A stretch of DNA of 63,619 nucleotides, filler included, from Pelomyxa schiedti (lineage: Eukaryota > Protista > Evosea), in NCBI GenBank assembly GCA_020536535.1. It is 13 parts of 13 records of this genome, joined end to end, with 100 filler letters (N's around TTAATTAATTAA, not from the genome) between each part and the next. Parts side by side here need not be neighbours in the genome. Positions count along the whole stretch, not along the records: positions 3,978 to 30,116 come from JAHLWZ010000463.1; 12 more parts are not named here. The stretch is one strand, 5' to 3'. Below are positions 1-63,619 of this stretch, one piece after another (positions within the stretch are counted from its first letter, which is position 1; each line of letters begins with the position of its first letter). A program made the position numbers and the translations under genes. The notes below the pieces were generated by a model. It saw only the letters and a program-made list of their open reading frames with translations. It did not search any database and had not been told where the DNA came from.

Positions 1-999
1 TACCAATGATAGTTCTGATGCCAGATGCAGGTTATGGTTGACTTGTGCAGTAATTGGTTGGAATTTGCATGAGGGCCGAATTTGCAGTGAATTGGTGTGA
101 CTTGCAGGTATGTGGGAATGTAGGTGTTAGAATTCATGCTTGAGTTTGATGGCTGCGCTATGGTGAGGATTTTGCTTTGATGCATGTGCTAGATGATGCT
201 TGCAGGCTAAAGAATGAACTGTGAGATGTAGAGAAGTACTCTTGCCTCGATTTTGGTGTGTGTTCCAGGCACAGATATCTCAGTGTCTAACTGTTTGTCC
301 AGAATGGATGACTTTGTGAGCTTGTGGGCTTCTTTGGGACTTCAGTGCAATCGGTCCTTGATGTGTGTGTAGCTTGGCATTGCTTGAATTGCCTAACATT
401 GTTGCTGTAGATAAAGAATGCATTGCTGTCATGCAGGGCCGATATGCAGCATTGGAAATCAGTACTCGAATTGCAACAGAGTTTGCTGTGCTTCAGATTT
501 GCTTTCCAGAGTTCCTGCGCAATTCCAGGTATTCCTTTCCTGGTTACTATTGCCAGAATAACTTATTCCATTGCAGGAGCTTCGAAACGATGTGAAAACG
601 CCTTTGGAAACAGTGCTGATTCCTCCAGTGTCAGGTAAGAACAATTCCTTGATCTCCGCCTAATAAATGACCAGAAATTCACCAAAGAGAGAATGCCTGA
701 GCACTGAAATGGTTGGATGCCTTCCATGGTGTGAATCTCTCAACAGCATTGTCATACTATCATGCCGGTGCCAGTTTTGCAGCAAATTGCAATGGCGGCC
801 AGAATAGAGATGCTTGGAGATCACAGCTATCAAATAGGTATGCATTCCCATTTGCTTTTGCAGCTGACTAACGAAAATAAGATTGCCTTGAAGCTGCAGC
901 ATGATGTAGAACTTGAATACAATGAGCTTGGGCAGAATGCTCATTTGCAGAATGTTGTATGGGTGACTTTGTCTCACTTCCTGCCTACTGTATCCCCAG
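1..999. repeat. Degenerate dispersed repeat or pseudogene, copy A (copy B at 49655-50670)
   Basis: Colinear, highly similar to 49655-50670. Only short broken ORFs; faint ankyrin-like remnants on the minus strand (VLHHAAAS, WPPLQFAAK). Confidence 0.75.
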
Positions 1000-1682
1000 A
1001 AGATGACAGGATGACCTCGAAATTATCTCTGTATGTGCAGTACACTCTATACTCCCAAATCCAAATAACAATTTCCAATCTGCTGACTAACATGCCAATG
1101 GCAGCACAATTTCGAAATTTGTTTGCCACTCCAGGGAAAAAATGCAGATAACAATCAAGTGCCCTTGGGAGCTACTGCAGTCCACTGCAAGGATAACTGT
1201 GTGGCCACTTCTTTTATCCCCAAAATAACGTCTTGCAGGGCAAAGTAACATCCAGGAGGTCAAAAACGATTTTCCAGGTGTGATGGGACAGCAATATGCA
1301 ATGCTGAGGTCCGTCACAGGGATACACCATCGCTTCTGTGTTCCCATGATCCACCCATAATTACACGAAAATTCCCAAGTCATGGGTATGCACAGAGCGC
1401 AAATAGAATTCCAGGTGAGTGTTCCTCACTCAATCCAAAATATCTATTTCGTAGAGTGAAATTTCATGAACAAAATAGCACTAAAATAAATAGCTTTTAA
1501 AATGCAATTGAAAGCCAATAAATCAATAAATGTAAACGAAATGAATAAACTAATTGTAAAGTGAAGTGAAAATGAGAGTCTCATGTTACATAGCTTTGGA
1601 ATTGATCCAGTGACTTCAAATATGAGTTTCTAGCATTCCCGCGCTGAATAGAACGCTTGCCGGGTATTGTAGGTATGATCCT

Positions 1683-1782
1683 NNNNNNNNNNNNNNNNNN
1701 NNNNNNNNNNNNNNNNNNNNNNNNNNTTAATTAATTAANNNNNNNNNNNNNNNNNNNNNNNNNNNNNNNNNNNNNNNNNNNN
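1683..1782. other. Artificial contig linker (N44-TTAATTAATTAA-N44); also at 3878-3977, 30117-30216, 36940-37039, 45113-45212, 49405-49504, 50671-50770, 52477-52576, 58104-58203, 60146-60245, 61317-61416, 62447-62546
   Basis: An identical stop-codon spacer embedded in N runs, repeated 12 times. Confidence 0.97.
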
Positions 1783-3316
1783 CAGTCCAGTGACACACCA
1801 CTCGAGTCTGTCAAGTGGATTGTGGGGTGGCTTGGGATGAGGGAGCCTTGGCACTTGGTCCAATTAGCAGTGACAGCCATCGTGTGTGGGAATGTGCCAG
1901 TGGTACAGTGGCTGGTGATGGAATTTGGCCTGGAAAGAGTGCTGACTGGGACAAATGGTGCTTGTTTCAATGTTGCTTCCTTGTGCGCGCGGAGCAAGAG
2001 CCCAATTCTGCTGAAATGGTGGCTTGAGAACTTCTCACTGCCAGATGGAGAAGACAAGAAAGAAGTTTTAAGGTTCTTGGTGTGCAATGAATTCAGCTCC
2101 ATTGAGCTGTGCCAGTGGGTGAAAAAGCAGCTGGAAATAAAAAGTGATGTGACTTTGTCAGACCTGGACTGGTCAAACAACCCACAGTGCTTGAGATGGG
2201 CAATTGAAGAGTTTTCACTTTCCCTGACAGAGGACTTTTTGAACTGTGCCTGCCAGTTTTGTTGTGACCTTGAGGTTGTCAAGTGGATGGTGATACACAA
2301 GTCAGTCACACCAACACCGGAAACCTGTCTTGGGGCATGTTGCTGCAGGAAAGAGAATTTGGAGCTTGTGAAGTGGTTGTCACAGAGAGTGGCCTTATCA
2401 CCTCGCGACCATCAAGTGTCACTGCAATTGGCATTGTCATGCAGCAACACTGACACTGCTGACTGGCTTGACAGCACTTTCCATGTGATGAAGGTGGTGA
2501 ACTCCACTCCTGGTTCTGCTGGTTCCCTGTTCACCAAAATGCTCCGCAACATCAGAGGTGATTCTCACTTGCATGGTGTGCAGTGGTTCCTGCAGCACGT
2601 TGATGTTACTCAACTCCAAGAATCGTCAGCAGCAAGAGAAGCAATCCTTGAAACAAGGAACGTTGAGGCAGTATTCTTGGTTCTGAAGGCCTGCCGCATT
2701 TCTCTTCAGGATAACACGGAAGTTCGCCGCCACGTTCTTCAAACTGCCTTGAGGAGTGGTTCCATGAGTGATGTGAGGCGTCTTCAAAGCCTTGTCACAC
2801 TGTCGGCTGATGATATCAAGTGCTCAAGGGTGAATGGAACCTCCAGCAAAACAGTGAAGTGGGTTGTGTCACAAGTTGGAGTGGAATACTTCAAGGAACA
2901 AGGCATACACACAGTAATACTCGATTCCTGCATTGACCGTTGTAAATCACACTGTTTGATTTGGTTGATGGAAACATGGGGGCTGCAACTCCATGAAGTA
3001 ATTTGCCCATTCGTACTTTCCAAGTAACCCCAAGATCATTTTACTTAAAAAGATCTTTCGGACTGTAGAGAGAATGCCATTGCCCTGGAACATTGACCTC
3101 AACACATGGAAGCTGATAATCAACAAGTTCTCTCCCACACAAGAAGAAGCCATGGCCGAGGCACGTTTCGTGGAAGTAGTCACTTCACAGCCAGCCATCA
3201 CAGAGTGGAGCATCACCAGGTTCTCACTGTCGCAGACCCAGGTCATGGAATCCATCTCCAAACTTGATTACATTCCCAGCCTTGTCAGAGTGTGGCTTGC
3301 CTGCCACAATCTTTGA
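1783..3316 (+). CDS. Degenerate ankyrin-like helical repeat protein (5'-partial; intron 2998-3052)
   Basis: 401-aa ORF with repeated 'A..GN..VVQWL / LELVKWL' motifs. A phase-0 GT-AG intron joins LHE to IFRTVERMPLPW... (stop at 3316). Paralogous to 16083-18493 and 60246-61316. Confidence 0.75.
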
Positions 3317-3447
3317 CAGAACTTTGCAACCTTGGTACAAGAGTACCTCTCCGGCGCATTTCCCAACTTGGTGGTTCAGGGCAGTATTGCGTGATGTTGT
3401 ACAAAAATTAAATATCATAGCAATTGAAAGACTGCCCCCCACGCACT

Positions 3448-3877
3448 CTAGAACTGGGAGGAGGAGAGAAAACAGGAGAAGGGTGTGGTCATGAGACTGA
3501 CCCATCTCTCGAATCCAGGGAAGTGAATGGTGAGAACTGTGTTCCCGTGGAATGGCTCGAGCACAACAATCCGGTCGCTGAGAACCTTGAAGATGAACCC
3601 ACCCTGTGCTGTGAACCTACACTGTGATGTTCCTCTCTCACCAGCAAGCACAAGTGTTGGGTGGTTGACATCATCGCAGTGATAAACAGCAAGCTTTTTC
3701 ACCTGCAGGTCACTGGTGCGGAACGACACACAGAACAGCGAGTTTGTGACACGATACACCTGATCCACCTTGAAACCATCCAGAAGTGGAATTTGCTGAC
3801 ATGAACCGGTTCCCTCTTCCACACAGAACAACACAGAGGCAGACCGATCCCAAAAGCTCTGCACAATGAAAACCCTT
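3448..3877 (-). CDS. C-terminal part of a lineage-specific beta-rich family protein (5'-partial)
   Basis: SLFCV...VYHCDD...GGFIFKV..IVVLEP motif, shared with the C-termini at 5693-6279, 38825 and 57835. Confidence 0.6.
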
Positions 3878-3977
3878 NNNNNNNNNNNNNNNNNNNNNNN
3901 NNNNNNNNNNNNNNNNNNNNNTTAATTAATTAANNNNNNNNNNNNNNNNNNNNNNNNNNNNNNNNNNNNNNNNNNNN

Positions 3978-4483
3978 ACGAAAACAAGTCCCAGAAACAA
4001 AAAGCAGAAGAAGACACAATGCCTCAAAGTCATTATCAACACTTGTTGTTGCTGTGGCAGTGAAACCATAATTGAAAAGGGCCTTGAGTACATATGACCG
4101 ATGCTTGAACAACTTGGGGTGGCCCAACCCAATGCACTTCACCTCAAACCCAATCTCTGTCATGTTTGTATGTCTGTTAAGGTCCCATACAGAAAAAGAA
4201 AAAAAAAAAGTGGCACTCCCCCACCCCGCCCAGTGCTATGATTTGGTTGAATCACACACGCACCGTCGCACCCTTGTGAGGTCACTCTCACGAGCCTGAA
4301 GTTTGATGCCACGACCACGCTCCCCTCGGCTGTGTTTTGCACGTTGGTGTTTTGCACGTTGTCGACTGTGGCCGACCGCCCCAGCCTCCCGAAGAAAGCG
4401 TCACGCTCACGAATCGCGCTCTGAAACTCATAGCGGCCACCAGCAAGGTCCGACGACGTGGTGGTTGTGTTGTTGTTCCCCAT
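3978..4483 (-). CDS. 5' exons of a duplicate kinase-N-lobe gene (copy of 9191-11606), cut by the contig end
   Basis: Near-identical to 11110-11606: MGNN..., FRLVRVTSQGCD, YVLKALFNYG. Confidence 0.65.
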
Positions 4484-4617
4484 TTCCCCCCCCCCCCCCC
4501 CCCCCCTTTTTTTTTTTTTTTTGCTTTGATGGTTGGGTGTCAGACACCTGCGAAAGTGTGTGTTCGTCAAGAGACTGAGACGCCATCAGTCCCCCAGATC
4601 AATCAAAAAAAAGGAGG

Positions 4618-4959
4618 ATGAAGCATCACGAAGACGACAACGCCGACTACTGCCTTTCGGCACGAGACCAATTCGTAGCGCTTGGTTGTGCATTATGGGT
4701 GCCACGATGCACAACGGATGGGACAGCAACAATGGAATTGCACAACGCCAATGAGGAGTCATGGAAGGATCATCAGAATCAACCAGAGAGGGTGTTTGAT
4801 GTCAGTGGCTACCAGGGACATTTCAATGACCAAATGTGCCACAATGGGTTTGTTGTGCTGGTTGGAGAGTCACACGTGGACCTTGTTGATGCTTTGACTG
4901 GCACGTGGATTATGCGCCAGCGACTTCATCTCCACAGCTCATTCCGGTTGCATGGATGA
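4618..4959 (+). pseudogene. ARDQF-family gene with an in-frame internal deletion of about 0.8 kb
   Basis: The N-terminus (SARDQFVALGCALWVPRC) is joined directly to the C-terminus (TMELHNANEE...) of the 11730-12868 paralog. Confidence 0.75.
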
Positions 4960-5126
4960 ATGCCATGGCATCAAATACAATGAAAACAAGTTTGAGGTGC
5001 GTTACTAGTAGATTGAGACCCTCAACGTTGGAGAAAAAAAAATTCTTTCCGAAGGAATGAAGATTGATGATGATCTGATCTTTACGGAAAAAATAACAAA
5101 AGAGACGCACGGTGGCTGTGGACAAC

Positions 5127-5592
5127 ATGGCATTGTGGGACGGTAGGTTCGTCGTGGAGTCGCTGCACGTCGGGGCCCTCGCCGCCAACTGCGTGTGCGT
5201 CGCCGACGTGGCCGAGGGCGTGGCCGCCATCTTCGACCCCGGCGACAACGCCCCCGCCATCGTCGACACGCTGCTGCGCCGCACCGTCGACCCCAAGATT
5301 ATGGGTGGCCGTGGCGCCGCCGACGCCGACGCGTCCGCTTCCCCGTCGGCGCCTTCTCCTCCCATAAGTGCGACTTCGGCTGCGACCACTGCGGCGTCGA
5401 CCGCCGCGACGGCAGCGAACACCGCGGCTGTCCCACAATCGCAAAACCAGCATGCCGAACCGTCGCCAAAATGCGATGGCGTGAGGGTTCGTGTTGTTAT
5501 GATTGTGCTGACACATTCACATATGGACCACTGTTTGGCTGTGCCCCAGTTGAAAAAGATGTTCCCTGATGCAAAGGCAAGGTTTCACTTTT
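5127..5592 (+). CDS. MBL-fold metallo-hydrolase, first exon of the duplicate copy (cut by gap)
   Basis: DPGD and THSHMDH motifs; near-identical to 13042-13510. Confidence 0.8.
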
Positions 5593-5692
5593 NNNNNNNN
5601 NNNNNNNNNNNNNNNNNNNNNNNNNNNNNNNNNNNNNNNNNNNNNNNNNNNNNNNNNNNNNNNNNNNNNNNNNNNNNNNNNNNNNNNNNNNN

Positions 5693-6279
5693 AGCACAAC
5701 CTACTGGCCGTTGTTGACGTTCCCCAAACATATGCCACTGGAACCCTGAAAGTTTTGAGCACCACCAGATGCACCTTTCCACCAAGCACTGTGGAACTCT
5801 GCAGAGAAACTGCTGTGGCAATGAAATGCACAAGTGGCCAAATTGTGTTCATTGTCGAGAAGATGTATGATGACACAAAATCAGAAGTGGCGTTTTCTGT
5901 GCAACAATCATCAAGCAGTGGTGGTCTTGTCCACGGTCTCTACAACGACCTGAACATCGTGAACGAAAACCGATGGGCCAGAATGTTGTGGGAAGTGACT
6001 GAGTCATTGTTCTCAGTCTACAACCCCGTCCTTTCAACAGTGGATGTGTGGGACTGCAATGACCTCATCGGTGGTGCCACTGGTGCCAATTGCAAGCCAA
6101 AGACCACCATTGAGCATGTTGGTGCTGCTCCCATTGCAGGTGGTGGGTTCATCTTCCATGTCACATCTGACACACTCCAAGTGGTTGAACCATCATCAGG
6201 CCTTGTTGTTGCTGGTATTACATTTGCTTTGCCTGGTTGTAATGTTATACTTGCCCGTTATGATATTGTTGATCACTGA
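5693..6279 (+). CDS. C-terminal part of a beta-rich family protein (5'-partial after gap)
   Basis: Open frame with SLFSV..VDVWDCND...GGFIFHV...VVEPSSG family motifs. Confidence 0.65.
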
Positions 6280-6360
6280 AACCTTTTTGTTTCCTTCAGT
6301 GGGAAACTGCACCAAAAGAGAACAAAGAGGCACAAAGTATTTTATTATTAACACCTCTGA

Positions 6361-6413
6361 GTCTCCAGTCTCGAGTCTTGCGAGTGCGCCTTGCAAGACT
6401 CGAGACTGGAGAC
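6361..6413. other. Perfect inverted repeat (21-bp stem, 11-nt loop)
   Basis: gtctccagtctcgagtcttgc ... gcaagactcgagactggagac. Confidence 0.9.
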
Positions 6414-7487
6414 AGAGCGAACTGGGACGGACCTCGAAAAGGAGGAATATCGTCACTAGACAGTGTAGTACAGTGCAGAGTGAGAGTAATCCACCCTGTA
6501 GTGACTGTGGATTATGTGTTATTTGGGTGGTATTTAAGTTACAAACTCCTGTACCTCCCTCATTGGTTTTCTCGGCCACAAGTGACCCTCGATGTCCCTG
6601 CTCGCGCCAACAGTCCTACCCACGGTGTGACACATCGTATGGACGCACATCTGGGCACGGAGGCCCTGTGGTTCCGATGTTTGGGCCCAAAGGAAAAAAA
6701 AATACTTTGATTGTCAGTAGAACAACCTTCAAGCCTCTTAGCCCGCTGCAAAGGGTCAATTCGTTGTAAAACACATAGCCCACAAATAGGAGGAGAAATC
6801 AGCTCATTTGGCCTGAGTTCGGGGGAGGTAATCACCAAATGAGTTTCTGCAGGAAAAGTAGAGCACGAAAAACAAAATTTTCTAAGTCAGTGATGTTCAA
6901 CGAAGCGTTTCATCACCACCCGCACGCTCTGTGTCGGGAGGGGAACACGTTTGGTGCACCACTCTGTTCTTTTCGGCCGTTGCCCAAAAAACAAAAAAAA
7001 GTGTTTCCCCCTTGCGCCTCGCGTTGTGTCCTGCGTGCGTTGCGTGCGGTCGGTGGTGTAGCCAAGTGATGTGGTGTTGTTTTACTGTCGGTTTTTGTTG
7101 TACCCACCGAGCATTGGGTTTTTGGTTGCCGCAAGACGGCCGTCGGTTTTTTTTGTGGTCGGGCTCGGTTTTTTTGTTCGCTAACTAAAATTTCACATTT
7201 TAAATTTTCCTGTCAGGAATTTCCGATAATTTGATAAATCGACCCTGGGTCTAGGCAGAGTGTTCCACCCAACAGATGTTATCTCTGGGATGGACTCTTT
7301 CCTATGTGTTTAATGACTTCCAGGATTTTTTTCCTGAGGGTCTGCTCTATTTTCCGAGTTATTAAGGTCCCAAGGAGTGAAGAAGAAAACATAATTTTGT
7401 GCCAAAGTTCCCTTAAAAGGAATTTTGTCAGAAACTCGGCCACTGATTCGAGTTGCCTCTCATCAAAAATAACAAAAAAAAATAACG

Positions 7488-8921
7488 ATGGGTAATCAAC
7501 TTCTCCCGGCTGCAGTTAACCCCAGACACAACAATTCAATTTCGAACCCATGCACCACACTAGCAACGACCACAACTTCAAACGAGAACTACCTGCAACA
7601 GGAACAGGAACCACTACGACGACCACCGCGGCCTGCGACGACATGCGAACAGCCACCATGGTCGTTTTCAGTCCACTCAGACTGGAGTATCAACGTGATG
7701 GCGGCGTTGCTTGCAGGCGGCCACCCGCGCTGCGGCGCCGCGAGCCCGGCGAGGCCGATGTGCGCGTGCCCGCACCTCGTGAGGCTTGTTGTGTGCCACT
7801 GGCTCCGCGCGGTCACCCCCCGCTTCCTCGTCGTGCTGGACCTGTGGTCCAACCTCGTCTCGCACGAGGAAGGGGAGAGGGCGCTGAACAGCGTGGCGTT
7901 CATGGCCGAGGTGGCGCCGGGGGCGCCGGGAGGCGGCGCGTGCTGCTGCGGCGGCGTGATGGGCGGGCCGAGGCTGTGCGAGAGCGAGAGGTTCTCGTGG
8001 GTGGATGCCAGGAGGAATGTTGTGGTCGAGCAGCCAGAGGAGTGGGAACGGAGAGCTTGTGTTGTTGACACTGTGACTGGGCAGAGGGAGGATTTGGGTG
8101 TGGTTGGGGTGGGCGAGGTCCTGAGCAACGGGCGCTGGGCTGTGATCAGGTCTGTGCAGGGGAGGGTCTGGGTGGCAAAGGTGAATGCATACTGCCGCCA
8201 TGCTGCAGGACATCATCATAATCGTGTTCCTCTGATTGGAGACAGGGTGGAAATAAACCAAGAAGGCATCTCTGAGTTGCCATTGAGAGAGAAGTTTGTG
8301 AGTGAGAATGTGATGTGCAGGTTGTCAGAGGGACCTGGAGAGATGCTATTTTGCGTTCTTTACGATGTGGGGATGTCATTTGCAACTGGGAAGTGGGTCG
8401 CACTGGATTGTGTGACATTCCGTGATGTACGTGGTGTCACCACTATACAGGTTTCCTTCTGTTGGGAAAGAAGGGCACTCCTTGGTGAGAAATATGACCG
8501 ACAGCAAAACCGGCTGTTCACAGTAGACGAGTCAGGTGCGAGGCTCACACTCCAAACGAGACCAGGTTCCCCCATTCTGATCCTGGATTCGTACTTCGTG
8601 GTTCTTCCATCATCAGAGCAGCACAAGAAAGGAATGCACACTGCTGAAGTGTGGAGTTTTAAGGACTTGAGCAGGCAGCACTGTTACTTTGAAGTTCCAA
8701 CTGGTTCCTGGGTGTCAGCGTGTGCTGGTCGTTGTAGTGACTTCCTGGCCATTCTTCCACCAGCCACTGGAGTACCGTCTGGGGGAACCGAGCTGCACTT
8801 CATCGATGTGAGCTGTGGAATGACCTTGTTTACAATACATGCACATTCTGGGTTATCACTGCTACCACCTTATTCCTTTGGAAAGGTTTTATGGATTGCC
8901 CCAACTGCAACTACCCTCTGA
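7488..8921 (+). CDS. HPRCG-family hypothetical protein (477 aa, single exon)
   Basis: Long ORF with AALLAGGHPRCGAASP near the N-terminus and a beta-rich C-terminal region (EVWSFKDL, HFIDVSCG). Confidence 0.8.
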   Translation: MGNQLLPAAVNPRHNNSISNPCTTLATTTTSNENYLQQEQEPLRRPPRPATTCEQPPWSFSVHSDWSINVMAALLAGGHPRCGAASPARPMCACPHLVRLVVCHWLRAVTPRFLVVLDLWSNLVSHEEGERALNSVAFMAEVAPGAPGGGACCCGGVMGGPRLCESERFSWVDARRNVVVEQPEEWERRACVVDTVTGQREDLGVVGVGEVLSNGRWAVIRSVQGRVWVAKVNAYCRHAAGHHHNRVPLIGDRVEINQEGISELPLREKFVSENVMCRLSEGPGEMLFCVLYDVGMSFATGKWVALDCVTFRDVRGVTTIQVSFCWERRALLGEKYDRQQNRLFTVDESGARLTLQTRPGSPILILDSYFVVLPSSEQHKKGMHTAEVWSFKDLSRQHCYFEVPTGSWVSACAGRCSDFLAILPPATGVPSGGTELHFIDVSCGMTLFTIHAHSGLSLLPPYSFGKVLWIAPTATTL

Positions 8922-9190
8922 TGTAGTGCTTCATTCGGTTGAATTCTTCTCCAAAACCTCAAAAAACAAAAGAGGTAGTTTTTTATAGGAGAGTCTAATA
9001 GGGCCCACTACACAGGGATCCCACAACACAGGGCAGAACAAACTCAGCCCACAATGGAGACTTGGCGGCCGCAGAACGAACACACAAGGTGTGGCACCAA
9101 CCCATTCATCTAGATAAGAGTCTGAGATAGAAACCGCATCTGTTGCACGGTACCGAACATTTTCCACTGGCAAAAGAAAAGGCTTAAAAA

Positions 9191-11606
9191 TCAACGTTGC
9201 CCAAGGTTCAGAATTCTGAGTTTAACAATGGCATCAAAATGACCAAGGGAAGCAGCCCACAGCCACAGTCTCTGTGCCTGATGAATGTCCTTGGCAAAAC
9301 CATCCACACCTTTGCTGTAACGCAATGCAAGGTAGTGCAGTGCCTGGGCACTACCAGCATCAGCCGCCCTCTGATACAACATCACTGCCTTGTGAATGTC
9401 TTTGTCAACACCACTGCCATTTTCATAACAACAACCAAGGTTGCACATTGCCTGAGAAAGGCCAGCATCAGCAGCCCTCTCATACAGTGTGACTGCCTTG
9501 TGACTGTCCCGGCCAACACCATTGCCGAGTTCATAACACAAACCAAGGTTGCACATTGCGTTGGTATCACCAGCATCAGCAGCCCTCTCATACAGTGACA
9601 CTGCCTTGTGAATGTCCTTGTCAACACCATTACCGAGTTCATAGCACAAACCAAGGCTGCTCATTGCGTTGGTATCACCAGAATCAGCAGCTTTCTGATA
9701 CAGTGACACTGCCTTGCTGGGATTCCTGTCAACACCATTGCATCTTTCATAATACACCCCAAGGTTGCACATTGCTTTGGCATCACCGGCATCAGCAGCC
9801 CTCTCATACAGCAATACTGCCTTGTGAACATCCTTCTCAACACCACTGCCATTTTCGTAACACCAACCAAGGTTGCACATTGCGCGGGGAATACCAGCAT
9901 CAGCAGCCCTCTGATACAGTGACACTGCCTTGTGAATGTCCTTGTCAACACCACTGCCATTTTTATAACACAAACCAAGGTTGAACATTGCCTTGGCATC
10001 ACCAGCATCAGCAGCCCTCTGGAACATTGACACTGCCTTGTGAACATCCTTTTCAGCACCACTGCCATTTTTATAACACACTCCAAGGTTCCACATTGCA
10101 ATGGCATCACCAGCATCAGCAGCCCTCTGGAACATTGACACTGCCTTGTGAACATCCATGTCAACACCACTGCCATTTTTATAACACAAACCAAGGTTGC
10201 GCATTGCGATGGCATCACCAGCATCAGCAGCCCTCTCATACAGTGTGGCTGCCTTGCTGGGATCCCTGTCAACACCAGTGCCTCTTTCATACCACAAACC
10301 AAGGTGGCCCATTGCGTTGGCATCTCCAGTATCAGCAGCCCTCTGATACCACAACACTGCCTTTTGAACATCCTTGTCAACACCACTGCCATTTTCGTAA
10401 CACAAACCAAGGTTGCACATTGCGCGGGAAAGACCAGCACCAGCAGCCCTCTCATACAGTGACACTGCCTTGTGAACATCCTTGTCAACACCACTGCCAT
10501 TTCTATAACACAAACCAAGGTTGAACATTCCAATGGCATCACCAGCATCAGCAGCCCTCTGATACAGTGCTACCGCCTTGCTGGGATCCCTGTCAACACC
10601 AATGCCTCTTTCATAACACACCCCAAGGTTGCACATTGCCTTTGCGTCACCAGCATCAGCAGCCCTCTGATACAGTGACACTGCCTTGCGAGCATCCTTG
10701 TCAACACCACCGCCATTGCCTTCTCTTTCAGAACACACCCCCCCAAGGTTGTGCGTGGCCACGTGGGTTTCCTTGCCAACACCATCGCCATTTTGACAGC
10801 ACACCCCATGGTCATGCATGTCCTGGGCGTGGTCAATGTGGCGTCGAGTTGGAAATTGGTCCCATGTCTCAGAGTGATGATGCTCAAGGACAACCCACAC
10901 GCACGCACGTGTCCTGTTGTGCACTGTGTCAAATGCGAGCTCCTTTGTGGCTGGTGGGAGGTGGTTGAAATACTCTTGTGGGATGCGGTCTGTGAAGTGG
11001 CAAAGATATCGGTTGATGTTTGGTTGGTGTGCATCTGAAACTGAAGCAACAGTGTACTCATTCTGAGAGAGGAGGGAAAAAAAAAGAAATCAGTTCCAGA
11101 CAGAAAACAAACGAAAACAAGTCCCAGAAACAAAAAGCAGAAGAAGACACAATGCCTCAAAGTCATTATCAACACTTGTTGTTGCTGTGGCAGTGAAACC
11201 ATAATTGAAAAGGGCCTTGAGTACATATGACTGATGCTTGAGCAACTTGGGGTGCCCCAACCCAATGCACTTCACCTCAAACCCAATCTCTGTCATGTTT
11301 GTATGTCTGTTAAGGTCCCATACAGAAAAAGAAAAAAAAAAGTGGCACTCCCCCACCCCGCCTAGTGCTATGATTTGGTTGAATCACACACGCACCGTCG
11401 CACCCTTGTGAGATGACTCTCACGAGCCTGAAGTTTGATGCCACGACCACGCTCCCCTCGGCTGTGTTTTGCACGTTGTCGACGACGGCGGCCGAACGCC
11501 CAAGCCTCGCGAAGAAAGCGTCACGCTCACGAATCGCGCTCTGAAACTCATAGCGGCCACCAGCAAGGTCCGACGACGTGGTGGTTGTGCTTTTGTTGTT
11601 CCCCAT
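9191..11606 (-). CDS. Kinase N-lobe / Sel1-like repeat protein (exons about 11606-11396, 11289-11156, 11062-9191)
   Basis: About 13 regular 36-aa (108-nt) SLR units (AMCNLGxCYxNGxGVxKDxxKAVxLYxRAADAG). Upstream exons give a G-loop-like ISQGCD, VLKALFNY, QPNINRYLCHF and a hinge-like VVLEHH. No HRD or DFG. Confidence 0.85.
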
Positions 11607-11729
11607 TTCCCACCCCCCTTTTTTTTTTTTTTTGCTTTGATGGTTGGGTGTCAGACACCTGCGACAGTGTGTGTTCGTCAAGAGACTGAGACCGCCATCA
11701 GTCCCCCAGATCAATCAAAAAAAAGGAGG

Positions 11730-12868
11730 ATGCAGCATCACGGAGACGACAACGCCGACTACTGCCTTTCAGCACGAGACCAATTCGTAGCGCTTGGTTG
11801 TGCATTATGGGTGCCACGATGCAGTGTCGGCAGCCAATCCCGAGTCCTCCCAGTTGCCATTTTGGTTGATTCAATTGCAAAGCGTTGGGTGACGTCGCCT
11901 CAAAGGACAGTTGCAATGGGTCCCTCATTGGTGGTGACAAAGAGAGAGGAGGACGAGGAGGACGAAAGGTCAGAGTATTGGAAGTCTTTGTTCTGGAATG
12001 GGGCAGTTTGGGAGATTGTTGTGGTGTCACCAACACTTGGGGTTGTGAGAACATCAAGGATTACAAACCATAAGATGCTGGACAGACTCAAGGAAGTCCT
12101 TGGGGGAGAGTCTTACATTCGTGGGCAGTTTGATGATGACCTAATTTTTTATGTGGAACCCCTGGGGCACTTTGCGTTATTGAGAAGCAAGAGCCACTTG
12201 TGGAACAGCAAGTGGGGTGTGGGCTTTATTTGCAGTGATCTCACTGTTTGGAGGATTGGCTCGGAGTGCAAGAACAACAAGACCACTGTGACGCTCCCTG
12301 CTGGAAAATGGGTACAGTGGGTGGCACTGCTTGACAGCCCTGGTAATGAGGACGAGGCTTACGTGCTGACAGGACCTCCCCCATACACTCTTTTGTGCGT
12401 GAACTTGAGGTGCATAGAGCAGAATCATGAGATGCAGGCAACCAACCAGTGGCCTTGCCCTTTTTATGTTGAACCATGGGTCATCAAACTGGACAGTGGC
12501 TACATTTTGTTGGGAAGTGTTTATGGCATCGTTCTGTTGTCAGAGAACAAAGTTGATTCCTTGTTTCTGAACAGCAGCCCAGAAGCACCACCACTCAAAG
12601 TTGATGACACCCACTTCCTCAAGCCAGTCGGTGATGGGAGAACAACAATGGAATTGCACAACGCCAATGAGGAGTCATGGAAGGATCAACCAGAGAGGGA
12701 CAAAAAAATGTCAGTGGCTACCAGGGACATTTCAATGACGAAATGTGCCACAATGGGTTTGTTGTGCTGGTTGGAGAGTCACACGTGGACCTTGTTGATG
12801 CTTTGACTGGCACGTGGATTATGCGCCGGCGACTTCATCTCCACAGCTCATTCGGGTTGTATGGATGA
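11730..12868 (+). pseudogene. ARDQF-family gene with a frameshift near 12700
   Basis: SARDQFVAL motif. The C-terminus seen in the 4618-4959 copy (VSGYQGHFND...) is in a different frame after an A-run at about 12701-12708. Confidence 0.7.
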
Positions 12869-13041
12869 ATGCCATGGCATCAAATACAATAAGAAAACAA
12901 GTTTGAGGTGGGGCACTTTGTTGACTATTGAATTGTTGACACCTCACCCTAACCCTAGGTTGGAGAACAACAATTCTTCCCGATGATCATCTTTAGAAGA
13001 AGAAAAAATAACCAAATCTTCGCACGGTGGCTGTGGGCAAC

Positions 13042-14198
13042 ATGGCATTGTGGGACGGTAGGTTCGTCGTGGAGTCGCTGCGCGTCGGGGCCCTCGCCGC
13101 CAACTGCGTGTGCGTCGCCGACGTGGCCGAGGGCGTGGCCGCCATCTTCGACCCCGGCGACAACGCCCCCGCCATCGTCGACACCCTGCTGCGCCGCACC
13201 GTCGACCCCAAGATTATGGGTGGCCGTGGCGCCGCCGCCGCCGACGCGTCCGCTTCCCCGTCGGCGCCTTCTCCTCCCATAAGTGCGACTTCGGCTGCTA
13301 CCACCGCGGCGTCGACCGCCGCGACGGCAGCAAACACCGCGGCTGTCCCACAATCGCAAAACCAGCAAGCCGAACCGTCGCCAAACTGCGATGGCGTGAG
13401 GGTTCGTGTTGTTATGATTGTGCTGACACATTCACATATGGACCACTGTTTGGCTGTGCCCCAGTTGAAAAAGATGTTCCCTGATGCAAAGGCAAGGTTT
13501 CACTTTTCCTTTTTTTTGTTTCGGTTCTTTTGTTACTGCTATATTACTTCCGCGGGATATGAAATGCCTGGAAAGAAACAAAAACCTTTCTATTCATTGT
13601 GCTTATCTTTGACACAGATTGTTATGCATCCAAATGATGTGGCTATGTATAATGTACGCCTCTCTTTCATCTAGAAAATGTTGCTTCTTTCTTGTTCTAA
13701 TTATTCCATAGATTGTTCCGCTGCAGTGCATGCTCTTTGGAATGCCCCCGCCGGAAGGCAATATGATGCCGCCAATGGAAGTTTCCTTGGCAGACCAGAT
13801 GGACTTGGAGATTTCCTCCGGCCTCAAAGCAAAAGTTTTACATACACCAGGGCATTCCCCAGGTTCAGTCTGTTTCTACTTCCCAGAGGTAATTGAACTC
13901 CGGTTTATTTTTCCAATCCAACAAACACACAACAGCTTAACAGGCTTCTTTCTGGAGACACACTTTTTCAGGGCTCTGTTGGCAGGACTGATTTACCAGG
14001 TGGTGATATGAATGCTCTCTCCACATCCATTAAAGGTAAACTCTTACCACTACCGGACTCCACCATAGTTATTCCTGGGTATGTTCTCCACTCTGGAATA
14101 ATTTAAAACCGCTAAGCACAACAAGGCACGGGGACATAACAACTGTAGGCCAGGAGAAGTCCTCAAATCCTTTTGTCCAATACATGGCCAAACTTTGA
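13042..14198 (+). CDS. MBL-fold metallo-hydrolase, glyoxalase II/YcbL-like (exons 13042-13491, 13618-13653, 13712-13888, 13936-14078, 14126-14198)
   Basis: The spliced product has all motifs in order: [55 protein letters not shown]. Confidence 0.9.
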
Positions 14199-14271
14199 AG
14201 TTTCTCTATTTTGGGCAAACCCTAATAGTATTTGTAGCAAGTAACAAAAGAAAAGTATTTTTTACTTTTCT

Positions 14272-15936
14272 TTATCTAAACAAAATAGAGTATTCCCTCG
14301 TAGAGGCACCAAAGCGTAGTGAATCGCCATGAGCCAAAGGGTAATACTCAGAAGGTACAAGGGCAGTGCCATTCAACTGTGTTCCATTAGTACTGCCAAG
14401 GTCCACGATCGCGGGTCTATAAAAGAGGAGATCGATAAAGGCTTCCACATAGGTGATGGAAGTTACGTTGGGATTTTGTGGCCCTCTGCCGGTTCAAACT
14501 TGATTTTTGCATGAACTTTGCTGCAGCTTGGATGTGCTAATTCAATGTCACTCTGTGGTATCGCGTTAATTGCGGAATTGAATTTATGGGAGTGGAACCT
14601 CCGGGTCCCGCCCAAATTTAAAAACTTTGGTGGGGTCAAGGTATGTCTGTGCTGGAAGGTGTTAGTATAAAAGGAATGAAAAAGAAGGCATAAAACCGAT
14701 GGTTGCTCCATCTTTAGTGATGACCAGGAACCAGCCTCTGTTGCCGTTGTGTTCATCATCTGGGTCCTCCTTCCCAGCTCTGCGTAATTCCTTTCTGCGT
14801 TCCATTTCTTCCTTATCGTGCTTTATTCTTTCTTCTCTAGCACTAGCCTCTCGGGCTTCTTGTTGTTTTCGAATACGCTCCGCTTCATGCAGCACTTTCT
14901 ATAAGAGACTATAAGTACTGGTAAGTGCCTTATCTTTGGCTTTGTGATTTAGTTGTTTGGTTCGGATCGCCTTACATCTTTTTCTCTATCAAGAATGGTT
15001 TCCAGCATTATGTCCTTGTATGAGCGTGTGTCTTCCACAGGCCGTGCTGGTGCTGGTGGCACTGGAGCCGGTTCTGCTTTCTGTAGTTAAAACAGAGAGT
15101 AAATGGTAAATTGAATGTAGAGAGGGGCAAACATCATGGCGTTGTCTGCCCTTTTTAGGAGCTGTGGCAACTGGTTCCGGTTCATTTGGATCCTTTTTGA
15201 GATACAAAGTGAATGGATCCTTTTTAGGGGGAGACATCTTGCGTTTCCTCCACTGGGCTCGGTATTCGCCCTCTCTTTCTGCAATGGTTGGCCTCTTTGG
15301 TACCTGGGAGGAACAAGAAGGTAACAGTTATCACATGCAGTTTAGGACATACAACTGTTTCAGCATCAGCACCAGGTATCTCTCTGAAGAATTGAGATGG
15401 AGCAGTATATGACGGCAAAGCAGCCTTATCTCTCTTCCTGGATACAGAGTTTTAAGTGTATTGATAATGATGGATTTAATAGTTATAAACTAGAGCAAGT
15501 ATAGGAGCCCAGAAGAAAATGAAATAGTGGGCAGGTAGTTTACGGAATGAGTGGGTCTGGATCCTCCTCGTCGTCAGCAGTGCTAATTGATAGGTTTATT
15601 TTGTCAGTGTCTTCTGCCTCGTACAGAAAAGAATCATATCCCTTCCCATCCCCAATTCCAAACCCAACCTGAAAATTGCATTTAAAAAATGTTACCTTTA
15701 CCACCTGAAAATAAACAAACAAAAAAATAAATCTAGAAATAACGAAATAAAGACACCAACAACAACAACGGGACGCGCACCAGGCCGAGTTCGCGTTTTT
15801 TCCTCTGGTCCTGCAGTTGCTTAATTTCTGCGGCACACGACTCGGAATCTAACGCCGCCACCCCACTCGACGTCGCGCTCGTAGTGGTGCTCGTGTTCGT
15901 GCTCGAACTTACGCCCCCGCCCCCTGGTCGAGACAT
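14272..15936 (-). CDS. SF3B1-N-terminal-like region fused to a SNIP1/NIPP1-like FHA domain (9 exons: 15936-15781, 15668-15544, 15437-15353, 15303-15133, 15080-14976, 14898-14697, 14651-14599, 14552-14467, 14416-14272)
   Basis: All introns are GT-AG and phase-compatible. SF3B1-like blocks: YDSFLY, SYTAP..FREIP, TIAEREGEY, MSPPKKDPF, RSYKDIM. FHA motifs: FKFGR, HPSCSKVHA, VDLGSTNGT, LRFGASTREY. Confidence 0.85.
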
Positions 15937-16082
15937 TTTAATTGTTTGTTGTGTAGCCCGAAAAATCTGGCTGCACACTCAAAGTAATACATGAAATGAG
16001 GGTTCTCACCTGGAGAACCACGTCTCTGGGCACAGAGGAAGGCTGGGTGTTCAAAGAAGAAAGACCCCGGGATCACAAGAAG

Positions 16083-18493
16083 ATGAAGTTCGCGGAACGT
16101 CCGAGTGACGTTGTACCTACGCCCACAATGCAGTCTTGCAAGGCTACAACTTCGACGTTGAAGGAATCAGCGCTGGCGATGCCGATGCATGCGGCTACGA
16201 CGCCGGCGGCCTCGAGGGGATCGCCGTGCACGGCGCTCTCGTCGCGGGCGTCGTGGGTGCTGCAGGTGTCGCGGGCCGTGTGGGAGCTCGTGGTGGTGCC
16301 GCTGGTCGTCGCCCCGCGCGTCGCCCGCGGCGTGTGCCTCACCTCCCGCAAGAGCACGTGGCTCGCCGGCCTCGCCGACGCCCTGTTCCCCCTCGTCCCC
16401 AGGGTCTGCCGCGCCATCCTCCTCGCCACTGCTTGCGACGGCGACTGCGACGACGACGGATGCGGGGGGAGCGGGCGCGCGAGGGGGGATAATGGGACCG
16501 GGCGCCGCCGAGGGGGTTGTGGCCACGGCGACGGGGTGATGGCGGATCTGGCTTGCTGCTGGACGTCGCACACGTCGAGGTATTATGGGTTGGAGTGCGC
16601 GGCGAGGGCTGGGAGCGTGAGGTGCGCGGAGTGGATTGTGGGGAAAATGGTGCGTCCCACAATGAGGAACAACAGGAAGGAATGCATTTCTGTGCTGAAG
16701 GGCCTGTGTGCCGGTAAGTATTACTCACTTATTCAATTCCATTCCGTTATGCTGTATCAGAATATATTGAATAAAAAATAAACTTTCAATAGAATTGTAT
16801 GAAAAATTAAAATTTAACAGTCTATAAATAGGCGGGCATGTTGCCATGGCACAGGAACTTGTTGGTAGTGTTGATAGACCATGGAGGGGAGGCCTCCTAA
16901 AGTGGCCGGCAAATGACCCTGACTTGCTGGATGATATGCGGAGCGCAACTGACTCTAGTTCACACTGCAGCCTCCTGTGGAGTGCATGTGAAGGTGGCCA
17001 CCTTGAGGCTGTCAAGTGGGTGATGTCAAGGTTTGGTGTTGGAAGGGAGGTGTGGGAGGTTGTGGCTCCATTCCAGGCTGCACTGAGAAAGGGCAATGTT
17101 AAAGTTGTAAAGTGGTTGGCATGCTCCACTGGTGTTGTTGGGTCTGGACAGGCAGTGTTCACCACTCCGCATCACTGTCATCCTGGTGATTTCTTGGAGG
17201 TTGTGAAGCTCTGCATGGGGTGGTTCCCTGAGCAAAAGAGAGGCACATTTGAGGAAGGGAATATGATACTGCACAGATTTATTCACTGCTGCTGCTCACA
17301 AAATGCTCCCCACATGCTTCTAGAAGGTTGCCAGTGGCTCAAGGAAACATTGTCAATTACACAAATGCGTTCCCTGGAATACATTACAAATAAAACAGCT
17401 TTTCAGTGGGCAATTGAAACCTTCTCTGTCTCACCAACACAGCAGATTCTGTGCGGCATATGTAGAAATGGTGCCGAGAAGGAGCTGGTGCAGTGGTACC
17501 TTCAGACCTTTGCACCTAGTATTGGGCCTATTGCTCCAGAGACCTTCATTGAAGCATGTGGCAAAACTACTGTGTCAGTGCTGAAGTTACTGTTACCAAC
17601 AACTCCACCTCTCACAGTAGACAACCTCCAACAGGCACTTGAGAATTCCCTCAATGAGAACAGCATCATTACGGCAGCGTGGTTGGATGAGACATTTCAT
17701 GTGATGGAAAGTTTCAATGGAACCCCTACGAAGGTGAATTCAGTGTTCATTAACCTCTGCAGTCCCAGTGGTGTGAAATGGTTCCTATCTAAAGTGTCAC
17801 CACACAATATTAGCGAGAAAGCAGTGAGGAATGCTGTTCATCGCAGTGTGGATTCTCTTCACTTTGCAGTGACACTGTTTCTACTCAGGACATTCAATGT
17901 CTCAGTTACATTCCATCAAAAAGCTGCTATCAGGAGTGTTATTGAATGGGGGACCATCCAGCAAGCCAAGCAGATAATTTCACATGTTGTGTTCTCTTCA
18001 CCAGAAATGGCCACGTGTTTATCACTATGTGAGTGCATGCAGTCAAGCAAAACTGTAAGGTGGTTAATTCGGCATTTCCACTTGAATGAAGAACAAACCA
18101 AGATGAATGACAACCACCTTCTGCTCCTCCTGTTAAGGAACAACAAGAAAAAGTGTGCAGAGTGGTTAATCCACAAGTTCCACATAACATTTGATCAAGT
18201 ATGTTATACTTCCAGGCACAACTTTCACTAACTCTCTCCACCCCCCTTTTTTTTTTTGATTGTTTTTGATTGCCCTCAAGTTTACCAAAATGGTTACTAA
18301 GCACCACTTGGCAACCACAGGCCTGGAAACATGGAGAATGCTACTTTGTGTGTACCCTGAAATGACCGCCGAGTTTGTCAAGACACACCTGATGAGCTGC
18401 ATTGTGGGAACACCCTTGCACAAACAACTAGCGATACGGAGATTTGGGCTCTCTCCTGATGACTGGTTGTTGTACGATTTTGATTCCCTCTAA
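16083..18493 (+). CDS. Degenerate ankyrin-like helical repeat protein (introns 16714-16831 and 18199-18280)
   Basis: ACEGGHLEAVKWV and ALRKGNVKVVKWL motifs; phase-compatible GT-AG introns join three ORFs. The start could instead be 15996. Confidence 0.8.
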
Positions 18494-18626
18494 ATCAAAA
18501 AAAAAAAAACTCCAAGAAAATATTTGGAACAAATAGAAATTTGGAAAAGGTATTCACAGGGTTTTCGATTATTCAAAAACAACCTTATGTCAATACCTTT
18601 AACTACATAAATACCTCATTGCGATG

Positions 18627-21600
18627 TTAGTTCCTTTGAGAAGAACTGCTGCTGCTGGGTTTCTTTGAAACGCCACGCCAGTGGTTCAGGTTATCCCATG
18701 CCTGCGATTCCAGCATGGCAAAGTTGGGGAATAGGCCTTTCAGAGCTAGTAGAAGTGGTACTACAAACAGGGGAACGAACGAATTCTGTAGGGTATTAGT
18801 ATTTTACGTTGGCACGTTTTGATTCATGTAATTTTACTTATTAACGTTTACCGGAATGTATTCCGTGAAGGATAAATTACTACGAGGGAAGGGCACAAAC
18901 CTGCATTTCCAGTGCGCTTGCAGTTCCGTCCATGAACTTGGAAGTGGGAAGTCCCCTCGCTATCTCGTCGGCACCTTGTTTGCAGAACTCCTTCATGAGC
19001 CTGTTGGTCCACTCCTGGCAAACCTCCCACTCGCGGTATGCATTGCTGATATCGGCCGCTTTCAGAAGAAGCTGCAGAATCAGCATCTTCCCTTGAGGGG
19101 TATGTGCAACGAAACCGGCTTTGTCTTGGTCACCCTCGAGGGTTCCCTCAGCAGGAAGCCATGCCTTGAGTGCGTCAACCAGTTCAACGTGCTTTGCCAT
19201 GTCCGTGGCACAGATCAACTTGAAAACCAAGTTATGGATTTCTATCTGCTGCTGTGCCGAAAGTCCGGAAAGTGGCATGCATTCGGGGTCAAGTAACAGG
19301 GCACTCATTGCAAAGGCAGAATGGGACCGCTCAAGTGGTGATTCCATGAAGGTTACAAAAGTCTGGTGGAGAGTGTTCTTCAGGAAAACGTTGTTGCGGC
19401 CAGGGTGCTTGTAATCGTGCGACGCGGCGGCGATCGCACACGCAAGGCGTTCCATCGGTGTGATTGTGGCCGAGAACTGTGGTGATGCTTTCTCGGCCAT
19501 GGTGAGAAGTGAGTGGAATGCTTGGGTGACATCCGCCGCGTGGTATTTGTTGTGGTAGGGATTCTCGTATGGTGTTGGTGGCTCCTTGGAGAGTACTGGA
19601 TGAGGGTCCGAGCAGTAGTCAAGTTCCAGTTTTCGTACCCATTGCATTAGGAGCTTATAGTTAACCTGGCTAAACTGTGATGGAATCTGCTCTTCCAAAA
19701 GGACAGAGTAAAACACGGACTGCAAAACGCAGTCTTGGCCGACGGTGTTTCCAACCTGAATTGCGGGAATGAGTGCGTGGAAAGGGCTTCTAATTGAAGA
19801 ACAACCTGGAAAACGTTGAATGCCCACGGAGTCACTGGCGCTCGTGGAAGGGACAATGCTGTTTCACGATTTCCGGTTGACCCCACTTCGAGGTCCAAAG
19901 GATAAGCAGTGGTATGGTGTTCCATTTCAATTCCACAGTCATGGACGAACTGCTTTTGATCGGAATTCAACTCTGTCATGGTCTTGACGACTAGAGGAAA
20001 TTCAGTACAAGGAGGTGATTTAACTTTCGTACCTTTGAAATCCCTGTGCAAAAGGAGGTGTCTTGCATCAGCTAACAGTTTCGCATATGTCTCGGTGATC
20101 CCCTTTTCAGGGTGTTCACTCATTTCCCGAAGTGCTTCAGTGATCTGTTTAAGAAGGTAAGTGTGTTGAAAAAGCCCACAAAATATCTATACATCTTTCA
20201 TTCCACTTGTGAGAGCATTGACCGCGGCCATATCCTTCTGCACTTGCCCAAGACTCCTCGAGTTGGACTTCATCTCATCCAACTCAGTGCTCAAGTCGGC
20301 AATTTTGGCTGTCAGACCCGCATACTTCCTCGTCAGAGCACTGTACGCTCCAATGGCTCCAGCTGCAACGACCATCGAAATTCCGAGAATCGTAGAAATG
20401 CAAATCATCAGAACCATGGCGTATCTTTCATCTTCAGTTGCCTTCTTTTCATCAACAACCGAGATGACAATCCACCTTGATCTGGGAACGTAGCCCCAAG
20501 AGATGAACCTGCTTCCCGTGGCGAACTGAATGGTTGCGATGTATGTTTCCGTGCTGTTGAAGTTGTCCAGAGTGGGCTTGATAACCTCCGCAATGTGTTG
20601 ATAACGTGAGTTGGAAAAGATGTTCCACTGTGTGAGGTTATAATTGGGTGTCTCCAGGATCTGGGTGTAGTTGAATGTTCCGTCCGGTTCTTGGTAATCT
20701 TCATCCTCTCCACTCACCCAGTCAGCTGATCCCGCCTCGGGAATCATCATCAGAGTCCCGTCGTATGAAACCAGAACAACGTAAGCGCCAGAAGAAAGCT
20801 CTTTGGTCATTTCCGCCACCTGTGTGATGATCTGTGTGACGAATGCATCCATTCCGCATTGTCCCAGCGATCCCGTGAATCCCGTATTCGGGATTCGGGA
20901 GTCGTAGAGCGAATAATATACAGATGAGACCCATTTCTTCGATACTTGGTCAATATAAGGATCGACCCACGTGAATCCTCTTTCGTCGGCTACTCCTTCT
21001 AGAGGCCGTTGCGTGTCCATAATCTGGACGACAAACAGAGGGAAATAAGGATAAATCATGGAGAAGCCGTTCTTTCCAATATAGTACATCTGCGAAACGA
21101 CATCCACCCACGCCTCCTCGAAATTGGCCATAAGCGGTGCCATTGCACCAAGCCTCCAGAAGTATCTCTCAACGATTTCCTGCACCTGAGTTTCATTGTA
21201 GTTCTGTGCCATGAACAGAACTTCAGCCGGTCCTCCAAAAGGCGCAAGTGTTGCATAAGCCCTACACCCAGGACAGTCTGGCCGCGTGTAGTTCCTAATG
21301 AATAGGGTCAAAGGGGAAACGAAAGAAAGAAAGTACCAGTAGCCGTAAGTTGCTATTTCGGAGGCGGGAGGAATTCTTGGGGTGTCGAGGGCGTCAGCCA
21401 TGGTTCGACAAAAAGCAAGTAAAGAGGGCTGCACAGTTTCGCAAAATGTTGTAATAGGACCTGTCGGCGATAGTGAATAAATGTATGCAAAGAGAAGAAC
21501 AAACGGGAGAAGCGAAAAGCCGAAAAACGAAAAAAAATCAAAAAAAAAAAAAAAAAAAACACAAACGAAACGACAAAAAAGACGCAAGTCCCGAAACCGA

Positions 21601-21941
21601 AAAAAAAAAAAACAACGCATACCAGTTACGGTCGCGGTAGTCGACTCGACGTAGATCCTGGTCTGGTCCGAAATGGTGTCGACGAGATTCACAGCGAACA
21701 CGCTGACGACGACGGCGCCGGCTGCGGCCACGAGCGCGCAGCACACGAACAGCACCACGACCACCCACTCGGTCCCGCGCCACAGGCGGTGCTCGCCCTC
21801 GTCGGCGTTTCCGCCGCGGCGCCTCTTGCTGCTGTTGTTGTTGGTGTTGGTGTTGGTGGCGCCACCAGGTGGGCCCCCGAGCTTGGGAGTCCTGGAGTGT
21901 GACGCTGGCCTCGGTGTTGAGTCCCTCAGTTGGTGGTGCAT
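18627..21941 (-). CDS. Receptor-type class I cyclic nucleotide phosphodiesterase with dCache-like sensor, copy 1 (multi-exon)
   Basis: TM1 WVVVVLFVCCALVAAAGAVVVSVFAV. Cache-like FTWVDPYID...GMD...YVVLVSYDG...RWIVISV. TM2 MVLMICISTILGISMVVAAGAIGAY, then a coiled coil. PDE motifs YHNKYHAADV, HDYKHPG, LERSH, TDM, ADISN, EF..QG, and Q|NSF in the last exon. Confidence 0.92.
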
Positions 21942-22572
21942 CGTGTGTATAGAGAGGTAGTTGTAGTAGGAGTAGGAGTTAGGTGGTATAAAACAAAACA
22001 AACAAGGTGTTGTTGGGTGTTGTTGTTGTGGTGTTTTTGTTTTATTTGTTTTGTTTTTGGTTGTGGTGGTGCGTTTTCTGTTTATGTTTATGGTGGTGCT
22101 TTCTTTTGTTTTGTGGGTGAGTTGTGTTCTTTCTTTGTGAGTTGAAAAAATTATTTTAGGCTTCGGCACTTTGTTTTGGTTGCTGGGATGTCGGTTTGTT
22201 CATGGAAACCTTCCTTATTTGGGAGTGTTGCTGCTGCGGGGTTTAGGCGCCGGTGATGTCGCTGATGCGTGATTCTGTGATCGCACCTTTTAGATGGAAA
22301 AGATCAACTCACATATCCACGGAACCTGGCACGCCGAGGTGATGAACTGTGAGAAGCATAAAGAAAAAAAAAATTTTAATTTGAACTTCAAAAAAACCAA
22401 AATGGCCAAAAAAAAACCTGTGTGAAGTGTGAGTTTGTTTGTTGTGTGAAGGTGGGTTATGCAAGGAAAAGTGTGGGAGTCACACCTTGATGCCTCAAGG
22501 TTTGTTGCGGATTTCGGGAGTCATCACACTCCCTGCTTGTTGTTGTTGTTGTTTGCATGAGTATTGGTCCCT

Positions 22573-25500
22573 TCATGGTCGGGGAATGTGTAACCCCTCC
22601 AGCGGTTCAAGTTCTCCCATGCCAGTGTTTCAAGTGCCGCAAAGCTCGGGAATAGTCCTATAAGTGCCCTCAGAAGCGGAATCACAAACAGTGGAACGAA
22701 GGAATTCTGTTGTATTGTAAGAATCCGGCAATTTAGTGCAAGGACCTACCTGCATTTCCACGGCTGTTGCGGAGCCATCCATGAACTTGGAAGTGGCAAG
22801 TCCCCTTAATTTCTCGTCGGCACCTTGTTTGCAGAACTCCTTCATGAGCCTGTTGGTCCACTCCTGGCAAACTTCCCACTCGCGGTATGCATTGCTGATA
22901 TCGGCCGCTTTCAGAAGAAGCTGCAGTATCAAGAGTTTCCCTTGTGCAGTAGTTGCAACGAACCCGGCTTTGTCTTGGTCGCCCACGAGGGTTCCTTCAG
23001 CAGGAAGCCACGCCTTGAGTGCGTCAACCAGTTCAACGTGCTTTGCCATGTCCGTGGCACAGATCAGCTTGAAAACCAAGTTATGGAGTTCAAGCTTCTC
23101 AGCAGAGAGAAGGCCTTCAAACGGTACACATTCGGGATCAAGGAACAAGGCACTGAGAGCATAGGCAGAATGGGACCGCTCAAGTGGTGATTCCACGAAA
23201 GTTACGTAAGTCTGGTGGAGAGTCTCCTTCAGGAAAACGTTGTTGCGGCCAGGGTGCTTGTAATCGTGCGACGCGGCGGCGATCGCACACGCAAGGCGTT
23301 CCATCGGTGTGATTGTGGCTGAGAACCGTGGTGATGCTTTCTCGGCCATTGTGAGAAGTGAGTGGAATGCTTGTGTGACATCCGCCGCGTGGTATTTGTT
23401 GTGGTAGGAGTTCTCATATTGTGGTTCCTTGTCCGAGGAGGATGCTGGATTTGCGGCAGTCGGATCCGAGCAGTAATCAAGTTCCAGTTTGCGAATGAAC
23501 TTCATCAGAAGTTGGTAATCCACCCTTGGAACTTGTGCGGGAATCTGCTGTTCCAAGAGGACAGAGTAAAACACAGACTGTAAAACGCAGTCTTGGCCGA
23601 CGGTGTTTCCAACCTGTATTGGGTGAGTGCTACTGCATAGATTTAAATGAAGAACAACCTGGAAAACATTGAACGCCCACGGAGTCACTGAAGCACGCGG
23701 AAGGGATAATCCTGTTTCATTAGTACCGGCTACTACTCCTTCACAGTTGACAGGATACGCGGCCGCATTGTGTTCCATTTCAATTCCACAGTCATGAACA
23801 AATTGCTTTTGGTCCGAGTTCAACTCCGTCATGGTCTTGACGACTTGAAAAATATATCAGTGTTATTACAAGAACAAAGGGGACCTCACCTTTGAAGTCC
23901 CTGTGCAAAAGGAGGTGTCTTGCCTGCATCAATAATTTCAGGTATTCATCAGGGACTCCCCTGTCAGGGTGTTCACTGATATCCCGGAGTGCTTCAGTGA
24001 TCTGTTACAGGTAAGTTTGGAAAATATGCAAGAAGTGTTTACCTCTTTCATCCCGCTGGTAAGAGCGCCAACTGCGGCCATATCTTGCTGCTCCTGTCCA
24101 AGACTCCTCGAGTTGGACTTGATCTCATCCAACTCAGTGTTCAAGTCGGCAATTTTGGCTGTCAGACCCGCATACTTCCTCGTCACTGCACTGTACGCTC
24201 CAATGGCTCCAGCTGCAACGACCATCGAAATTCCAAGAACAGTCGAAATACAGATCATCAGAACCATGGCGTGTCTCTCGTCTTCAGTTGCCTTCTCTTC
24301 ATCAACAACCGAGATGACAATCCACCTTGATCTGGGAACGTAGCCCCAAGAGATGAACCTGCTTCCCGTGGCGAACTGGATGGTTGCGATGTACGTGTCT
24401 GGGCTGTTGAAGTTGTCCAGAGTGGGCTTGATAACCTCCGCAATGTGTTGATAACGTGAGTTGGAAAAGATGTTCCACTGTGTGAGGTTGTAATTGGGTG
24501 TCTCCAGGATCTGGGTGTAGTTGAATGTTCCGTCCGATTTCTGGTAATCTTCATCCTCTCCACTCACCCAGTCAGCTGATCCCGCCTCGGGAATCATCAT
24601 CAGAGTTCCGTCGTATGAAACCAGAACAACGTAAGCGCCAGAAGAAAGCTCTTTGGTCATTCCCGCCACCTGTGAGATGATCTGTGTGACGAATGCGTCC
24701 ATTCCGCATTTTCCCAGCGATCCTTCAAACTCATTTGGGATTCGAGAGTCATTTAAGTCCACGTAGATAGATGTAACCCACTTCTTGGTTACTTGGTCAA
24801 TATAAGGATTGACCCACGTGAATCCTCTGTCATCAGGAACTCCCAGCAGGTTAGCCTGAAAGGAAGTCATCTCTACTTTGTACAGCGGAGCATAAGGAAA
24901 TATCATAGAGAACCCGTTCTTGCCAACGTAATACATCTGTGACAACACATTCACCCAGGCGGATTCCAAGTTCTCAATCACAGGCGCCATCCCACCAAGC
25001 CTCCAGAAGTATCTCTCAACGATGTCCTGCATCTGAGAGTCATTGTAACGCTGTGCCATGAACAGAACTTCGGCCGGTCCTTCAAAACTCGAAAGTGTTG
25101 CATAGGCAGTACATCCAGCACAAGTTGACTTGGTGTAGTTCCTGTTTGAAACGTGGGTTAAAGGAAACTCCATTCAAAACCACCATAATAATGATAAAAA
25201 AAACAATAACAGGTGATTGGAGAGGTAGAAAAAATACCAGTAACCATAAGTCGCTATTTCATCGGCGGGAGGAGTCCTAGGAGTGTCCAGCAAATCGCCA
25301 ACGTCTTTGCAAAATGTGAGCACAGCCGGTTGTACAGTCTCGCAAAACGAGGTTATGGGTCCTGCACACATCGAAGCGTCATCGTCTCATCAATTCAATA
25401 AAGTTCAGTTGAAATAACCAAAACGTGATTGCAAGAAAAAATCAAAAAACAAGCGCTAACTCCCGGCAGCTACGAAACACAAACGAAACGTCAAACAAAC

Positions 25501-25856
25501 GAAACGCCGAAAAAGAGGAACAACAAAGGGTATGAAGAAAAACAGGGAAAAAAACAAAGACCCTACTAACCAGAAACCGACGTGGTTGTCGACTCGACGT
25601 AGATCCTGGTCTGGTCCGAAATGGTGTCGACGAGCCTCACGGCGAACACGCTGACGACGACGGCGCCGGCTGCGGCCACGAACGCGCAGCACATGAACAG
25701 CACCACGACCACCCACTCGGTCCCGCGCCACAGGCGGTGCTCGTCCTCGTCGGCGTCGTCGCCGCGGCGGGGTGGCCCGTTGAGGAACTTGCTGGGCGAG
25801 ACTGAGGCGCCTCTAGGCGGCGGCACCGCGTTTTTGGTTTTTGGGGAGGAGGGCAT
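22573..25856 (-). CDS. Receptor-type dCache-like phosphodiesterase, copy 2 (multi-exon)
   Basis: Same architecture, intron pattern and intact catalytic motifs as copy 1. The last exon ends WRGYIPRP*. Confidence 0.92.
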
Positions 25857-26513
25857 TCGGTGCTGGGTTGGTGCCTGGGGGGTTACTTTACACTCGTATT
25901 GGTGTGGCCTTGGTGTGGCCACTGGCTTCGATTTCGTTTTGTTTGGTTGTGTGTGTGTTGGTGGTGAACGAGTGTTCTTGTGTGTGCTGTTATCTAACAT
26001 CGTTGTTCTTTTTGGTGTTTTTTGTTTTTTTTTTTGTTTTTCTGTTGCCTTTGTGGTTGGCCGCTCTTGGTTTTTTTATTTTCTCTTTGCCAACTCCACG
26101 TTTTTCCTTGGGTGTGTTTTCTGTTTAAGGCCATTTTTGACAAATCATCATCAAACATCTGATGTTTCGCGACTTGGAATGCCGCCGGGAAATCAATTTC
26201 CTCCGGGCGTTGGTGCATTTTTTCCTTGCCGGCAATGAAAAGCTTGGAACTTTTGCAAAGTCCAACTTGGTGTTCAAGGCCAATGTTCATCGATAGTATG
26301 TGAAACGGGGTTCACAAAAGCCCAATATTGGAAAGTGGATGCTTGTTTTTTGTTGTATTACAACAGGAAGTGGTACTGGCACAACCTGTGGCTTGTGGTT
26401 GTTACAACACTTTGGTTGCTGGTGCCTGTTGTGGGTGACTGGAAGTGCATGCAGGCGAGTTGTGGTTGTTATGCTACATAACCATCGGTTTGTGGTTATG
26501 ATGTGGGATTGCG

Positions 26514-26845
26514 GGTTTGCGGTTTGTGGTTTGCGGTTTGCGGTTTGCGGTTTGCGGTTTGCGGTTTGCGGTTTGCGGTTTGTGGTTTGTGGTTTGTGGT
26601 TTGTGGTTTGTGGTTTGTGGTTTGTTTTGTTGTGCAAACGGTGGAATTATGAATCCAGTGGTTTGCGTGATTAGTGCTTTGCGGTGGTGCGGGCGTTTTG
26701 TTGCGATGCGGATGAGCGNNNNNNNNNNNNNNNNNNNNNNNNNNNNNNNNNNNNNNNNNNNNNNNNNNNNNNNNNNNNNNNNNNNNNNNNNNNNNNNNNN
26801 NNNNNNNNNNNNNNNNNNGGTTTGTGGTTTGTGGTTTGTGGTTTG
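26514..26845. repeat. Heptamer microsatellite (GGTTTGC)n(GGTTTGT)n beside scaffold gap 26719-26818
   Basis: About 15 tandem units at 26514-26624, with the repeat and its flank seen again after the gap. Confidence 0.9.
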
Positions 26846-26891
26846 TTTTGTTGTGCAAACGGTGGAATTATGAATCCAGTGGTTTGCGTGA

Positions 26892-29800
26892 TTAGTGCTT
26901 TGCGGTGGTGCGGGCGTTTTGTTGCGATGCGGATGAGCGGGAACTGGGTGCTTCACTCTGCGAGCGCCACTGTTGAAGGTTGTCCCAGGCCATCTGCTCT
27001 AGTTCGTGGAAGTTGGGGAATAGGAGCTGCAGAGCCTTGAGCAGCGGAATTACGAAGAGCGGCACAAACGAGTTCTGTTTATTTATAAGTGAAAAGGGAC
27101 TGGGACTAAAAAAGTGAGGTCGAGGTTACCTGCATCTCCAGAGCACTTGCGCGACCGTCCATGAACTTGGAAGTAGGGAGATTCCTCAATTTCTCGTCCG
27201 CACCTTGCTCGGCGAATTCGTTCATCAGGTTCTTGGTCCATTGTTGGCACACCCCCCACTCTCTGTACGCATTACTGATATCTGCCGCCTTCAATAAGAG
27301 CTGAAGAATCAAGAGTTTTCCTGGAGGGGTAGCCGCAATTGCTCCGGCTTTATCTTCAGTGTTTTCAGGAACCCAAGCCTTGAGAGCATCAACGAGTTCT
27401 ACGTGCTTAGCCATGTCTGTTGCATATATCAACTTGGAAACCAGAGAATGGAAGTCCTGCCTCTGGTGGAGTGTAAATTGGGCCAGGGGTTGGCACTCAG
27501 GGTTCAAAAATAGGGCCGTGAGAGAATAAGCAGCATGTGACCTTTCAAGCGCAGATTCGACAAAGGTTACATATGTAGGATGGAAAGTCTCGCGGAGGAA
27601 TACATTATTCCGTCCCGGGTGCTTGTAATCATGTGAGACAGCTGCAACGAAACAAGCAAGCCTTTCCAGGGGTGTAAGAGTCGCAGAAAATTCTGGAGAA
27701 GCCTCCTCGGCACGGGAAAGCATAGAATGAAAGGCTTGAACAACATCGGCAGCGTGATATTTGTTGTGGTACGGATTGAATGGGGGTGATGCCTTGTCAC
27801 TGCCTGTGGATGAACAGTAGTCCGTCTCCAAGAAACGGATGAAACCCTGAAGATGAGGGTAGTTGACTGGTAACCCGGAGGAAGTAATGTGCTGCTCAGA
27901 TAATACAGAAAAGAACACAGACTGGAGAAAGTTGTCCTCACCAACTGTTTTTGCTACCTGGAGGCCTGTCAGTCGTTTAATCACATACACAAAGCACACC
28001 TCAAATACATTGAATCTCCAATTTCCAATTCCAGGTATTGTTTGGGTGGACAAGGCACAATCTGGTGCATTTTGACCTGGCATACTGCGGCTCATAAAGG
28101 TTTCTAGCATGGAGGAGGTGAGAGCGGTGTGGTCCATCTCAATGCCACAATCGTGAACAAATTGTTTTTGATCAGAATTCAGCTGCGTTGTTGCCTTAAC
28201 CACTGTGTCAAATGTAAGTACGTTATCATCCAGAGCAAGGTGGGGTTACCTTTGAAGTCCTTGAATAGTAACAAGCGGCGTGCATCCCGGACTCGTTCCA
28301 CCATCTCGGCTGTGAGAGGGGAATCTGGGTGATCAGCGATATCAACCAGTACTTCAATTATCTGGTGAATGTGAGTGTAGGTACAACAAACTATTTGTAC
28401 AAACAGGTTGCACGCCACTTGACAGTGCTTTAACTGCCGCCATGTCCTCTTGGTTTTGTCCACTCTTCAAGGACATATTTTTCATCTGGTCCAGCTCGGT
28501 ACTCAGGTCGGCAATTTTCGCACTAAGTCCCGCGTACTTCCTCGTCACTGCGCTGTATGCTCCAATGGCCCCAGCTGCAATGACCATCGCCACCCCAAGA
28601 ACAGTTGAAATGCAGATCATCAGAACCATGGCATTCCTCTCATCAGCTGTTGCTTTCTCCTCGTCAATGACCGAAATGACAATCCATCTTGAGCGGGGTA
28701 CAAAGCACCAGGATATGAACCTGCTGCCTGTCGCAAACTGAATGGTTGCTATGTGGGTTTCTGTGGTGTTGTACAGCTCAAGTGTAGGTGTAATCGCTTC
28801 TGATATGCCCTTGTACCGGCCATTAGAGAAGATATTCCACTCCGTCAGATTATAATCTGGAGTCTCTAAGATGTGGGTGTAGTTGAACGATCCATCAGGT
28901 TGCTGGTACTCTTTATCCTCACCGCTTACCCAATCGGCAGATCCAGCTTCCGGTATCATCATCAGAGTTCCATCATAAGAAGCCAGAACAACATAAGCTC
29001 CGTTGGAGAGGCTGGAAGTCATTTTGGTAACTTGACCGATAATCTGTGTGATGTAGGCATCCATTCCACACCTTCCAAGAGACCCTCCATACGGGTTCGG
29101 TATTCTGGAGTCATATAATTCATAATACACGGAGGTAACCCATTTCCTGGTTATTTTGTCGATATAGACATTCAACCAGGTGAACCCTTGGTCGTCAGTC
29201 ACTCCTGGCAGCGGAAAGTAGGTGTGGACCATTTGCATGAAGTATATAGGAAAATAGGGGTAAATCAAGGAAAATCCGTTCTTTCCCTGGTAGTACATCT
29301 GTGAAACAACCTCCGGCCAGGCAGACTCGAGGTTCTCAATTAGTGGCGCCATCGCACCTGTACCCCAGAAGTATTGTTCAACCATAGATTGAAGTTGCGA
29401 GTCATTGAACAGCTGAGCCATGAAGATAACTTGGCCTACCCCACCAAAGTCGGTCATTGTGGCATAAGCTTTGCACCCAGTACAACCAGATATGGTATAA
29501 TTCCTGGTGTAAACCTCAGAAGATGAAATGCGGTGTAGAAAAAAGTACCAAAATCCATAAGTTGCCACCTCGGCAGCAGTAGGAGTTCGGGGAGTGGTGG
29601 ACGCGTCAGCAACGTCACTACAAAACGCTTTCACGACAGGTTGCAGTGTCTCACAAAACGAACTTATAGGCCCTATGCAAAAGGCGTCAGAAAAAGAGAG
29701 GGTAAAAAATCCCAAGAAGGGCTTGCAACTTTTCTTTTTTACGTGTAATAAGTCGTAATAATTTACTATATTCTCGACTTCAAAGAAAACCTACCAGCAA

Positions 29801-30092
29801 CGGACGTAGCCGTGGATTCGACGTAAATCCTTGTTTGGTCGGAAATCGTGTCGACGAGCCTTACGGCGAACACGCTGACAACAACAGCGCCGCCCGCGGC
29901 GATGACCGCGCAACAGGCGAAAAGCACGACGGCGAGCCACTCGGCTCCCCGCCACATGTGGTCCTCGTTCTTGTCTCCTCCTCTGCGCCTGCCGCGATCA
30001 GAGTGCGAAGATCTAGAGCTGGTTGGCTCCGGATCTAGATCTACAACGTCGGGAGTGCGACGGTCTGTGCTGCGGTGGTACGCCTTCTCCAT
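26892..30092 (-). CDS. Receptor-type dCache-like phosphodiesterase, copy 3 (multi-exon, most diverged)
   Basis: TM1 WLAVVLFACCAVIAAGGAVVVSVFAV, the Cache-like region and TM2, then YHNKYHAADV, HDYKHPG, LERSH, TDM, ADISN and Q|NSF. Confidence 0.92.
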
Positions 30093-30216
30093 GTGTTGGG
30101 TTTTTTCTTATTGTGGNNNNNNNNNNNNNNNNNNNNNNNNNNNNNNNNNNNNNNNNNNNNTTAATTAATTAANNNNNNNNNNNNNNNNNNNNNNNNNNNN
30201 NNNNNNNNNNNNNNNN

Positions 30217-30843
30217 AGATCGAGTGGGATGTATTACTTCCTGCTTGGAAACAGAGCTTGTGAACTCAAGGTGTTGGTGTTGAACACAGGCGAGGTTGTC
30301 ACATTGAGTGAAGGCTCCCAATCTGCCAGGAAACTTACTGTGGAGGCAGTTGACGAAACACACCTGAGCCTCACAAAGCGTGGCCATTACACAGTGACAC
30401 AAACATCAGGGAAAACCTCAGTTTATTCTCTGTCGGAGCTGATTTCATCAGCTACTGCGTTGTCACCACCACACTCTGAATCATCCTGTTTTGACCAAGT
30501 CACTCCAATCCACGTTCACCACTTTTCACCAGGATCAGTGGTTGGTGCTGTTGGTTGCGGCATTGTAACATCAAGTTCCCTGTCAATGTCATCATGGCAC
30601 CAGTCCTCAGAGCCAAAGAGACCAAGGCTCTCCAACACGAGGGACAGAACAATCTCCAAGAGGTTCTACATCCCACAGTTCCTCATGTCACATGAGTTCC
30701 TCGATGCAACAACAGGCACTGTGTTGTTCAAAGTGAAGCAGACAGATGTGCAGTTCGCCCTGCTTCCAGTTGACATCCATCCTGTTCCATTCCACAATCC
30801 ATTTCCTCTGGATGAACGCATGGAAAGTACAGAAGAACTGTGA
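30217..30843 (+). CDS. C-terminal part of a beta-rich family protein (5'-partial)
   Basis: 204-aa ORF at the contig start, with AVDETHL and EFLDATTGTVLF, similar to other family C-termini. Confidence 0.55.
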   Translation, partial: RSSGMYYFLLGNRACELKVLVLNTGEVVTLSEGSQSARKLTVEAVDETHLSLTKRGHYTVTQTSGKTSVYSLSELISSATALSPPHSESSCFDQVTPIHVHHFSPGSVVGAVGCGIVTSSSLSMSSWHQSSEPKRPRLSNTRDRTISKRFYIPQFLMSHEFLDATTGTVLFKVKQTDVQFALLPVDIHPVPFHNPFPLDERMESTEEL

Positions 30844-31072
30844 AATGGAAAAAAATGAACGTAACCTTTGCGAGAATTGTTGGATGGTGAAGAGTTTTTG
30901 CTTGTGTTTTCCTTTGACTAAGACAATAGACTACAACAGTAACTACATCAATTTTGGGGTCTGTAATGACTGGTCACAGTGCGGGCCACCACTCCCCATG
31001 GTATTTTTTTTCTCCACCTATGTTTCTCAGGCTGTCAAAAACCGCTTTAAAATTCTGACTGATCTTGGGGCC

Positions 31073-31375
31073 ATGCAATCTATAACCGGAGACAAACCAC
31101 ACACCGTTGTCGGAGTGTCGGCTGAGAAACAAATCCTGCAGTTGATAGTCGCAGTGGCAAAGGCAACAACACCCACAATTGCGTCCAGGCGACGGCAGTC
31201 GTCCCCAGTCGCTTACCCCAGAGACCGCCGAGGCCGCCGCTGCTACGCCGCTGCGTTGCCATTGTGGGTGGTCGTCGAGTGCGTCGGGAAACGCTGGGTG
31301 ATGAGGCCCGAGAGGAGGGTCATGGTCACGATGGAAGACACTCTTGGGAGCACCACTGAGGTGTTCCATTGCTGA
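31073..31375 (+). pseudogene. 3'-truncated ARDQF-like family gene
   Basis: SAEKQILQLIVAV...LPLWVVVECVGKRWVMRPERRV resembles the family N-terminus, but it stops after about 100 aa and overlaps the kinase 3' end. Confidence 0.5.
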
Positions 31376-33586
31376 GGAGGGAGTGGAGGGAGCAACTCAG
31401 TGGAGAAGGTGCACATGTCTTGTTTGAACTTTCCAATGAACTTGTTGGTGGGAGGCAGCATGGCATCGTAAAACGTGAGGGCGAGGGAGAAGGAGTCACA
31501 CTTGGAAAACGAGAACATGCAGGACGAGCCACGCATCCTCATGAGGTCCCTGGAGAGTGCACTCACCTCGGGTGGCATCGTGCCTGTGTTCCCCCACACC
31601 TGCCCGTTGTCTGCCCTCGTCAACATGACTTGCAGCAAGTCATCATCATCACCGGCGGAACAACACTCCACTGCTTCTCCAAAGTCGATCAACGTGAGCT
31701 TGTGAGTGGCTGGGTCAACAAGGATGTTGTCTCCTTTGATGTCTCTGTGATTTGAATGGGAATCATGAACAAAAACTGAATTTGAAAAGAGCAACCTGTG
31801 GATGACATGTGCTCTTTCAATGTGAGCCACAGCACTCAGTGATTGGAAAAGCAAGTTCCTCACCGTGTTGGTTGTGCTGGCCTCAGCGCCGATCTGATGA
31901 GGGGTGGTTGATGCTGCAGATGTGGCTGTGGCACAAGAAGAAGGCATATTTGACAGAAACTTAGGCAATGGAACACCACAGAAAGGAAGAAGGAAAGCAA
32001 GTGACTTGTTCAGTGCAAACTCTTTGTAAACTGGCTGATCAGAAGGTATTGCCTCGATGAACTCTGGTGGAAATCTTTTTTTTTTTTGGTTGGGGGGTGC
32101 TGGTTTATTTATCATTCACAACAAGAATGTCCCAAATAGTTTATATCATAACTTCTGCTATTTATTTCATTTATTTCAGTTCATAACTTCTACTTTTTAT
32201 TTCAGTTATTTATGGAGTGTATAACAAACACACACACACACACCTCGGAATGACAAGAGTTCCAAGAGGGTGGATAACATTTGGATGAAGTGGAACAGAT
32301 GCAAGAACGATGCACTCTTTCATGTACTTCTGCTTGATCAGTGTCTGATGTGGTGTGTTCTCCCAGTTGAACAGAACTTTCATTGCCATGGTCGTTGGTG
32401 GTTGTGCGTTGTTTTGTTCATCGCTTTTGGTGTTGTTGTCCAGAGGAGGTTGTGTGGTGGTGGAGGAAGAAGAAGAAGGTTGGAGGAGGGGCAACAAAAG
32501 CACACTGCCGGTTGTTCCCCTGCGGAAAAAATTCACGTGGAATGTGGCTGCATTTGAGCCTGAACCAAGAAATTTCATCATTGCAAATGAATCAATGTTG
32601 GCTCCAACCAACGATGTCATTGTCTCTGCTCTCTCCTGTGTGATGTGTTTTTTGTTGGTGGGAGTGAACACAGATTTTAGTGGTCAGTGTTGATGATGGA
32701 CCACGACTTCTTGGGGAAGGATAGAACTCACCTTGTAACATTCTTTGAGAACAGAGTTCTCCTCCTCAAGTGTCTTGATCCTCTTCTCCTTTTCTTGCAG
32801 TTTCCCTTCCAGATTCATCACCCTCTCATTCATTTCCCTCAATGATTCTCCAAGCCGTTTGTTCTCCCCTGTGATTCTTGCAATTTCTCTCTCTTTCTCA
32901 CTCAACTCCCGTTCAAATGTGCTATTTTTCGGTGTGTTTGTGGTGGGCTGCAGGGATTGTATTCTCGTGTTGTGATCCCTCAAGAGCTTGCAGATATCAG
33001 TGCGGTTCCGTCTTGTTGCCACGTCAAGTGGCGTTTCACCTTCGCCGTTTTTGCGGTTTGTGCCAATTCCATTGACCTGGAGCAGAGCCTTCACCCCTTC
33101 CAGGAATCCACACTCACAAGCCACGTGCAGTGCCGTTTGGCCAACAAGAGACCGGTACCCCGACGTATACACCGCGTTGGCGTCCACGCGTGGGCACCCG
33201 AGCAGTGCCGCCACGACGCCCATGTGGTTCCCCCGACACGCCAAGGCCAGCGGGCACCCCTTGTTCACATCCACACCGCTCGTTGCCAGCAGCACCCTCA
33301 CCACCGCCTCCTTTCCGTGTTCGGCAGCGCTGCACAGTGGCGTCACACCCAGGCAGTCGGTGGCGTTTGGGTCGATCGGCGGGCTGCGCGTCGCGCCCAC
33401 GGCGAGGAGCTGCCTCGCGAGCCGCACGTGCCCGCACGCGCACGCGATGTGGAGCATGGTGCTGCAGTCCCAGGTGATGGGAGTGTTGAAGTCCCAGGTG
33501 GGGTCCGGGAGCGGGGGCATGTCGCCGCGCACGCATGCGGCACACATGGCCTCGCGCTGTACCGGTGACAGTGGTGGCGTCGTCAT
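31243..33586 (-). CDS. Ankyrin repeat / coiled coil / PINK1-like Ser/Thr kinase (exons 33586-32732, 32635-32244, then 32074 onward with an intron inside HR|D); C-terminus apparently truncated
   Basis: Ankyrin motifs TMLHIAC, TPLCSAA, TALHVAC, TPLDVA. Kinase motifs LGSGSNA, AMKVLFN, HPNVI, HRDIKGDNILV, IDFGE, GNTGTMPPE, SKCDSFSLA. Confidence 0.85.
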
Positions 33587-33668
33587 CCACACGGTTGGTG
33601 TGATTGTTGTTTTGAGGGTGGGGGCAAAAACTTGTTACAGGTTACTGTAAGCGGCAGAAAACACAGTA

Positions 33669-35545
33669 CACCGGGGTGCAAGTCAAATGAGAAAAACAGA
33701 ATTTTTTAGTGAGCAAGGCAGTGTGAAGCGGCCCGATTTTGCCGGGATTTGTTGATGTTTTGTGCCGCGGGGCGGTTGGCGCGGCGCCGCGGCGGCAGCG
33801 CGGCGTGTGTGTTCGTTGAATCGGGTCTCGCCGCGGCTGTGCGGCACTGACATAAATGGCATGTTTGGGGTTGTGGAGACGGTGCAGTGACTTGCCTCTT
33901 TGTTTATCTCCACTATCATCAAAAAAATCACTGCTACGAGGGGAGACCATGCCGCCCTGGGTTGAAGAGGAACAAGCGGTACCCGCCTTCCATCTAATAT
34001 CTAATTGTTTTATTTCTGGACGTGTTTGTTTCAATTAAATTAAATTAATTTAATTTAATTTAAGTTTTTAATTGTTTATTATTAATTTAATTAAAATTAA
34101 TTTTTTACACCTTTATGACTTGCATTAGGCCTACAGCATTGCCTCACCCCTTGTATGTATTTCCGTGCCTTTTTCCACTGGTATGTGGCTTCTTGTTTCT
34201 TTGTTTTCTTTTTCCCATAGTAGATAACTATCATTCCAGCGGGCAAGGTAAATTCCATCTGTTCTTTCAGCACTGGGACACTGGAATGCTTTTTTTTTTT
34301 TTACACTTAGGTGGTCAACCTTCCTGCTGCTGCTGACATGACAACCACTGACGTACATCCTTTTACTTTTTTGTCATTGCTAAACAGTTGTAGGTACCGG
34401 ACTGACCAACCCCAACTTCCCTTACCCACTCTCCCCCACTTTTCCGCTTTCCAACTACCACACTTTACTGTGACGGGTGCACAACCAGGCCCAAATTTCC
34501 CTTCTTACTCTTTCACTCTCATGCGTACCCACAACGCCCACTTCTCTCCAAAATGTGGATTTAAAAAAAGGTGGCACGATTTTTTATCCAAGGACTTAAG
34601 GGTATAACTTTTTTTTTTTGCCTGAAGTCGATTTTCGACTTCAGGCTTGTACATAGAGGTGTGAGGTGAGGATGGTGAGAGTGAGTGTGAGGAATTCGGC
34701 CTGGTGCCCAGTCTGGTACCTAGTACTTTGAGTTGGATGACGAGGGGGGAGGGTTGTACGTTGGTGGTTGCCATCTGGGCAGCTGGCGCAGCTGTAAAAA
34801 AAAAAAGCTACATACCACCGTGCCAGTATAAGAAAAACCTAGCCAGCTGGGATTATAGCCACCACGTCCGGCACCTAAATTATCCTACGTGAGAAAACGA
34901 AGAAAGAAGAAGCCACATACTGGCGGAAAGCGGAGACTTCTAATACAGGTTGAAAGCGGCGTAAAAACTGGTGTAATGTGGAGACTTCTAATACAGGTCG
35001 AATGGAAAAAAGAACTGGAGGCGTAGTTAATAATATATAATATATTATTAATTAATACGCATATATAACCATTAAATTTAATTTATTATTATATAATAAA
35101 TTAAATTTTTAATAATAATGGTTAATTATTTAAAATAAATCAAATTTAATTTGTATTTTAATAATAAAATCAAAAACACCACTCCGATAAATAAAATAAT
35201 AAACAAGCAAACAGAACAGTTGTGGCGAAGAAGACAACAAAAAGCAAATGGGAGAGTACCGCTTGCTCCTCCTCACCACTGGCGGCATGGCCTCCCCTCG
35301 TCGATTTCTTTTGTGATAATGAAAAGACACAAGCCACTGAACAATCGCCAAAACCCATTTATGTCAGTGCCGCGCAGCCGCGGCGAGACCCGATTCAACG
35401 AACACACACGCCGCGCTGCCGCCGCGGCGCCGCGCCAACCGCCCCGCGGCACAAAACATCAACAAATCCCGGCAAAATCGGGCCGCTTCGCCCTGCCTTG
35501 CTCACTAAAAAATTCTGTTTTTCTCATTTGACTTGCACCCCGGTG
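33669..35545. mobile_element. Non-autonomous DNA transposon with about 190-bp TIRs and TA flanks (Tc1/mariner-like), full copy
   Basis: TA|CACCGGGGTGCAAGTCAAATG... at the left end and ...CATTTGACTTGCACCCCGGTG|TA at the right. 33669-33859 is the near-perfect reverse complement of about 35354-35545. No transposase ORF; two further copies in the window. Confidence 0.85.
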
Positions 35546-35568
35546 TACATCATCTGATCTTTTGTGAA

Positions 35569-36939
35569 ATGCAACTCGGACACTTGACCATCGAACGTGC
35601 GATCGACGCACGAGACCAATTCGTTGCGATGTGCCTCGCGTTGTGCCCACCACCCACAATCCCGTCTCGCCAGGCCCCTCGCGTCACAAACGACGTGGCG
35701 AAACACATCGGCCAGCGCTGGGTGCTCGCCCCGGCCCGCCGGTTCATCGCGTCCACCGGCCTGTTCTTCTCGACGGTCGTCTCGATCGGGCCCACCCTCG
35801 GCGTCGTCGACACCGATGAGACCGACGAGTGGACCAGGAACCACTCCCTGCTGTGCTGGCTCGGCACGTCCACGCTCCTGGCCGCCTCCGGCCACATGCA
35901 GGTAGTGGACCTGACCGGGGGATCCAGCCTCGCGACCCACGCCATCCAGGCCCCGCAGTACAGTTGCGACCAGTTCTGGGGCAACCACAAGTGGATTCTG
36001 GCGTGGCGCTTCACTCAATTATACATCCACAGGGTGGGGGATGTGTCGTCGTCGTGGGTGCAGCTTGGCGGACAACACGCATACGCGGTCGGCCAAATCG
36101 ACGTCGTGTTCTCGCGCACTGAGCCTGGCGTCGTCGGTTTCGGCGATGAGGCCTCAGTGCTGGTGTNNNNNNNNNNNNNNNNNNNNNNNNNNNNNNNNNN
36201 NNNNNNNNNNNNNNNNNNNNNNNNNNNNNNNNNNNNNNNNNNNNNNNNNNNNNNNNNNNNNNNNNNTCGTCGTCGTGGGTGCAGCTTGGCGGACAACACG
36301 CATACGCGGTCGGCCAAATCGACGTCGTGTTCTCGCGCACTGAGCCTGGCGTCGTCGGTTTCGGCGATGAGGCCTCAGTGCTGGTGTCAAAATATGACCT
36401 CAAGGACTGGGGCAAGAGAGTGCTTACTGTCGACCTGGAGAAGAGCTTCTCCGCTGGTACACCTCGACGCTGTCAAGTTCATATTTATTGATGTAGTACT
36501 AAAGCTCCCTTCACCCACCACCAGGTAGATTGGTTTCAGTGAAGGAAGACGTCGTGTTCCATGCTCCAGAGAAAGCTTTCTGCAATCCGTTCCTGTTCAT
36601 GGACGCTGGTGGAAACCCAAGGGTTGTTTGCCAGGTGTTCCCGACAACCACCAGCAAGTCTGCAAGTGCGTTTGCAGTGAACCCCAGGACCGGCGACACA
36701 ATCAAGCTGCGCGATTCATGTGAGTACGTGAGCAAGTCCAATGACCACCTGGTCAGGCTGGACACAGCCACCTTCAACGTGTTCACAGGCCAAGCGTGCG
36801 CCACTGTCCCGAATGACATCACGTTCCAGACCATCCTCGACCGTGGCTTGGTTGTGGGACCAGTGGCACCATCACCAGCCACGTCAGTCAAGTGCAGGGC
36901 CGTGATTGATGAGGAGACAGGACTCGCACTCTGCCGTTT
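35569..36939 (+). CDS. ARDQF-family hypothetical protein (gap 36167-36266, intron near 36465-36527, 3'-partial)
   Basis: DARDQFVAMCLAL...IGQRWV...SIGPTLGVV...GNHKWI. Confidence 0.75.
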
Positions 36940-37039
36940 NNNNNNNNNNNNNNNNNNNNNNNNNNNNNNNNNNNNNNNNNNNNTTAATTAATTAANNNNN
37001 NNNNNNNNNNNNNNNNNNNNNNNNNNNNNNNNNNNNNNN

Positions 37040-38276
37040 GCCTGCAGCAGAAGTTGTGATCAACAACCCTCATTGGATTCGTGGGGTTGTTGCAGTCCCA
37101 TATCTCCATCGTGTTGGGTGAGCGCGTCAGGCAGTACAACCTCTCGCTCATCTGTGACAGCATTGCCCTCTCGTTGTTGTACATGACCATGTGAACCTTG
37201 TCTGGGCGAGATGCATCTGGGAACTTAAGAATCCTGGTGTGGGACCATGGGCAGCTGCAAACAACAAATGCGCGCCCACCAGACTCTGTCTGAAGAATGA
37301 GAACACTGTCCACTGAGAAGAACTGAGTCTGAGAATCGAAGGGGAGCAAGTACTTGGTGCAGAACACTGGCGTGATGGCACCTGTTGACCACACCTCACT
37401 CAGGTTGACAACACTCAACTCAAGAGTGTTGGTGTCTTCCGCATATTTCTGGGCCAGAACAGCTTCATCTTCATAACACTGATTCATGAAAACGTCTCGA
37501 TTCGTTCCAGTTGGCAATTGAACAGATTTGGTTGCTGGTGGTTCCATCAGCAGGTTTGAGACACATAACTCGCGTTTGATGTCATCATAGACAACCAACC
37601 ACTTGTGATTTGCACAATCAGAAGAAAATCCACCACACTTGTGAATCAGCCCAGTTCCCCTCGCACTCGCCAGTTCATCGTTTTTGGATGGAGGAGTGGA
37701 ATTCATGTCATCACAGTCGGTGCGTGCCAAGTGTGATGATGACTCCCCCCTCAGCTTCCAAGTAAAAGCCACCCCAAATCCAAGTGTGTAATTTCTGTGA
37801 ATCACACGGCTCTGATTGGCCGCAACGATTGTCTCAATGCCCTCGTGAGCCTGTTCTGCGAGCCACCACCCAGAGTGCTTGGGAACAACGCCGAGGGTGT
37901 GGACTGACACTGCAAAAGTGAACGACGACGGTGCAGGATCTGACGTGCAGACGCAAACGAACTTCAGGCCGGTGCCGCTGCTTCCGCAGCATCCCATAAT
38001 CCACTCCCACACAGTCCTCAGTGCCAGGGCCACGTTCTCGAGAAACGACGACGGGTGTGGCGCAGGGGCCGTCGTAGGTGTGTCGTTTCTCCCACAATTT
38101 ACGCAACCACAGCGCGGGTGTGAGAGCATCAAAAGGGCCAGGAACTGGGATGCCACGGTGGTGGCTGGTGAAACTCGGTCCCTTCCCTCGGCGCTGTTGT
38201 TCCGTGTTGATGCTGATGTCCTGCGCCTTTTTGTCAATCCCCGTTGGCTTGTGTTGGTGTCGCTTGCGTTGTACAT
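37040..38276 (-). CDS. HPRCG-family hypothetical protein (3'-partial)
   Basis: VASQFLALLMLSHPRCG, VSVHTLGVV, ANHKWL, MEIWDCN. Confidence 0.8.
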
Positions 38277-38371
38277 TCGTTGATGTTTGACGATGATGGA
38301 CAATTCGTTCTAGGAATTTTTCCAGCTCGTTGAGCACAAAGCAGACTCCATGATGACAAGGATACATCACA

Positions 38372-38606
38372 TGTGTGTGCTTCTGTGGGATGTAGTTTGT
38401 TGTGTGACGGCAAAGCAGAGAACAAAACGAGATCAAGAAAGGATTCTATTATTTGTTCTGTTTGTTTTGATTTGTGAGGTTTAAGTCGTGATTCTAAGGT
38501 CGGAGTGTGTCGGGCTTATAAGGACTCGAAAATGACTTGAAATCGTATCAGGTAGATTTCCGCGAACTTGATTTCCTAAGATGTCAGGTCCGAGTGCTGA
38601 CTCATG
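38372..38606. repeat. Dispersed repeat of about 240 bp (also 47662-47912, reversed at 50771-50980, and a diverged part at 52416-52476)
   Basis: Shared sequence gagatcaagaaaggattctattatttgttctg...gtcggagtgtgtcgggcttataaggactcg. Confidence 0.85.
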
Positions 38607-38824
38607 TCAAGAGTCGTGATCAATGAATGATCAAAAAGAGAAAATGAACTCGCCTAGGTTGTTCCTCAAGAATGGCTCGTTCAAAAGTTTGTGTTGCTGG
38701 CTGGGGTGGGGCCTCCCTCTCCTCGTTGTTGCTGTCCGTGGTGGGTCTTTTTTGCTTTTTTTTCCTTCCAGACTCAGTGTCATCTTCCTTGACCAAAAAA
38801 ATTCTTTCCACCTTTTCATTTCAG

Positions 38825-40211
38825 TTACAACTGGAATGAGAAGGTGTTGGTGATTCTCTTTGGTTGGCCACACATCTCCGAGATCGTCAGAACAGCAACC
38901 TTGGAACCCGAGTTGTAGTCAGTGACAGTGATGCGGCTCCTGCCAATGTGGAAGAGGAACCCAGAGTGTGCACACACCAGCCTGCAGCAGAAGTTGTGAT
39001 CAACAACCCTCATTGGATTCGTGGGGTTGTTGCAGTCCCATATCTCCATCGTGTTGGGTGGGCGCGTCAGGCAGTACAACCTCTCGCTCATCTGTGACAG
39101 TATGGCCCTCTCGTTGTTGTACCTGACCATGTGAACCTTGTCTGGGCAAGATGCATCTGGGAACTGAAGAATCATGGTGTGGGACCATGGGCAGCTGCGA
39201 ACAACAAATGCGCGCCCACCAGACTCTGTCTGAAGAATGAGAACACTGTCCACCAAGAAGAACTGAGTCTGAGAATCAAAGGGGAGCAAGTACTTGGTGC
39301 AGAACACTGGCGTGATGGCACCTGTTGACCACACCTCACTCAGGTTGACAACACTCAACTCAAGAGTGTTGGTGTCTTCCACATATTTCTGGGCCAGAAC
39401 AGCTTCATCTTCATTGCACTGATTCATGAAAACGTCTCGATTCGTTCCAGTTGGGAATTGAACCGTTTTGGTTGCTGGTGGTTCCATCAGCAGGTTTGAG
39501 ACACATAACTCGCGTTTGATGTCATCATAGACAGCCAACCACTTGTGATTTGCACAATCAGAAGAAAATCCACCACACTTGTGAATCAGCCCAGTTCCCC
39601 TCTCACTCGCCAGTTCATCATTTTTGGATGGAGGAGTGGAATTCATGTCATCGCAGCCAGTGCGTGCCATGTGTGATGATGACTCCCCTCAGCTTCCAAG
39701 TAAAAGCCACCCCAAATTCGAGTGTGAAATTTCTGTGAATCACACGGCTCTGATTGGCCGCAACGATTGTCTCAATGCCCTCGTGAGCCTGTTCTGCGAG
39801 CCACCACCCAGAGTGCTTGGGAACAACGCCGAGGGTGTGGACTGACACTGCAAAAGTGAACAACAACGGTGCAGGATCTGAGGTGCAGACGCAAACGAGC
39901 TTCAGGCCGGTGCCGCTGCTTCCACAACATCCCATAATCCACTCCCACACAGTCCTCAGTGCCAGGGCCACGTTCTCGAGAACCGACGACGGGTGTGGCG
40001 CAGGGGCCGTCGTAGGTGGGTTGTTTCTCCCACAATTTACGCAGCCACAGCGCGGGTGTGAGAGCATCAAAAGGGCCAGGAACTGGGATGCCACGGTGGT
40101 GGCTGGTGAAACTCGGTCCCTTCCCTCGGTGCTGTGGTTCCGTGTTGACACCGATGTCCTGCGCCTTTTTGTCGATCCCTGTTGGCTTGTGTCGCTTGGC
40201 CAAGCGTACAT
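38825..40211 (-). pseudogene. Tandem paralog of 37040-38276 with a 2-nt frameshift at about 39685
   Basis: Near-identical to its neighbour; a C4 run instead of C6 splits it into ORFs 39648-40250 and 38825-39670. Confidence 0.75.
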
Positions 40212-40241
40212 TCGTTCAAAATTGATCAAAATTGTTGTGCC

Positions 40242-42395
40242 ATGGGACAAAGTGGGACAAAACCGGCTAGTGAGGATGCTGCAGTCGACCGCAACACCTG
40301 TTGCAACAAGTCAGATCACAACCTCTTCTCCACTTCCCTCCCGGAACAAGCCGTTGTGACTCCAGGCGCAGCGGCTCTCTCTATAAATGATGATGACGTA
40401 TCATCACTCAGTGCATCTGCCACATCTCACAATGTTATTAACACATCTCCCCCCGCCTCCGGCGTTGCTTCTGCAAGTGCCAATAGTGACAACCACCCAA
40501 CTGCTGATTATAACCATGTTGATGAACTTTTGACAGTGAGTGGTGATGGGCAGATGAATGTTGGACATCTTCCTCAGCTGGACGTGGAGGTTTTTTTTTC
40601 TTTCCCTTTCCACTCCTCAATGCAAAAAGGGAGATACATTACCCCATGTCATTTCGTTTCTTGGGGACACTCAAACTGGCAAATCTTTTCTCATTGACAA
40701 ACTTTTGTATTACCTTCCATACAATAAGAGCTTGCCAAGGTGCATCATTGTTTCAACAATTTCCTTCTTACCTTCACCAGGCCACGCATTGGGAATGAAA
40801 TAAATTCAACAACAATGGGTGTTCACTTTTACAATGCTGGAGACACACTGTTGCTTGATTTTGAAGGTTCTGATGGAACGGGCTCCCCTTCTGAGGTGCT
40901 CTTATTTGGTCCCTGTTGTGTCTGACTTTTATTTGGCAGGTAGTTGATACAATATTTCCCCGGCTGGCTTATTCCATCAGTTCCACCATTGTTTATCTTA
41001 CAACCAGTCGTTTTGCAAAACGTTCTACAATTGACAACTTATGTGCCAGTTTAAAGGTGGCTGCACAGAAAGAGGCAAATGTAATTCTACTGTCTACCAT
41101 CTCTTATTCTAGTGAGTGTTACAATACAATACAAAACAGGGGGCATACATCAGACCCAGTTTAGTGGTTGTATTCAACAATAGTGGCGTCATCAAGTCCG
41201 ATGAAGAGCTACCTATTCCCAGGGAACAACAGTCTCTTTTTTCTGCAGTTTCACACTTTTTCCTGTCAACCAATAAGGATGTGTCCACATTTCAAAATCA
41301 GCTTGACATACTGTCGATGGTTTGTTTTTACCCAGTTTTCTAAACAAACAAACAGCCTATTCTGAAGGACCAGACTCTTTCCTTACCCTCACACCACTGG
41401 ATCAGCTTGTTTATTGCTGTTGTGGAACATGTTTTGCACCCCTTTTTAATTTTCAATTCTAAAGACCCTCTAGTTCAACCACAACAAGAGTGTCCCAGTT
41501 GTACTTTGTAAGCTCTATGCCTCTCTCATTGATAATCTGCCACCACTCCACCGAGTGCAAAGGCTACTTTTATCTAGAATCCCAAACCGTGTGTGCACAG
41601 TGGAGGAATTCTCAGAGAGTTGTCAGTGGGCAAAACGTGCACTACCAGCAGTCATTGCAACACATCTGCATTCCACAGAACAGGTGAAGCTAGGTCCTGA
41701 CACTTGGGCAGTTTGCTGAAACTGAAAACTAGGTTGCTGACCTCGGTCAGTACTGCCACAGGAATTTGTCCCTACTGAGAGGCTATTGCAGCAAGTTTGT
41801 CCCATGTTTTGTGAATTTGGAACATGGCAGATGCTGTGTCCAACATGTCTTTCACTCATCTCAAGCACATGAATTCGTTGCCCCAGACTTACAAGATGAT
41901 GACAACACTGAAGGAATTCAACTCTTAGAGACAACGAGAAGATTTATGGAAGCTCTGGCAAACGTGGTAAATCTTCTGTACCAATATAATGTAGTAATCC
42001 TTATGTAGGCAACCCGCATTGATCTTTATCCCGTGTGTGGTGGGCAGTGGGATGAGACTGCAGTTGACCACCCATTGGAATTACGTCAGCTCCTGAGGCA
42101 ATTCAATGCAGTAGATAATATGAGTGCACTATATGGGCTTCGCTATGATGCCCTCAGATACGCGAATGGAGCAATTCGTTTCCTGCCCTTTGCATTGGTA
42201 GGAGGGCTTATTTCTGGTGGTTCTCTATTCATTCCATACCTGGGTATACCCTCTGTCCCCACTTTGCCAGATCTCACTTGGGTTAGTTTTAGGTACGGCT
42301 ATAAGTGTACAACACCCAGAGCTGCCTTGTTCCAGAACCTTTGGGGAAGAAACAATGGAGCTTATGGCACAAGTGGCTTTGGAAGCTTTTGTTAA
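40242..42395 (+). CDS. Multi-exon P-loop NTPase, GBP/atlastin (RHD3)-like
   Basis: VISFLGDTQTGKSFLI (G1), STTMGV (G2), LLLDFEGSDG (G3), FPRLAYSISSTIVY and PSLVVVFN lie in successive exons. MGQSG start. The 3' exon structure is uncertain. Confidence 0.7.
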
Positions 42396-42802
42396 GGGAT
42401 GGAATTACTTGACACTGGTGGCTAATGATCATGTGACTTTTATCCTGGTGAAAAACAAGCCTTAACGTCGGTGTCGGTGTCGTAGGCGCAGGTGTATTAC
42501 GCGGAGTCCAGTCACACCCTGGAGTCAAACTGGCCCCAGTTTGGGAGGAGGGAGCCCAGAGTGGGGCCCAATTTGTGTACACAGTGGTGTCCAAAACGTG
42601 GAAAAAACCCTTTTTGGCAATTTGGAGCTTTTTCCAATCTGTGCTAGCTTTTTTATTCCTCCTGTTGTTCCCTTAGGTGTGGGTGTAAGGTGTCGTGGGC
42701 TGCTGGGGAGCACATGGAAGGATGCAGAGCAAGGGGGGGCTGCCCAGGGGTGGTGGTGTTGGCGGACGACATTTATTATTATTTATTTACGATGTGGACC
42801 CG

Positions 42803-43215
42803 CTGATTCATGAAAACGTCTCGATTCGTTCCAGTTGGGAATTGAACCGTTTTGGTTGCTGGTGGTTCCATCAGCAGGTTTGAGACACATAACTCGCGTT
42901 TGATGTCATCATAGACAGCCAACCACTTGTGATTTGCACAATCAGAGGAAGATCCACCACACTTGTGAATCAGCCCAGTTCCCCTCCCACTTGCCAGTTC
43001 ATCATTTTTGGATGGAGGATTGGAATTCATGTCATCACAGTCAGTGCGTGCCAAGTGTGATGATGACTCCTCCCTCAGCTTCCAAGTAAAAGCCACCCCA
43101 ACTGGGATGCCACGGTGGTGGCTGGTGAAACTCGGTCCCTTCCCTCGGTGCTGTGGTTCCGTGTTGATGCCGATGTCCTGCGCCTTTTTGTCAATCCCTG
43201 TGCTGTACATTCGTC
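42803..43215 (-). pseudogene. Internally deleted third copy of the 37040/38825 family gene
   Basis: Patchwork match: the 5' end is joined directly to the GVAFTWKLR...RDVFMNQ segment. Confidence 0.8.
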
Positions 43216-43406
43216 GTTGTTTGTGGAAGAAAACAGTTGATGTAGATCGTTAATCCTTCTCGAATCTACGTTGAGAACTCGTGTACAGCTGATTTTGGTT
43301 ATCAACATCGGAAGAAACCGATCCACAACAGCAGTGACACACAATTAGTTCCATCAATCTCTGGTAGCTACCGAATTGTCTTCTGTTGTTTTAGGTGTTG
43401 TTCGTT

Positions 43407-44860
43407 ATGGAGGAATATGATCTACGACAGTTCAATGAAGCTGACATCCCACAAGTCGTTGCACTACTAAAGGAGGTACCCACAATTGAAATTTTGGCCC
43501 ACATCAAATTTAACCTCCACCATCACACCGCACTCTGGGAACCGACCAACCAGGACAGGTTGGGTGGAACAACAAAGCACATGACCGACAGGTGAGGATG
43601 TTCCTGAAGACCAACCCTCAGGTAGTTCTTGATTGACTTGATTTTGGTGAACTACACTCTCACGTTGTACCCATCTTTTTTTTTTTTGTTTCTTCTTCTT
43701 TTGGTTCTGTTTTGGGTGATAGTGTTGCATTGGGGCAGTGACCAAGTCCGGGACATTGGTTGCGACCACAGCAGTGATGATAGGAAGTGTGGATACTTAG
43801 CTCTTGTTATAGTAACTGCTGCTCATAGGCGCAAAGGTATATTTATTGAAAAAGAATTTCCATGTTGCTGAAACTATTATCTGGAATAAGGGCTTTGTGA
43901 GGTGTTGATAAGAAAAGCACATGAAATTCTGATTTCACAGGGCACAGCACTGATTGGACTCGATGCTTCGGCGATGGGTTTCCCTACAAGAGGATCGGAT
44001 ACATTGATCCACATTGGAGACATTGATGTTTCTTACATTGCTGCCAACTTCGTGTTTGTCTCTTATCATCACGTTCCCCGCTTAACTTCCAATAGAACCG
44101 CCATTTCTCACTTCACCGGCAGTGAACTTGACGAAGCGAACACAAGAGTACTGCTTGCTGGTCCCCATGAAAGGACCGCTATTGCTTGCAGCGATAAAAT
44201 TGCATTTGGTGCAGATAGATCTACTGTATTCCACAAGATTACTTAACTTATTTGGAAGCAATATTTGACACTAAATTATAACCAACAATCCAGTTGATTA
44301 AGGATAATTATATTTTCCCCTTGGGGTTCTTTATTCCCGCTGCCACCGAGGTGTTGAATGAACTTTTTTTTACATTGAATACTTAGGGAGATTGAAGTCC
44401 AGCCAGTGTGCAGAGGGACTTCTATGCTGGGTGAGTGCCAATACCTTCCTTTTTTTCAATTTTCCCTTATGGGCAATGACCTTGGGTAGCTGAAACATGT
44501 TCATGTTGGTGTTTCCCATGTTATGAACTGTATTCTACTTTGACAACAGTCAAAGTAGCATTCTTCCAAATTATGAGAAAGTGCTATTAACACACATTAC
44601 CCATTTTTACAGTGCCTCTTTGGTGTGGAAAGGGAAGGAGAGAACAGAATCCCACATGGACACTTTGAATGGGTTTTGGTGGGTCCACTCTGCTCCACTC
44701 AGGCTTGGTACTGAGCGAGCCTGAATGGGGATGAGAGGGTGATCCTAAACCCCGAAACGTCATTGGAAAAGGCAAAAAAGGAAAATTTATCCTCGTTTTT
44801 TTTTACAGTTTCCTTGTTGTACAACAGGTGTTCAGCCAAGTATGTTCCTCAACATAAACT
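43407..44860 (+). CDS. Multi-exon GNAT-family acetyltransferase (YitH-like); 3' end approximate
   Basis: LRQFNEADIPQVVAL, YLALVIVTAAHRRKG|LCEVLI (acetyl-CoA motif A), IGLDASAMG. Confidence 0.7.
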
Positions 44861-46264
44861 CTCAGCCACTGTCACTGGAGTGTTATTTAACAACAATTCT
44901 TCGAGCGTCTCACAGATAGAATCAAAGGCTGTGGGGAAATATGGCTGTTAGAAAGCTAGCTGACCATATCATAAAGAAGAGGGTAAATATACAAGGTCTT
45001 GAGAGAGGTTCTTGTGCCCAACAGCCGGAAACTAGTTTTTCCAAGGGCGGCGACACTAGCCCAGTAAGAGGAAGCCTCTGTTTAAGTGCATACATATATA
45101 TTGGTTGTACTTNNNNNNNNNNNNNNNNNNNNNNNNNNNNNNNNNNNNNNNNNNNNTTAATTAATTAANNNNNNNNNNNNNNNNNNNNNNNNNNNNNNNN
45201 NNNNNNNNNNNNCGGCATCGTTGTCACTTCTGTACCGCGTCATCTTCATCACTGAAGCGATCACAAAAAGAATATCGTTCAAAGAAAGCATCAGTTCTAT
45301 TAATCTGAAATCTCTTGCGACATCATGGCATGCGGAGATACCAGCATAGTGACGAGAGAGAATCCGGCATAGTGGAATCGTGATCGCACTGCAAAGTGAT
45401 ACTGCGGAATCGCGTTCTCAACCGGCACCAAAGCGTACATTTTCGGCACTGGCATGCATCCTGCAACATGATTAGCACGGAAATGACGGGAATCATGCAT
45501 ACAACATCCAGCAAACGTTCTTACAAACGCGGGAATGCTAGATATGCAGAATCAAAAAATTTTCAAAATAGTCATGGTAAACATTATTTTGAATGAGGGA
45601 TACATACCCAATGTTTTGATTGCACTCTGTCTGTGCATGTGGAATAGCTACAAAGCAATGTATCAATTTCGATTTAAAACAAAGATTACCTGAACCTATG
45701 TTTCACATTTCTGCACAGGGATTGCAGAACAGAAGGAAAACTTTGTCATTGGACCACCCTATACTAGACTGTCTGCACCATCTCGTGGTTGTGTGATTGG
45801 GTTAAAAGGCTGCGATGTTCAAATGGATTCTTGGACAAGTGTGCATGTAATCAAAACCACCTGCCACGTTGTTGTCTTGTCAGATTTCACTGCAAAAGTC
45901 CTGGTCTTGCTTATTTGTCTCAGACAAACACAATGGGGTTATTTGATCCCTGTGTTACTGGGTATAATAGTGAAGATCTTGTTCTAGTACTAAAGACAAG
46001 AAAAAAAAATTGGTTGTTGCATAGTGATGGGCAATAAACCAACAAGAGCAACAACTGAGGTAGACACAGGAACGTCATTATTTGTGCCTCCAAGTGTGGT
46101 GACAAGTGTGTTGTTGTGACAGGGGGAACAATGGTGGTGACAACAGGGCAACAACAGAGTCAACAAATGTGGTGAGTGCTTTCAGTGGGGCAGGGACCAG
46201 TGTGGTGGCAACTGGTGTGGCAGTGAAATGTGTGGTGGCTGCCATGGGGGGAGCTCCAACATTG

Positions 46265-46490
46265 GTGACAAGTGCAGTGACGAGTGTGGCGACTACTGCA
46301 GTGACGGGTGCGGCGATGAGTGCTGCGATGGGTGCGGCGACAGGTGCAGTGATGGGTGTGGTGACAAGTGCAGCAACAGGTGTGGTGACAGGTGCAGCAA
46401 TGGGTGTGGCAATGGATGCAGTGACGGGTGTGGTGACAAGTGCAGTGACGAGTGTGGTGACAGGTGTGGCGACGGGTCAGTGACAAGTGC
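46265..46490. repeat. Degenerate minisatellite with a 12/24-nt period
   Basis: Units such as gtgacaagtgca and gtgacgggtgtg give periodic ORFs in several frames. Confidence 0.8.
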
Positions 46491-46599
46491 CAGGATGGGT
46501 GTAACTGGTGGGATGAGTGCAACAAAGGGTACTTCAACTGGATTGCTACCAACAGGTGCCACACACACTACTACCAAATTGTAGATCTTATGAGACTTA

Positions 46600-47257
46600 A
46601 TTAAGGTAATCTCAACTGAGAATTGGACAACAGCATGGCTTTGAAGCTAACTGCACCTAACTGCACCAACCTAATATTACCTTTGAACACATGCAACCCA
46701 AGCACAAGAACAAGCAAGAGAACCTTTACACTCTCACAAAAGCTAACACTTCACAAACCAAAAAACCCAAATTGTCACAAAACAAAAAACCCAAATCTTC
46801 AAAATCAATTCAGCCACCAGAACTTAAAAAACCTAAACATTCACATGCTCTTCATGTACCACATAAACATGCACCCTCAACCTCACTTCAACATTTTGGA
46901 TCACCAAGGGATTACCTTGGTGACCACTGTGTACTTTAGCAAGTACACAAGCTTTAGCTCTCTGGACACTCTGTGGACTCTGTATGAATCTCAACTCTTG
47001 AGATCCAATGCGGGCTTGATGGAATTACTGGAATAAGGCAGTGAGGATCTTATGAGACACAGAACACACTAATGTGGACTGCAGTGGTGATTGATTTTGA
47101 ATCAAGCTAACCACACTTAACCACACCAAAATTAATTATCCTTTGAACACATGCAACCCAAGCACGAGAACAAACAAGAGAACCTTTGCACTCTCACTCT
47201 CTTTTGTTCTTTTCCCTCTGTGGGGCTTTATTCTCTTCCCACAGAAGCTAACACCAG
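46600..47257. repeat. Dispersed repeat with an internal duplication, present inverted at about 48584-48940
   Basis: ctttgaacacatgcaacccaagcac occurs twice; ttctcttcccacagaagctaacac is reverse-complementary to about 48582-48605. Confidence 0.75.
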
Positions 47258-47619
47258 CGTTTGGAGAATGGTGATGACTCTACTTGTGTTGCTGCACAAA
47301 CAACAGCACTGTATTCTGTTCCTGGCCTCAGCCTGTCAATGATCACCTGGCACGTTGTTGTTGGTGCCACCACAGTTTTTGTGGAACAGACTTTGTTCAT
47401 CACATCTGCAATCTGGACCTCATATCTTGTGACCAGAGCACCCCTCTCAATTCCACTTCACTGTGACTGTTGTGGAAGTCACAGAAACGATGTTAACACT
47501 GGGTGGGCCTGTTGGGGAATGAGAATTAGTTTCATTCAATATGAAGGAGAGTTTGTGTGCACTGGTTCAATTGTCATCTCCTCATGTTTTTCGGTACTCA
47601 ATTTTTCACTGAAAGTTTA

Positions 47620-49404
47620 CACCGGGGGGTGAGTCAAACATCAACAAATCCAATTTTGCTGGTGTGTGCTTCTGTGGGGATGTGTAGTTCGGTGTGTGAC
47701 GAGAAAGCAGAGAACAAGCATGAGATCAAGAAAGGATTCTATTATTTGTTCTGTTTGTTGTTTGTTTTGATTTATGAGGTTTGGGTCGTGATTCTAAGGT
47801 CGGAGTGTGTCGGGCTTATAAGGACTCGAAAAGGACTTGAAATCGAGGTGAACGATCAGGTAGATTTCCGCGAACTTGATTTCCTAAGATGTCAGGTCTG
47901 AGTGCTGACTCAGCAGGTCAGTCTCTCAGTCTCGGTGTTCGTGCTCGTGCTCGCAGAGAGTTTGCTTGTGTATTCTACAGAATCACACACTGGGATTTGT
48001 TGATGTTTTGTGCCGCGGGGCGGTTGGTGTGGCACCGCGGTGGCAGCACGGTGTGTGTGTTCGTTGAATCGGGTCTCGCTGCGGCTGTGTGGCACTGACA
48101 TAAATGGCATGTTTGGGGTTGTGGAGACTGTGCAGTGACTTGCCTCTTTGTTTATCTCCACTACCATCAAAAAAATCGCTGCTATGAGGGGAGACCATGC
48201 CACCCCTGGGGTGAAGAGGAACAAGTGGTACCCACCTTGTCTCTTCCATCACGTTGTGCCATCTAATATTAATTGTTTTATTTTTGAATCAATTAAATTA
48301 ATTTATATATATTTATATTTTATTTATTAATTATTTATTATTAATTTAATTAAAAGTAATTTTTTACGCATTTACGCCTTGTAATAAGGTAATAAGGCCT
48401 ACAGCATTGCCGCACCCATTTAATGTATTTCCGAGCCTTCCACTGGTATGTGGCTTCTTGTTTCTTTGTTTTCTTTTTCCCATAGTGGATAACTATCATT
48501 TCAGTGGGCAAGGTACATTCCATCTGTTCTTTCAGCACTGGGACACTGATGCTTTTTTTTTTTTTTTTTTACACTTAGGTGGTGTTAGCTTCTGTGGGAA
48601 GAGAATAAAGCCCCACAGGGGAAAAAGAACGAAAGAGAGTATGGGTGTAAAGGTTCTCTTGCTTGTTCTCGTGCTTGGGTTGCACATGTTCAAAGGATAA
48701 TTAATTTGGTGTGGTTAGGTGTGGTTAGCTTCAAAGCCACACTGTTGTCCAATTCTCAGTCAAGATTGCCTCAGAATCAATCACCACTGCAATCTGCATT
48801 AGTGCGTTCTGTGTCTCATAAGATCGTCGCTGCCTTATTCCAGTAATTCCATCAAGCCCGCATTGGATCTCGAGAGTCGAGATTCGTACAGAGTCCACAG
48901 AGTGTCCAGAGAGCTAAAGCTCATGTACTTGCTAAACTTGTGTGGTCAACTTGCCTGCCGCTGCTGACATGACATCCACCGACGTACATCCTTCTCCTTT
49001 TTTGTCAACCCAACCAACCCCAACTTCCCTAACCCACTCTCCCGCTTTTCTGCTTTCAACTACCACACTTTACTGTGACGGGTGCACAACCAGGCCCAAA
49101 TTTCCCTTCTTACTCTTTCACTCTCATGTGTACCCACAACGCCCACTTCTCTCCAAAATGTGGATTTAAAAAAAACGTGGCACGATTTTGTATCCAAGGA
49201 CTTAGTGCGGAAAACTTTTTTTTTTTTCCCTGAAGTCGATTTCGACTTCAGGCTTGTACATAGAGGTGTGAGGTGAGGATGGTGTGAGTGTGAGGAATTC
49301 GGCCTGGTGCCCAGTCTGGTACCTAGTACGTTGAGTGGGGTGACGAGGGGGGAGGGATGCACGTTGGCGGTTGCCATCTCGGCAGCTGGCGCAGCTGTAA
49401 AAAA
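47620..49404. mobile_element. Diverged, interrupted copy of the TIR element (cut by the contig end)
   Basis: TA|CACCGGGG at 47618-47627. 47992-49404 is colinear with about 33745-34800 and carries nested insertions. Confidence 0.8.
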
Positions 49405-49654
49405 NNNNNNNNNNNNNNNNNNNNNNNNNNNNNNNNNNNNNNNNNNNNTTAATTAATTAANNNNNNNNNNNNNNNNNNNNNNNNNNNNNNNNNNNNNNNN
49501 NNNNTTCTGCCAGTTGCCAGGTAATTATGTACTTTCGATTGTGAATGCTGATGCCATTACAGTGCAATCACTTTGGGTCAATCAGAACAGTGCAGAATTG
49601 ATGAAAATCGGTCCAGGATGAGTGTGTGAATATTGGGGTATGTGCTATCAATGC

Positions 49655-50670
49655 ACCAATGATAATTCTGATGCCAGATGCAGGTTATGGTTGACTTGTG
49701 CAGTAATTGGTTGGAATTTGCTTGAGGGCCGAATTTGCAGTGAATTGATGTGACTTGCAGGTATGTGGGAATTGTTGGTGTGTAAATTAATTGCATGCAG
49801 GTGTTGGAATTCATGCTTGAGTTTGATGGCTGCGCCATGATGAGGATTTTTTCTTTGATGCATGTGCTAGATGATGCTTGCAGGCTAAGGAATGAACTGT
49901 AGGATGTAGAGAAGTACTCTTGCTTTGATTTGGTGTGTGTTCCAGTCACAGATATCTCAGTGTCTAACTGTTTGTCCAGAATGCAACTTTGTGAGCTTAT
50001 GAGCTTCCTTGGGACTTCAGTGCAATCGGTCCTTGAAGTGTGTGTAGCTTGGCATTGCCTGAATTGCCTAACATTGTTGCCATAGATGAAGAATGCATTG
50101 CTGTCATGCAGGGCCGATATGCAGCATTGGAAATTAGTCCTCGAATTGCAACAGAGTTTGCTGTGCTTCAGATTTGCTTTCCAGAGTTCCTGCACAATTC
50201 CAGGTATTCCTTTCCTGGTTACTATTGCCAGAATAACTTATTCCATTGCAGGAGCTTCAAAACGATGTGAAAACACCTTTGAAAACAGTGCTGATTCCTC
50301 CAGTGTCAGGTAAGAACAATTCCTTGATCTCCGCCTAATAAATGACCAGAAATTCGCCAAAGAGAGAATGCCTGAGTGCTGAAATGGTTGGATGCCATGG
50401 CGTGAATCTCTCAACAGAATTGTCATATTGTCATGCCAGTGCCAGTTTTGCAGCAAATTGCAATGGCGGCCAGAATAGAGATGCTTGGAGATCACAGCTA
50501 TCAAATAGGTATGCATTCCCATTTGCTTGTACAGCTGACTAACGAAAATAAGATTGCCTTGAAGCTGCAGCATGATGTAGAACTTGAATACAATGAGCTT
50601 GGGCAAATTGCTCATTTGCAGAATGTTGTATGGGTGACTTTGTCTCACTTCCTGCCTACTGTATCCCCAG
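49655..50670. repeat. Copy B of the 1-999 degenerate repeat
   Basis: Colinear high identity, with the same short ORFs. Confidence 0.8.
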
Positions 50671-51989
50671 NNNNNNNNNNNNNNNNNNNNNNNNNNNNNN
50701 NNNNNNNNNNNNNNTTAATTAATTAANNNNNNNNNNNNNNNNNNNNNNNNNNNNNNNNNNNNNNNNNNNNTTCGCGGAAATCTACCTGATCGTTCACCTC
50801 GATTTCAAGTCGTTTTCGAGTCCTTATAAGCCCGACACACTCCGACCTTAGAATCGCGACCCAAACCTCATAAATCAAAACAAACAACAAAACAGAACAA
50901 ATAATAGAATCCTTTCTTGATCTCGTTCTTGTTCTCTGCTTTGCCGTCTCACAACAAACTACATCCCACAGAAGCACACAATCCCTATACCGGAAGTAAT
51001 GCTTTCTTCAGGACACTATCAAATATCTTTGAAGACTGCTTACAGTGAGTTTCCTGCAAGTTTAACTCTTGATAATTGTATTCTGTAATATATATCCCAG
51101 CAACCGTATAGTGAGGTTCAACTGGCAGGGCATATGAAACTTTGTTTTTTTCCCCCTTCTATCATAGCTTCACTTATGACTGCGGGCAATGGGGCCATGA
51201 ATTTGTACTTCCCATGTTGATGGGGGTTAGTTTTTAACTTCCAAAAAAAGTTTGATGTAGACAGGGGTACTTGAATACGCGAAAACGCTTGCAAGAATAA
51301 GAATATGTCCCATCTCAATGGGATTTTTCAAACTGTTCACTAATTCCCATTTTTTTTTCCTCTAATATATGGGATGGATCTCAGCCTGTCATCTGGATTC
51401 TCTGCAGGATCAGAAAAGAAAACTCTGTTGAGGTCCCTGAAGCTACGCGTTGGTAAGAATATAACTTATATAGAAACACATATATTGATAATACCACTTC
51501 TGTGACATAAGTTCCCGAACCCAAGGTGAAGCTCCCTCCATGGTCCAGCAGTGGTCCTTCCATGAAGCTTGGCGGAACAGGCCCGCTGGAAAGGTGGGAA
51601 TTGAATAAACAAATGAAGTCATTTTAACATACCAGCGATATAAACTCCAGAGAGCAGCTGAAGTGTGAAAGGACTCAAATCCTTTAACATTATGGGCATA
51701 ACTGAGAGTATGTCAAGAGGGTGGTTTAGACAGAGCCCACCCACGGCAATGTGATTGAAAAAGTTGTCGTCAAATACTTCACGCCACATGTCGTAGCAGA
51801 GGACGTAGTCTTGGGCACACTGAGGGAAAAAAAACAAAAACAAGCACATACCTGGGTAGTGCTTCACAGGGCCGACTAAACCCTGGAACTTTTGTTGCGG
51901 TATAGGATGGGCATCGTCGCTCCACAAACTGCCACCATCCACACACCAATTTTCAGGCAGGGTGCTCATTCAACTTTTTTGTGTTGCGG

Positions 51990-52260
51990 TGTAACCTCGG
52001 GTTACAACACACATTTAAGAGTGCAAAAAATTCCAAAACTGCACTCTTAAGTGCAGTGATTGCACCTCTGGTTACAATGAACAACTTATGTGTCCAACAA
52101 ATGCGAAAACCAGACCCATAGGGGTCATCACTGCACCTTAGGTTACAAAGGAAAGGCCCTCTGCACCTTGGGTTACATCAAAAATCAATGCACCTCGGGT
52201 GACATTAAAATAGCAATGCACCTCGGGTTACATCAAAAATCATTGCACCTAATGTTACAT
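51990..52260. repeat. Cluster of about 7 imperfect 16-nt direct repeats (TGCACCTCGGGTTACA)
   Basis: Motif variants near 51992, 52061, 52132, 52162, 52189, 52217 and 52244; spacing about 27-30 nt at the right end. Confidence 0.75.
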
Positions 52261-52576
52261 TTCACCGCACAAGTGAAAGGAAATCATTAAAAAAAAACCA
52301 TTTCCTGAGCCAACAGACACGGAACCATGGGCCGGTGTTGCCACAAGAGCTGAAATTGTGTGATTCAGTGAATCCACAGGCAAACTCTTCAATGCAAACC
52401 GCTGAAGCAACGCAGGACTGAGAGACTCAGGTGCTGAGTCAGCAGCGCGGACTTAACGAATTTGGAAATCAACTTCNNNNNNNNNNNNNNNNNNNNNNNN
52501 NNNNNNNNNNNNNNNNNNNNTTAATTAATTAANNNNNNNNNNNNNNNNNNNNNNNNNNNNNNNNNNNNNNNNNNNN

Positions 52577-52891
52577 CAGTGTAACTTGTACTTCTACTTC
52601 AGGCTGCTGATTGGATACCTCTCGTTGGTTGTTGTAGCCGGTGCGTGTACCGAAACGACCACAGCGATGGTGGGTGAGCATGCAAAGGGCGAGGAACTGT
52701 GCCGAGGCGCCGCGCAAGGCGACAATCCTCGCAACGAGAGGTAAGGCACGTGATGTTGTTGCTTCTGTTGTTGGCGAAGAGGGGGCCGCTGGCAGTGCTG
52801 AAAACGACGATACTGTTGTTGTTGTTGTGGTGCTGGCGTATTGGTGTGGAGTGCTTTTGGCCTTTCTGCGCCTCTGTTTAACGAGGGACAT
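52577..52891 (-). CDS. HPRCG-family protein N-terminus (3'-partial)
   Basis: GASAQFLALCMLTHHRCG. Confidence 0.6.
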
Positions 52892-52961
52892 GACAGTGAC
52901 ACCACGATCGTGAGCGACGATAACGAAAATGACAGCGTTCCGGTCCGTTGATTTATTCCGC

Positions 52962-54390
52962 CAAATGAGAAAAACAGAATTTTTTGTGAGCAAGGCAGGG
53001 TGAAGCGGCCCGATTTTGCCGGGATTTGTTGATGTTTTGTGCCGCGGGGCGTTGGCGTGGCGCCGCGGCTGCGCATAAATGGGTTTTGGTGATTGTTCAG
53101 TGGCTTGTGACTTTTGATTATCCCCACAAAAAAAATCGACGAGGGGAGGCCATGCCACTAGTGGACAAACAGTACTCTCCCATTTGCTTTTTGTTGTCTT
53201 CTTCGCCACTGTTCTATTTGCTTGTTTATTATTTTATTTATCGGAGTGGTGTTTTAGATTTTATAATTTATATTATTAAATTACATAATGTATTAACTTC
53301 TTTATAAATAATTTTGATTACGCCTCCAGTTCTTTTTTCCATTCAGCCTGTATTAGAAGTCTCCGCATTACACCAGTATTTACGGCAGCTTTCCACCAGT
53401 GTGTGGCTTCTTCTTTCTTCGTTTTCTCACGTAGGATAATTAGGTGCCGGACGTGGTGTCTGTAATCCCAGCTGGCTAGGTAACTTCCTTCTGTATTTTA
53501 TTATACTGGCACGGTGGTATGTAGGTTTTTTTACAGCTGCGCCAGATGGCAACCGCCAACGTACATCCCTCCCCCTCGTTATCCCACTCAAAGTACTAGG
53601 TACCAGACTGGGCACCAGGCCGAATTCCTCACACTCACTCTCACCATCCTCGCCTCACACCTCTATGTACAAGCCTGAAGTCGAAAATCGACTTCAGGCA
53701 AAAAAAAAAAGTTTTCTGCCCTTAATTCCTTGTCTCTAAAATGGTGCCACGTTTTTTTAAATCCACATTTTGGAGAGAAGTGGGCCCACATTGTGGGTAC
53801 ACATGAGAGTGAAAGAGTAAGAAGGGAAATTTGGGCCTGGCTGTGCACCCGTCACAGTAAAGTGTGGTAGTTGGAAAGCGGAAAAGCGGGAGGGGTTAGG
53901 GAAGTTGGGGTTGGCAGTCCGGTACCTACAACTGTTCAGCAATGGAGAAGGACGTGCGTCGGTGGTTGTCATGTCAGCAGCGGCGTAAAAAATTACTTTT
54001 AATTAAATTAATAATAAATAATTAATAAATACAATATAAATATATATATTAAATATTTAATATATATATGAAGTAATTTAATGGATTCAGAAATAAAATA
54101 ATTAACATTAGATGGCACGACGTCATGGAAGAGACAAGGCGGGTACCGCTTGTTCCTCTTCAGCCCAGGGCGGCATGGTCTCCCCTCATAGCAAGGATTT
54201 TTTTGGTGGTGTGGAGATAAACAAAGAGGCAAGTCACTGCACAGTCTCCACAACTCCAAACATGCCATTTATGTTCCAGGCCCGCAGCCGCGGCGAGACC
54301 CGATTCAACGAACACACGCGCTGCCGCCGCGCCAACCGCCCCGCGGCACAAAACATCAACAAATCGGGCCGCTTCACGCTGCCGTGCTCA
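52962..54390. mobile_element. Third copy of the TIR element, in reverse orientation with eroded ends
   Basis: Both TIR interiors are present; the internal sequence is the reverse complement of about 33700-35530, with deletions. Confidence 0.85.
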
Positions 54391-54618
54391 ATTCTGTATG
54401 TTGTTGCAAAGACCACTCAACCCTACTCCCACGACTTGCTCTGTCATCCTCTGTTCATGTAAAAATGGGAATTCTAGAATTTGTCTCCTGAATCAACCAC
54501 CATATGCCATTTGCACAGTGCTGGTTGATTCGGCTTGAGATCCCCCAGTGAGAGAGTAGTGAGGTTCTACGGAGTGGGTGCTCGTTGATTTTGTGATGAT
54601 CAAAGAAAAACGAAACTA

Positions 54619-56882
54619 ATGGCACAGTCCACGAGGGTGTTTGTGGACAACCTGAAGTGGACATATGGAGTGTACTGTGGCCAAGCTGTAAACAACCGAC
54701 CCGATGGGTGTGGTAAGCTCGTGTGGCAGGTAGATGGTTTTACCCGTGAAGGAACCTATGTGGGTGAGTGGAAAGATGGAGTGAGGGAGGGTCAAGGGGC
54801 AGCCACGTGGCCTGACGGTGGGACTTACTATGGGCAGTGGCAGAGTGACACGATGCGTGGTAATGGTGTGCTGAGGCATGGGGTCACCGGCGACATCACC
54901 TGGGGACAGTTCGCCAACGGGTGCTGTGCAGGAACGGGGAGGATGTTTCTGGGTGAAAATAGTCCACAGAAAGACCCTGGAGGGAGTTATGTGGGCCAGG
55001 TAAATGACGGCAAGTTTCATGGGAATGGGGTAAGGCTGTGGTCAAATGGCAACAGTTATGAAGGGCAGTGGGAGGGTGACAAGGAGAACGGGGCAGGGAA
55101 AAAGAGGTGGTCAAGGGATGGGTCCACATTCACTGGTGTGTGGAAGAATGGTGTGCCAGTAAAGGGAACAATGGAGTGGCCAAACGGTGACAAGTTCACT
55201 GGCACCTTCACACATGCAACAGGAGAACAGGAGGAGATATACCACGGTGAGGGTGCATTGTCACTTTCACCATCAACTGACCCTGGTGTGGACTGCCAGT
55301 TTAACGGAACTCTCAAAGGGAATACATTCCATGGAACAGACGGTGCTGCTTTGCATTTGATGGGCTCATCACTGCCACAGCTGGGTCACAGCCAACTGAT
55401 TCAGGTTTACATTCCTCACCACCTTTTCCATTCCCAAGAGAAATAGAAACTTAATCAGAAGAGTGAGGCAGAAAGAACTCAGTGGAATGATGAAAACCAA
55501 CAACTTCAGAAGAAATTGAACGTGGCAGAGGAGAAAATCAAGGTATGTGTCACATTGTACTCTATCTCAAGCTCACCCAAAAAAAGGAATTGAACAGTAC
55601 AATCACCCAGCTTCAACAGCAATTCATACTCATTGACATTGACAAAGCAAGTCAATCAGAGGCACTGCACGAACTGCAAGAAGCATTTGGTATAACCACA
55701 CAGATAAGATCAAAGTTGAAGAATGCAGTGCCACAGCTGATCTCGCTTGAAGAGTCAGTTTCAAGACTGAAGGAACTCATACCAATGTCCACAGGGAGCA
55801 ACAAGTCACTTGAGGTTCACCTAAACGACCTGGTAACCCTCAGAGAAGTCCTTTCCAATGAAGTCAATGAATCAGAGAGAAGATGCAAGGAACTCCTTGG
55901 ACAAACATTGACAGTTCGCAGCAGCCAGTCAGAGATACACCAATGCTCCAAGAACATCAACTCACTGATTAAGAGACTTATCACAATCAAACCCTCTGAC
56001 AATCCAGAAGGTGAAAGGCAGGTTCCATCGAAAGGTCAGTTTACCAACAAATACTTATTGCATTCATAAAACACCATCCAGACACCAAGAACTTGTTGAC
56101 TCTCAAGCCTTGGAGGCATATTACGGAACTTCCACCCTCCCCTCCACCTTTTTTTTTTGACTTGACGGAGCTCACCACTGCATCTGTCATTATGCAAGGG
56201 GCATGTAAATTTGATAGATGTGCAAACCTCACAAATGAAAATGCACAACTCCGAGAGAAGTACAACACACAAGTCACACAAAACCAAATGCTGCAAAAAG
56301 AAGTTGAAGAAGCCTGTGCTGCATGCCACAAACTCACCACAGATTTCCAACACAAGTTCATGCTGAGGTCTGGTCTGGAGGGTGATGAAAAGTTCATGTC
56401 TCACCCTGATGTGCTTCCTGATCTTGCTGAGTTGCTTCCACATGCACAGCAGGCTCTCATGGATATCTTGCTCTCCATGTCAATAGCACCCATCAACACT
56501 CCAGCCACTCCACCTCCACCCCCACCCTCTACCACCCCTGATGCTACAACACTCCCTGGATGCACTGCTCAAACCAAAACACCAACCTATAACATCACCA
56601 GCAGCAGCAACAACAACCAGCAACCAGGAACATGCAAGGTGTGTGAAGTGTGTGAGGACAGGCCACCTGACCTTCAGTTTCACCCCTGTGGCCACTGTAT
56701 ATGCTGCTCTGCGGTACTTTTTTGCCCTCACACTTATTGTACACCCAAAAATTTTAAAATACACACAACAACCAGCACTAATATCACCCCCTTCCCTCTT
56801 AACACAGTGTGCCACTAATATGAAGAGGTGTTTGATGTGCCGTACTCCCATCCTCAGTAAACAAAAGCTATCAGCCACATGA
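54619..56882 (+). CDS. MORN-repeat / coiled coil / C-terminal RING finger protein (multi-exon)
   Basis: Multiple YxGxWxxGxxxGxG repeats and heptad-rich exons, then CEVC..PCGH..CCSA|CA...CLMCR (C3HC4-type RING split by an intron). Confidence 0.85.
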
Positions 56883-57834
56883 ACCTTGGGGGAAAACCAC
56901 ACGCACAGACACACATACTACAGTCTGACCCTACCTCCTCCTTTACTGACACACCCTGATTCCAAAGTGTGTGCAAGTTCCCCAATTTAGATGGAATCTG
57001 GGAGATTTAACACAATTCATTCGTTTAGCTTAGTCTTCTTTCTGTTTTTGTTCTTGTTCTCTCAGGTCATTGGAGATTCCACGACGAGGAGAAGGGGCAC
57101 AGTGGTATGTTACCATTTCTCTTCTCTGTTTTTCTTTTTCCCCTGCATTTGAAAACCAGGTGCAGAATGTGTCTGTGGTTAGGCTCCATTCCACCAGTAT
57201 TCCTCTTCTTGAGTCCCCCAATATATAACTCCCCTCTAGGTCCTTTTCTGCATTCACACTGTATGCACATGGGAGTGTTGGCATTGGGGTCCTCTGTGAC
57301 TTTCAGCGTATGGTTTCTTATTTCTTTTTCTCGTTTCACCTTTACAGTTGGTGGTGGACTCCAGATTTTTTCTTTTCCCGCATTTGTGACTCCTCCTTTT
57401 TTTCTTTCTCGATTTCTGTGGCATCCAAGACTTGAACTGCAGGTATTTCTCTGTTTTTCTTTTTCAATTTCTCACACTTGATACCAGGTGTAGCAGCAAC
57501 TTGCCGGCTGCTGAGAGGAAAGCCAGTCATCACCAAGAAGGTAAATCCCCCTCTCTTTGTATGAACCACCCACTTCTCACTCTCGCTCCCTCCTACGCTA
57601 CTCCTGCACTCCACACTTCCATTCCTGGCCTGAAGTTGGTTTTCGACTTTCTCCACTTGGGTAGTGTTTTTTCATTTTGAGACCACCCTTGGGAACAGCT
57701 TGGAACCCACTCTGGGTGTGATCTGAAATCACAGTGGCACTAAGACACACGTGCACGGTGGAGAACAAAGACGAATCATCAATCAATTTTGTTTGAAGTG
57801 ATGAGAGCGAAAATTTCAAATTCAAAAGGAACTG

Positions 57835-58103
57835 TTAGAGCAAGAAGGAGAGCTTTGTGTGGCTCATCTTCTTGAACCTTTTCTTGTCCTTGCCCTTGTA
57901 TGTGAGTATGGCCAATTTTGTGCCAGACTCCCAGTCACTCACAACCACTCTGTCACCAGTGAGGTGGAACAGGAACCCTGCATGCCCAAACAAAATCTGC
58001 TCACAGGTGTCCTTGATGTTGCATTCAATAACCCTCAGTGGGTGCGATGGCACGTTGCAGTCCCAGATTTCCATTGCTGGGATTCCAGAAATGTACTGTC
58101 GGT
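57835..58103 (-). CDS. C-terminus of a family protein (5'-partial)
   Basis: MEIWDCN..PLRVI...HAGFLFH...VSDWESG matches the 38825 paralog C-terminus. Confidence 0.7.
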
Positions 58104-58203
58104 NNNNNNNNNNNNNNNNNNNNNNNNNNNNNNNNNNNNNNNNNNNNTTAATTAATTAANNNNNNNNNNNNNNNNNNNNNNNNNNNNNNNNNNNNNNNNN
58201 NNN

Positions 58204-59419
58204 ATAGAGAGAAACCTCCGTCTGGTTGGTTTAATCGCTTTGAAAACTCTATCAGCAAGGGTTTCTTTACGGGGAGAGTCACCTTCGCCAACATCACCCT
58301 ATAACAGAATTAGACAAGGGTAAGTAAGTAACGTAAATACCATTGAGTCAGTTCTGGATTTTTTGGGGGATCTTTTGTGTCCTCGCGACCTTCCAGATTT
58401 TCTTTTCTACATATGAAGTGAGCAGTAATGTTGGAGAAGGGAAGGGTTACTCGAGATTGGTCACTGCATTTGACAGGTTAGATTAAAGTATAATCTGGAA
58501 GAGTACTGCACCTTGATTCGGCTGGTTCGACTTCCTCTTGGTTCACCTCTGACTCATTTTGGAACATTTGATCAGCCAGCTCCTTTTAATAGTCCTTTGT
58601 TAACGGAACTGCAATACTATTTTCCTTACTTGGTTGTCACCAGGATACTCTCCAGTCCCTACAGTTGGTCATCCCAACGAATCATCAAAACGAACAAAAA
58701 AGCAAACCTTGCTCCTCGGGTGCACCCTCCTGAGGTATGTCAAGGGGAAGAACTTCAATGTTTTCTTCGCCTTCCACATGTTGTGCTTCACCCTGATAAA
58801 AAAAAGCATTACAACAACGCCACGGATTTATCTGTCTGGCAATGCCCAAACAAAACAAAAAAAAAAGAGAGAGAGAAAGGCCACAATACAATTACAATTA
58901 CAATTACAATTACAATTACAATTACAATTACAATTACAATTACAATTACAATTACAATTACAATTACAATTACAATTACAATTACAATACCTCAGTCAGG
59001 GGGAGGGGCGTCACGTCGTTTTCCTGGGCCCCCTCCTCCCCTCCCGGGGCTGCCTCGGTCTCCGCGTTGCCCTCCGCGTTCTTGTGCTGCTCCTCCGCAC
59101 TCCCTTCTTCTTCCGGCTTCGCCGGGGGCTGCTGCTGCTGCTCTCCTCCCTCCTTGGCCCCCCTCGCAGCCGCCCCGGCCGTGGCCGTCGCCGTGGCCGC
59201 TCCCTCGCCTTCCGCCGCCGCCTGTTCTTCCCCGCGACGCGCGTCCTCGTTGTCGTGGTGTTGCTCAGTCGACGAGGACGACGCCGTGGCTGTGGTTGAT
59301 GTCGTCGCTGTCGTCGTCGCGGGGCCTAACGGCACTGACGTCGCAACCGACGCCGCCGTATCTGCGACTACGTTGCCGGTCCTCTGGCTCTCTCCCGTTG
59401 TCGCCGCGGCACTGCTCAT
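58204..59419 (-). CDS. Multi-exon protein with an acidic, low-complexity N-terminus (3'-partial), function unknown
   Basis: GC-rich first exon (MSSAAATT...PLTE|gtattg), followed by further acidic exons (GEAQHVEGEENIE..., ELADQMFQNESE...). Confidence 0.55.
58888..58987. repeat. (ACAATT)n microsatellite within an intron
   Basis: About 17 perfect hexamers directly after the exon 1 donor site. Confidence 0.95.
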
Positions 59420-60245
59420 CTTCCCCTGAATAATTTAAGCAAAATTCGAATTAAATCGGAGTTTTGATGTAACGAAGGGTCACAGGGAACACAAGTTGGG
59501 AAAACAACGGTTTTTTTGGATTGACTCCACTCCCCTGCGTTGCGGGGGCGGTGGGGTTAGAATCACTTTCGTTTGCATACGAAAGAGAAACTGGGAGGAA
59601 GGCTTTGTAGAATTGGGGTAGAACCAAAGAAGGAAAATGGGGAAAGGGTGACCTCTATATGGCACCAATTAATACAAATACAATACCACAACAAACCAGA
59701 ATCACTCCCTTTGTCGTGTTAGTGGGAATTAAATGTTCCAATATAATGTTATTATTTCATAGTTTGATATAACCAAAACAAAGCGACCCCACTGCTGTAA
59801 TTATAGAGGAGGGACTTACCAATGCAACTAGAAGTTTAAGATTTCTCAGCCGCTTTTCAGCCTTCTTCCTTCTTGCTTCTTTTCTTCTCCTTTTCCTTCT
59901 GCAGGGGTATGTAAAGAAGATTAAAGATAGGGAGTTTTCAATTCAGACGATATTTCGCCAATATATACATACACCGTTTATATTTCAATATAAATAAAAA
60001 CATCCGCCTTGCCAATATTATTACTACAATCGAAAAGAGAGAGAATGGACAGCGGAACGTACACTTGGCCGGGGTTCTCGTTTAGCGACATGTTCCTGGA
60101 CTCCTTGTCGATGGCGTAACCGCCGTGCCTGTCCATCGGGGACGGNNNNNNNNNNNNNNNNNNNNNNNNNNNNNNNNNNNNNNNNNNNNTTAATTAATTA
60201 ANNNNNNNNNNNNNNNNNNNNNNNNNNNNNNNNNNNNNNNNNNNN

Positions 60246-61316
60246 TGTGTATTGTGCGATCACTGGTGACTGGCAAACAATACACATCAGCTTCTCCTTG
60301 ATTGTTGACACTGTGATTTCCGGGAACACTCTCAGCATCATCTGCCATGTTGGAAGGTCAAAAAACATGGTGGAAAAGATGTTCAGGTGCATGTCATTGC
60401 TCAAAACCTAACAAGTATTGAGGCTGAATGGAATGATGTTGAAACGATTACCTCATCCAACGAGAAGTGGAACATGTTGATGAGCCACTCAGCACAACTG
60501 GAATGATGCTGTATCAGTAAGTTCAGGAGCAGTGCATTGTTGTTGAGTGTGATGTGATGGCGTTCGAGTTGGAAGTGTGTGATCAACCACTTGACCACTT
60601 TGCTCGAGGAAAACTGAATGTGTTGGTCATAGTCGGTACTGGTGAGACACTTTGCAACAGTCTCCTTGTCGAACTCACCCATGGAAACAACTTTTTGCAC
60701 TTGTGTGAGAGTGTCACATTGGAGGATGATGTGCAGTAGGCCGGCGACGAGCTCATTTCGGTGTGGTTCACTGATTGGGACCTTCTCAATGATGAAGAGG
60801 GGAATGGTTGACATGCATGATTTGAAAACAAGGTGCCTGACAGCTTTCACAACAAATCTTTCTTCCACATGTGCCATTGCCGGATGGTTCAGAAGCCACT
60901 TCACACCATCTACTAGTTCATCAAAATAAGCACGCCCGCACACACGCACAAGGATGGAACCTGCTAGTTCTTGAGTAGCACCCATGATGTGGAATTTGGC
61001 ATCCAGCCACGACGCAACTGCGGTGTTCGCCTTGGCCAATGCCTCAATGAAGGAATCTAATACATCCTCATCAGAAAGTGGTGTTTCCACGTTCGATGAC
61101 AACCATTGCACGAGTTCCACATTATCTCCCAAGTTCTCACATGCCCTTCCAAACATGAAGGAATTCAGAGGAACATCTGCTACCCCAGTCACCCACTTCA
61201 CCATGGCCAAAGGTTCCTCCCGCGCCTTTGCACAAATGTCCCCAAGGAGATCTTCTGAGAATCCAAAATCTGGGAATTCCAGTGCTGCCCACTGAAGCAC
61301 TTCAAGGTTGTAAATT
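60246..61316 (-). CDS. Degenerate ankyrin-like repeat protein (partial at both ends; intron 60408-60451)
   Basis: Paralog motifs NVELVQWL, VASWLDAKFHIM, SSKVVKWLI, CAEWLI. Confidence 0.8.
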
Positions 61317-61416
61317 NNNNNNNNNNNNNNNNNNNNNNNNNNNNNNNNNNNNNNNNNNNNTTAATTAATTAANNNNNNNNNNNNNNNNNNNNNNNNNNNN
61401 NNNNNNNNNNNNNNNN

Positions 61417-61906
61417 AGCCGGGCCTGCTTGAGTGAACCCCAACATCACCCATTACTGACCATCCCAGGACAGGAGACACCCTGAACGTGACACAGTCGG
61501 TAGCCCACCGCTGCAGAGGAACGAAGAAGAACCTCTGTGTCTCGTGGCAATAATCCCACACGAGCCTGATTGCCAATGACGCGGAGTAACGCGACGAAGG
61601 GGACTGTGATGGACTCGTCGTGCACGATGATGATGATGATGACGAGGACGAGGACGAGGAGGCGGAGGAGGATGAGTTGGACCCCCCACCGCCACCACGA
61701 CACCCACCGCCACGACAGCAGCGGGGGTGTGACATCAACAGCATGGCCACGAACTGGTCTCGTGCACTCTGGGAGACTCTGACGGATACCGACCAGGGGC
61801 GATCGTCGACGTGTGGTTGCGGTTGCGGTTGCGGTTGTGGTTGTGTTGAACCCTTGTCGTTGTTGTCGCTGTTGCTGTTGCTGTTGATCTTCAGCGTGGT
61901 GGGCAT
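61417..61906 (-). CDS. ARDQF/HPRC-family protein N-terminus (3'-partial)
   Basis: SARDQFVAMLLMSHPRC...IRLVWDY...FRVSPVLG. Confidence 0.7.
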
Positions 61907-63619
61907 CGAAAAAAACGAAACGTCTTGTTTGTTTGTTGGTTCCTTTTTCGAAAAAAAGTATTTCCTGGAAGGCCTGGGCCACCAGCAAGGCCCAATCCCC
62001 CTTCGGAGGACCACATCAACTCCGTCTCACTCTCACCCTGTTTTTTTTTGCCCTGAGCCCAATTGCTTGTAGTTTCGGGAACACGTGGAAAAAAAACAAC
62101 CTGCAAGTTTTTCGTGTTATTTAAGTTTGTTTTATTTCGTTTAGCTTTGTATTGTTGGGGCTCAAACTAACTCCACCCAAAAAACACATGAAAATTCGAA
62201 ATCTCCTCACCAGGGTCTCAGAATCAGGGCAAACCAGGTGGAGATGGTAGTACTCAGTTTGGGGCTGTGTTTCCCTCTGTTCCCAGTGCTTTTGTAGGCT
62301 GTGGTGTTGAGGAAAGCAAAAAACGGGCGGTAACCAGGTGGTGTCCGGACAGATTTGATCCAATTTTCCGGACACCACAACAGATTGGATCATTCACCTA
62401 AATTGATCGAAACAAACGTGTCTGGTTGTGGGCAAATCGTGGTTAGNNNNNNNNNNNNNNNNNNNNNNNNNNNNNNNNNNNNNNNNNNNNTTAATTAATT
62501 AANNNNNNNNNNNNNNNNNNNNNNNNNNNNNNNNNNNNNNNNNNNNTCTTCGTGCTTTGTTTGTCCTTTCGTCGAGAAAACCCTGCACGATGGTTCGTGC
62601 TTGTGTATACACAAGACGCGGACAAACACGAAAAAAAAAATGAAAAGAGAACAACCAAGAAGCCAAAAAGAGTTGTGGGTACCGTGTTGTGTGTTGGTTT
62701 ACGCTTGCGTGTCGACATCGTGCACCGGCTTGCCTTTTTTTTTTGTTTTTAAAAAGTGGAATTTTCATCTCTTGCCCGGAAAAAACTCCCCACAAGTTGC
62801 TGTCTCTAAGTTGCTCTACTCGTCTCTTGAGATCTCTAACTCTCAAGTTGACTCATTCAACCAAGGCTCTATTCATCCTCGTCTAGCCCCAAACAGGCGC
62901 TCCAGCAACATGGGTCATTCAACTGATGTATTCTGAGCCGGCTTCGTTTTTTATTCTGAGCCGGCGACCAAAAGCCCCGCACCCCAACACCGTTGATACC
63001 TGGGGACACCACGCCCAAACCAATTGCAATAACAAATAGTGTCGGGTTAGCATACGACGTCAAGCAGATCTGGCAGGATGCATCAGCGTTGCCCGCCGAC
63101 CACTTCATAGTGGCAATATGAGTGGAATTGTTGCCGGACAACGACATGGTCACACCAGGATCTTCTGTTTGGCCTGGTCACACCAGGTGTTTCAATCAAT
63201 TGGAACTACAAAACTGCCCCATCATTATATCTCCCATCTTCAAATCACGGTGTGCAATGCCATGTTGGTTGAAGTGTTCTAGAGCCTGTGCAGGGTGGAA
63301 AAAACTTATTACTCTTCAGGTAGCAAAGGCTCTAAAACACTTCCACAGTTACCTTCCAGCACCAAAGGTGGCACAGTGTAATGAGTTCAAAATACATGAC
63401 CCAGGTCCCTATTGTAATGAAGCAAACAGTGAAGGAGTTTTTGCACTGAGAATCCTCAAAATTAAGCAGGAACAGTGGTTGTAACCCTTTCCTTGACAAA
63501 CAGATTTTCATTTTTCGTTGGTTGGGTTTTTTTTGAATGAAAACTCCAAAATGTAATTACATTCACAGGCAGCTTTGGGTACCTATTTATGTGGTGAAGT
63601 GCTCGTCGAGCATCCTCTT

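Follow-up and report, generated by a model that had tools for sequence, protein, structure and literature searches.

An SF3B1-like N-terminal region joined to a SNIP1-type FHA domain in Pelo_5810, a protein of Pelomyxa schiedti with relatives in other protists

SF3B1, also called SF3b155 and in yeast Hsh155, is a core splicing protein of about 1100–1300 amino acids, and its C-terminal solenoid consists of 20 HEAT repeats. NIPP1 (PPP1R8) is an FHA protein that binds phosphorylated SF3B1. In NIPP1, the PP1-binding and RNA-binding parts come after an FHA domain located at the N-terminus. The FHA domain of SNIP1 also reads phosphorylated SF3B1, as described in a 2026 paper (PMC13194972), and the SNIP1 residues K265, K301, R365, and E366 are required for this binding (PMC13194972). 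A second 2026 paper showed that residues 30–100 of human SF3B1 anchor on the RT domain of PRP8 in an early activation intermediate (PMC13332222). In yeast, residues 22–42 of Pml1 form the Snu17-binding peptide, located six residues ahead of its FHA domain (PMC4515762).

We analyzed the locus Pelo_5810 of Pelomyxa schiedti, which lies in a window of 63,619 nucleotides (the whole stretch of DNA analyzed, made of 13 joined parts). The original prediction was that this locus fuses the N-terminal region of SF3B1 to a SNIP1/NIPP1-like FHA domain. At the level of sequence, the analysis confirmed that Pelo_5810 is a genuine join of the SF3B1 N-terminal docking region and an FHA domain of SNIP1 type. 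With 375 amino acids it is far shorter than SF3B1.

Gene model and the two halves of Pelo_5810

Pelo_5810 occupies the minus strand (15936..14272), and the nine phase-compatible exons that had been predicted were all reconstructed (Table 1). Each of the eight introns is bounded by GT and AG, with lengths between 45 and 112 nt. The coding sequence of 1128 nt gives 375 amino acids and a stop codon. A protein search with exon 4 as the sole query returned P0001 (375 aa), which is identical to the product of the exon model and corresponds to the public entry KAH3762349.1, "hypothetical protein Pelo_5810", of Pelomyxa schiedti. The candidate micro-exon of Table 1 is absent from the public protein of 375 aa. 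The piece 14272–15936 contains neither tRNA genes nor members of Rfam families.

Table 1. Positions in the window and content of the Pelo_5810 exons and of one candidate micro-exon.
Feature	Position	Strand	Content
Exon 1	15781..15936	-	M1–L52; start codon, Ser/Thr-rich low-complexity stretch; N-terminal helix bearing EIKQLQDQRKK (SF3B1 motif 1)
Candidate 9-nt micro-exon (VVK)	15696..15704	-	within intron 1; in phase; flanking AG and GT
Exon 2	15544..15668	-	FGIGDGKGYDSFLY and acidic run (SF3B1 motif 2)
Exon 3	15353..15437	-	SYTAPSQFFREIP (SF3B1 motif 3)
Exon 4	15133..15303	-	RPTIAEREGEYRAQWRKRKMSPPKKDPF (SF3B1 motif 4, best conserved, human residues 100–171), with near-invariant Ser146-Pro inside
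Exon 5	14976..15080	-	Pro/Ala-rich linker, then RSYKDIMLETILDREKD (SF3B1 motif 5), opening the long helix
Exon 6	14697..14898	-	charged helix (to about residue 254), linker, first FHA strands (WFLVITKDGATI, K276 included)
Exon 7	14599..14651	-	FHA strands to FGRDPE; Gly-Arg of the pThr pocket
Exon 8	14467..14552	-	FHA segment HPSCSKVHAKI (Ser310, Lys311, His313)
Exon 9	14272..14416	-	C-terminal half of the FHA domain, DLGSTNGT ... FGASTREYSILFR; stop codon

The likeness of the N-terminal half to SF3B1 was assessed with a family profile, for which the N-terminal halves of Pelo_5810 and 12 relatives were the sole input. Against all PDB sequences, this profile matched residues 9–171 of human SF3B1 with E = 5.4e-28 (101.6 bits), and the match was colinear over 167 of 170 positions. 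The only further PDB match was to residues 11–67 of yeast Hsh155 (E = 0.14). Exon 1 covers profile positions 3–22, matching human SF3B1 from residue 9 on, and exon 4 alone gave 57.3 bits when the N-terminal profile was scanned over the own genome. The profile was also compared with 80 environmental SF3B1 loci, found in metagenomes with a HEAT exon as the query. It matched 55 of the 80 at 25 bits or more, on the same strand and upstream of the HEAT domain. A metagenome scan with the SF3B1 p14-site exon as the query gave no loci. When exons 3, 4, and 5 were searched singly against PDB sequences, SF3B1 was absent at E ≤ 10. The significance of the SF3B1 likeness therefore comes from the family profile, as short single exons are too weak alone. 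The N-terminal alignment, used as the query of a word search, retrieved nothing but the query protein.

By homology, the N-terminal half of Pelo_5810 thus corresponds to the N-terminal region of SF3B1 (human residues 1–171). The predicted colinearity with roughly the first 170 residues held, and the lack of a significant profile match, which would have spoken against it, was not observed. Nor was there any sign of two separate transcripts, the other outcome that would have spoken against a fusion. The blocks EIKQLQ, YDSFLY, SYTAP..FREIP, TIAEREGEY, SPPKKDPF, and RSYKDIM are all present in the predicted order. Pelo_5810 shares five colinear motifs and helices with SF3B1, and the AlphaFold2 (AF2) model places helices at residues 31–52 and 129–143. 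The SF3B1-homologous part (residues ~30–215) is a disordered chain with short docking motifs and helices, similar to the description of the SF3B1 N-terminus as disordered with short helices (PMC13332222).

Pelo_5810 differs from SF3B1 in what follows this region, since the TP/SP repeat region, the ULMs, the p14/SF3B6 site, and the HEAT solenoid are all missing. Motif counts showed a single TP, located within the FHA domain, and a single SP; RWD/RWE motifs and an RWD-type ULM are missing. Pfam scans of the exons and of the whole protein detected no match to PF08920 (p14/SF3B6-binding). HEAT repeats are absent, and the chain stops at residue 375, directly after the FHA domain. These absences agree with those noted from the sequence earlier.

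The charged helix (Table 1) and a full FHA domain, spanning residues 267–375, follow the SF3B1-like part, as had been predicted. The Pfam family PF00498 matched residues 293–364 with 64.1 bits (cut-off 20.7; E = 1.7e-17), and single exons were also recognized (exon 8, E = 0.003; exon 9, E = 9e-9). The AF2 model shows nine strands over residues 270–374, with pLDDT mostly above 90 across residues 267–375. The C-terminus is thus predicted to adopt the FHA β-sandwich fold. The closest solved FHA relatives are DDL (6.5e-17) and SNIP1 (5.7e-14), followed by NIPP1 (1.5e-10).

In the pThr pocket, G295, S310, H313, and N338 are invariant among 17 family members, and R296 is nearly so. The residues K276, K311, R368, and E369 are the counterparts of SNIP1 K265, K301, R365, and E366, respectively. 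Among the 17 aligned members, K276 and R368 never vary and E369 hardly does, and Ser or Gly stands in place of K311 in four of them (P0011, P0013, P0015, and P0016).

As in SNIP1, Arabidopsis DDL, and yeast Pml1, the FHA subunits of the RES complex, the FHA domain of Pelo_5810 is C-terminal, of the same subtype, and with the same residues for a putative binding of doubly phosphorylated SF3B1 TP motifs. The chain terminates a few residues past the ..STREY.. strand, as in SNIP1-type proteins. In contrast to SNIP1, Pelo_5810 has neither the pre-FHA segment (human residues 221–248) nor the Arg/Asp-rich N-terminus, and it carries the SF3B1-like region instead. The SNIP1 part of the predicted "SNIP1/NIPP1-like" assignment was retained, but NIPP1 is the weaker relative (E = 1.5e-10). 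The two FHA domains are related; however, the architecture of NIPP1, with an N-terminal FHA domain and downstream PP1-binding and regulatory parts, is not that of Pelo_5810, where the chain ends with the FHA domain.

Origin of the gene and distribution of the family

Pelo_5810 shares intron positions with two canonical Pelomyxa genes. Its intron 1 has phase 0 and lies two residues before FG, exactly as intron 1 of canonical SF3B1. The introns after exons 6, 7, and 8 have phases 1, 0, and 2, respectively, and each of the three FHA introns has a counterpart in the Pelomyxa SNIP1 gene, in the same place and of the same phase. These common intron positions suggest that Pelo_5810 arose when duplicated copies of the SF3B1 5' end and of the FHA part of SNIP1 were joined.

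Canonical copies of both genes are present in the genome. TP/ULM motifs, the p14 site, and HEAT repeats are all present in canonical SF3B1, which lies on contig C857. This protein contains 15 TP dipeptides, five RWD/EWD motifs, and one TP-X11-TP, and C857 carries the only PF08920 match of the genome. At its N-terminus, only motif 2 is retained (FG..GYD..VY and the acidic stretch). A scan of the 52-Mb assembly with the N-terminal profile showed no copy besides Pelo_5810. The canonical SNIP1 gene lies on contig C858, and its pre-FHA segment aligns to residues 221–268 of human SNIP1 (E = 7.8e-10). The separate SNIP1 whose existence had been asked about is thus present. It had also been asked whether canonical SF3B1 lacks its N-terminus, and it does so for most motifs but not for motif 2. 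A split SF3B1 had been considered as well, and for the Pelomyxa genome this is partly supported. The N-terminal region is indeed mostly missing from the C857 gene, but motif 2 occurs in both genes, which indicates duplication followed by partial loss rather than a clean split. A decoy splicing regulator, another of the earlier suggestions, may still apply.

Both halves were found together in 19 of the 134 proteins fetched. Named members come from Pelomyxa, Paradermamoeba, Physarum, Paratrimastix, Acrasis kona, and Heterolobosea sp. BB2, and the databases label family members as hypothetical, FHA domain-containing, or SNIP1. Amoebozoa have short forms, Paratrimastix has a related form, and Heterolobosea have long forms with the whole SNIP1 core. 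The series of SF3B1-like module, charged helix, and SNIP1-type FHA domain seen in Pelo_5810 recurs in the proteins of Acrasis kona (KAL0484986.1) and Heterolobosea sp. BB2 ("FHA domain-containing protein") and in Paratrimastix pyriformis KAJ4456655.1 ("putative SNIP1"). The Heterolobosean forms retain the full SNIP1 core including P-N-F..S-G-K-L, whereas Pelo_5810 is of the shorter amoebozoan type. The pre-FHA segment is missing in P0001 and all short forms and present in the long forms.

One relative carries the fusion as an intronless ORF of 1227 nt on a 22.7-kb genomic contig, and further relatives are found on mRNA-sized contigs with a single fusion ORF on each. The idea of a Rosetta-stone fusion is supported by the homology to SF3B1 residues 9–171, the SNIP1-type FHA domain with K276, K311, R368, and E369, and the single ORF in relatives. 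The architecture defines a conserved family that is apparently undescribed in the literature.

In the FHA tree, 13 short forms lie on one side of a branch with 98/99 support and the canonical SNIP1s on the other, and the FHA domains of the Heterolobosean long forms cluster with the latter. Pelo_5810 is not orthologous to canonical SNIP1, as it falls outside the SNIP1 group and the genome has its SNIP1 elsewhere (C858). A tree of the N-terminal modules (family versus SF3B1) had a backbone without resolution, which leaves room for one origin of the FHA-linked modules or for several. Three environmental SF3B1 genes (L015, L016, and L079) have no N-terminal module at all; in view of these genes, the module may not have moved elsewhere but may simply be dispensable. 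No sample sharing was found between the module-less environmental SF3B1 genes and family members. A reading of locus L045 as an independent ORF for the N-terminal region, upstream of SF3B1, was rejected, because the locus is a canonical SF3B1 with a frameshift in an A11 run.

Proposed function and competing explanations

We propose that Pelo_5810 is a spliceosomal accessory protein that would provide the SF3B1 N-terminal module in trans while tethered by its FHA domain to phosphorylated SF3B1. We give this reading a probability of roughly 55%. A CDK11-type kinase would phosphorylate the TP/ULM region of Pelomyxa SF3B1, and the FHA domain of Pelo_5810 would bind paired phospho-Thr-Pro motifs in that region. 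Tethered in this way, Pelo_5810 would supply in trans those docking motifs of the N-terminal region that have been lost from Pelomyxa SF3B1. It would take part in activation as B turns into Bact, beside the RES complex but separate from it, as judged from the missing SNIP1 pre-FHA segment and the canonical SNIP1 in the same genome. What we infer from these comparisons is that the FHA domain binds phospho-SF3B1, that the N-terminal module docks on PRP8, and at which point of activation this happens.

In humans, PRP8 anchoring has been proposed to precede and promote the phosphorylation of SF3B1. It is possible, although less likely than not, that in the protists with this fusion the module is delivered in trans only after phosphorylation, with the FHA domain reading CDK11-type phospho-TP marks on a module-less SF3B1 and PRP8 anchoring following phosphorylation. 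If true, this would be a rewired sequence of spliceosome activation events. The human counterpart of motif 3 (~residues 90–104) was fitted on the PRP8 RT domain (PMC13332222). The human PRP8 anchor (RT/linker region) also includes motif 2, which canonical Pelomyxa SF3B1 retains. With motif 2 in both proteins, Pelo_5810 and canonical SF3B1 could compete rather than cooperate. A complex prediction for residues 40–125 against two exons encoding the Pelomyxa PRP8 linker region had a score of 0.00 and gave no verdict.

Such competition is the core of a reading in which Pelo_5810 acts as a brake. Its N-terminal motifs would occupy docking sites, on PRP8 or elsewhere, on which the remaining motif of SF3B1 depends, or its FHA domain would occupy the phospho-TP sites required by canonical SNIP1/RES, so that activation is delayed or proofread. 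The FG..GYD..Y-plus-acidic motif found in both canonical SF3B1 and Pelo_5810 fits this idea, as do the phospho-SF3B1-binding residues that Pelo_5810 and canonical SNIP1 share, and the RT site of human PRP8 has mutually exclusive ligands, namely PRP6, the SF3B1 N-terminus, and SKIP (PMC13332222). However, the family is conserved between very distant lineages, all five of its N-terminal motifs are under strong constraint, and in Heterolobosea the module sits on an apparent SNIP1 orthologue, for which a constructive role fits better than a pure decoy. We consider a brake unlikely. A role as a divergent RES subunit, in which Pelo_5810 would be a further SNIP1 in a RES-like complex with RBMX2 and BUD13 and the SF3B1-like part an accessory tail, would explain the SNIP1 type of the FHA domain, the SNIP1 annotation of relatives by several sources, and the Heterolobosean long forms, which unite the tail with the full SNIP1 core and its P-N-F..S-G-K-L sequence. 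Judged by position, human SNIP1 221–248 would be the counterpart of the Snu17/RBMX2-binding peptide of Pml1, and it is this segment that the short forms, Pelo_5810 included, do not have. The same genome also encodes a canonical SNIP1 with the pre-FHA segment, and the 98/99 branch separates the short-form FHA domains from canonical SNIP1s, which makes a RES subunit quite improbable for Pelo_5810.

An artefact, either two adjacent genes merged in the model or short motifs resembling SF3B1 by chance or convergence, finds some ground in the observation that exons 3, 4, and 5, searched singly, do not match SF3B1 in PDB. The eight short in-phase GT-AG introns, however, leave no space for a stop and a restart. 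At least six other contigs, one of them with an intronless genomic gene, carry this architecture as an unbroken ORF, which refutes a merged model for the relatives. Chance resemblance is opposed by the colinear profile match to human SF3B1 and by the matches to 55 of 80 independent SF3B1 genes. Altogether, an artefact is very improbable. The reading of Pelo_5810 as an accessory protein acting in trans is the one that we prefer.

Significance for SF3B1 and spliceosome activation

Little is otherwise understood about what SF3B1 does with its disordered first 170 residues. A natural protein that unites the SF3B1 N-terminal region with a SNIP1-type FHA domain is independent evolutionary evidence that both elements cooperate, and this evidence is strongest in Pelomyxa, whose SF3B1 has lost most N-terminal motifs. 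The family also presents the SF3B1 N-terminal region as a separable module. One possibility is that the Heterolobosean arrangement of module and SNIP1 is ancestral and that the module later moved onto SF3B1 elsewhere. With ~300–375 amino acids, the family proteins are small and expressible, and could be used to test the binding partner of each motif. With most of the N-terminal region lost from its own SF3B1, Pelomyxa offers a natural experiment on spliceosome activation.

The SF3B1-like half and the FHA half of one Pelomyxa protein

The CDS of the module-FHA gene (1128 nt) encoded a 375-aa protein, P0001. Its eight introns were 45–112 nt long, every one was GT..AG, and all phases were compatible. 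Exon 4 alone was the query of a large protein search, which returned P0001 with 100% identity across this exon and full-length identity to the exon model. P0001 is KAH3762349.1 ('hypothetical protein Pelo_5810'), from a 26,139-nt contig of the archamoeba Pelomyxa schiedti. The introns, their phases, and this identity bear out the original prediction of nine phase-compatible exons at 14272–15936. Inside intron 1, 9 nt at 15696–15704 (−) were in phase (VVK) with AG and GT on the flanks; this stretch could be a micro-exon and is absent from the public model.

Two neighbouring regions of the window were also observed. The gene at 13027–14190 (+) runs toward the 3′ end of the FHA gene, in convergent orientation. 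Its match to the metallo-beta-lactamase fold was weak (Lactamase_B, 22.2 bits, a little below the cut-off); it also carried an HTPGHSPGS motif and had a long Ala/Thr/Ser-rich insert in its first coding block. The region at 15996–16781 (+) had a G+C of 0.59, compared with about 0.47 nearby, and long overlapping ORFs on both strands. Pfam gave no match there, and the region may be the first exon of a divergent neighbour or a promoter island.

SF3B1 was not reached when exons 3, 4, and 5 were each searched singly against all PDB sequences. Pfam gave no match on single exons 1–6 and no family in the first 290 residues of P0001. Profile A2, built from the N-terminal halves only of 13 family members, matched human SF3B1 residues 9–171 (E = 5.4e-28, 101.6 bits), colinear across profile positions 3–169. 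The sole other match in PDB was yeast Hsh155 residues 11–67 (E = 0.14). As an independent check, 80 environmental SF3B1 loci were fetched with a HEAT-repeat exon, and in 55 of them an A2 match of ≥25 bits preceded the HEAT domain on its own strand and often shared its ORF. These two results establish the homology of the N-terminal half to the SF3B1 N-terminal region, as had been proposed; the five elements common to both are listed in the table. The AF2 model of P0001 showed helices at 31–52, 129–143, and 200–254 with disorder in between. A 75-aa predicted protein from a Logan contig, P0005, carried the DPF..EDEY..SPE..DPF unit of the SF3B1 N-terminal region twice in tandem.

The full FHA domain expected at the C-terminus was confirmed by whole-protein Pfam (residues 293–364, 64.1 bits) and by a confident AF2 sandwich at residues 267–375; when exons were searched one by one, Pfam placed FHA in exons 8 (E = 0.003) and 9 (E = 9e-9). 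Residues 255–375 matched Arabidopsis DDL best (6.5e-17) and human SNIP1 second (5.7e-14), with NIPP1 behind both (1.5e-10); kanadaptin was also matched. K276, K311, R368, and E369 aligned with SNIP1 K265, K301, R365, and E366. In SNIP1, K265G and K301G abolish binding to CDK11-phosphorylated SF3B1; this binding falls about threefold with R365G and is also reduced by the disease variant E366G (PMC13194972). In the 17-member alignment K276 and R368 were invariant and E369 nearly so; four family members had Ser or Gly in place of K311.

Features of the module-FHA gene, the family alignment and the canonical Pelomyxa genes
Feature	Location	Strand	Description
Module-FHA gene	15936–14272	−	nine exons, eight introns
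Canonical SNIP1	P. schiedti assembly G000, contig C858, locus L005 about 21–1755	+	pre-FHA segment + FHA domain
Canonical SF3B1	G000, contig C857, locus L002 4296–5642 and onward		7-codon first exon
Common element 1	family alignment		N-terminal helix, EI..Q
Common element 2 (motif 2)	family alignment		FG..YD..LYG + acidic run
Common element 3	family alignment		SYTAP..L..IP
Common element 4	family alignment		DPF..KRKT.AEREDEYRARWRKRKLSPP..DPF
Common element 5	family alignment		RTY.D.M.E..LEKE, runs into helix

The module-FHA family and the canonical genes of Pelomyxa

The family was recovered by the exon-4 search and two word searches, and both halves were present in 19 of 134 fetched proteins. 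Members had 267–491 aa and the same layout. Short forms (module, helix, and FHA, about 300–375 aa) came from the Amoebozoa Pelomyxa, Paradermamoeba levis, and Physarum polycephalum and from several transcript-sized contigs. Long forms, from Acrasis kona, Heterolobosea sp. BB2, and one genomic contig, also contain the SNIP1 core in full, with its P-N-F..S-G-K-L segment. Paratrimastix pyriformis (Metamonada) had a 382-aa form plus a separate canonical SNIP1. In relatives a single gene product certainly contains both halves, because an unbroken 1227-nt ORF within a 22.7-kb genomic contig encodes the long form P0018 and five other members are each a single ORF on 1–1.5-kb contigs. In the FHA tree, 13 short forms were split from canonical SNIP1s by a branch with 98/99 support; the long forms and the Paratrimastix form fell among canonical SNIP1s without a resolved position. 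Our literature search found no paper on this architecture. P0009 (314 aa, ENA) had the module followed by Cys/Leu-rich sequence in place of helix and FHA domain; this model probably reflects a frameshift or mis-splicing.

A separate SNIP1 was present in the genome. Its long N-terminus was Arg/Asp-rich, (RD/RE)n, and its pre-FHA segment aligned with human SNIP1 221–268 (E = 7.8e-10). PF08920 gave only one match across the 52-Mb assembly, on the SF3B1 contig. After the first exon, this SF3B1 showed ..FGSAAGGYDADVYSG.. and an acidic run, followed by low-complexity sequence rich in Ser and in Arg/Asp. Beyond it were five RWD/EWD motifs together with 15 TP dipeptides, among them one TP-X11-TP, and last came the p14 site and HEAT repeats. 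On the proposed check whether canonical SF3B1 lacks its N-terminus, most of the region was gone: the FG..GYD..VY + acidic motif was kept, but the other four motifs were missing on reading the gene. Only ~400 nt lie between the end of the same-strand upstream gene and the start codon, which leaves hidden SF3B1 exons no space, and the N-terminal profile found no match across the whole assembly beyond the exons of the window gene.

Probable origin of the chimera

All three FHA-region introns coincided with the three introns of Pelomyxa SNIP1 in position and phase (1, 0, 2). The first match depends on a gapless register from a conserved Trp; in both proteins 12 residues separate the Trp from the split codon, and 12 more lead to FGRD. 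Intron 1 (phase 0, two residues ahead of FG) matched intron 1 of Pelomyxa SF3B1. These positions and phases point to a chimeric gene assembled from duplicates of SF3B1-5′ and SNIP1-3′ parts, after which SF3B1 would have lost most of its N-terminal region.

At deeper levels, the first carrier of the module may have been either SF3B1 or a SNIP1-like protein, and the module tree favoured neither. Environmental SF3B1 genes L015, L016, and L079 had complete or near-complete N-termini with no trace of the module and opened straight with ULM-like motifs. The same probably applies to L013, which is nearest to Pelomyxa among these and has an Arg/Asp-rich start like that of Pelomyxa SF3B1. Judged from such genes, the module is shown to be separable from SF3B1. 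In L045, an environmental SF3B1 of an A+T-rich organism, a frameshift at an A11 run lay between module and ULM region (560–720), probably an assembly error; among all SF3B1s, its module gave the top score with the family profile (113 bits).

Possible role during spliceosome activation

During activation, RES is recruited by the SNIP1 FHA domain, which recognizes paired phospho-TP motifs in SF3B1 (PMC13194972). Human SF3B1 residues 30–100 dock on PRP8 RT, around residues 1400–1500, in an intermediate of early activation; PRP6 and SKIP use this site as well (PMC13332222). Pml1 binds Snu17 via a peptide six residues ahead of its FHA domain (PMC4515762). The Pelomyxa module-FHA protein is without this pre-FHA peptide and therefore probably acts outside RES. 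The main rival to supply in trans is that the protein is a competitor or brake, since canonical SF3B1 of the same cell also has motif 2 and canonical SNIP1 shares the FHA specificity. In the trans-supply reading, which is the likeliest, the protein would attach to phosphorylated SF3B1 through its FHA domain and would then supply in trans the docking motifs lost from SF3B1.

Follow-up and report, generated by a model that had tools for sequence, protein, structure and literature searches.

Positions 18627-30092 of the window (the whole 63,619-nucleotide stretch of Pelomyxa schiedti DNA that we analysed) carry three co-oriented tandem phosphodiesterase (PDE) paralogs on the minus strand, encoding proteins of 951 (gene 1), 950 or 998 (gene 2) and 948 amino acids (gene 3). 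Each gene was modelled with seven exons and six GT-AG introns of 41-209 nt, placed at positions identical across the paralogs, and the reading frames of all three are intact. Gene 3 (26892..30092) has exons at 30092-29795, 29672-29549, 29503-28405, 28361-28250, 28202-28000, 27957-27130 and 27074-26892; gene 2 (22524..26000) at 26000-25571, 25361-25238, 25141-24043, 24001-23890, 23843-23659, 23613-22750 and 22706-22524; and gene 1 (18627..21941) at 21941-21623, 21460-21337, 21294-20193, 20144-20033, 19990-19806, 19755-18901 and 18785-18627. The models of genes 1 and 3 are identical to the NCBI P. schiedti proteins P0001 and P0003, and that of gene 2 differs from P0002 solely in the choice of ATG, giving 998 residues from position 26000 or 950 from the annotated ATG at 25856. 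Gene 2 requires splicing of intron 2, where a stop codon occurs and the frame changes. This agreement with annotated proteins bears out the three co-oriented paralogs described in a first-pass annotation of the DNA. That annotation gave no strand and covered three genes of a family with at least 16 members in this genome. In NCBI, all three proteins are named just "cAMP-specific PDE4". The identical database proteins P0001-P0004 and open reading frames (ORFs) of the window were used for searches and folding, and the spliced models for translation and comparison only.

Exon 3 of genes 1 and 2 is 87% identical and their introns are 33-74% identical, conservation being higher in exons than in introns. 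The three genes are recent tandem duplicates with the branching order (gene 3,(gene 1,gene 2)).

RNA contigs exactly matched introns 3-6 of gene 3, which has six introns in all. Introns 1 and 2, where the contigs are of low depth and unspliced, had no RNA support, and the splicing check suggested in the first pass was therefore successful only in part. A single spliced RNA contig of 2365 nt, extending from 29370 to 26819, contains the sensor exon, the second transmembrane segment, the linker, the PDE exons and the 3' UTR of gene 3; sensor and PDE are thus encoded by one gene, as had been proposed. The stop codon of gene 3, at 26892, lies 73 nt before an assembly gap (26719-26818) that is upstream of the gene 2 ATG, and the gene 3 RNA contigs extend to 26819. 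The gap is enclosed by an intergenic or 3'-UTR microsatellite with a 7-nt unit (26509..26846; tandem repeats at 26509-26624 and 26819-26846). Since it falls between the gene 3 stop and the gene 2 start, inside this microsatellite, no reading frame is broken, and disruption of a gene by the gap was rejected.

A dCache_1 ectodomain and a class I PDE domain in one protein

The gene 3 protein consists of a cytosolic tail (residues 1-51), a first transmembrane segment (TM1, residues 52-77; 29862..29939), an ectodomain of 354 residues (78-431; 28633..29861, with introns 1 and 2 within), a second transmembrane segment (TM2, residues 432-460; 28546..28632), a cytosolic helical linker (461-603; 28027..28545, with introns 3 and 4) and a class I PDE catalytic domain (604-925; 26964..28026, with introns 5 and 6), all on the minus strand. 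On the same strand, exon 3 of gene 2 (24043..25141) and of gene 1 (20193..21294) encodes most of the ectodomain, TM2 and the start of the linker, and exons 6-7 encode the catalytic domain (gene 2, 22524..23613, PDEase_I E 8.9e-51; gene 1, 18627..19755, PDEase_I E 6.9e-53). Hydropathy and charges place the ectodomain between the two transmembrane helices, with the C-terminal helix leading to the output, in a predicted orientation. Basic residues flank both helices of P0003 on the presumed cytosolic sides, in the form of an Arg-rich tail before TM1 and a basic TRKY after TM2. Five of the six N-x-S/T sequons of the gene 3 protein are in the ectodomain and none is in the PDE domain, and the Cache region contains six cysteines. 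We infer an N-in/C-in topology, with the Cache region outside and the PDE domain inside the cell. The layout given in the first-pass annotation was retained for both transmembrane segments, the ectodomain and the PDE domain; the coiled coil that it placed after TM2 was not confirmed.

The identity of the ectodomain emerged from comparisons of profiles and of predicted structure. The Pfam dCache_1 model (PF02743) did not match P0001-P0003 or the ectodomain ORFs even at E values up to 1. The paralogs P0009, P0019 and P0042 gave sub-threshold dCache_1 matches (E 5e-5 to 4e-4), and P0009 passed the threshold of Pfam MCP-like_PDC_1 (31.8 bits, with a cut-off of 27). A word-indexed homolog search retrieved four Pelomyxa paralogs and no further relatives, and an ectodomain profile search of 1.84 billion proteins retrieved 78 relatives; the remote ones contained dCache_1 (51/59), HisKA (42/59) and Guanylate_cyc (7/59). 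Alignment with hhalign of a Pelomyxa-only ectodomain profile to bacterial dCache histidine-kinase sensors gave 99.7% probability (E 6.5e-27, 311 columns), and a profile from PDE-linked ectodomains alone matched two dCache domains of known structure, those of Mlp37 (E 1.3e-9) and Mlp24 (E 1.7e-7). HMMER- and HHpred-type searches detected PDEase_I, and detected dCache_1 at the profile-profile level but not as a direct Pfam match.

An AF2 model of the ectodomain (pLDDT 92.6, pTM 0.89) shows a long N-terminal helix (2-48) and two alpha/beta modules, in keeping with the membrane-distal and membrane-proximal PAS-like modules of the dCache_1 fold. The top Foldseek matches to this model were all dCache ligand-binding domains, VIA-align against solved dCache structures gave Z scores of 16-20 (rmsd 2.6-3.5 Å over 230-250 residues spanning 1-355), and the best match in the ESM Atlas had a TM score of 0.74. 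When AF2 was run on the four-paralog alignment alone the pLDDT was 36.5, and the confident model thus depends on an alignment in which bacterial relatives predominate. The 354-residue ectodomain is a divergent dCache_1 domain, in agreement with the dCache-like sensor, and with the Cache fold, that the first pass had anticipated.

Residues of the ligand pocket were compared with those of PctA, in which Y144 and D173 contact the amino group of the ligand (PMC10589655). In the alignment, their equivalents are kept in P0003 as Y254 and D289. The Tyr and Asp are present in most of the 19 PDE-linked members, the D289 position not being invariant (Asp in 16/19). In the sequence alignment, the carboxylate-binding pair of PctA (R126 and W128) is absent upstream of the Y-x-D motif. 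The domain, with the Y144/D173 equivalents kept and the R/W pair missing, falls outside dCache_1AA (AA_motif of PMC8915833), and with the carboxylate-binding residues missing the ligand class is not readable from known motifs. A doubtful refinement is that the sensors detect not amino acids but amines or other amino-group ligands, such as prey- or symbiont-derived methylamines, polyamines or ethanolamine. Retention of the Y144/D173 equivalents without R126 is the pattern of amine-binding dCache_1 domains (PMC10589655), and amine binders are among the best structural matches (3lib, 3li8, McpX, TlpQ and PctD; Z 17.5-18.2). The Z scores of amino-acid binders, however, are within 1 unit of these, which is a tie, D289 is not invariant, and the assignment, made from the Y144, D173 and R126 positions of the motif, is putative.

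Pfam PDEase_I (PF00233) matched all three proteins with E values of about 1e-51 to 1e-56 (gene 3, 4e-56), at 184-191 bits for P0001-P0003 and 173-180 bits for the exon ORFs against a cut-off of 24.8. The best solved relative of the gene 3 PDE domain was PDE4D (E 7e-33). Equivalents of PDE4D H160, H164, H200, D201, H204, E230, H233, T271 and D272 are all present, as are those of D318, N321, Q369 and F372, in agreement with the earlier claim of intact metal- and substrate-binding motifs. The columns of the metal-binding set (HNxxH, HDxxH, ExxH, TD and the D of ADxSN) and of the Gln/Phe clamp are invariant in four paralogs. From these residues, the domain is predicted to be active as a class I 3',5'-cyclic-nucleotide phosphodiesterase. 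The equivalent of PDE4D Y329, the residue that fixes cAMP selectivity, is Cys. The substrate is therefore not readable from sequence, and the database label 'cAMP-specific' is unproven. Scanning the full-length proteins against Pfam at E values up to 1 revealed no UCR1 or UCR2, which sets them apart from the PDE4 subfamily. The scan also detected no rhodopsin family, and the proteins have just two N-terminal transmembrane segments, which flank the ectodomain.

The gene 3 linker contains no HAMP, GAF, PAS or UCR domain; Pfam returned weak matches of coiled-coil type, and heptad a/d positions following TM2 are occupied in 5-6 of 8 cases. A homodimer model of the cytosolic part of the gene 3 protein scored 0.55, as compared to 0.00 for the best control, with an interface at residues 734-786; in calibration, this mark was reached by 21/30 solved homodimers and 0/23 solved monomers. 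Confident contacts in the dimer model are restricted to the catalytic domain, for which the modelling program may have memorised solved PDE dimers, and none is in the linker. On the question of a coiled coil in the linker the model is neutral, and the absence of linker contacts leaves the transmission path proposed below without modelling support.

Distribution of the sensor family

The three genes belong to an archamoebal family. At no fewer than 16 loci of P. schiedti the sensor immediately precedes PDEase_I on one strand, and the sensor-PDE fusion is thus found at 13 or more genomic loci other than the three described here; it is also present in Mastigella transcripts. Pelomyxa, Mastigella and Mastigamoeba also have guanylate/adenylate cyclases fused to a sensor of this family, which suggests that these sensors control both the making and the breaking of cyclic nucleotides. 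Two intron-less metagenomic homologs, P0011 and P0014, have ectodomains that nest among Mastigella sequences, and an origin from uncultured relatives of the Archamoebae is therefore the simpler reading. A giant-virus origin of these two sequences was disfavoured on the same grounds. An expansion of guanylate cyclases and PDEs was noted in the Mastigamoeba genome paper (PMC8136499), and the sensor fusions give molecular meaning to that expansion.

A proposed receptor mechanism and its alternatives

All parts of the first-pass reading that could be addressed by computation are supported. We consider it probable, by analogy with known receptors, that the three proteins are two-pass dCache receptor PDEs in which a ligand outside the cell controls cAMP/cGMP breakdown without a GPCR or G protein. 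The receptor would be a homodimer, working like bacterial dCache receptors. A small extracellular molecule would bind the membrane-distal Cache module and displace TM2, and this movement would be relayed along the linker helices, altering how active the paired PDE domains are. In this way, the breakdown of cAMP and/or cGMP would be set by chemistry outside the cell. We infer the tuning of PDE activity by ligand from the architecture, and with it dimeric transmission, ligand dependence, the direction of regulation, the ligand class and the substrate.

It is unlikely, though less so than the two alternatives that follow, that the proteins are constitutive membrane-anchored PDEs, in which the Cache domain would serve dimerisation, localisation or adhesion instead of sensing and any regulation of the PDE would be cytosolic. 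The incomplete ligand motif, which has no R/W pair, would fit such a function, as would the failure of Pfam dCache_1 to match the window proteins, the lack of a recognised transmitter such as HAMP between TM2 and the PDE domain, and a dimer model without confident linker contacts. Bacterial dCache receptors, however, also reach their outputs without HAMP. Further, the ectodomain is conserved among paralogs to the same extent as the catalytic domain (58-81% and 59-83%, respectively), the Tyr and Asp of the pocket are retained in most PDE-linked members, and the same sensor also drives cyclases. A family of this size with diverged ectodomains shows the usual pattern of chemoreceptors.

Dictyostelium surface PDEs degrade extracellular cyclic nucleotide, and Amoebozoa use extracellular cAMP. 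An ecto-phosphodiesterase of inverted topology, acting on extracellular cyclic nucleotide with its Cache domain in the cytosol, would suit such a setting, and two transmembrane segments without a signal peptide leave the orientation unproven. We nevertheless regard this arrangement as very improbable: the charges before TM1 and after TM2 fit N-in/C-in, the sequons and cysteines are concentrated in the Cache region with no sequon in the PDE domain, and the homologous sensors are all periplasmic or extracellular. Least likely of all, to the point of being negligible, is a misjoining of separate sensor and PDE genes in annotation or assembly, or bacterial contamination: the assembly is fragmented (5337 contigs from single-cell data), a gap lies inside the reported interval and Pelomyxa carries bacterial symbionts (PMC10579272), but false fusion and contamination were rejected given the spliced RNA contig that runs from the sensor exon through the PDE exons to the 3' UTR, the GT-AG introns that interrupt the sensor and PDE halves alike and share their positions across the three paralogs, the recurrence of the fusion at other loci and in Mastigella, and the intergenic position of the gap.

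On the ligand-controlled reading, bacterial one-protein logic, with a sensor, a transmembrane helix and a second-messenger enzyme, would operate in a eukaryote, and eukaryotic cyclic-nucleotide signalling would gain a new input route in the form of a ligand-gated PDE. More broadly, it is possible, with the balance slightly against it, that the Archamoebae acquired a bacterial-type dCache module without a VWA insertion and wired it to dCache-cyclases and a large family of dCache-PDEs, allowing GPCR-independent chemosensing by dozens of receptors. In that case extracellular metabolites, possibly amines from prey or prokaryotic symbionts, would directly bring about the synthesis or the destruction of cAMP/cGMP, and the three tandem genes would represent recently diversified receptors, well suited by nature as a template for PDE tools gated by chemicals.

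Comparison with known sensors and phosphodiesterases

Bacterial dCache_1 histidine kinases and chemoreceptors (such as PctA, Mlp37/Mlp24 and Methanosarcina mmHK1S-Z2/Z3) have the same arrangement of TM1, an extracellular double PAS-like module on a long N-terminal helix, TM2 and a cytosolic output, and share with the Pelomyxa proteins the same fold (Z 16-20) and the Tyr and Asp residues that in PctA contact the amino group of the ligand. Their outputs are kinase, MCP, GGDEF or EAL domains, whereas that of Pelomyxa is a eukaryotic class I cyclic-nucleotide PDE. The Pelomyxa proteins differ further in their eukaryotic host, in genes with spliceosomal introns, in the missing R/W pair and in an ectodomain about 100 residues longer than solved dCache ligand-binding domains. 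Bacterial dCache-EAL and dCache-HD-GYP PDEs and dCache-class III cyclases follow the same logic, in that an extracellular Cache domain governs the turnover of a nucleotide messenger. The EAL and HD-GYP proteins act on c-di-GMP, whereas the Pelomyxa enzyme is a class I PDE of the HD superfamily, for 3',5'-cAMP/cGMP, and the catalytic folds differ.

Animal alpha2delta and CACHD1 are eukaryotic proteins with an extracellular dCache_1 domain and are among the profile and fold matches to the Pelomyxa ectodomain. Their dCache_1 has a VWA insertion and no enzymatic output; in contrast, the Pelomyxa dCache is uninterrupted, bacterial-type and located between two transmembrane segments. All eukaryotic dCache_1 proteins found in an earlier survey carry the VWA insertion (PMC8915833), a generalisation which the Pelomyxa domain counters. 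Mammalian PDE4, the best solved match to the catalytic domain, has metal- and nucleotide-binding residues identical to those of Pelomyxa; the Pelomyxa proteins differ in lacking UCR1/UCR2, in having Cys at the Y329 position and in that a transmembrane receptor makes up the N-terminal 600 residues.

The regulatory inputs of known class I PDEs are intracellular, by way of GAF, PAS, UCR, calmodulin or receiver domains. In our literature search we came across no account of a class I PDE coupled to a Cache domain, and the first-pass annotation had likewise known of no characterised example. A receptor-PDE fusion as such is not unprecedented, since rhodopsin-PDE (Rh-PDE) has been characterised and an ESM Atlas cluster of CHASE+PDEase_I proteins exists in green algae. 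This cluster, which we compared at the level of the cluster, was the nearest by language-model features (0.89), with CHASE in 17% of its members, and its eukaryotic proteins similarly join a predicted extracellular sensor and a class I PDE; the sensor family is CHASE, unlike the dCache of Pelomyxa. No paper on CHASE+PDEase_I proteins was found in a search that was not aimed at algal CHASE-PDEs. To our knowledge, the light-gated Rh-PDE is the closest, and the only, characterised receptor-PDE fusion. As in Pelomyxa, one polypeptide contains a membrane sensor, a helical linker and a class I PDE domain, and Rh-PDE of choanoflagellates hydrolyses cAMP and cGMP on stimulus without a G protein (10.1101/2020.04.14.040642, PMC7644710). 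The two sensors are not homologous: that of Rh-PDE is a multi-pass microbial rhodopsin responding to light, whereas the Pelomyxa proteins are two-TM receptors with an extracellular Cache domain, for which the stimulus is presumably chemical. As a tool for lowering cAMP/cGMP when required, a PDE controlled by a small molecule would complement the optogenetic Rh-PDE.

Gene models and transcripts of the array

The assembly of the anaerobic archamoeba Pelomyxa schiedti comprises 5337 contigs (52 Mb), and the array lies on one of them, C463 (window 3978-30116), with all of its long reading frames on the minus strand. Models built from coordinates placed g3 at 30092-26892 (948 aa), g2 at 26000-22524 (998 aa; 950 aa if translation starts at the annotated ATG, 25856) and g1 at 21941-18627 (951 aa), each with seven exons. 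The 18 introns in window 18627-30092, mostly 41-55 nt long, are all bounded by GT-AG and occupy positions common to the three genes. The g1 and g3 models were identical to the NCBI proteins P0001 and P0003, and the g2 model differed from P0002 in its start codon only. The tandem array of three co-oriented receptor-phosphodiesterase (PDE) paralogs described in the first-pass annotation is confirmed; NCBI names all three proteins only "cAMP-specific 3',5'-cAMP phosphodiesterase 4". Database protein records and window ORFs were used as queries for searching and folding, and the joined exon models for translation and comparison only.

The last exon of g3 ends with a stop at 26892, 73 nt short of an assembly gap (26719-26818) that lies upstream of the g2 start, so that no reading frame needs continuity across the gap, which is 3'-UTR or intergenic. 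A 7-nt microsatellite (unit TTGCGGT / GGTTTGT, window 26509-26846) is present on either side of the gap and probably caused it; the repeat also contains spurious Pro/Thr-rich ORFs in several frames. Elsewhere on the contig are a Sel1-repeat ORF (9191-10924, minus strand; 577 aa, 13 Sel1 repeats, E 9e-143), an ankyrin-repeat ORF (16846-18231, plus strand; 461 aa) and two plus-strand copies, about 7.9 kb apart, of a metallo-beta-lactamase-fold ORF (5112-5717 and 13027-13674), the first interrupted by an N run at 5593-5692. The two copies are 97% identical over 160 aa and represent a segmental duplication. None of these neighbours showed an evident link to the array.

RNA contigs from four single-cell RNA-seq runs of one study were mapped on g3 (26819-30116). 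They omitted exactly introns 3-6 of the model (28404-28362, 28249-28203, 27999-27958 and 27129-27075), and a spliced contig of 2365 nt extended from 29370, within the sensor exon, through the second transmembrane segment (TM2), the linker and all PDE exons into the 3' UTR. Both halves of g3 are covered by this contig, which removes the first refuting condition of the first-pass annotation, that sensor and PDE exons belong to separate genes. RNA coverage of the 5' end was thin, and introns 1 and 2 were assigned by comparison with the paralogs because only low-depth, unspliced contigs were found there. These contigs (run X1, records 3 and 4; window 29459-29763) run through intron 2 into intron 1, and may derive from pre-mRNA, from genomic DNA carried over into the single-cell libraries, or from true intron retention. 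In g2, removal of intron 2 is obligatory, since it carries a stop and shifts the frame. Intron 2 of g1 (42 nt) and introns 2 (45 nt) and 5 (42 nt) of g3 keep the frame and contain no stop, and such short introns can be read through by gene callers. The annotated protein of a further Pelomyxa paralog, P0004, has a 14-aa insert precisely at the intron-2 position, probably an intron retained in annotation. At window 27646, in PDE exon 6 of g3, the run X1 contig has G, while the genome and the other runs have A; an allelic difference, an error or editing could each explain this.

The predicted extracellular sensor

Hydropathy analysis placed TM1 of g3 at residues 52-77 and TM2 at 432-460, with 354 residues between them. 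Basic residues lie beside the presumed cytosolic faces of the two segments, and five of the six N-x-S/T sequons fall within the enclosed segment. The ectodomain had no direct Pfam match, and a word-indexed homolog search found only four Pelomyxa proteins. An ectodomain HMMER profile, searched against 1.84 billion representatives, retrieved 78 relatives, the nearest being more TM-sensor-TM-PDEase_I proteins from Pelomyxa, Mastigella eilhardi transcripts and metagenomes. The 59 remoter matches carried Pfam domains dCache_1 (51), HisKA (42), MCP-like_PDC_1 (41) and Guanylate_cyc (7), and those whose names were looked up were bacterial sensor kinases, for example from Haliangium, Gulbenkiania and Tolumonas. 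Profile-profile comparison of a Pelomyxa-only alignment with 25 bacterial kinase sensors gave a probability of 99.7% (E 6.5e-27, 311 columns), and a profile of 19 PDE-linked ectodomains alone matched two dCache domains of solved structure, from Mlp37 (E 1.3e-9) and Mlp24 (E 1.7e-7). The dCache identity proposed in the first-pass annotation is supported by this profile homology to dCache_1 proteins and to the two structures.

An AlphaFold model of the ectodomain, made with a 67-sequence alignment, reached a pLDDT of 92.6 and a pTM of 0.89, with two alpha/beta modules and an N-terminal helix of 47 residues. With a 4-sequence alignment pLDDT was only 36.5, indicating that the bacterial homologs are needed for a good model; their use is justified by the profile E-values supporting homology. 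Every top Foldseek match was a dCache ligand-binding domain (probability 1.0), and VIA-align superposed dCache domains across the whole model (Z 16-20, 2.6-3.5 A, 230-250 residues), in agreement with the Cache fold anticipated earlier. The best ESM Atlas match was a bacterial histidine kinase (TM 0.74).

In alignments to PctA and Mlp37, the ectodomain keeps both the Y-x-D strand and the G-x-D strand further on; Y144 and D173 of PctA correspond to ectodomain Y177 and D212 (P0003 Y254 and D289). The RPWY segment, source of the carboxylate-binding R126 and W128 in PctA, had no counterpart in the ectodomain alignments. Amine-binding dCache_1 domains keep D173 and the aromatic residues and lose R126 (PMC10589655), a pattern shared by the Pelomyxa ectodomain. 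Amine binders account for several of the top structural matches, in a tie with amino-acid binders. An amine-type ligand is a tentative lead only.

The catalytic domain and its possible control

All three genes matched PDEase_I (Pfam, E 1e-51 to 1e-56), and the closest solved structures were PDE4D and PDE4B (E 7e-33). The residues equivalent to PDE4D H160, H164, H200, D201, H204, E230, H233, T271, D272, D318, N321, Q369 and F372 were all present in the alignment, in columns invariant among the paralogs, bearing out the view that the metal- and substrate-binding motifs are intact. No Pfam match to UCR, GAF, PAS or HAMP was seen in the three proteins, which are therefore not PDE4 in the subfamily sense. 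Unlike PDE4, where a Tyr fixes the glutamine for cAMP, the Pelomyxa proteins have Cys at that position, and their substrate may be cAMP and/or cGMP.

Modelling of residues 455-948 as a homodimer gave a score of 0.55, compared with 0.00 for the best control; 21 of 30 solved homodimers and none of 23 solved monomers attained that 0.55 mark. At least 50% of contacts were shared between runs, and the pLDDT of the partner was 71. Confident contacts were confined to the catalytic domain (734-786), a region in which the predictor may have memorised solved PDE dimers, and the linker had none. Spliced RNA, dCache homology and fold, and the catalytic residues support a TM-dCache-TM-PDE arrangement in one protein. 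Control of PDE activity by a ligand is the most economical reading, and we consider it more likely than not; the main rival, a membrane anchor without a sensing role, appears unlikely. Conservation among the paralogs is similar in the ectodomain and the catalytic domain, and lower in the linker and tails.

Related proteins and comparison with known systems

Genome-wide PDEase_I matches were crossed with sensor-profile matches, giving at least 16 loci with the sensor 1-2 kb upstream of the PDE domain on the same strand (C463, with three genes, and contigs C1202, C741, C912, C455, C876, C821, C1066, C278, C936, C88, C910 and C257). About 145 exon-level PDEase_I matches occur in the 52-Mb genome (G000), a very large complement that agrees with the PDE expansion reported in Mastigamoeba (PMC8136499). 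The sensor family is also joined to an adenylate/guanylate cyclase catalytic domain (Guanylate_cyc) in three archamoebal genera: Pelomyxa (P0026, P0049), Mastigella (P0020) and Mastigamoeba balamuthi (P0034). Two sensor-cyclase proteins of Pelomyxa bear the NCBI name 'response regulator'. A quick maximum-likelihood tree grouped the 19 PDE-linked sensors (SH-aLRT 81) and placed them in one set (99) with six cyclase-linked sensors, apart from 42 bacterial kinase sensors; g1, g2, g3 and P0004 formed a tight clade (100), with g1/g2 the youngest pair (97). Intron-less dCache-PDE genes, encoding P0011 (970 aa) and P0014 (1019 aa), were seen on the long metagenomic contigs L001 (JGI, 365 kb) and L002 (ENA, 85 kb). 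Their neighbours mostly had no Pfam match, with KilA-N and Skp1 among those of P0014; the source would be an uncultured relative of Archamoebae or, possibly, a giant virus.

No Cache-coupled class I PDE was found in the literature searched, which covered few subscription journals, so that absence is not proof; the first-pass annotation, too, named no characterized example. Sensor and enzyme are each of a known kind; we found no paper on their combination, which occurs here in an unexpected lineage. The one characterised receptor-PDE fusion is rhodopsin-PDE (10.1101/2020.04.14.040642), whose sensor is unrelated to the Pelomyxa dCache. PDEase_I occurs in every member, and CHASE in 17%, of an ESM Atlas cluster of 151 eukaryotic proteins in which Chlorophyta is the commonest taxon; no paper describing this analogous green-algal design was found, and the cluster may represent another, independent PDE family with an extracellular sensor. 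Every eukaryotic dCache_1 protein found in an earlier survey carries a VWA insertion of the alpha2delta/CACHD1 type, and the function of the domain in eukaryotes is unknown according to that survey (PMC8915833); in contrast, the Pelomyxa dCache is uninterrupted and of bacterial type. The layout follows that of bacterial dCache receptors, but with a class I PDE of eukaryotic type as its output.
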